From: an uncultured virus (IMG/VR IMGVR_UViG_3300015262_000011)
Lineage: Duplodnaviria; Heunggongvirae; Uroviricota; Caudoviricetes
Length of the DNA: 31,177 nt
Reading direction: 5' to 3' (one strand)
Virus record (IMG/VR): IMGVR_UViG_3300015262_000011
The notes under the pieces were generated by a model. That model saw nothing but the letters and a program-made list of their open reading frames with translations, was not told the origin of the DNA and searched no databases. A program made the translations under genes and the position numbers. Below are positions 1 through 31,177 of this stretch, one piece after another. How positions within the stretch are numbered: position 1 is the stretch's first letter; every line of letters begins with the position of its first letter.

Positions 1-84
1 AGCTACAAGTACGCGTTGCAGCATTACGCGGAGAAGGGGCTGCCTGCGTGGCTGGTCCGCTTCCCGTTGCGCGCGGTCGCCTGA
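1..84 (+). CDS. 3' end of an unknown gene (SYKYALQHYAEKGLPAWLVRFPLRAVA*), partial
   Basis: Open frame 1 to TGA at 82-84, GC-rich third positions, followed by a terminator. Confidence 0.6.
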   Translation, partial: SYKYALQHYAEKGLPAWLVRFPLRAVA

Positions 85-96
85 CGGTGCAGCAAG

Positions 97-127
97 AAGC
101 CCCCGCCCGAGATCCGGGCGGGGGCTT
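97..127. terminator. Bidirectional intrinsic terminator
   Basis: AAGCCCCCGCCCG-agatc-CGGGCGGGGGCTT between convergent genes. Confidence 0.8.
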
Positions 128-137
128 GAGCGTCTGG

Positions 138-416
138 CTACGTCGCGGACTCCTCGCCGGCCCGTTTGCCGGTGGTGCGCCCTTCGGCGATTTGGTGTGC
201 GCGGACGCGGCTGGTGCCGATGGCTTTGCCGATGTCGGCGTAGCTGAGTCCGTCGTCGTGCATCTCCTGGACGGCTCGCTGCCGGACTTGCCGCAGCCAG
301 TGCTGGAGCTCGGGGACGGCGTTGAGGGCGGCGCCTACGGTCTTGGCGCGCTCGGTCGCGTCGCCTTCTTCCGCCAGGTGCTTGAGGTTCTCGAAGGGGC
401 TTGGTGGCGTCGTCAT
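138..416 (-). CDS. Small HTH DNA-binding protein (92 aa, sigma-r4/HTH-like C-terminus)
   Basis: MTTPPSPFE...GLSYADIGKAIGTSRVRAHQIAEG; leaderless promoter directly upstream of the ATG at 416. Confidence 0.8.
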   Translation of the reverse strand: MTTPPSPFENLKHLAEEGDATERAKTVGAALNAVPELQHWLRQVRQRAVQEMHDDGLSYADIGKAIGTSRVRAHQIAEGRTTGKRAGEESAT

Positions 417-422
417 GAGCCC

Positions 423-467
423 AGTGTAGGGGGGAGGGTTGACATTGTCAGGGGTACCCCCTACATT
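423..467. promoter_or_regulatory. Overlapping divergent sigma70-type promoters with two inverted 20-bp operator-like sites
   Basis: Plus strand TTGACA(439)-N17-TACATT(462); minus strand CTGACA-N17-TACACT-N6-ATG(416); sites 425-444 and 446-465. Confidence 0.8.
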
Positions 468-503
468 TGAAGTATCGAGAGGGACGGCAATAAGGAGACG
501 GAA

Positions 504-902
504 ATGAAGCTCTACGAGCGCACCGAGAACGGCACCACCACCCGCATCCCGCTCGCCGAGGGCCTGGCCGTCATCAACTACGCCCAGATGGACGGCAAGC
601 GCTTCGTCCGCTCGATGAGCTACGCCGGCGGTCACGCCGAGATCGAGTACAAGAACGGCATCAAGGTCACGCTCCGCCAGGTCGAGGTCAAGGACCCCTC
701 CGAGCCGGCTGAGTGGTCCGGCACTCACAGCAACGGTGCCTACCTGCACCGCTTCGACCCCGAGACGCTGCGAGGCCGCTGCAACAAGGGCTTCCGCCCG
801 GCCCGTCATGCTGACGGCTACCGGCTCCGCGCCCGCACTGAGATCGAGGCCAGCGAGTACGCGCACCTGTACACCTACTGCCCGAGCTGCGAGGCGAAGT
901 AG
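504..902 (+). CDS. Hypothetical phage protein (132 aa, C-terminal His/Cys possible Zn site)
   Basis: RBS AAGGAG, strong codon bias, H..C...CPSC tail. Confidence 0.85.
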   Translation: MKLYERTENGTTTRIPLAEGLAVINYAQMDGKRFVRSMSYAGGHAEIEYKNGIKVTLRQVEVKDPSEPAEWSGTHSNGAYLHRFDPETLRGRCNKGFRPARHADGYRLRARTEIEASEYAHLYTYCPSCEAK

Positions 903-959
903 TTGACCGGCCCGGGAGCCGCATGGCTCCCGGGCCCCGACCGAGGGACGAGGGAGCAC

Positions 960-1172
960 ATGGCACTGAAGGACGAAATCCGGTTCGTCAGCCCAATCGG
1001 GCAACGCGTGAAAGCGTGGACTGGGCCGAGGGCAGACAGGACCGGGGAGATCAAGCGCGTGGACGGACTGCACTTCGTTTACATCCTGTTCGATGGGGAT
1101 GAGCGCGAGGTTCACTACCCGCGCAAGGACATCAGCCGACTGGACCTGCTCAAGCAGTGGGGGCGGGCATGA
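960..1172 (+). CDS. Hypothetical protein (70 aa, small beta-barrel/SH3-like)
   Basis: RBS AGGGAG before ATG at 960; IGQRVK...RTGEI..V.....YILFDG pattern. Confidence 0.7.
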   Translation: MALKDEIRFVSPIGQRVKAWTGPRADRTGEIKRVDGLHFVYILFDGDEREVHYPRKDISRLDLLKQWGRA

Positions 1173-1366
1173 GCGCCCGCTGCTCGGCCACCAGGCCGAA
1201 CGGCTACCTTTGCATCAACCCGGTGCAGCCCGGCCGGACGGTTTGCGTGGCGCACGATCCCTCCCGTCAGTGCGGTGCCCCGACTGTGGACGGGAGCGCC
1301 TGCAAGCGAATGAAGATGAAGGGCCACCGCCGGTGCTCGAAGCACCTTCCGCCTGGCGCCGCCTGA
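1169..1366 (+). CDS. Small protein with two tandem C-C-C-H Zn-finger repeats (HGGxSTG/DUF5763-like)
   Basis: RCSATRPNGYLCINP...CVAH and QCGAPTVDGSACKR...CSKH; ATGA overlap with the upstream gene. Confidence 0.75.
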   Translation: MSARCSATRPNGYLCINPVQPGRTVCVAHDPSRQCGAPTVDGSACKRMKMKGHRRCSKHLPPGAA

Positions 1367-1379
1367 CTCGCACCCCCAT

Positions 1380-1410
1380 AGCGCCCCGCTGCTGCGGCAG
1401 TTGGGGCGCT
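1380..1410 (+). terminator. Hairpin terminator
   Basis: AGCGCCCC...GGGGCGCT stem after the gene ending at 1366. Confidence 0.6.
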
Positions 1411-1521
1411 CCCGCCTCTCCTGCCTCGCCTGTCGTGCACGAGCGCCATGCGCCCTTGCTGGAGCCTGCCCTTCCGTGGACACTCCGGGTCTCAACTTCG
1501 CGTGTCCTCGGGGGTGTTGGT

Positions 1522-1842
1522 GTGACCTGTCCTGGTTGTGGTGGCGGGAATGTTCAGGATTTGCCGTTGTTCTGGCGGCAGCAGCATGAGGGTTCGTCGC
1601 CGTGGTTGCAGTACGGGCCGCCGTCGGTGCCGGAGTCGCGGATCTTGCTGGTGCTGGGGGTGGTCGCGGTGGGGATCGCCCTGATGGCGACGGGCTCGGT
1701 GCTGTTCGGTCTGTTGGCGGCGGTGGCTGGCTTGCTGTGGGGCGCCTTCGACCGGAAGACGGTGGCGGAGGCGCAGCAGCGGTTGGGCGACTGGAATGCG
1801 TCGAAGATTTGCCTGGCGTGCCCGCGGGTGTTCCTGCTGTAG
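1522..1842 (+). CDS. Two-TM membrane protein flanked by CxxC motifs (106 aa)
   Basis: VTCPGCGG...hydrophobic hairpin ILLVLGVVAVGIALMATGSVLFGLLAAVAGLLW...ICLACPRVF. Confidence 0.75.
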   Translation: MTCPGCGGGNVQDLPLFWRQQHEGSSPWLQYGPPSVPESRILLVLGVVAVGIALMATGSVLFGLLAAVAGLLWGAFDRKTVAEAQQRLGDWNASKICLACPRVFLL

Positions 1843-1899
1843 CCGGGCACGCCAGAAGGCCCGTACCGTACTCCGTAGCACCGACATTCGGAGGTTTCC

Positions 1900-2064
1900 G
1901 TGGATAAGCCCCTCATCCCCGCGCCCGTGCTTTCGCCGGAGGAGCGTTCTTCGTTGACGGCGTGGAGGCCGGGCTCGCCGCTGTTGTCGCGGGTGGTGCG
2001 GCCGGCGGAGACCGTGGGTGGTCCGGGGCGGGTGTCGGTGGCTGCGTTCCAGTCCGCGGTGTAG
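1900..2064 (+). CDS. FxSxx-COOH (FxsA-like) cyclophane RiPP precursor-like peptide, 54 aa
   Basis: RBS GGAGG then GTG; MDKPLIPAPVLSPEERSSLTAWRPGSPLLSRVVRPAETVGGPGRVSVAAFQSAV*; own terminator; below the ORF-track size cutoff. Confidence 0.75.
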   Translation: MDKPLIPAPVLSPEERSSLTAWRPGSPLLSRVVRPAETVGGPGRVSVAAFQSAV

Positions 2065-2077
2065 GCCCGGCGTGTGT

Positions 2078-2105
2078 GAGCCCCCTCCTGGTCGGGAGGG
2101 GGCTC
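2078..2105 (+). terminator. Terminator of the FxSxx peptide gene
   Basis: GAGCCCCCTCC-tggtcg-GGAGGGGGCTC followed by TCGTTGT. Confidence 0.8.
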
Positions 2106-2182
2106 TCGTTGTCTCCGGGGGCCTCTCGCCCCGCGCGGTGTGTGCTCCCCGGTGGGGAACCGCTGGTGCGGGAGGGTCCAGT

Positions 2183-2305
2183 CGGAAGATCGGCGACCTG
2201 TTGGGGATCTCCTGCGGCCGGGTCCGGCAGATCGTCGAGGGCGTGACCAACCCGCGGACGCAGAAGGCGAAGGAGCCAGCAGGTGACGACGATCAGCCAG
2301 GATGA
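2183..2305 (+). pseudogene. C-terminal remnant of an HTH protein of the 138..416 family
   Basis: RKIGDLLGISCGRVRQIVEG resembles ADIGKAIGTSRVRAHQIAEG; no plausible N-terminus or start. Confidence 0.55.
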
Positions 2306-2828
2306 AAGCACGGCGCTGTACCGGCTCTTCGATACGGCCCGGCAGCTGCTGTACGTCGGGATCACTAGCAACCCGCAGGCCCGGTGGGCTCAGCACGCGG
2401 CCGAGAAGCCGTGGTGGCCAGACGTGGCCTGGCACACCTTGGAGTGGCTGCCGTCCCGTGAGGCGGCGCTGGCCGCCGAGGCGGCTGCGATCGTGGCTGA
2501 TGGGCCGCTGCACAACGTCGCGGGCACGCCCCGGCAGCGTGAGGCAACCACGGCGTTCCACGGCGAGCACCACGAGGCGGCCGGGCACCCGGCGCTGGCC
2601 ACTGTGCGCCAGGCGTTGCGCGCGCTGGAGCGGATCGAGGACCCGGAAGAGCGGGCGCTGGTGACGACGGCGCTGCTGCGGGAGTGGCCGCGCTTGCACC
2701 GTGAGGTGAAGGAGGCGCGGCAGGACGCGGTGGTCGCGATGAACGAGGGTGGCGTGGACTTCGCGGCGATCGGCCGGCGCCTCGGTGTTGGCACGCAGCG
2801 CGCCGCTCACATCGCGCAGGGCAAGTAG
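2283..2828 (+). CDS. GIY-YIG nuclease domain fused to a C-terminal HTH
   Basis: ALYRLFD..QLLYVGIT.NPQARWAQH...ALAAE..AI...PLHN; C-terminus FAAIGRRLGVGTQRAAHIAQG. Confidence 0.85.
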   Translation: MTTISQDESTALYRLFDTARQLLYVGITSNPQARWAQHAAEKPWWPDVAWHTLEWLPSREAALAAEAAAIVADGPLHNVAGTPRQREATTAFHGEHHEAAGHPALATVRQALRALERIEDPEERALVTTALLREWPRLHREVKEARQDAVVAMNEGGVDFAAIGRRLGVGTQRAAHIAQGK

Positions 2829-2838
2829 CAGACGCGTC

Positions 2839-2882
2839 GACGCCCCGTCACCGGCCGTCGTCGGACGGGGTGACGGGGCGTC
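2839..2882. terminator. Bidirectional terminator at the convergence of the island and the early operon
   Basis: GACGCCCCGTCACC...GGTGACGGGGCGTC. Confidence 0.8.
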
Positions 2883-2894
2883 TGGCCTGCGTCG

Positions 2895-3134
2895 TCAGGC
2901 GTCGGGCGTCCGGGCGCAGTGACAGCCGCAGTTGCCGGTGGGCTCGGGCTGGCCGGTCTGCTGCGCGTGCTCGATGTCCTCGGGCCCGGCCCATGGGTGC
3001 GGCGTCGTGTCGTCGTAGTGGAAGCCGTACATGCAGGCCTCGCACTTGGCGTAGCAGATGATCGCCGGGCGCTCCCCTGCGAGTGCCTGCCGGAGCGCTT
3101 CGGCTTCCTCGGGGGTGGGGGTCTGGTCGGGCAT
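2895..3134 (-). CDS. Hypothetical Cys-rich protein (79 aa)
   Basis: RBS GAAGGG; CEAC and CGCHC motifs; last gene of the operon. Confidence 0.75.
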   Translation of the reverse strand: MPDQTPTPEEAEALRQALAGERPAIICYAKCEACMYGFHYDDTTPHPWAGPEDIEHAQQTGQPEPTGNCGCHCARTPDA

Positions 3135-3136
3135 GG

Positions 3137-3643
3137 TCAGTTCCCTTCGGTGGTGCCGAGGCGGGGCAGCTTGGCGGCGGGCTCCGTGGTCTCAACGCGG
3201 CCGCGCGCCTGGGCGTACAGCTGGGCGGTGTGCTCACCGATGTGCTGGTACTTCTCGGCGGTGGTGTGGCCGTCCCACTGCGCCCGCCGGTCGTCGACGC
3301 CGACGTGTTCGACGTGGGCGAGGAGTTCGGCGTCCCGTGGTGCGATGTGCCAGGAGGCCTGCCGGCCGTCGATGTGGAGGTAGAGGATCTGCCAGCCGTC
3401 CTCGTCCACGACGTCGGGTGCGGGTGCGATGACGGAGGGGTGCAGCGAGGCGAGGAGGGCGAGGAGTTGGGCTCGCTCCCGGTAGGCGCCGTCACGCTCG
3501 GCTTCGACGCCGGCGGTGTACCTGGCGTTGTCGGTGGCGGCTTCGTTCATCTCGCCGACGACTTCCTCGTACCGGTCGAGGTCGGTGTACAGCTCGTCGA
3601 GTTGGCTCTTGGTGAGCTGGGCAAGTGGGACGCGGTCGCTCAT
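3137..3643 (-). CDS. Conserved-looking phage hypothetical protein (168 aa)
   Basis: ATGA coupling; AYRER.QL.A.L...GQ.SWHI...WDGHTT.EKY motif typical of phage proteins. Confidence 0.8.
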   Translation of the reverse strand: MSDRVPLAQLTKSQLDELYTDLDRYEEVVGEMNEAATDNARYTAGVEAERDGAYRERAQLLALLASLHPSVIAPAPDVVDEDGWQILYLHIDGRQASWHIAPRDAELLAHVEHVGVDDRRAQWDGHTTAEKYQHIGEHTAQLYAQARGRVETTEPAAKLPRLGTTEGN

Positions 3644-3900
3644 GCGGCGTGCTCCTGGGTGTCGTTGAGGTCGAGTTCGTCGAAGTGGATGAGGGCCCGG
3701 TGGAGGGCGATGGCGACGGCGTGGGTGCGGGACCGGGCGCCGAGGCGGATGCATGCTTCCTTCAGGCGGAGGTGGACGCCGCGTTCGGTCGAGTTGAGGC
3801 GGTGGGCTATCTGTCGGCTGGTGTAGCCGGATGCGGCGAGGCGGAGGGCGGCGAGCTGGCCGGGGCTGAGGGGTTGGCCTTTGCTGCTGGGCCGGTTCAT
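3640..3900 (-). CDS. LuxR-type HTH regulator (stand-alone)
   Basis: LSPGQLAALRLAASGYTSRQIAHRL...LGARSRTHAVAIA. Confidence 0.9.
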   Translation of the reverse strand: MNRPSSKGQPLSPGQLAALRLAASGYTSRQIAHRLNSTERGVHLRLKEACIRLGARSRTHAVAIALHRALIHFDELDLNDTQEHAA

Positions 3901-4151
3901 GGCTGCTCCAGTGCGTATCCGGTGCGGCGGAGTTGCCCGTTGCGGGTGGTGGCCGTTTCGTGGAGTTGGGTGACCTCGATGGCGCGGCGCCGGATCTCGC
4001 GGCCGTCGGCGGTGAGGGTGACGACGTCGACCTTGCCGAAACCCCAGACTCCGGGGGTGGTACCGGGCAGGTCGACGACCTTGATGCGGCGGGGCTCGGT
4101 GTACGGGTACGGGTCGCCGAGGCTGTAGTAGGTCTGGCCGGGCTGGATCAT
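3897..4151 (-). CDS. Hypothetical protein (84 aa)
   Basis: Coupled ORF with RBS AGGAG and codon bias. Confidence 0.8.
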   Translation of the reverse strand: MIQPGQTYYSLGDPYPYTEPRRIKVVDLPGTTPGVWGFGKVDVVTLTADGREIRRRAIEVTQLHETATTRNGQLRRTGYALEQP

Positions 4152-4222
4152 CGGCTGCTCCTGGTGTTGCAGTGTGGTGTGTCGTCTTGGCCGTCGTCGT
4201 CGGGCTCGGGGTCGTAGGTCAC
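4148..4222 (-). CDS. Micro-ORF, 24 aa acidic peptide
   Basis: RBS CAGGAG, GTGA and ATGA overlaps on both sides. Confidence 0.5.
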   Translation of the reverse strand: MTYDPEPDDDGQDDTPHCNTRSSR

Positions 4223-4401
4223 AGGTACTCCTGGGTGGGGATCGTCTGGGCGTGCCAGAGCCGGTGTCGGTCGGCGCCTTGTCCGGCTTGGGTGCGCATC
4301 TCGTGCTGGCGGAGATCGAACGCAGTGGGGGTGCGGTCGGGGGCGGGGTCGATGGCGTCCCAGTCGGGGTCGCAGTCGGCGGCGGACGGATCGGCAGTCA
4401 C
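4219..4401 (-). CDS. Hypothetical protein (60 aa)
   Basis: GTGA coupling with both neighbours. Confidence 0.6.
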   Translation of the reverse strand: MTADPSAADCDPDWDAIDPAPDRTPTAFDLRQHEMRTQAGQGADRHRLWHAQTIPTQEYL

Positions 4402-4877
4402 GGCTGGTCCGTGGTGGGCTGCTGGCGCCATGCGGCGGGGTCGTGCTTGCGGTCACGGTCGGGCATGACGATGTGGTCGCCACGCAGGCCGTAGCCGATG
4501 ACCGCGCCGGGCCGGAGGTGCGGGTTTCCTGCAGACGTCCCGTTGCAGTCGTCGGCGGGGCCACAGGGGTCGTCTTGGTGGCGGCCGTGTGGGCAGCGGT
4601 CGAGGTCGGTGAGGATCTTGACGAGGCCCTGGGTATCGGCGAGGGGCCGTGCGAACTGCGTGGTGGCTTCGGTCTGCGCTGTGCGGTTGAGGGCGTGGTC
4701 GATGCCGCCGATGGCGTTTTCGATGGTGGCGTGGAGTGGTGAGTACATGACGCGGTCTGCGCAGTGGAGAGCGGCGTTCATTTCGGCGCGCGCACTGAGA
4801 TGCTTCAGGGCGGCGATCAGGGCGATCTGTGCTTTCTCCAGCTCGCGGCGGAGGTCGGTGATGGTGGGGTCGGTCAC
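4398..4877 (-). CDS. Hypothetical protein (159 aa)
   Basis: RBS AAGGAG-N5-GTG; DLDRCPHGRH..D.C motif. Confidence 0.8.
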   Translation of the reverse strand: MTDPTITDLRRELEKAQIALIAALKHLSARAEMNAALHCADRVMYSPLHATIENAIGGIDHALNRTAQTEATTQFARPLADTQGLVKILTDLDRCPHGRHQDDPCGPADDCNGTSAGNPHLRPGAVIGYGLRGDHIVMPDRDRKHDPAAWRQQPTTDQP

Positions 4878-4930
4878 GGGTGCTCCTTGGTGGGTGGGCC
4901 GCCGCTGGGTGGGCGGCGGCCACAAGACGG

Positions 4931-5146
4931 TCAGGCGGGGCGGGTTGCGCGAAGGCAGGCCTGGCAGGTGACGGCGATGTCGTCACTGCCGGACAGGGGC
5001 CGGTCAAGCAGTCGGCCGCGCGCGTCGAAGAGCCGGACGAACTTGCCGCAGGCGGTGGTCATCGGCCGCGTGTGCGGGACGGGGACGTCGTGCACACGGG
5101 TGCCGCCGTGGAGGCGGATTCGGCGGGTGTCGGCGGTCTTGAACAT
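4931..5146 (-). CDS. Small His/Cys Zn-binding protein (71 aa)
   Basis: VH...TACG...VTCQAC; TGATG coupling. Confidence 0.75.
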   Translation of the reverse strand: MFKTADTRRIRLHGGTRVHDVPVPHTRPMTTACGKFVRLFDARGRLLDRPLSGSDDIAVTCQACLRATRPA

Positions 5147-5550
5147 CAGGCGGTGAACCTCCGGACGGGGATCCCGGCGCGTTCGGCCATGTCGGCGCAG
5201 CCGGACGCGCCGTGGGACGGGTGCGGGCGCGGTTTGCGGCAGCGGGAGCTGGTGCAGGGGCCGATGAACGCGAGCGCGATGTCCGCGCCGAGGTTGACCA
5301 TGTGCCGGTTGCGGATCGGCCCGGCGGCGCGCTGGTAGCGGTCCCAGTCGGCTTCGTGGACTTCGACGGTGGCGCCGTACTGGCGTGCCCAGAGGTCGGC
5401 GATCTGGTCGGCGCCCCAGCATCCGCCGTGGACGACGGTGACCTCGCGGTCGGCGGGCAGGTCGCGGACGGCGTCGGCGAGGGCGGCGTGGATGGTGTCG
5501 CGGTCGCGCCATCGGCGGCTGCCGGTGATCAGGATCCGGTAGGGCTTCAC
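5146..5550 (-). CDS. SLOG/YspA-like (DUF2493) nucleotide-binding protein
   Basis: RILITGSR.W.D; VVHGG..GAD; AAGPIRN..MV; HGASGC..MA. Confidence 0.9.
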   Translation of the reverse strand: MKPYRILITGSRRWRDRDTIHAALADAVRDLPADREVTVVHGGCWGADQIADLWARQYGATVEVHEADWDRYQRAAGPIRNRHMVNLGADIALAFIGPCTSSRCRKPRPHPSHGASGCADMAERAGIPVRRFTA

Positions 5551-5720
5551 AGTCCCTCCTCGGGAGATACGGTCGGTCGTGAGGTCACCCGCTGACGAGG
5601 CCGTTACAGTGACAGCGGTGCCGGTGCTCTGCGGAGCGGCCGGAAGTGGGCCCGGGAAGTTCCCGCCGGACGGCGGGGTCCCGAGCTCGCGCCGCCTTGC
5701 ACGTCAGCCATCACGTGCGG

Positions 5721-5986
5721 CTAGACGGTGGGCAGGGTGAGCGCGGACATGCGGCGGACGATGCCGTCGCAGTAGTCCTCACGCGCCTCAATCGCGATAC
5801 ACGGGCGGCCGGGTCCATAGCCGCGATCTCGGCTGCGGCCTCGCGGAGAGTCTGCGCCTGGACGACGCCGAGCGGGACGGGCGCCTCCAGCACCTTGGCG
5901 GCGTCACGGAAGGCGGGCTCGGCCTTCTTCGCGGCGATCCGGGCGGTCAGTGCGGCGGTTTCGGGTGTCGGGTCAGGCTGGTTCAC
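5721..5986 (-). pseudogene. Hypothetical protein, probably frameshifted near 5800
   Basis: RBS GGAG before GTG at 5986; codon bias moves to another frame (IAIEAREDYCDGIVRRMSALTLPTV*) after ...DPAAR. Confidence 0.5.
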
Positions 5987-6062
5987 AGGGTCTCCAAGGG
6001 ATGTCGGTACGGTCGGGGTGCGGGCCGCCGCGTTACCGGCGCGGCGGCCCGACCTACGTGGG

Positions 6063-6356
6063 TCACTCGCCGGCGGGCATCTCGGTGATGCCGCGGGCCA
6101 GCGCCGCAGTCCACTCACTCAGCTCCACCGGCATCCGATGCGGTCGCAGCCGCACCCAGTCCAGGCCAGCGGACGCGCACCGGCCGCCGCTCACGCCCTC
6201 CGGCCGCACCGTCACATCGCCCGGTAGTTCACGCATGAGCTCCTCGAAACGGACCAGAGCCCGTTCCACGCTCAGCGCCAAGGCGACCAGACTTTCGCCG
6301 TCGTCGGCGCCGAGGACGACCGTCCACACGGTCACGGTCACGTCGGCTTGTTTCAT
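6063..6356 (-). CDS. Hypothetical protein (97 aa)
   Basis: ATGA coupling with RBS GGAGG. Confidence 0.65.
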   Translation of the reverse strand: MKQADVTVTVWTVVLGADDGESLVALALSVERALVRFEELMRELPGDVTVRPEGVSGGRCASAGLDWVRLRPHRMPVELSEWTAALARGITEMPAGE

Positions 6357-7075
6357 CGCGGGCCTCCATCAGGGCGGCTGGAGTGCAGGTGTGAGGTGTA
6401 CAGGTCGCGCATGCGCTGCTCGGCGGCGTCAGTCATCCGCCAACTGTCTGCGGCGGGGTTCAGGAGGTGGCGGGCTCGTTGCTGATGGGGCCACGTGCGG
6501 CGGGTGAAGCAGTAGGGGCCGTGGTCCTGGCAGACGCCCTGTACTGCTCCTGGGTGAGGGTGGGGGGCGTGGGCGATGAGGTCGTTGCGGCCGCCGGCCC
6601 CGTACTGCTGCTCAAGCACACCGTCCGGTCCGGCGAGCAGGAAACGGCCGTCGGTTTCCGGGCCCGCAGCGGAGGCGGTCAGCGTGAGCGCGAGCGTTGG
6701 TGACGGCTGAGTGACGCGGACGGACCACACCGTCACGTCGGTACTGGTGTGAGCTGGGTCGCTGTCCGTGGCGTGGCCTGCGTCAAGGAGTGCAGTGCGG
6801 ACGACGGAGGCGGCCCAGGGGTTGTCGGTGGTGATGGTGATCTGGTTGCTGCGGCTGTCGGTGACGGCGATGTGGCCGGTGGTGAATTCGCGGTAGCCGG
6901 GGTGGGTTTGGGGACTGACGGCTGTACGGGCGACGGCAATGGCTGTATCTGCCCAGCAGTTGCCCGCTGCGGTGCCGGGGTTGTTGAGGAGGACCCCACC
7001 GATGACGACGCCCCGCAGCCCTGGTTCGGGCGTGGGTGGCAGCGGCAGGGCGAGTTGTTCGGTCATGGCGGTCAC
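6353..7075 (-). CDS. Hypothetical protein (240 aa)
   Basis: GTGA coupling; fills the operon frame. Confidence 0.7.
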   Translation of the reverse strand: MTAMTEQLALPLPPTPEPGLRGVVIGGVLLNNPGTAAGNCWADTAIAVARTAVSPQTHPGYREFTTGHIAVTDSRSNQITITTDNPWAASVVRTALLDAGHATDSDPAHTSTDVTVWSVRVTQPSPTLALTLTASAAGPETDGRFLLAGPDGVLEQQYGAGGRNDLIAHAPHPHPGAVQGVCQDHGPYCFTRRTWPHQQRARHLLNPAADSWRMTDAAEQRMRDLYTSHLHSSRPDGGPR

Positions 7076-7593
7076 TCGCCCGTCTCGACGGCCGGCACGG
7101 CAGCGGCGCGCACATGTGGCGGCTCGCAGTCCTCAGCGCCCGCGAGGCGACCCGTCGGGCACGGATACGGCACCAGGCCGTCGCCGCCCGCCGCAGCCGC
7201 GTCGGCGTTGATGCAGACCGGGCAGGGGCCCATCGGGGAGTCCTTGTGCAGGTGCCGGATCTCGGTAAGGGCGGCGCGGAGGCGGCGCACCTCGGCGACG
7301 AGCGCGTCGGCGTCCTCGCGGGCGTGAGCGATGAACTCGGCGTCGGCCTGGACCTGCGCCCAGTCCTCCTCCGCCTCCCACTCGCGGTGCGCCGGGTCGT
7401 TGTCGAGGGGCTCCTCGTCGAGGCGGCAGATCCCCCGGCGGGCGGTGTAGCCGGTGCCGGTGTCCTGAAGGTCGGCCGCGATCTCAATGAGGCTGTCGCC
7501 GCCGTACTGGTAGACGCCCCACGGCCCCTTGGTGGCTGCGTTGGCGCGGGTTTCGATCTCGTCGAGCTGCTGGTCGCTGATGGGTGTGGTCAC
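7072..7593 (-). CDS. Ead/Ea22-like phage protein
   Basis: LDEIE.RA.AAT.GPW...DAEFIAHARED...L.AEVRRL; C-terminal CxxC..YPCPT. Confidence 0.85.
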   Translation of the reverse strand: MTTPISDQQLDEIETRANAATKGPWGVYQYGGDSLIEIAADLQDTGTGYTARRGICRLDEEPLDNDPAHREWEAEEDWAQVQADAEFIAHAREDADALVAEVRRLRAALTEIRHLHKDSPMGPCPVCINADAAAAGGDGLVPYPCPTGRLAGAEDCEPPHVRAAAVPAVETGE

Positions 7594-7640
7594 GGGGTTC
7601 TCCTCGGGTTGTTGGTGCGGGGACGGGAACAGCAGGAACA

Positions 7641-8066
7641 TCAGGCGGGGTCGGCGGCTGCGGCGCGGATGGTGAACTCGCCGAACCCGTCGCGGTGGAT
7701 CACGTCGCCGGGGTGGGCGTAGACCGTCTCGCCGAACTGGCTGAACCCGACCAGTTCGTTGGCGCCTCCTGCACGCCAGCCGCCACACCACTCGGCGATC
7801 TCGGTGGTGTTGTCGCGGGCGAGGGTGCGCTCCTCCGGCGCGTAGTCGAGGTGCGGGACCCCGGCCATGCACATGGCGCCGCAGTAGCCGCACCGGTACT
7901 GGCCCATCGGGGCGCCGACCAACTGCTGCGGCTCCCACGGCCAGGGGCAGCGTTCACCGTTCTCGTTGAGCGGGGCGGTGATGTCGAGCCGCTTCGTCAG
8001 GTCGATGTCGAGGGCGTCCTTGGGGGCGATGTCGGTCCACTTGCGGCTGGCGTCAGGCGCGGTCAT
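7641..8066 (-). CDS. Hypothetical protein: CxxC N-terminal half plus WCGG/PGD/GEF module
   Basis: GQYRCGYCG; IAEWCGG...AHPGDVIHRDGFGEF. Confidence 0.8.
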   Translation of the reverse strand: MTAPDASRKWTDIAPKDALDIDLTKRLDITAPLNENGERCPWPWEPQQLVGAPMGQYRCGYCGAMCMAGVPHLDYAPEERTLARDNTTEIAEWCGGWRAGGANELVGFSQFGETVYAHPGDVIHRDGFGEFTIRAAAADPA

Positions 8067-8262
8067 GGGTTGTCCGTTTCGTGTCGTATGGGTGGCCGTG
8101 AGGCGGCCTTCCCAGTTGGCGGGGCGGTGGGCGTTGGGACGGAGCGTTGGTCAGGCGGCGGCCGGGGTGCGGCAGGCGACGGATGGCCGCTGCCGCCGAA
8201 GGTCAATTCCTCCCGGTTTGCCGCTACTTGTCAGAATATCGACCGAGCCTTCCGGTAAGGGC

Positions 8263-8460
8263 TCAGATGGCCCACAACGTGGGCTGCATCGGCGTGAGTT
8301 GCATCTCGGTCTGGCCGACGATCTGGCCTGACGCCGGGCTGGCGATCCGCAGTACCGGCGCCGGCGGACCGTGGAGCTTCCGCCAGCAGACCGGCCCGTA
8401 GCCGGTAGGCGACGGACGCTTCAAACGGCGCCCGCAGCCACGGCACTTGGGCTCACTCAC
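8263..8460 (-). CDS. DUF6011-like Zn-finger protein
   Basis: CRGCGRRL...S..GYGPVC. Confidence 0.8.
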   Translation of the reverse strand: MSEPKCRGCGRRLKRPSPTGYGPVCWRKLHGPPAPVLRIASPASGQIVGQTEMQLTPMQPTLWAI

Positions 8461-9110
8461 GGGCGGCGCCGTACAGGGACCGGATGCTGGTCGCGGAGGA
8501 TGCCGCAGCGCTGGCAGTTGTCGAACTCACCGACGGCGGACGGGCATCCGCGTTCATGGATGTCGGCGTCGCGCTCCAGCGTGTCCGCCGCATCCGCCGT
8601 CTCGCCGCCGCTGTAGGTGTCACGGACGAACTCGGCACAGCGGCGCATGATCGTGGCTTCGTGGCGGGCCAGGGCCAGCGTGGTGTCGTCGCGCGGGGTG
8701 TCGACGTGGAGGGTGGCCTGTCGGAGCAGGTAGAGGGCGCCGAGCGCGTCACTGCCGGGGTCTTCGAGGTCGTAGCAGAGCGCGGCCAGCGCGGAGCGGG
8801 CGTGCACGGCGGCCTGCTCCAGGCCGGCGCGTTCGGCGCGGACCTCGGCGGCGAACTCGTCGAGGAGTTCACCGGCGCGGGCCTTGGCTTCTTCGTCGGT
8901 GCTGCCGGGGACGCTCCACCACAGGAGCGCAGCGACCCGCTGGCGGGCGGTGAGCGCGGCGGCGGGGTTCGCGGTCTCCTCGGATGCCTCGTGCGGCCCG
9001 CTCAGTTCGTGCGTGACGGCCTCAGGCCCGGTTTCGGCTCCCCGCATGCCTCCGGGGGCCCGTTCGGCCGTCTGCGGCCCGCACAGGGCTTCGGTGTCGG
9101 GATGGTTCAC
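8457..9110 (-). CDS. Hypothetical protein (217 aa)
   Basis: RBS AAGGAG, codon bias, GTGA coupling. Confidence 0.75.
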   Translation of the reverse strand: MNHPDTEALCGPQTAERAPGGMRGAETGPEAVTHELSGPHEASEETANPAAALTARQRVAALLWWSVPGSTDEEAKARAGELLDEFAAEVRAERAGLEQAAVHARSALAALCYDLEDPGSDALGALYLLRQATLHVDTPRDDTTLALARHEATIMRRCAEFVRDTYSGGETADAADTLERDADIHERGCPSAVGEFDNCQRCGILRDQHPVPVRRRP

Positions 9111-9192
9111 GGGTGGCTCTCCTTGCGAAGTGATCGACGGGTAGTTACTCGGGAGTCAGGTCGGGACAGCGGCCAGGCTCGTGGGGCGGCGG

Positions 9193-10895
9193 TCACGCGG
9201 CGAGAGCCGTGTCGGGTGTCGTGTGCCGGTCGATGTCCTCGCCCGTGATGGCCTCCACCAGCGCACACACCAGAACCTCGGCGGCGTTCGGCGTAACGGC
9301 GTTGCCGTATTGCCTCACTTTCTCCCGCTTGTTGCCGAGCACGATGTAGGCGTCGGCGAAGGACATCGCCCGGCCGATCTCATGCGGCTCCAACATCCGG
9401 AACAGCACGTCGTTGATGTCGACCTCGCCGCGCACCAGCGCGTAGCGGTCCCGGGTCGTGAGGGTGCCGATCGGCTCGTTCACGGACCTGGGGGCGTCGT
9501 TGCCGTAGTAGGGCACGAGCATGTGCTCCCACGTGAGCAGCGACTGGTGGCCAGCTGTGGTCATCGTCCGGAAGGGCTCCTCGACCGGCGTGCACATCTG
9601 GCCGGCGTCGCCCCGCGGGGTGTTGTTCCGCATCACGAAGGCGGGCATCGGCGGAGCGACCAGCCCGTGGTGGTTCCCGAGGCGGTCACGGTGGCGAGGG
9701 ACTCGGCGACCGAGCGGGCGCCACTGCCGCCACCCCGGAGTTCGGCGATGAACGGCAGCCACGCCAGGCCGGTCTCGTTGCGGGTCGTCATCGTCCGCAG
9801 CGGGCCGTGCGCGGAGAGGGCTTCCTTCCCGTCCCGGCCCTCGACCGGCACCATCAGCGGCGGCACCATCAGAGCGTCGTTCTCGCGGGTGGTGCGTGCG
9901 GGCATCGGCTCCCCCACGGAGACGGCGGCGTCCCGCCACGTCCCGCCTGCCGGGACCATCATCGGTACCGGGCGGGCGAACTTCTTCAGCCCAGCTTCGA
10001 TGCGCTTGATGGTCTTCTCGGCGAGCGGCTTGGCCCGGTCGCCGATCCGCTGGCCCGGGATGGACCAGTCGATCGCCGCTGCAGCGGGCAGCGCCTCCGG
10101 CTCGACAATCTGGTAGCGGCAGGACGCCGACGGGCAGCGGTAGACGTACTGCTGGCGGTAGCGGCCCATGTCGCGCTTGGGGTCCTTGAACACCTGCATG
10201 GCCTGGACGTAGGCGTCGCAACCCGTGCACCAGGCGCGCGGGCGCAGCCATTTGTCCCAGTCGGGGGTACGGCCGAGGCTCTCGTGCCAGTAGCCGACGT
10301 ACAGGCGGTCCCTCGACTGCGGGGCGGCATGCACCGACCGCGGGTTCGCGTGCATCGAGTTCAGGGCGATGATCCGGGTGCGGTACCCGAGCTTGTGGAT
10401 CTCACCGATCCACCGGTCCCACTGGTCCCAGGCGCGGACGTCGGTGACGTTCTCGACGATCCCCGCCTTCACCAGGCCGCCGCGCTCCTGAACGCCGCGC
10501 AGATACAGCGGCACCTCCTCCATGAGGGCGCGGGACTCCTCCTCGGCGGACGGCTCGTCGTCCTCGTCGGTCAGGCCGGTGAGGAGGTCGAGGAGGCTGC
10601 CCTGCATGGCGCCGGCGAAGTCGCGGCGCTTGCCCTTGGCCACAGACCAGTTCGTGCACTCGGGGGATGCCCAGAAGATGTCGGTGACGGGCCAGTCCCA
10701 GACGGGCGCCTTACGGATGTCGCCCTGGTAGTGGCTGGTGGTGGGGAAGTTCGCGGCGTGCGATTCGATGGCGAGTTTCCAGTGGTTCGCGGCGCGCTCG
10801 ACGCGGACACCGGGAACGGCGTGGACGCCCTGGCTGGATCCACCGGCCCCGCAGAACCAGTCCATCAGGGTCAGTTCGTCGTCGTGGCGGTACAT
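9193..10895 (-). pseudogene. C5 cytosine DNA methyltransferase split by a 1-nt frameshift at ~9677
   Basis: Motif I FCGAGG, IV SPEC, VI ENV and VIII QSRDR in one frame; motif X YGNAV in another; junction TCG GG_ AAC CAC CAC. Confidence 0.9.
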
Positions 10896-11166
10896 CAGGC
10901 GGCGTCCTCTCGGTGGGTGGTGCGGCTGGCGGAGTTGCCGCCGCATCGGGCGCAGGTGCACGCGTCGGCGGGCGGGGTCGGGCCGGACGCGGCGGTACCG
11001 AGCGGCCAGCCGCCCACATGGGCGATCCGGTAGCCGGGGTCGGGGACCGCGGTCAGGGTGGGCTTCGGCTCGGGTGCGGCGGGCCGGCCGATGAGGCTGC
11101 GGAGGTAGCCCTCAAGGTCTCCGTCGGCTCGAAGGGCGGCGATGTCTTCGGCGTTGAGGTTGTTCA

Positions 11167-11167
<1 letters not shown>
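10895..11167 (-). CDS. Hypothetical protein downstream of dnaB (~90 aa)
   Basis: TGATG coupling on both sides; EDIAALRADGDL, GGWPLGT, CTCARC. Confidence 0.75.
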
Positions 11168-12542
<1,375 letters not shown>

Positions 12543-12546
<4 letters not shown>

Positions 12547-13253
12547 GCGGCCCTCCGTCGACGGTCGTTGCCCTTCATCGGGATCCGCTCGCACATCTCC
12601 GCGAGCCGGCTGGTGACCCGGTCGCCGAGGCGTTCGGCCAACTGCTTCGGCTCAACGTTCGAGGTGAGGAGGGTCGGCATGTGGTGCTCGTACCGGTGGT
12701 TGATGAGCCGGAAGTTGACCTCTTCCGTGAACTCGGTCGGCTTGCGTTCCGCGCCCAAGTCGTCGACGAACAGCAGGCGGGCGTCGCGGTACTTGCGGAA
12801 TTCGGCTTCCGAGTCGACGCCGTACCGGGGTCGCAGTGCCGCGTACAGGTCGGCGGCGGTGGTCACCTGCCACTGGGCGTACACGCCGGACACGGCCAGC
12901 TCTCGCATGGCGCCGTAGGCCTCGTGGGTCTTGCCGACGCCGCACACTCCGAGCAGCAGCAGCGAGGGGCCGTTGATGATGCTGGCGATCGGGCCGCCTC
13001 GTTCGGCCTGCTTCTCGCGGGCCACGGCGACCAGGCCGTCGATCCAGGTACGCAACTGCGGCAGCGAGGCGACAGCGGTCCGGTAGTGGAACGGAACCTT
13101 CGCCATGGTCTCGGCGTAAGCGTTGCGGGCCACGTTCGCCGTGGAGTGCGGGTCAAAGTCGTGCAGGTTGAACCAGTCGGCGGCCAGGCCGCGGGCGGCG
13201 AGCAAGGGCTCGATGTCGTGGCCGCGGAGGTTCGCGGGCGGGATGTACTGCAT
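12543..13253 (-). CDS. DnaC/IstB-like AAA+ helicase loader
   Basis: Walker A GVCGVGKT, LLFVDDLGAE, TSN, LGDRVTSRL. Confidence 0.93.
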
Positions 13254-13254
13254 G

Positions 13255-14115
13255 TCAGAGGTCCTCGTCGTAGACGGATTGGTCGGTGGGGTCGCGGTAC
13301 GGCTCGTAGCCACCGGAGACGGCGCGTAGCGGGGGGCGGCCATTGATGTCCGGCTCGGCCGCGAATTTGTCCTCGTAGCGGCGTTCGCGGATCCAGTTGT
13401 CGGACTGCTTGATGAAGCGGAAGGGCTCGCCGGCCTTTTCCTTGGCGTAGGCGACGGCGGCGGCGGTGATCTTCTTCGGGTCGACGCCGCTTGCGACGGC
13501 GGCCTGCCAGAGGGCGAGCGTGTCGTCCGGGTTCTTGCTCTTCGGGTGCAGCAACCAGAAGTTGCCGTACTCCTTCATCTCCTCGGCGCTGAACTCGCGA
13601 GCCACGACGGCGGAAGAAGCTTCTTCATCTACGTGGTTCAGATGGTTGTGGTTATGGGGTCCGGTCACCGGACCCCTAGAGGTCCGGTTTTCGGACCCCT
13701 GAGGTCCGGTGACCGGACCCCTAGCGTTTTCGGTAGAGGTCCGGTCACCGGACCCCCGCTGAGAGCTAGAGGTCTGATTTCCGGACCCCTGGCTCTCGCC
13801 TAGAGGTCCGGCTACCGGACCCCTAGAGCCGTAGTCGGGACGGATGAAACCGACCGCACCCGGGATCCTGTAGAGCGCCGGCCGAGTCCCCCGCCCCTCT
13901 TCGAGAAGGTTGAGTTCGCCGGACTTCACGAGAGCATCGATGGCCGTAATGACGGACGAGCGGGCGGCATTGCTGAACCGCACAAGCTCCGATGTACTGA
14001 CGCGCGCGGTGCCGTCCGTCCCGGTGATCCGGTTGGCGACGGCCAGCATTACGTGCCGTCCGGCTCCCTTGGACTGGGAGTGGAGCCAGACCCAGTACAT
14101 GGCGTCGATGCTCAC
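13255..14115 (-). CDS. Phage replication initiator (lambda O-like, N-terminal wHTH)
   Basis: MSIDAMYWVW...wHTH; central repeats; C-terminal FW..HPK...W....RYED; directly upstream of dnaC/dnaB. Confidence 0.88.
   Translation of the reverse strand: MSIDAMYWVWLHSQSKGAGRHVMLAVANRITGTDGTARVSTSELVRFSNAARSSVITAIDALVKSGELNLLEEGRGTRPALYRIPGAVGFIRPDYGSRGPVAGPLGESQGSGNQTSSSQRGSGDRTSTENARGPVTGPQGSENRTSRGPVTGPHNHNHLNHVDEEASSAVVAREFSAEEMKEYGNFWLLHPKSKNPDDTLALWQAAVASGVDPKKITAAAVAYAKEKAGEPFRFIKQSDNWIRERRYEDKFAAEPDINGRPPLRAVSGGYEPYRDPTDQSVYDEDL
13617..13824. repeat. Replication origin: six palindromic iterons plus an adjacent AT-richer tract
   Basis: GGTCCGGTCACCGGACCCCT-like units at 13658, 13681, 13703, 13738, 13771 and 13805. 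Confidence 0.85.
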
Positions 14116-14220
14116 GTGGTCTCTTCCTTCAGGAGGGTGTCTCTGCTGATGGATCGCTGTTTTGAGGCAGCCCTCATGGGGGCGGCGTGGCCCGTGGTGC
14201 TGGGGTTTCGCTCGCCTCTG

Positions 14221-14272
14221 AATTGTACAACGCGACGGAGATTACAACAGGGCTTATGTGTATCCTGGTCGC
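14221..14272. promoter_or_regulatory. Divergent promoters for the replication operon and the phd-like gene
   Basis: Minus strand TTG-TACAAT at about 14222-14230; plus strand TATCCT-N6-ATG; TACAAC repeats. Confidence 0.55.
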
Positions 14273-14572
14273 ATGAGCCAGTCCAAGGTGGAGCAGATGG
14301 GCGTGTCCGACGCGCGCGCCAACCTGACCGAGGTCATCGCCAAGGTGCGTCTCCTCGGCCAGCCCGTCGCGCTCACGCGCCGGGACAAGCCGCAGGCCAT
14401 GCTCATCTCCATGGACCGCTGGAAGCAGGCCTGCCTCGACGCCGAAGTCCGACCGCTGTGGGAGTTCTTCTCGGAGCGGTTGAACGTCCTCTATCGGGAC
14501 CCTGAGTTCCGGGATCTGCTTGAGCGCAAGGACGTTGAGTTGCTCGAAGTGATTTCCGACGGCGGCCACTGA
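14273..14572 (+). CDS. Orphan Phd/YefM-family antitoxin-like DNA-binding protein
   Basis: MGVSDARANLTEVIAKV....PVALTRRDKPQAMLIS. Confidence 0.9.
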   Translation: MSQSKVEQMGVSDARANLTEVIAKVRLLGQPVALTRRDKPQAMLISMDRWKQACLDAEVRPLWEFFSERLNVLYRDPEFRDLLERKDVELLEVISDGGH

Positions 14573-14588
14573 CCCCTCCTCTCCTCCT

Positions 14589-14609
14589 CGGCCCCGCTGT
14601 GCGGGGCCG
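14589..14609. terminator. Bidirectional terminator
   Basis: CGGCCCCGC-tgt-GCGGGGCCG between convergent genes. Confidence 0.7.
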
Positions 14610-14622
14610 TCGTCATGTCCGC

Positions 14623-14871
14623 TCAGGCGGCTTGCTGCTGTTCGGCGATGCGCTGCCGCTGGCTGAGGCCGCCCCAAATCCCGGCGAGTGGCCCCCAGTC
14701 GCTGTCGCGGAGCGCCAGTTCGTGGGCCGCGCATTCGGCCTATACGGGGCACCCGCCGCAGATGCGTTTGAGTGCGCGGCTGCCGTTGCCGGGTGCGGTT
14801 TCGGTGAACAGGTCGGCGTCGATCTCGGCGCAGACGGCCCGGTCCATCCAGGCGTAGCGGTCGGCGCTCAT
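14623..14871 (-). pseudogene. whiB: WhiB-family Fe-S regulator with an in-frame TAG at codon 44
   Basis: WMDRAVCAEIDADLF...KRICGGCPV*AECAAH...GIWGGLS; TAG at 14740-14742. Confidence 0.9.
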
Positions 14872-15671
14872 GCGGCCACGGCCAGTCCGCCGGCGACGCG
14901 CCCCCGGGCGCGAACGACGGTGCGCTTGTGGCAGCCGAGTTCGTTGGCGATCTGCTGGGCGGACATACCTGCCGCAGTGAGCCGGGCAACGCGGATCGGG
15001 TCGGCCTGTACCTTCCGCTGCTTGTCTGCACCGGGCCCGGCTCGCCCGCCCGTGAGAGGCCGGGCTTTGGGGTTGTCGATGTCGTCCCAGGCGAGTGGGC
15101 CGTGCCAGCCCTTGTTGCGGGCGATGGAGGCGGTCTGCTTGCTGGGGCCGGGCACGGTCGACAGGCGCCGGTACAGGCGGGCGATGGCTGCCGCTTCGGC
15201 CGGCTCCGCCCAGCGGATGTTGCCGGTGGTGATGTGCTTGATCCGGTCGGGTGTCATGCCGAGTTGGGCGGCGAGGTCGTAGCGTCGGTGTCCGAGGACG
15301 CGGAGGGCTTGGAGGCGTCGGCGGCTTCCGGTGATGTCGATGCGCCGGGGATTCGCGGGCGGTTCGGTGATTTCGACGGCGAGGATGGCGGCGGCCCGCC
15401 AGTTCGCGGTCTTGGCCTGGTTTCCGGCGTGGATCTGGTGGATCGATGCGGCTTCGACGCCGCTGGCCTGCCCGATCTGCACCTGGGTCCAGCCAGCTTT
15501 CATGAGGCGTTTGATGTGCTGACGGGTGGGGGTGGCGTCGGTCATCCGGTATTGGCCGCGCCCGTGTTCGAGGCGGAGCCGCTTGGTGTAGCGGGTGGCG
15601 ACGTCGATGCAGGCTTTCTGGCGGCAGCCTCGGAGGTAGCAGTTGCGGGTCGGCGTGTGGTCGCTGGTCAC
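14868..15671 (-). CDS. Multi-HTH DNA-binding protein (267 aa)
   Basis: N-terminal CY..GCR..C; several HTHs; RRLQAL..LG; PLAWDDID; C-terminal AQQIANELGCHKRTVVR. Confidence 0.85.
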   Translation of the reverse strand: MTSDHTPTRNCYLRGCRQKACIDVATRYTKRLRLEHGRGQYRMTDATPTRQHIKRLMKAGWTQVQIGQASGVEAASIHQIHAGNQAKTANWRAAAILAVEITEPPANPRRIDITGSRRRLQALRVLGHRRYDLAAQLGMTPDRIKHITTGNIRWAEPAEAAAIARLYRRLSTVPGPSKQTASIARNKGWHGPLAWDDIDNPKARPLTGGRAGPGADKQRKVQADPIRVARLTAAGMSAQQIANELGCHKRTVVRARGRVAGGLAVAA

Positions 15672-15955
15672 GGCCGTTCCTCCTTCCGGTGCTGGTCGAT
15701 GGCGTCGCGGAGTCGGTCGAGGTCGTCGCAGTCGCTGTAGATGGCGACGCAGTCGAGGTAGAGGCCGATGTCGGTGCCGGGTTCGGCGGGTTCGGGTCGG
15801 CCTTCGCAGACGGCCATCCAGGCGGCTTGCCGGCGGTCGTTGCGGGTGCGGTAGTCGTCGGCGCGGAGGGTGCGCCACAGGCCGCGGGCGGTCCAGGTGG
15901 CGGCGGCGAGTGCGGCGAGGACGATCAGGCAGACGGCGATGTCGAGGGCGGTCAC
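15668..15955 (-). CDS. Small membrane-anchored hypothetical protein
   Basis: N-terminal TM helix; GTGA coupling. Confidence 0.75.
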   Translation of the reverse strand: MTALDIAVCLIVLAALAAATWTARGLWRTLRADDYRTRNDRRQAAWMAVCEGRPEPAEPGTDIGLYLDCVAIYSDCDDLDRLRDAIDQHRKEERP

Positions 15956-16059
15956 GTCCGCCTCCCGGTGTTGTGTGCGCGTCCGGTGCGGGCCGCGTAG
16001 GCGACCGCGGTGATCCCGGCGATGAGGGTCAGGCAGGCGAGGAGGAGGGCGAGGTTCAC
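15952..16059 (-). CDS. 35-aa single-TM peptide
   Basis: VNLALLLACLTLIAGITAVAYAAR...; RBS GGAGGG, coupled on both sides. Confidence 0.65.
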   Translation of the reverse strand: MNLALLLACLTLIAGITAVAYAARTGRAHNTGRRT

Positions 16060-16430
16060 GCGGCTGCCCTCCTCTCGTCGCGGGCGGCGCGGCGCTGGGC
16101 GGCGATGTGGCGGCCCTTCGGGGTGAGCTCCCAGACGGCGATGCGGTGGGCGTGCGTGTTGGCCTGTGTGGACGGCACGGAGCGCCCGGTGTGGGCGATG
16201 ATCCCGGCCGACCGCAGGCTGTTGATGGCGGCGCCGAGGAGGCCGGGCCCGAGGTCGGGGAGGACGTCGCGGAAGTCGTTGCAGCTGAACTCGGTGACGT
16301 TGGCCCCGAAGTGGAGGACCGCCTGCTCGACGAGGAACTGGTCCCACTGGGAGTGCTTGGCGATGTCGTCGAGGAGGGCGTCCTTCTCCGTGGACGCGAG
16401 ACGCTCGGCGACAGACAGGCGGCGGGTCAT
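16056..16430 (-). CDS. Hypothetical wHTH-like protein (124 aa)
   Basis: FSCNDFR..LP......GA....L...GII; WELTPKG. Confidence 0.8.
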   Translation of the reverse strand: MTRRLSVAERLASTEKDALLDDIAKHSQWDQFLVEQAVLHFGANVTEFSCNDFRDVLPDLGPGLLGAAINSLRSAGIIAHTGRSVPSTQANTHAHRIAVWELTPKGRHIAAQRRAARDERRAAA

Positions 16431-16828
16431 GAGGCGTTCTCCTCATCGGCGATGGCCTCGATGCGGAGGCCGGGCAGGCGGGGGTCGACGGGGTGGCGGC
16501 GTCCGTCGGCGGTGGTGACGATGAACTGGAGGCCGCGTTCGCCAGCGCAGGACCACTGCCAGGCGTCGGCGATCTCGCCCTCGAACGTGACGCGGACCTT
16601 CGTGCCCTTCCGGCCGAGCACACGAAGTCGGCCTTCCTCGTCGCTGAGGGCGTGCATGGGTCGCGGCTTGGGCGCGTGCATGACGGTGACGCGGGTCGGG
16701 CGCAGGCCGGGCACGGGGTTGTCGCACTTGCAGGTGATCTGTTCGGCATCCGGCGGCTGCACCTTGCAGGACTTGCGGCACCGGCCGCAGTACCAGACCA
16801 GCAGCGTCGACTCGGGGAGGGTGGTCAC
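16427..16828 (-). CDS. Hypothetical protein with N-terminal Zn ribbon
   Basis: YCGRC...TCKC; GTGA coupling. Confidence 0.7.
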   Translation of the reverse strand: MTTLPESTLLVWYCGRCRKSCKVQPPDAEQITCKCDNPVPGLRPTRVTVMHAPKPRPMHALSDEEGRLRVLGRKGTKVRVTFEGEIADAWQWSCAGERGLQFIVTTADGRRHPVDPRLPGLRIEAIADEENAS

Positions 16829-17220
16829 CACGCCACCCCCGTGTCCTGCCGGAGTGCGGCGTTGACGGTCTCCTCGTCGGGCGTCCAGAAGCCGAGCGCA
16901 CCCTTCGCGGGCACTGGCTCCGGGAGAGCGGTGACGTCGGCCAACTCCCAGTGGTAGACGTTCTCCTCGCCCCACGGCCCGCAGCAGCGGCCGTCCTCCG
17001 AGTAGTGGCAGCCGGTCACGGTGGCGACGGCGACGATCGCCGAGTACACGTCGAGGTGCTCGCCGTAGACGGTCGCGAACCGGTCGGGCTGGGCTCCGGC
17101 GTGGATGAGAATGCGGGCGCCCCAGTACTTGGCGGGGAGCTGCCAGGTGCGGTTCTCGACGCGCTTCGTCTGATGGGCGATCGCGCCCGCCCAAGGCTGG
17201 CGGATGGTGAGGGCCTTCAT
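16825..17220 (-). CDS. ASCH-domain protein
   Basis: MKALTIRQPWA..I....K.VENRTW; ILIHAG; P.PAKGALGFW. Confidence 0.92.
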   Translation of the reverse strand: MKALTIRQPWAGAIAHQTKRVENRTWQLPAKYWGARILIHAGAQPDRFATVYGEHLDVYSAIVAVATVTGCHYSEDGRCCGPWGEENVYHWELADVTALPEPVPAKGALGFWTPDEETVNAALRQDTGVAW

Positions 17221-17489
17221 CGGGTCGCCTCCCGCACGCTGACGCTGACGGGGGTCAGGTAGAGGACGCGGTTGACGGTGTCGCTGATGGCCTGCTGAAG
17301 CTCGGCGGCCAGGAGCCGCTGGGCGTCGTCGGTCAGGTGGCCGCTGATCGCAAGGTGCAGGGCGCAGTTCCAGCTGCCGTCGGCCATCTGGTAGCCGAAC
17401 GTCGGGCCCGGCTGGAGCTTGCTGCGATCGAGCGCGGCAGCCCACTCCTTGACGGAAGTGGATCGGAGTTCGAAAGGCTGGTCGGTCAT
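17217..17489 (-). CDS. Hypothetical protein (90 aa)
   Basis: RBS GAGGA, ATGA coupling. Confidence 0.7.
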   Translation of the reverse strand: MTDQPFELRSTSVKEWAAALDRSKLQPGPTFGYQMADGSWNCALHLAISGHLTDDAQRLLAAELQQAISDTVNRVLYLTPVSVSVREATR

Positions 17490-17556
17490 CTGTGGTTTCC
17501 TCTGGGGTGAACGGCCGGCCCGCAATGCCCGCGGGCCGGCCTTCGCGATGTGCGGG

Positions 17557-18078
17557 CTAGAACGGGTGCTCTTCGTCGAGTCGACCGAGAGCCATCTCGG
17601 TGAGGCGGGCGCCGATGGCGTCGTGGAGACCGGCTCCGGCGCGACGGAGTTCGTGCGCGATGCCGCGGGCCCAGGTGCGAACTTCCTCGCTCCTGCTGTC
17701 GAGCAGCGCCTCGGCGAGGTGCCCGACGATGACTCGCTCCATGGCGCCCAGCCGGTACTCGGCTGGGCTGATCGGCGCCCACGGGTCCTCGCTGGCGGCC
17801 TCGGGCTCAGGCAGGGGCTGCCCGTGCTTGTCGTGGGCGTCGTCGTGGATGCGCCCGCAGTCGCCCCGGCCGCGCTCCTCGTCGGTCATGAGCGAGCAGG
17901 GCATCTGGCCGGTGTCGAGGACGTGCCGCAGGTCGCGGATGTTGCGCAGGTAGATGTGGCGGTAGTCCCGGTATCGGCGGTCGACGGCGTCTTCAAGGTC
18001 GGCGGCCTTGTAGCTGTCGGCGACTTCCTGCCAGCGCTCGATGAGCGTGTCGATGAGGGCGGCCTGATCGGCGTTCAC
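17557..18078 (-). CDS. Hypothetical protein (173 aa)
   Basis: GTGA coupling to the recombinase gene; codon bias. Confidence 0.75.
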   Translation of the reverse strand: MNADQAALIDTLIERWQEVADSYKAADLEDAVDRRYRDYRHIYLRNIRDLRHVLDTGQMPCSLMTDEERGRGDCGRIHDDAHDKHGQPLPEPEAASEDPWAPISPAEYRLGAMERVIVGHLAEALLDSRSEEVRTWARGIAHELRRAGAGLHDAIGARLTEMALGRLDEEHPF

Positions 18079-18968
18079 GCGGCACCTGCCTTGCTGCCGG
18101 GCTGGGCGACGTCCTGGCCTGCCCACGGGTCGTCGTCCGGCGGCGGTGTCGACTGCTGCTTGCCGCGTCCGCCGTTGGCGTTCTTGATGTCGCTGCCGGT
18201 GATGCGGGCCTGCGGGAACTCGTCCTCGACGGCGATCTCGCGCCGGTCGATCGACTTGTGCGTGATGAGCAGTTGGGCGATGTCCGCGCCGGTCCACTGG
18301 TCTTTCTTGCGGCCGAGCTTCTGCTCCAGCCGCGCCTCGCTGACGCCGAGACCGGTGAAGACTGCGATGGCGCCCGCGATGCGGTCCGGGAGGGGCTTGC
18401 CGTCGCCCTTCTTGAGGGTTTCCCGGCAGAGTTCCTCGGCCTCTTCGATGAAGAAGTCGGGGATGACCGCGAAGATCGCTTCACGCAACCGGCGGGCACC
18501 GTTGTTGGCGTTGTTCTCGTAGATGTCCCGCAGGTCGATGAGTGCTTCGACCTTGCCCTTCACGAACTTGGCGTGGGGGACGATGAAGGTGAGAACGTGC
18601 CGGGTGTTGGCTTCGACATCCCACGCCCAGGCCTGCATCTCGGACTGGCGGTATTCGTCGTCGCGGCGCATCTCGGTGACGCCGTACTGGATGTTGCCCC
18701 ACGTCTGAGCGAGGGCTTTGGCGAGGTGGATGGTGGAGCCTTCGACGGCGCCGCCGGCCCGGGGGAAGCGGAAGCGGGACTTTTCGGCGAGGGCCATGGA
18801 TCCGCAGGCGGCCTGCATGGCGGCGCGGGAGCGGCCGACGTCGCGGGGGAACTGGCGGGCCACGTAGATGGCGGCCTGGACTTCGGCGACGGCGCGGGAC
18901 TGCTCGACGGCGGTGGACTGGCCAACACGGTCGGGGCCCTGGACGGCCTGCTGGACGGGGAAGTTCAC
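18075..18968 (-). CDS. Putative ssDNA-annealing recombinase (RecT-like partner of RecE)
   Basis: AEVQAAIYVARQFPRD, FPRAGG.VEG.TI.LA..L...WGNI, AWDVEAN, ARRLREAI; coupled to the exonuclease gene. Confidence 0.8.
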   Translation of the reverse strand: MNFPVQQAVQGPDRVGQSTAVEQSRAVAEVQAAIYVARQFPRDVGRSRAAMQAACGSMALAEKSRFRFPRAGGAVEGSTIHLAKALAQTWGNIQYGVTEMRRDDEYRQSEMQAWAWDVEANTRHVLTFIVPHAKFVKGKVEALIDLRDIYENNANNGARRLREAIFAVIPDFFIEEAEELCRETLKKGDGKPLPDRIAGAIAVFTGLGVSEARLEQKLGRKKDQWTGADIAQLLITHKSIDRREIAVEDEFPQARITGSDIKNANGGRGKQQSTPPPDDDPWAGQDVAQPGSKAGAA

Positions 18969-19858
18969 AGGTAGATCTCCTTGTCGCGGTTCTCGGCCCA
19001 GCCGGGCAGGGCGAGATAGTTGGGCTCGTGGTCGGCGTAGCCAGGCCAGTAGCCGGTGCTCTGGCACTCGGCGAAGATCTCGATGGCGCGACGGTTCTTG
19101 GCGCCCGCGATGACGCGGGATCCGAACTCGATACCGATGACGTTGACGAGGTACGGCGGCTTCTTCTCCTGTGCGATCAGGAGGAGTTCGGCGGTCTGGT
19201 CTCCGAGTCCGAGGGCTCGGGCGCCGGTCTCGTACCAGTCGGCTTGCTGGTTGTAGCCGTACTTGGCGATGTCCTTCTGCATGGCGTCGTCGGAGGCGTC
19301 GGCAGCTGTCTTGTAGTCGGGGATGATCAGCCGGCCGTCGTGAATGGAGGGCAGCCAGTCGAAGCGGACGCGGCAGCGGATTCCGCTGGGCTCGTCGATC
19401 CAGAACCCGGACTGCTCGGGGGCTCCGTAGGCGGGGTCGAGGAGGGCAGCGGCGAGGGGGTGCCGGCGGATGGCGTCGGCCATGTCCTTGACCATCTGCA
19501 TTTCGTGCCGCTTGAGGGGGATGCCGCCCTGTGCGCGGGCGTCGGCGACCTCGGCCTTGGCTTCCTTGGTGGTCCAGGCGTCGTGGTCGACGAGGACGAG
19601 CTTCGGGCCGTTGCCGAGGACGGTCTTGTGGGCGGCGTTGCCGTAGTCGAACGTCTTGGTCGGGGCGGGCGGGTTGTCCTGCTCGTACCGGAACTTGGCG
19701 GGGCAGGACGGCTTCAGCAGCTTCCGGGCGCCGGACGACGACAGCGACGTCTTGTCCGCGTGGTACGCCTCGTTGGAGAGATCCGTGTGGAGTCCCAGGG
19801 CGGGCGGCTCGGCGGCGGCCAGCTCTGCCTGGAGCGTCGACTCGATGGTGGTGGTCAT
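18965..19858 (-). CDS. RecE/exonuclease VIII-like PD-(D/E)xK nuclease (DUF3799-like)
   Basis: YHAD..SLSSSGAR, GNAAH, EQS.FW, R.RFD, DYKT, Y..QA.WY. Confidence 0.9.
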   Translation of the reverse strand: MTTTIESTLQAELAAAEPPALGLHTDLSNEAYHADKTSLSSSGARKLLKPSCPAKFRYEQDNPPAPTKTFDYGNAAHKTVLGNGPKLVLVDHDAWTTKEAKAEVADARAQGGIPLKRHEMQMVKDMADAIRRHPLAAALLDPAYGAPEQSGFWIDEPSGIRCRVRFDWLPSIHDGRLIIPDYKTAADASDDAMQKDIAKYGYNQQADWYETGARALGLGDQTAELLLIAQEKKPPYLVNVIGIEFGSRVIAGAKNRRAIEIFAECQSTGYWPGYADHEPNYLALPGWAENRDKEIYL

Positions 19859-20355
19859 GCGGCGCCGCCTTCGATGAGGGACGTGTAGTAGCAGTGGCCG
19901 GGCCGCTCGCTGTGCAGCGCGACGAGGCCGGCGCGGTGCAGGTCTTCAAGGCAGCGGCGCGCGACCGAGCGGTAGACGTTGGTGCCCATGGCGCGATGGA
20001 GAACCGCCTTCGCCCGACCCGGGGTCCACTCGCCGCCCTCGTCGGTGATGGCCTGGAGGAGTGCGGACTTTGCGAGGCGGGGGCCCATGGGGATCCGCCG
20101 AATCGCCTGCGGGTACAGCACGTAGGAGCGCTGTCCGTCGACGGTGCGAGCGATCAGCTGGCCTCGGCGGGCGAGGTCGCGCAGGTCTCGGCGTGCCGCG
20201 TTGCGGCCGATGCCGGACCACGGGGTGACGCTGTACAGGTCTTGGGCTCGGCGCGTGGTGACGGGCTTCCGCGGGCCTTCCTTGATCAGCGCGAGGAGGC
20301 TGTCTCGGCGCGCGGTGACGTCCAGGGCGCCCCTGGTCTCGACGAGGGCGGTCAC
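19855..20355 (-). CDS. Tandem winged-helix DNA-binding protein
   Basis: Two repeats: LLALI...TT.RA...R..ARRDL.DL.R.G.L and LLQAI...WT.GRA...RS.ARR.L.DL.R.GL. Confidence 0.8.
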   Translation of the reverse strand: MTALVETRGALDVTARRDSLLALIKEGPRKPVTTRRAQDLYSVTPWSGIGRNAARRDLRDLARRGQLIARTVDGQRSYVLYPQAIRRIPMGPRLAKSALLQAITDEGGEWTPGRAKAVLHRAMGTNVYRSVARRCLEDLHRAGLVALHSERPGHCYYTSLIEGGAA

Positions 20356-20549
20356 CGGTTCAGCTCCCGTGCCAGGTCGTCGACGATGCTCTTGGCGTCG
20401 TCGACTTTCTCGGTGAGCTCCTCGTGCTCCCGCTTGAGGTCGTCGCGCTCTTCGGTGAGGGCGGCGATCTTGTCGTTGGCCTCGTCGAGTTCGGCCTCAA
20501 GCTGCTCGATGCGGGCTTCGAGCTCGTCGGGTTCGATCGTCGTGGTCAT
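20352..20549 (-). CDS. Short coiled-coil protein (65 aa)
   Basis: Heptad pattern LEARIEQLEAELDEANDKIAAL. Confidence 0.75.
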   Translation of the reverse strand: MTTTIEPDELEARIEQLEAELDEANDKIAALTEERDDLKREHEELTEKVDDAKSIVDDLARELNR

Positions 20550-20698
20550 GCGACGTCCCCCAGGCCGCGGAGTGCGGAGGCGGCCTCGGCTTCGCAGCTC
20601 TCGCACAGGCCTGCCTTGGGTACGAAGGGCCCGTCTTCGTCGCCGCAGCGCGTGCACCGGAGTGGCGCGACGGGTTTCGTGGTGCGTTCGGTGCTCAT
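20546..20698 (-). CDS. 50-aa Zn-finger protein
   Basis: MSTERTTKPVAPLRCTRCGDEDGPF..GLCESC; ATGA coupling; below the ORF-track cutoff. Confidence 0.7.
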   Translation of the reverse strand: MSTERTTKPVAPLRCTRCGDEDGPFVPKAGLCESCEAEAASALRGLGDVA

Positions 20699-20901
20699 GG
20701 GACCTGCTTTCGAATGTCGTGTGGTGGGGCCGCGAGCCCCGCCGGGGGGTGTGCGGGGCTCGCGGCCCTGGATGCGGCGCGGAGTTGGGGGAAGCTCGCG
20801 CCGCGGTCATGTGGCTGTTGTGGGGTCCCGCCGCCGTCGGGGGCGTGGGCGGCGGGACCCGGCGGCCGGAGCGTTGGGGAGACGCCCGGCCGGTCAGGGG
20901 G

Positions 20902-22089
20902 CTACGAGGTGGCCGTGGCCTCAGCGGTCTCGGCGGGCTGCGGCTTGATGGCCTTCCACTCGTCGGCCTCGGCGTCGAACACGACGTGCGGGTTGTCCTC
21001 GACGCGGAATCCGATCCCGGCAAGCCGTGCAGCGTTCAGACCGGCCGCCAGGCGCGTCGCCCACAGCGGAGGCTTCTCAGCGGCTCGCGCAGCAAGCGCG
21101 TTCGCATAGTCCTCGTCCCACTTCTTCGGGTTGTGGCCGGCCTTCTCTGCGACATCCCACGCCCACTCACCCAGCGCGCCGTCGTCCAGTTCCTCGGCAG
21201 TGTCGCGAACGACGTGCTGGGCGGCCCGGGGGTCGACCTTGGCGAGGGCGTCGAGGTAGCGGAACGCCCTCCAGTTCGCGACGCTGGAATGGATGTGCGC
21301 GTACCAGGCCTCGCTGTCGTCGTTGTAGTAGCTGATGTCGACCGCGCTGGAAGTCGACTGCAGGACGCTCCGCAGGAGCCCCTCACCCGTGTCCTGAACA
21401 TCGGTGGAAGCCTCGTAGCGCGAGTACTCCGGCTTCGGCATGTCGCCCATGTCGGCGCCCTTGGAGCCGGCGGCGAGCGTCCAGCGCCACGCGTCGAAGG
21501 CGGTCGCGAAGGACTCCTGCTCGCCCGGCTCCAGTCCGGCGTAGCGGACGGGCATCACGGCGCCGATGAACTCCTCCCCAAAGAGCAGGGCTGCCTTCAT
21601 GTCGGCGGCGAGGCGGACACGGACGATGCCGCAGTCGTCGAATCGGGCGAGGTAGGTGGAGTTGAGGCGGGGGAACGGCTCGCCCTCGATGGTGTTCTCG
21701 GTGAGCGTGCGGAGGATGCCCCGCCAGTCCGGGAACTCCAGACCGCGGGTGACGGCGACGCTGTAGGTGGTGCGCGCCGAGTCGAAGACGAGCCGGTCCT
21801 CGCCCGGCTCGATGGTGATCGTCTGGTCGCCCTGGTGGCTGCTGATCCACTCGCGGAGGGCGGGCAGGTACTCGGCGGGGATGGTGCGGGTCCACGGCTC
21901 GTCTTCGTTGTCGGTGAGGGCGTAGCGGGCGACGGCCATGGTGTAGCGGTCGGAGGAGACGGCGTGCAGGTATCGGGCGTCGACGTCGAGGCGGATGCCG
22001 TGCAGCATCTCGATGTGCTCGCCGCCCATGTGGTTGGCGGTCTTGTCGATGAGTCGACCGAGCTGGTGGGCGTTGATCGTGACGGACAC
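20902..22089 (-). CDS. DNA polymerase III beta-clamp-like N-terminal region plus unknown C-terminal domain (395 aa)
   Basis: LHGIRL....LHAVSSDRYTMA, EFPDWRGIL, LN..YLARF, FIGAVMPVR. Confidence 0.75.
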   Translation of the reverse strand: MSVTINAHQLGRLIDKTANHMGGEHIEMLHGIRLDVDARYLHAVSSDRYTMAVARYALTDNEDEPWTRTIPAEYLPALREWISSHQGDQTITIEPGEDRLVFDSARTTYSVAVTRGLEFPDWRGILRTLTENTIEGEPFPRLNSTYLARFDDCGIVRVRLAADMKAALLFGEEFIGAVMPVRYAGLEPGEQESFATAFDAWRWTLAAGSKGADMGDMPKPEYSRYEASTDVQDTGEGLLRSVLQSTSSAVDISYYNDDSEAWYAHIHSSVANWRAFRYLDALAKVDPRAAQHVVRDTAEELDDGALGEWAWDVAEKAGHNPKKWDEDYANALAARAAEKPPLWATRLAAGLNAARLAGIGFRVEDNPHVVFDAEADEWKAIKPQPAETAEATATS

Positions 22090-22193
22090 GAGTTCTCCTG
22101 AGAGAGTTGTGGTGGGATCCCCGTCCGCTATCACCGGGCGGGGCTTCTTCTTGTGCGCCGGCTGGCCGGGAGGGTGCACCGGCCAGCCGGACG

Positions 22194-22709
22194 TCAGGCG
22201 GCCGGTTCGACCGGGGTGATCACCGGCACGGGCGCGGTGTCGTCCTCGCGCGCCAGCGGTGGCACCGGACTGGTGGAGGCCATCGGTGAGGCGCCGAGCC
22301 GGACCGGGCTGCCGGTTTCGAAGCGGTCCGCGGGCGGCGCCTCGGGTCCGGCCGGCGGCAGGGTGCTGACGGAGCACACGTTGGCTTTGAACTGGCGGAG
22401 CGCCACCAGTTCCACCGTCTGCCCTTCGAGCTCCTTCTCCAGCGCCGTGGCCCGCATCTCGGCCTCGATACAGCGGCTGGCCCTGATGTCGATGTCGGCG
22501 CGGATGTCCTTGGCCCTGGTCAACTGCTCGCGCAGGCTGTTGATGGTGAGGGCCTGCTCGTCGATACGGGCTTCCAGGTGGGTGGCCTGCTCGGCGCGCG
22601 GTGCGAGTTGGCGGACGCGGCGGGTGAGTTCGCCGAGCTTGCGGTGCAACTCCAGGCAGGACATGCCGCGGTGGGTTACGACACTGCGGGCGGTGGTCAT
22701 GGCGCTCAC
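22194..22709 (-). CDS. Coiled-coil hypothetical protein
   Basis: RBS AAGGAG, heptad repeats. Confidence 0.75.
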   Translation of the reverse strand: MSAMTTARSVVTHRGMSCLELHRKLGELTRRVRQLAPRAEQATHLEARIDEQALTINSLREQLTRAKDIRADIDIRASRCIEAEMRATALEKELEGQTVELVALRQFKANVCSVSTLPPAGPEAPPADRFETGSPVRLGASPMASTSPVPPLAREDDTAPVPVITPVEPAA

Positions 22710-22939
22710 TTCGGCTCCTTGCGGGTGTATCCGATGGCGTCGAGGAGTTCGAGGACGTCGTTGCGGGCGGCCGGGTCGTGGGCGATGAGGCGGCCGGCGA
22801 GCTCGGGGTCGGTGTCGTCGAACTCGGTGGGGTGTTCGGCGCCGATCCGGTCGGCGCAGTGCACGGCCAGCGCGCGGAGCTTCACGCGGTCGACCGTGAC
22901 GGCGCCGAGGTTGCGCAGCTCCAAGTCCCGGCCGCCCAT
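22706..22939 (-). CDS. Hypothetical protein (77 aa)
   Basis: TGATG and GTGA coupling. Confidence 0.7.
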   Translation of the reverse strand: MGGRDLELRNLGAVTVDRVKLRALAVHCADRIGAEHPTEFDDTDPELAGRLIAHDPAARNDVLELLDAIGYTRKEPK

Positions 22940-23118
22940 CAGGCGTCTGCCTTGCTGATGCGGTCGCAGTACGCCTCGAACGACTCGGTGAAGCCGCCGT
23001 CGATGGAGGCCTGGAAGTCGGGGTCGGTGCGGCGGGTGACGCCGAGGGCGGTGAGCAGGCCCCGCACGATCACCGGCTCCGCCGTGTCCGGCATCGGCGG
23101 CAGATCGAGAATGCTCAC
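22939..23118 (-). CDS. Hypothetical protein (59 aa)
   Basis: VSILDLPPMPD...FEAYCDRISKADA*; RBS GGAGG, coupled on both sides. Confidence 0.65.
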   Translation of the reverse strand: MSILDLPPMPDTAEPVIVRGLLTALGVTRRTDPDFQASIDGGFTESFEAYCDRISKADA

Positions 23119-23630
23119 GACGCCACCTCCCCGGCCCGCCGGCGTGCGGCGTGCGCGAGGCGCAGCGCCCCATGCCGGAGCCCGGCCGCGAACAGGCGGC
23201 GGGTCGGATAGGAGGCGGCCCGGTTCCGCAGGAGAGCGGCAGCCTCGTCGAACACCTCGGCCCGGTAGGCGTCCACGGCGGCAGCGAACGAGGGAAGGTC
23301 CGCTTCTTCTGCTCCGGCCTGGACGAAGCCGAACAGGGCGTCGCGGGCGCTACCCGCGCCGGCTGGGACGTCGCACGGCTCATACGTTTCGGCGAAGATC
23401 GCGCCCTTCACCGGCCAGAACTCGCCGTGCGGGCCCTTCACGATCCAGTCGCCGGCGCGGGCCCGGAGTTCGCCTTCCAGCGTCGGGACGAACACGAGCG
23501 GCTCGTCGTATGGGCCGACGACCGTGCCGCCGCACCAGGCGGCGAGGCTGCGGCCGTTCCGGCCGTCGTCGTCGGCGAGGAGTTGCCGTGCTTCCACCCG
23601 GATTGGCTTCTTGCAGTAGTAGCCGCTCAC
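23115..23630 (-). CDS. Phage protein with KKP.VEA...GDWIVKG..GEFWP.K..IF..TYE domain
   Basis: Recognisable widespread phage motif; RBS GGAGG. Confidence 0.85.
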   Translation of the reverse strand: MSGYYCKKPIRVEARQLLADDDGRNGRSLAAWCGGTVVGPYDEPLVFVPTLEGELRARAGDWIVKGPHGEFWPVKGAIFAETYEPCDVPAGAGSARDALFGFVQAGAEEADLPSFAAAVDAYRAEVFDEAAALLRNRAASYPTRRLFAAGLRHGALRLAHAARRRAGEVAS

Positions 23631-23710
23631 GCCGTACCTCCGAGGGGTGCGGCGGTGAACCGGGCGACCCGGTCCGTGCCCGCGAGCGCGTGGACGAATT
23701 CGATCGGCAT
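23627..23710 (-). CDS. Micro-ORF (27 aa)
   Basis: MPIEFVHALAGTDRVARFTAAPLGGTA*; TGATG and GTGA overlaps. Confidence 0.5.
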   Translation of the reverse strand: MPIEFVHALAGTDRVARFTAAPLGGTA

Positions 23711-23880
23711 CAGGCCACCACCTGGGGGTCGTTGCGGGCGGCGTCCAGGCGGAGCAGGTACTCGCGGACCTGGCCGGGGCGCCACGTGGACTCGTCGGGC
23801 CCGAACTCGCGGTGGGCCTCAACCCACACGCGGGCGAGGGCGTCCTCGATGAGATCGGCGTCCACAGTCGGCGTCGCCAT
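23710..23880 (-). CDS. Hypothetical protein (56 aa)
   Basis: MATPTVDADLIEDALARVW...; abuts the upstream stop. Confidence 0.65.
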   Translation of the reverse strand: MATPTVDADLIEDALARVWVEAHREFGPDESTWRPGQVREYLLRLDAARNDPQVVA

Positions 23881-24099
23881 TCAGCTCACCGCCTTCAGGC
23901 TGCGGGCCCGGCTGTCAGCGGCGGCCTGAGCGGTGAGCGTGGCCAGCTTGTCGAGGACGTCCTGCGAGGCGAGGCTCAGGCAGACTGCCGCGTCGGAGCC
24001 GAGGACGAGGGTGGTGTGCCCGTCATACACATCGAGGGCCAGGTCATCGACGGTGCCGCCAAGCAGAATCACCGACTGAATCACACGGGTCTTGCTCAC
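23881..24099 (-). CDS. Hypothetical protein (72 aa)
   Basis: GTGA coupling, codon bias. Confidence 0.7.
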   Translation of the reverse strand: MSKTRVIQSVILLGGTVDDLALDVYDGHTTLVLGSDAAVCLSLASQDVLDKLATLTAQAAADSRARSLKAVS

Positions 24100-24437
24100 G
24101 ACTCGTCACCGGCCTCACGAGGCTGGATGACCATGCCGTTGCTGTCGGCCCACGTCCGGGCCTGGTTCTCGGAGTGCTCGGCACGGTGCTTGTCCCAGTC
24201 GGCGTAGCCGTAGGCGTGGTAGGTGACCGGGCCGAACTTGATGTCGGCCGACGTGTTGCCCTTCTCGTCGGTCTCCACCTCGACGCCTGCGACGGCGGCG
24301 AACTCGGCGACCGCAGGGTTGTCCCTCAGTGGGACGGCGATGTCGGTGCTGTAGCGGGGGAACGGCACGTCGGGGTGCTCCTCCAGCCAGCCGGCAAGCT
24401 GCCGAAGCCCAGCGATGTATTCGGTGCGGTCGGTCAC
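24096..24437 (-). CDS. Hypothetical protein (113 aa)
   Basis: RBS AAGGAGG; YIAGLRQLA.WLEEHPDVP motif. Confidence 0.8.
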   Translation of the reverse strand: MTDRTEYIAGLRQLAGWLEEHPDVPFPRYSTDIAVPLRDNPAVAEFAAVAGVEVETDEKGNTSADIKFGPVTYHAYGYADWDKHRAEHSENQARTWADSNGMVIQPREAGDES

Positions 24438-24598
24438 GACGTGCCCTCCTTGGGCGTGGTGTGGGTGGGGGCGAGAACTGCGGGCAGGCGGTTGGCGGAC
24501 TCCTCGGCGGCCTGCTCCCGCTGCCGAGCAACCAGAGCGGCAACCTGCCGCTCCAGGCGGGCAGCGGGGACGTCCAGGCGGGACATGTCGACGGCCAT
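24434..24598 (-). CDS. Hypothetical protein (54 aa)
   Basis: MAVDMSRLDVPAARLERQVAALVARQREQ...; TGATG and GTGA overlaps. Confidence 0.6.
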   Translation of the reverse strand: MAVDMSRLDVPAARLERQVAALVARQREQAAEESANRLPAVLAPTHTTPKEGTS

Positions 24599-24906
24599 CA
24601 GGCACCGCCCATCCCGCAGGTGTTGCAGGTGAAGCCGACGGGCGGGACGTCATTGCAGTGCGGGCAGCGGATCGGCTCGGCGCCGAGGAGCGTCTCGACC
24701 CGGACGCCAAGCGCCTGCGCGGCAATGACCACGTGGTCGATGGAGACCTCTGCCCGGCGTCCGTTCTCAAGGTTGGCGATCACCGTGCGCGCGACCGGGT
24801 AGCCAAGTTCCGCCATCAGGTCGGAAAGCTGCTGTGCGGACACCTTGCGGATCTTCCGCAGCGTGCGGAGCTTCGCGATGACGTCGGAGGAGATCGGGGC
24901 GGTCAT
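24598..24906 (-). CDS. XRE HTH regulator with C-terminal Zn ribbon
   Basis: LRTLRK...SAQQLSD...IANLENGRR; CPHC...FTCNTC. Confidence 0.88.
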   Translation of the reverse strand: MTAPISSDVIAKLRTLRKIRKVSAQQLSDLMAELGYPVARTVIANLENGRRAEVSIDHVVIAAQALGVRVETLLGAEPIRCPHCNDVPPVGFTCNTCGMGGA

Positions 24907-25373
24907 CACCAGCACCTGCCGATCTCGCGCAGGTCGCCCGTGTCGTTGCGGACCTCTTCAGCCGACGCGATCTTCCAGGCGTTGGTGATGCCGGTCAGCT
25001 GCCGCTCACCCGTCTCCGGGTCGACGCTGAGGTCGATCCAGCCGTCGCCCTTGCCGTCGACGTAGATGCGGCGCTTCCGGTCGTTCGGGTCGTCGGCCTT
25101 CGCCTTCGCGGCCACGGCGGCGGCCAGATCGTTGGCCTCCTTCGCCGCCTTCCACACGTCCTCCGACACGACGTCGACGTGAGTGAGGCAGATGTAGGCG
25201 CCCTCGCCTTCCACCCAGACGACACCCTCGCGGTCCAGTCCGACCGCCTGCGCCTTGCTGCGGGTGCGGGTGACGAGCCGGGTCGCCGACGGGATGCCCT
25301 CCGGTCGGGCGCCCGGGTAGGCGAACACGGGGACGCCGATCTCGTACATGGCGTTGAACTCGGCGGCGTTCAC
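24906..25373 (-). CDS. Hypothetical protein (155 aa)
   Basis: FN..Y.IG.PVFAYPG.RP...TRTRS.A...VVWVEG; IYVDGKGDGW. Confidence 0.8.
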   Translation of the reverse strand: MNAAEFNAMYEIGVPVFAYPGARPEGIPSATRLVTRTRSKAQAVGLDREGVVWVEGEGAYICLTHVDVVSEDVWKAAKEANDLAAAVAAKAKADDPNDRKRRIYVDGKGDGWIDLSVDPETGERQLTGITNAWKIASAEEVRNDTGDLREIGRCW

Positions 25374-26125
25374 GCGGCCACCGCCTTCCGGGCGGCGTCG
25401 TACAGGTCGATGCCGTGGCGGATCGCGTAGCAGGAGTGCAGGAAGCCCGGCGTGAAGTCGTTCAGCCGCCACTCGTGCCAGTCGGCGAAGTAGTAGGGGT
25501 ACTCGGAGGTATCGCCCTCCGGCCGGTACGAGAAGTCGTGCAGCGCCCGGTGCGCCTCCGACTCGTACTCGACGTTGTAGTCGGCCATGTCGCCGAAGAA
25601 GTGCTCTTGCACCGCCTCACGGAGTTCACGGTTCGCGGCCCGCCACTGCGGGCTCACCTGCCGGGCCAGCTCCCTGCGGATGCCGGGGCGCTCCCGAAGC
25701 TCGGCCGGGGTGAAGCCGACGTTCTTCGCCCACGCGATGACGCGGGTTTCGAGGTCGTCGCGCATCCACTGGGCGATCGTCGACGCGATCTCGCCCTTGA
25801 GCAGGTCCGGGTTGAAGCCTTCGACCTCGTCGCGGCCGGCGCGGACCTTCTCCGACCAGTAGTGCGGGTTGATCTCGCCCGTGAGGGCGGTGCGACGGAA
25901 CAGGTCGAACATGTCCTCGGTCGCGTCGATGTCGAAGTGGAACGTCCACCCCGTCTTCACGACCAGGTTGTACGGCCACGTGATCAACTCGAAGGCGCCG
26001 AACGAACCGTGCTCCGGGTTCATGAACTTCAGGTGCCGGTACAGGCCAGCCTCGTGCTTGACGGTCATCTCGTGGGACGCCGTGTCGCGGGCGAAACGGG
26101 CGGCGATCTCGGGGTAGGCGGTCAT
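25370..26125 (-). CDS. Conserved phage hypothetical protein (251 aa)
   Basis: HEMTVKH..GLYRHLKF, ITWP, DMFDLFR, INPHYWSEKV, CYAI..GI..YD. Confidence 0.85.
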   Translation of the reverse strand: MTAYPEIAARFARDTASHEMTVKHEAGLYRHLKFMNPEHGSFGAFELITWPYNLVVKTGWTFHFDIDATEDMFDLFRRTALTGEINPHYWSEKVRAGRDEVEGFNPDLLKGEIASTIAQWMRDDLETRVIAWAKNVGFTPAELRERPGIRRELARQVSPQWRAANRELREAVQEHFFGDMADYNVEYESEAHRALHDFSYRPEGDTSEYPYYFADWHEWRLNDFTPGFLHSCYAIRHGIDLYDAARKAVAA

Positions 26126-26544
26126 GCCGCACCGTCCTCGACCAGCTCGGCGATGATGCGGCGGACCTCGCCCGCCGGGATCTCGAAGTCGTCGTGGACG
26201 TCGTCGCCGTCCGTCGTCTTCAGCAGCGCGTCAGCGAAGTCGGCGGCGATGTCCTTGCGAACCCGAGCCAACTCGGCGCGGGCGTCGGACAGCGCCCGGC
26301 CCAGGTTGTCGGCGCGCTCGTCGGCGGACAGCCACAGGAAGCGGGCCTTGTGCCCCAGCTCGACGGCCTCGTGGACGTCGTTCTTCATGAACTCCAGGTC
26401 CGCCAGCGAGAGGGGGATGCGGCTCTTGCGGCACTTCTCCATGCGCCGGTCGGCGCGCTCCGCCAGCTCGACAAGCTGAGAGTTCTTCTCCGGCACCCGA
26501 GCCCGAAGGCTGTCGCCCGAAGAGGTCTGAGAGGATTGAGGCAC
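26122..26544 (-). CDS. Hypothetical protein (140 aa)
   Basis: RBS GAAAGGGG before GTG; ATGA coupling. Confidence 0.75.
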   Translation of the reverse strand: MPQSSQTSSGDSLRARVPEKNSQLVELAERADRRMEKCRKSRIPLSLADLEFMKNDVHEAVELGHKARFLWLSADERADNLGRALSDARAELARVRKDIAADFADALLKTTDGDDVHDDFEIPAGEVRRIIAELVEDGAA

Positions 26545-26652
26545 GTGAAGCCCCTTTCGTTTCGTGAGGTTCGTGAGGGGTGGATCGGCGACCCTCGGGT
26601 CGCGGGGCCCCGGCTGCTGGAGTGCGATCCGGCGGGTGGGGCCTTTCGCCGA

Positions 26653-26964
26653 CTAGGCGGCGATGGGCTTGGCGTACCGGTTGGGCATGCGCTCGCCCTG
26701 CGCCTGAACCCAACGGATGTGCTCGGCCTTCATGCGCGGCGACTTGCCGATGTAGGTGTGCGGGATCCGGTCGTTCTGGATCGCTTCGACCACCCAGTTC
26801 GTGGTCTTACCGAGGATCGCGGCGGCCTCTGCGGGGGTGAAGCACTTCAGTTCCAGCTCGGCGGCGGTGGGGGCCGCTGCGAGGCGCTCAACTGCGGCGG
26901 TCAGTGCCGTCAGTCGGAGGATGAGAGTCGTCTCGGTGGGGGGATCCAGGTTGCTCCTGGGCAT
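26653..26964 (-). CDS. Excisionase-like HTH_17 protein
   Basis: FTPAEAAAILG...V...IQ.DRIPH..IGKSPR; RBS AAGGAG; follows cro. Confidence 0.85.
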   Translation of the reverse strand: MPRSNLDPPTETTLILRLTALTAAVERLAAAPTAAELELKCFTPAEAAAILGKTTNWVVEAIQNDRIPHTYIGKSPRMKAEHIRWVQAQGERMPNRYAKPIAA

Positions 26965-27169
26965 GGGGGTTCTCCTTGTGGGTGATGGCCTCGATGGGCA
27001 CGGCGAGCTCTTCGGCGTAGCGGTGGAGGGTCCGGTCTCCTGCTCCCTGCTGGCCCTGCTCGATGCGGGAGAGGTAGCCCGGGTCGATGCCGATGGCTTC
27101 GGCGAGACGCCGCAGGCCAATCCCCCGTGCCGTGCGAATGGCCCTCATTGCGTCTCCGTTCGGTCTCAC
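26888..27169 (-). CDS. Cro-like XRE repressor
   Basis: VRPNGDAMRAIR...LRRLAEAIGIDPGYLSRIEQG; divergent from cI. Confidence 0.9.
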   Translation of the reverse strand: MRPNGDAMRAIRTARGIGLRRLAEAIGIDPGYLSRIEQGQQGAGDRTLHRYAEELAVPIEAITHKENPHAQEQPGSPHRDDSHPPTDGTDRRS

Positions 27170-27438
27170 GAGACACAACGTAGATGCAACGAAGAGGGCT
27201 CCGCAAGGTGTTACGCCAGATTCGTTGGGTGTTAATCCGGGCTCGTTGGGTGTAGAGCGGGGCTGTACCGGTGAACCTGTGGCCAGAGATGCACGGAGCG
27301 CACGGGAGTGAAAGCGGCGCGTAGGCGCAAGGAGGTGCTAACGAGGCAACAAAAAAGCTTCCCTAAGACCGATCAATCCTGGTCAATTGGGGGAAGTGGT
27401 GGGTGCGTGTTGCCAGACCGTGCGGCATCATGGGCCGC
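27170..27438. promoter_or_regulatory. Lysis/lysogeny switch region
   Basis: Minus strand TTGCGG-N18-TACGTT-N7-GTG; TCGTTGGGTGT direct repeats at 27222 and 27243 and an inverted variant at 27181-27193. Confidence 0.7.
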
Positions 27439-27984
27439 ATGACAGAGGACCGCACCAAACTGCAGTGGGCCAAGCTCGCCACCGCCATCAGGGCGGCCCG
27501 CGAAGCACGCGGGCTCTCTCAGGTCGCCCTCGCGGAACTCGCCGACATCAGCGAGGGGAGCGTCCAAAACCTCGAAAGCGGCAGCAGCCGCACCCGCATC
27601 CCACCGACCATCGCCAAAGTCGAACCCCACCTCGGATGGGCCGAAGGATCGGGCCGCACCATCCTCGCCGGCGGCAACCCCACCCCCGCAACGCCGCCGG
27701 CCGAACCTCACAGCGCGGCCCCTCCGCGCGGGAACCTTCCCCTGCGCGTCGTCGACGAACTGGAGTCCAGCGATCCCCTGCTCGACTCCGCCGTCATCCA
27801 ACTGCCCGGGGCAAACGGGGCCCGCATGACGGTCGTCGTCCGCGGTAAGCCCGACGCAACCCCGCAGGAGATCCAGGACGCACTGATCGCCTGGCGGAAA
27901 ACCGAACGCAACCTGCACCGCCTCAGCGACGGCGACGATGGCGGCAACGGCGGCGACGAGCCCCGCGCTGCGAACGGCTCGTAA
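27439..27984 (+). CDS. CI-like immunity repressor (XRE HTH)
   Basis: IRAAREARGLSQVALAELADISEGSVQNLESG; position between cro and int; start could be 27430. Confidence 0.9.
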   Translation: MTEDRTKLQWAKLATAIRAAREARGLSQVALAELADISEGSVQNLESGSSRTRIPPTIAKVEPHLGWAEGSGRTILAGGNPTPATPPAEPHSAAPPRGNLPLRVVDELESSDPLLDSAVIQLPGANGARMTVVVRGKPDATPQEIQDALIAWRKTERNLHRLSDGDDGGNGGDEPRAANGS

Positions 27985-28090
27985 CTTCCCGCACACGGAT
28001 TGCACCCATCCCCTCCCAACACCACCCGAATGTGTGGTCTCATATCCGGACCACAAAGGGGGGCGCCCGCGGTGGTCTTGGGGGACCGTT

Positions 28091-28306
28091 ATGTCTGTAC
28101 AGGTTCTGCGGGTGTCCGGAATGCCGTGCAACGTCGACATCTGGGTCGACGACGATCCCGGCCATTTCGCGGTCTACATCGACAAGTCGCTGATCACGCA
28201 ACAGGGAGCAGCCTCTTTGCAGGCGATCCTGCGCTCTCATCGTCCTCGCTGGCAGCGCCTCGACGAATCGTTCGTCTACCGCACGCTACGGGCGATCACC
28301 GGCTGA
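28091..28306 (+). CDS. Small hypothetical protein between repressor and integrase (71 aa)
   Basis: GGGGGA RBS; MSVQVLRVSGMP... Confidence 0.7.
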   Translation: MSVQVLRVSGMPCNVDIWVDDDPGHFAVYIDKSLITQQGAASLQAILRSHRPRWQRLDESFVYRTLRAITG

Positions 28307-28387
28307 CAATGAGACCGGACGAACACGCCGCACCCCCACCGGCGTTACCGGCCAAGTCCTGCCCGTTGCGTATCCGTGAGGTGGACG

Positions 28388-29680
28388 ATGGCGCACGCCG
28401 AGAGGCGCACCTATGACAAGCGGGCCCGAAAGTGGCGCTACCGAGGCCGGTACAAGCTGCCCAACGGCAAGTGGGGCTCCGTCTCCCGCGACGAGAACAA
28501 CCAGCCCTTCTACACCGAGCGTGCTGCCGAACAGTACGCGCACGGACTCGAAGTCGACGTTCGACGCAAGCAGTTCATCAATCCCCGCGACGGGAAGCTC
28601 ACCGTCACCGAGTGGGCCGAGAAATGGCTGCCATCCATCGACGTCGGCCCGCTCAGCGAGAAGGAGTACCGGCTGCGACTGAAGAACCAGATCCTCCCCC
28701 AGTGGGGGGACGTTGCCGTCGGTGACCTCTCGCCGACAGCCATCGCCGCCTGGGAGAAGCACCTGCGGGCCGGCCTCTCGAAGAACTACGCCGACAACGT
28801 CATGTCGACGTTCCGCACGATGATGGATGATGCGGTCGCCGAGAAACTGCGCGGCGACAACCCCGTCGCCGCCCGCAAGTCGGGCCGTCGCGGCAGGTAC
28901 AAACCGAAGCCGAAGGACGAGAAGGTCATCGCCACGCCCCGCCAGGCCCTGCTCGTCGCCCGCAACGCGCTGGAGATGCGCGGCCTGAACGAGTACGCAA
29001 TCGTCCTCACCTCCGCGTACACAGGCCTGCGGATCGGCGAGCTGGCCGGCGTCCACCGCGACCAGTTGGCCCTAGGCGACAACGGCCAGGGCGCCCGCCT
29101 GCACTCGGTGCAGCAGAGTCAGTATGTGGGCGGCCAGTTCACGGAGATCGACAACAAGTACGACTCTGGCCGCGGCCTCATCCTGCCGCCGTTCCTCGCC
29201 GGCCTGCTCCGGCAGCTTCTGACCTACCGCCCCGGTTCAGAGTGGGTGTTCAGCGCCCCCAAGGGCGGTCGCCTCCTGCGGGGCGGCGACTGGTACACCG
29301 ACACCTGGCAGCCGATCGTGTCCGGCCGGGCGCCGCGCGGTGTCGTCCGCGGGGCGAGGGAACGCGTCGGCATCCGGCCCGTGACGGGCATCGAGGGCCT
29401 CACGCCGCACGGTCTGCGCCACTCCCACAAGGTCTGGCTGGACGAGGGGAATCACCCTAGAGTTGCCGTTGAGGCGCGGATGGGGCATGTGCTCCAGGGC
29501 GTCGAGGGCACCTACTCGCATGTGACACTGGCGATGGAGCTGGCGATCGCCGAGTACCTCCAGCGGCTGTGGGAGGACTCGTTGAGGGTCGTCACGGACC
29601 GCCGCGAGTTCGGCCCGTATCCCCCACTGAAGCCCTCCCGTAAGAAACGATCTCCCAATCGTCTCCCAAACCCCGTTTGA
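28388..29680 (+). CDS. int: Tyrosine integrase
   Basis: N-terminal arm-binding region; TGLRIGEL, HGLRH, MGH and catalytic Tyr in TYSH. Confidence 0.96.
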   Translation: MAHAERRTYDKRARKWRYRGRYKLPNGKWGSVSRDENNQPFYTERAAEQYAHGLEVDVRRKQFINPRDGKLTVTEWAEKWLPSIDVGPLSEKEYRLRLKNQILPQWGDVAVGDLSPTAIAAWEKHLRAGLSKNYADNVMSTFRTMMDDAVAEKLRGDNPVAARKSGRRGRYKPKPKDEKVIATPRQALLVARNALEMRGLNEYAIVLTSAYTGLRIGELAGVHRDQLALGDNGQGARLHSVQQSQYVGGQFTEIDNKYDSGRGLILPPFLAGLLRQLLTYRPGSEWVFSAPKGGRLLRGGDWYTDTWQPIVSGRAPRGVVRGARERVGIRPVTGIEGLTPHGLRHSHKVWLDEGNHPRVAVEARMGHVLQGVEGTYSHVTLAMELAIAEYLQRLWEDSLRVVTDRREFGPYPPLKPSRKKRSPNRLPNPV

Positions 29681-29702
29681 TCTTTCAGTTGGCGTACCGG
29701 AG

Positions 29703-29730
29703 CGGCCCTCCCGGTGATCCGGGAGGGCCG
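29703..29730. terminator. Bidirectional terminator for int and the restored host gene
   Basis: CGGCCCTCCCGG-tgat-CCGGGAGGGCCG. Confidence 0.8.
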
Positions 29731-29773
29731 TCTTCGTCTCATTGTTCTATGCGCGTCCTGCTGCGTAATCTGC

Positions 29774-29866
29774 CTACCGGATCGGCATCCCCGACAGCGT
29801 GCGGGCGATCACCAGGCGCTGGATCTCGCTCGTGCCCTCGAAGATGGTGTAGATGGCGGCGTCGCG
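29774..29866 (-). other. 3'-terminal 30 codons of a host acyl-CoA dehydrogenase carried in attP
   Basis: RDAAIYTIFEGTSEIQRLVIARTLSGMPIR*, matching the ACAD C-terminal signature I(Y/F)EGT.EIQ. Confidence 0.88.
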
Positions 29867-30000
29867 GTTTTGAACCTGAGGCTATCCAGCGTTCTACCTG
29901 CACAGCACGGGATTCACTCAGCGCTCTTCCGGGCTCCATGGGTGTTCCTCCGCGTTGCGCATGCATGATCGTCTCCCAATTCGTCTCCCAGGAAGCGGCA

Positions 30001-30028
30001 CGCCCCCCAGTCCGTCGACTGGGGGGCG
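30001..30028. terminator. Hairpin terminator
   Basis: CGCCCCCCAGTC-cgtc-GACTGGGGGGCG. Confidence 0.7.
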
Positions 30029-30145
30029 CTCGCGCCGGCGGCCACAAAGGGGGGCGCCCTCTCGCAGCTCGCCGGCACGCCTTATGGATTCGACCTTCCA
30101 CTTATCCCAACGGCTGCAGGTCGATGCAGGTGTTCACCCATTCGA

Positions 30146-30198
30146 GTGAACACGCGTTCGATTCCTGGACACTACACGCAGCCCTGCGGCACATGCCA
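30146..30198 (-). promoter_or_regulatory. Leftward promoter with an actinobacterial LexA (SOS) box
   Basis: TGGCAT-N18-TAGTGT followed by TCGAACgcgtGTTCac, against consensus TCGAAC-N4-GTTCGA. Confidence 0.65.
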
Positions 30199-30301
30199 TG
30201 CCGACCGCAGGACCCGCTACAGAAAGTCTGCGTATATGCACGCCGGGGAAGCGACAGTTTAGGCACTGCGCGAAGATCATCGGGCATGTTCGCTTCGCAG
30301 C

Positions 30302-30547
30302 GTGCCAGCCCGCCGCAACCCCCGCCCCGACTGGGTCCGCTCCAAACAACTCGCCCTCGGACACCACATCGCCGCCCTCAGGATCGGAGCCGGCCTCAGC
30401 CAGGAACAGCTAGCCGACCGGATGGGCGTCGAACGGCGGACCGTTCAACGCTACGAGGCCGCCGTCACGGATCCGCGTTACGCCGATCTGCTGCTCCTGG
30501 CGCAGGCCCTGCGGGTTCACGTGAACGACCTCCTGGACGGCGACTAG
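30302..30547 (+). CDS. XRE HTH regulator
   Basis: LRIGAGLSQEQLADRMGVERRTVQRYE. Confidence 0.9.
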   Translation: MPARRNPRPDWVRSKQLALGHHIAALRIGAGLSQEQLADRMGVERRTVQRYEAAVTDPRYADLLLLAQALRVHVNDLLDGD

Positions 30548-30760
30548 CGCTCTCACCTGGCGCAGCAGGGGCTGGGCTGCACAGTTGAATGCCAGTCAAC
30601 CTGTAAACCGGCGGTAACGGAACGCGATTGCCGCAGGCATTCACGCGAAAGCAGTGCGCGGGGTGTGAAAATGTCACCCAACGCGAAAGCCCTGGCCAGA
30701 ACATGGCCATCCGGGAAGCATGCGCTTCCAGTGAACCCGCCCCCCGGTGCCGGACGGTAT

Positions 30761-30988
30761 CTACGGGGCCTCGGCGTTGAGCCGGCGATACGCACTGTCA
30801 CACGCCTCGTTCCAGGCCCGCCACAGCCGCTCACCCTCCGCGCACCGGTCGCGGTCGATGTCGCTACAGCGCGGGCAGCTACCGCTGTGCCCTATGTAGG
30901 CGTGGTGGGCGACCTGTACCGGGCTCAGCCCTGCCGGTATCGACGGGCGGGTTCCCGGCCCGGGTTGCGGTTCTCTACGCTCGTCCAC
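30761..30988 (-). CDS. Small His/Cys metal-binding hypothetical protein
   Basis: AY..H...C..C......C.EGERLW; RBS GGGAG. Confidence 0.75.
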   Translation of the reverse strand: MDERREPQPGPGTRPSIPAGLSPVQVAHHAYIGHSGSCPRCSDIDRDRCAEGERLWRAWNEACDSAYRRLNAEAP

Positions 30989-31142
30989 GCTGACGGCTCC
31001 CTGTAGCTGTCGGCCACGCCCCCGGGCCGCGGGCCAGCGGTCGCGGGGGTCTTTGCTCAGTCCAGATTGACATAGCGTGCCATAGCTTGCCTGGCGTACT
31101 GCCGATCGCCGCGGGGAATCATGGCTGCCTACGGTGCGCCGT

Positions 31143-31177
31143 ATGGAGTTCGCAGCAGATCGCCCCAGGTGGAGGCA
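31143..31177 (+). CDS. 5' end of a probable GntR-family regulator, partial
   Basis: MEFAADRPRWR(Q) resembles GntR N-termini; TACGGT-N7-ATG leaderless promoter; only 11 codons visible. Confidence 0.5.
   Translation, partial: MEFAADRPRWR

Follow-up and report, generated by a model that had tools for sequence, protein, structure and literature searches.

An FxsA-like peptide gene that recurs in phages and prophages without its maturase gene

The stretch of DNA analysed here, 31,177 nucleotides of an uncultured virus (hereafter the window), carries a 54-codon gene whose product is, judged by its sequence, a diverged FxsA by descent. Such genes, here called orphans for their lack of a neighbouring fxsB, recur in otherwise unrelated phages and prophages. 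As read from the sequences, the most likely explanation is that the phage peptide depends on the FxsB maturase of the host and manipulates the host FxsC/FxsT module of TIR and ParA-STAND-TPR proteins.

The peptide gene occupies positions 1900-2064 of the plus strand, beginning with GTG and ending with TAG at 2062-2064, and an in-frame TAG at 1876-1878 bounds the frame upstream. A GGAGG ribosome-binding site at 1890-1894 (+) is separated from the start codon by a 5-nt spacer, and the translation ends in ...GPGRVSVAAFQSAV, that is, in ...RVSVAAFQSAV; the 54-residue frame, its ribosome-binding site and its C-terminus are exactly as the original prediction had described them. The last five residues before the stop, FQSAV, have the form F-x-S-x-x. 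Within the core GPGRVSVAAFQSAV (2020-2061, +), Phe50 (2047-2049) and Ser52 (2053-2055) occupy the cross-link positions of FxsB-family enzymes. In a window of 69% GC, the GC content at third codon positions of the frame is 0.87, as compared to 0.70 at position 1 and 0.61 at position 2, and across 1861-2100 third-position GC is highest of the three frames in that of the ORF itself. This peak rules out the other-frame and opposite-strand ORFs that overlap 1900-2064. The peptide gene showed no variants among contigs from four DNA sequencing runs.

Homology to FxsA was assessed with a profile built from 12 peptides, all of which have fxsB directly downstream; nine of these peptides were drawn from Streptomyces genomes and three from metagenome contigs, and the window peptide was left out. 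The window and three phage loci, translated in six frames, gave 1352 segments for a search with this linked-FxsA profile. Here the ORF of the window scored 33.3 bits (E 3.9e-9) over positions 36-65 of 65, reaching the C-terminus, as compared to 9.9 bits for the runner-up segment of the window, a difference that rules out a chance ORF. Alignments agree with this result. A three-way peptide alignment has 20 invariant columns and identity throughout the final eight residues, while AAFQS is invariant across all 23 peptides aligned. The core shares 13 of its 14 residues with FxsA of the S. canus group, and a peptide ending RVSVAAFQSAV was found in S. canus 299MFChir4.1 by scanning the contigs of that genome. 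The profile score and the alignments together uphold the FxsA-like identity that had been proposed for the phage peptide.

The curated FxSxx-COOH model, TIGR04268, had also been proposed as a test of this identity, and here the outcome was sub-threshold: the window peptide scores 13.2 bits (E 0.082), over residues 40-54 only, against a curated cut-off of 28 bits. Six-frame translation of one Streptomyces genome gives 43 chance matches to this model at 10.5-17.9 bits, and therefore the score of the window peptide, taken alone, is at the level of noise. None of the 43 chance matches extends to the C-terminal end of the profile. On the same model, the fxsB-linked FxsA of S. canus scores 29.9 bits, and the orphan from a phage locus designated L003 scores 25.0 bits. 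Judged by this cut-off, and equally by its lack of a linked fxsB, the window peptide falls outside the TIGR04268 family.

Broader searches returned no close relatives. No Pfam family was assigned to the window peptide, and a word-indexed search of 5.8 billion proteins gave no candidate. Exhaustive phmmer against 1.84 billion representatives produced four matches, each in multiple stretches and to proteins of 498-2185 aa, which were judged compositional. In tblastn against 50,697 phage records, the window peptide and that of a Streptomyces prophage (L035) gave matches at chance level (E>=0.7), none of which came from Streptomyces. With regard to the proposed check on the terminal F-x-S-x-x, the motif is conserved throughout the aligned peptides; the phage records yielded chance matches. 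A tblastx comparison of the window with the S. canus-type L002 locus and with L003 gave uninformative noise in this high-GC DNA.

Comparison at the codon level separates the core of the peptide from its leader. Over the last 14 codons, the window gene differs from three fxsB-linked genes (L012, L013 and L014) by 8-10 synonymous changes and one non-synonymous change (Fisher p 9e-5 to 2e-6). This contrast therefore shows, as far as codon substitutions can, that the ORF is translated and that its core is under purifying selection. The synonymous sites are near saturation, and hence the gene is not a recent capture of host DNA; DNA identity between the window and host fxsA extends over 41 nt only, where it is 80%, and no relationship is seen in the flanks. 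The leader is about ten residues shorter than that of linked FxsA and lies outside the linked-FxsA profile match. Its remnant, PEERSSLTAWR (1939-1971, +), is in the alignments the counterpart of the GPERVPLVRLAAR motif of fxsB-linked FxsA: where the linked peptides have G-P-E-R-V-P-L-V-R-L-A-A-R, the window peptide reads P-E-E-R-S-S-L-T-A-W-R, so that E-R-x-x-L and the last R are all that is retained. Because the leader is eroded in this way (ERVPLxRLA to EERSSLTAW) and the window peptide has a branch length of 1.11, the second longest in a tree of 23 peptides, recognition of this particular copy by FxsB is doubtful.

The long branch and the eroded leader would also be expected if the window copy were a piece of host fxsA that the phage had picked up and carried along neutrally or in decay, and that is not, or is no longer, functional. 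Such a reading could further draw on the whole-gene dN/dS of 0.59-0.83 between the window gene and the other orphans, and on the lack of a close homologue in the large protein searches. It is nevertheless improbable: the frame, start codon, ribosome-binding site and stop codon are all intact, the core carries the synonymous excess described above, the resemblance to host fxsA DNA is confined to its short stretch between unrelated flanks, and the cis-elements discussed below are kept across the orphans.

Orphan fxsA-like genes were found on at least 13 metagenome contigs, as well as in one prophage of Streptomyces and two viruses from IMG/VR. L003 is an 80-kb IMG/VR provirus (CheckV 81%) in whose record fxsB was not found, and its DNA similarity to the window is limited to window positions 1970-2062 (78%). 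Similarly, fxsB was not found in L038, a 73-kb IMG/VR virus (CheckV 84%) with an orphan copy. L039 is an IMG/VR contig in which the orphan copy is ended by the contig edge. The L035 orphan lies in a Streptomyces prophage (L037) among RusA, WhiB, replication-initiator and DnaC-like genes; the genome that harbors it also has a canonical fxsA-fxsB pair (L017) and at least two FxsB proteins above the cut-off. Among the metagenome loci, fxsB is directly downstream in 4 of 17 and absent from the other 13, of which six have more than 600 nt of downstream sequence and four end at or near the stop codon. A survey of 401 Streptomyces genomes, made with a profile that included the window peptide and with 16 candidates scored per genome, revealed at least 10 real loci of window-type FxsA, nine of them linked to fxsB and one the prophage orphan. 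The neighbours of the orphans vary between phages.

The window represents part of an element and is without structural genes, and the maturase might accordingly be sought elsewhere in the same element, beyond the 31 kb, with the peptide gene as the cargo of a separated fxsA/fxsB pair. An exact-match search of IMG/VR with the window, which might have extended the element, gave no match. We consider a separated pair quite unlikely. In all of the linked loci compared, the start of fxsB lies within approximately 40-70 nt of the fxsA stop; the largely complete L003 and L038 records (80 kb at 81% and 73 kb at 84%) hold orphans and no fxsB; and the orphans possess a terminator hairpin of their own.

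The expression signals around the window gene illustrate this last point. A TACCGT hexamer at 1864-1869 (+), 36 nt ahead of the GTG, is a candidate -10 element. At 2078-2105 (+), 14 nt past the stop, a perfect GC-rich stem of 12 bp closed by a GGTC loop forms a terminator-like hairpin. The segment 2062-2125 folds at -41 kcal/mol (z -3.5), with none of 200 shuffles equally stable, and the strong terminator that had been predicted here accordingly corresponds to a GC hairpin with no T-run. A scan for consensus promoters and terminators returned 0 sites, and the hairpin went uncalled because it lacks a T-run. With regard to the predicted -10 element, the scan recognized no sigma-70-like promoter, whereas the hexamer itself proved to be conserved upstream of other orphans.

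Both elements distinguish the orphans from the linked genes. In the following loci a GC hairpin of 10-17 bp begins no more than about 20 nt past the stop: the window, L003, L035, L038, L040, L042, L047, L050 and L056, with weaker folds in L054, L055 and L051, whereas the linked L012, L015 and L019 have no hairpin after the stop and run directly into fxsB. Ten of 11 orphans (7 of 8 lineages) have the hexamer, in the form TAC[CG]GT, at a distance of 13-41 nt before the start codon, whereas none of the 12 fxsB-linked fxsA genes has it in the preceding 200 nt; against a background of 1.6e-4 per position, the binomial probability is about 7e-15, for a motif that was widened post hoc to include TACGGT. 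Its position is -36 to -41, except for L003 and L043, where it stands at -13, the spacing expected for leaderless mRNAs. Within the loci compared, these differences show the hairpin and the hexamer to be putative cis-elements specific to orphans. In L003 (5913-5928) and L043, 7 nt separate the hexamer from the ATG and a Shine-Dalgarno sequence is lacking, which is the geometry of a leaderless transcript.

The orphans also differ in the peptides that they encode, which have 51-62 residues as compared to 64-66 for the linked peptides and are missing the acidic EEPGK segment. In the 23-peptide tree, the orphan/linked label requires two changes, whereas shuffled labels require 8.0 on average and none of 500 shuffles was as low, a statistic that is inflated by near-copies in a tree with most branches unsupported. 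Left out of this tree were L039, L046, L052, L054 and L056, which are incomplete, and L045, L048 and L050, which are identical to retained rows. The lineage of L054 and L055 has the longest branch, ends in FQSCV instead of FQS[AS]V, and is without TAC[CG]GT.

The R-V-P-L...L leader motif of linked FxsA is retained in 8 of 11 orphans, which suggests selection for recognition as a maturase substrate in the group. This retention also argues against a peptide that acts without modification by FxsB, whether as a ligand or blocker of the FxsT TPR sensor or the HExxH hydroxylase, or as a dead-end inhibitor of FxsB, such that the free C-terminal tail alone would matter. In favor of such an unmodified ligand are the contrast in the window peptide between an eroded leader and a last 14 residues under strong constraint, the shortening of the leader in all orphans, and the presence of a TPR protein (NF040586) at the host locus; on balance, it appears unlikely.

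The families identified in the window with PHROGs and Pfam, among up to 42 ORFs, are those of a lysogeny/replication module. They comprise a tyrosine integrase (28376-29680), DnaB (11167-12594), a GIY-YIG endonuclease (2283-2828), two HTH regulators, a DnaC/IstB-like loader, a beta-clamp-like protein, a PDDEXK exonuclease, a C5 methyltransferase, a SLOG/YAcAr protein and a GerE regulator; structural genes were not found among these ORFs in either database. The window thus covers the lysogeny and replication genes of a temperate actinophage or a prophage, and its DNA is present in rhizosphere metagenome runs. As had been claimed for fxsB, fxsC and fxsT, none was detected: tblastn of the 31-kb window at E<=1e-5 found no fxsB, and Pfam assigned none of the radical SAM, TIR and TPR families to any of the 42 window proteins.

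Given that the gene is small, has expression signals of its own and lies in the lysogeny region of temperate phages, it might alternatively encode an arbitrium-style phage-phage communication peptide, built on an FxsA scaffold and sensed by a phage receptor. This is highly improbable, as there is no TPR or receptor-like family among the 42 window proteins, the neighbours differ between phages, and the core is of the host FxsA type instead of being specific to phages.

The host machinery with which the peptide could interact is illustrated by the S. canus locus, in which the gene order is fxsA, fxsB, TIR-like fxsC and a KGGVGR-ATPase/FxSxx_TPR gene. FxsB from this locus scores 586.7 bits on TIGR04269 and has a C-terminal HExxH hydroxylase domain, FxsC scores 220.8 bits on NF040588 and 191.9 bits on TIGR04276, and the TPR protein belongs to NF040586. 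The host architecture that the original prediction had described, with fxsB, a TIR-like FxsC and a TPR protein, is therefore seen in this genome. FxsB is above the cut-off in 261 of the 401 sampled Streptomyces genomes. PADLOC, applied to the peptide, its neighbours, FxsB, FxsC and FxsT, contains no Fxs model and returned generic pVip and PDC-M28B matches only.

For one FxsB-family enzyme, MscB, the available text of PMC11002830 describes a bond between C4 of Phe and the C-beta of Ser at positions i and i+2. In the accessible part of a 2026 preprint (10.64898/2026.10.19.760177), which makes no mention of phage-borne FxsA, FxsC is predicted to have the NAD-degrading activity of a functional TIR and FxsT to combine ParA with an inactive TIR, the two being assigned to predicted 'TIR-ParA apoptosis' systems of cell-suicide immunity, and the FxsAB peptide is proposed to serve either as an antiviral molecule or as a diffusible alarm signal. 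The host loci of the closest FxsA relatives encode FxsC together with the KGGVGR ParA-like ATPase/FxSxx_TPR protein, in keeping with the systems outlined there; FxsC and FxsT proteins were not found in the window.

Since the phage has no maturase and FxsB is common in its likely hosts, the peptide is probably made for recognition by the host Fxs machinery. The chances seem evenly balanced that the gene is a self-contained, moron-like phage cassette whose peptide is recognized by that machinery and alters the output of FxsC/FxsT. The cassette would consist of the -10-like hexamer, the ribosome-binding site, the 54-codon ORF and the hairpin; its moron-type anatomy, with its own -10-like element, its own terminator and variable neighbours, would suggest expression from the prophage. 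Host FxsB would then most likely cross-link Phe50 to Ser52 of the phage peptide in trans, or at least bind the peptide, and the matured product, or competition with the host peptide, would shift the output of the FxsC/FxsT module. In infection or lysogeny, the phage peptide might in this way supply or mimic the host peptide, serving as an antidote, a decoy or a false signal.

A more specific proposal, that host FxsB matures the orphan mimic and that the product silences the FxsC/FxsT TIR-ParA-STAND suicide system or jams its alarm, is tentative and somewhat doubtful. Should it hold, a hijacked RiPP precursor would for the first time be seen to serve a virus as an anti-immune factor, and the FxsA peptide would be the control ligand of the FxsC/FxsT immune system. 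Maturation in trans would in itself provide a natural case of a virus exploiting a RiPP maturase of its host. Fxs loci are very common in Streptomyces, and while the Phe-Ser cyclophane chemistry is established, the immune role of the linked TIR and ParA-STAND genes has only been predicted. The repeated retention by phages of the precursor alone, with a constrained core and its own signals, offers independent evolutionary evidence that the Fxs peptide is of importance in phage-host conflict, and a gene of 54 codons would be a simple handle on the Fxs system.

The phage peptide has the same F-x-S-x-x-COOH end as the FxsA/FxsB triceptides of Actinomycetota (MscA/MscB, SjiA/SjiB; TIGR04268/TIGR04269). 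However, host fxsA adjoins fxsB, whereas the phage gene is without fxsB, fxsC and fxsT in the 31-kb window, and the phage copy has a hairpin terminator of its own and a hexamer that is missing from chromosomal copies. In phage morons, or lysogenic-conversion cassettes, a single small gene lies between a promoter-like element and a factor-independent terminator, and the phage fxsA-like gene is likewise bracketed by hexamer and hairpin, with different neighbours in each phage. The cargo in this case would be a RiPP precursor that requires a host enzyme, a type of moron not described in the literature searched. Nor was a description of phage-borne FxsA or triceptide precursors found in that literature, which held few subscription journals and no supplements.

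Phages are known to encode mimics of host antitoxins, such as the pseudo-ToxI RNA and Dmd of T4. By analogy, the logic could be shared, with a phage copy of a small host component keeping a suicide system silent; the class of molecule differs, the phage fxsA product being a putative post-translationally modified peptide. A further actinomycete RiPP tied to phage conflict is Lanthiphage, which the available portion of its report describes as Streptomyces RiPP anti-phage clusters that often reside on prophages (bioRxiv 10.1101/2024.06.26.600839). As presented there, these are complete clusters of precursor and LanB/LanC that defend the host, whereas here the precursor alone is phage-borne and belongs to a different RiPP class.

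Several features of the neighbouring DNA were also observed. A SLOG/YAcAr protein (PF10686; phrog_289 and phrog_16939) is encoded at 5146-5550 (-) in the window and at 7514-8134 (-) in L038; as SLOG and GIY-YIG genes are common to both, there is a shared module near the peptide gene, in a different gene order. A NUDIX/MutT hydrolase (phrog_1198) is encoded within 1-3 kb of the orphan in L003 (4068-4565), L038 (2563-2976) and L054 (948-1364), three elements that differ in other respects, and was not found in the window. In three rhizosphere runs, other contigs of 2-11 kb match the window in the 43-nt core alone (2020-2062), with four mismatches, and their flanks resemble the L051-type orphan; therefore, several orphan-carrying elements co-occur in the same samples.

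Within the window, a gene for a Phd/YefM-type antitoxin-like protein at 14258-14572 (+) lies inside a long minus-strand replication operon, and no toxin partner for it was identified. Directly 5' of the peptide gene, at 1537-1842 (+), is a gene for a protein of about 100 residues with CxxC...CxxC ends and two hydrophobic segments, which suggest that it is a membrane protein with a zinc ribbon; Pfam, PHROGs and PADLOC assign it to no family, and its gene is not kept beside other orphans. When the window was compared with the 50,697 phage records by megablast and blastn, the sole match, which lies off the peptide gene, was to Streptomyces phage OnionKnight. The resemblance spans window positions 2572-2901, where the GIY-YIG gene ends and is followed by a hairpin region (2828-2901), with an identity of 76% over about 330 nt and of 93% over 74 nt. 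In OnionKnight, the counterpart is gp56, annotated as 'DNA binding protein', together with the intergenic terminator between gp56 and gp55.
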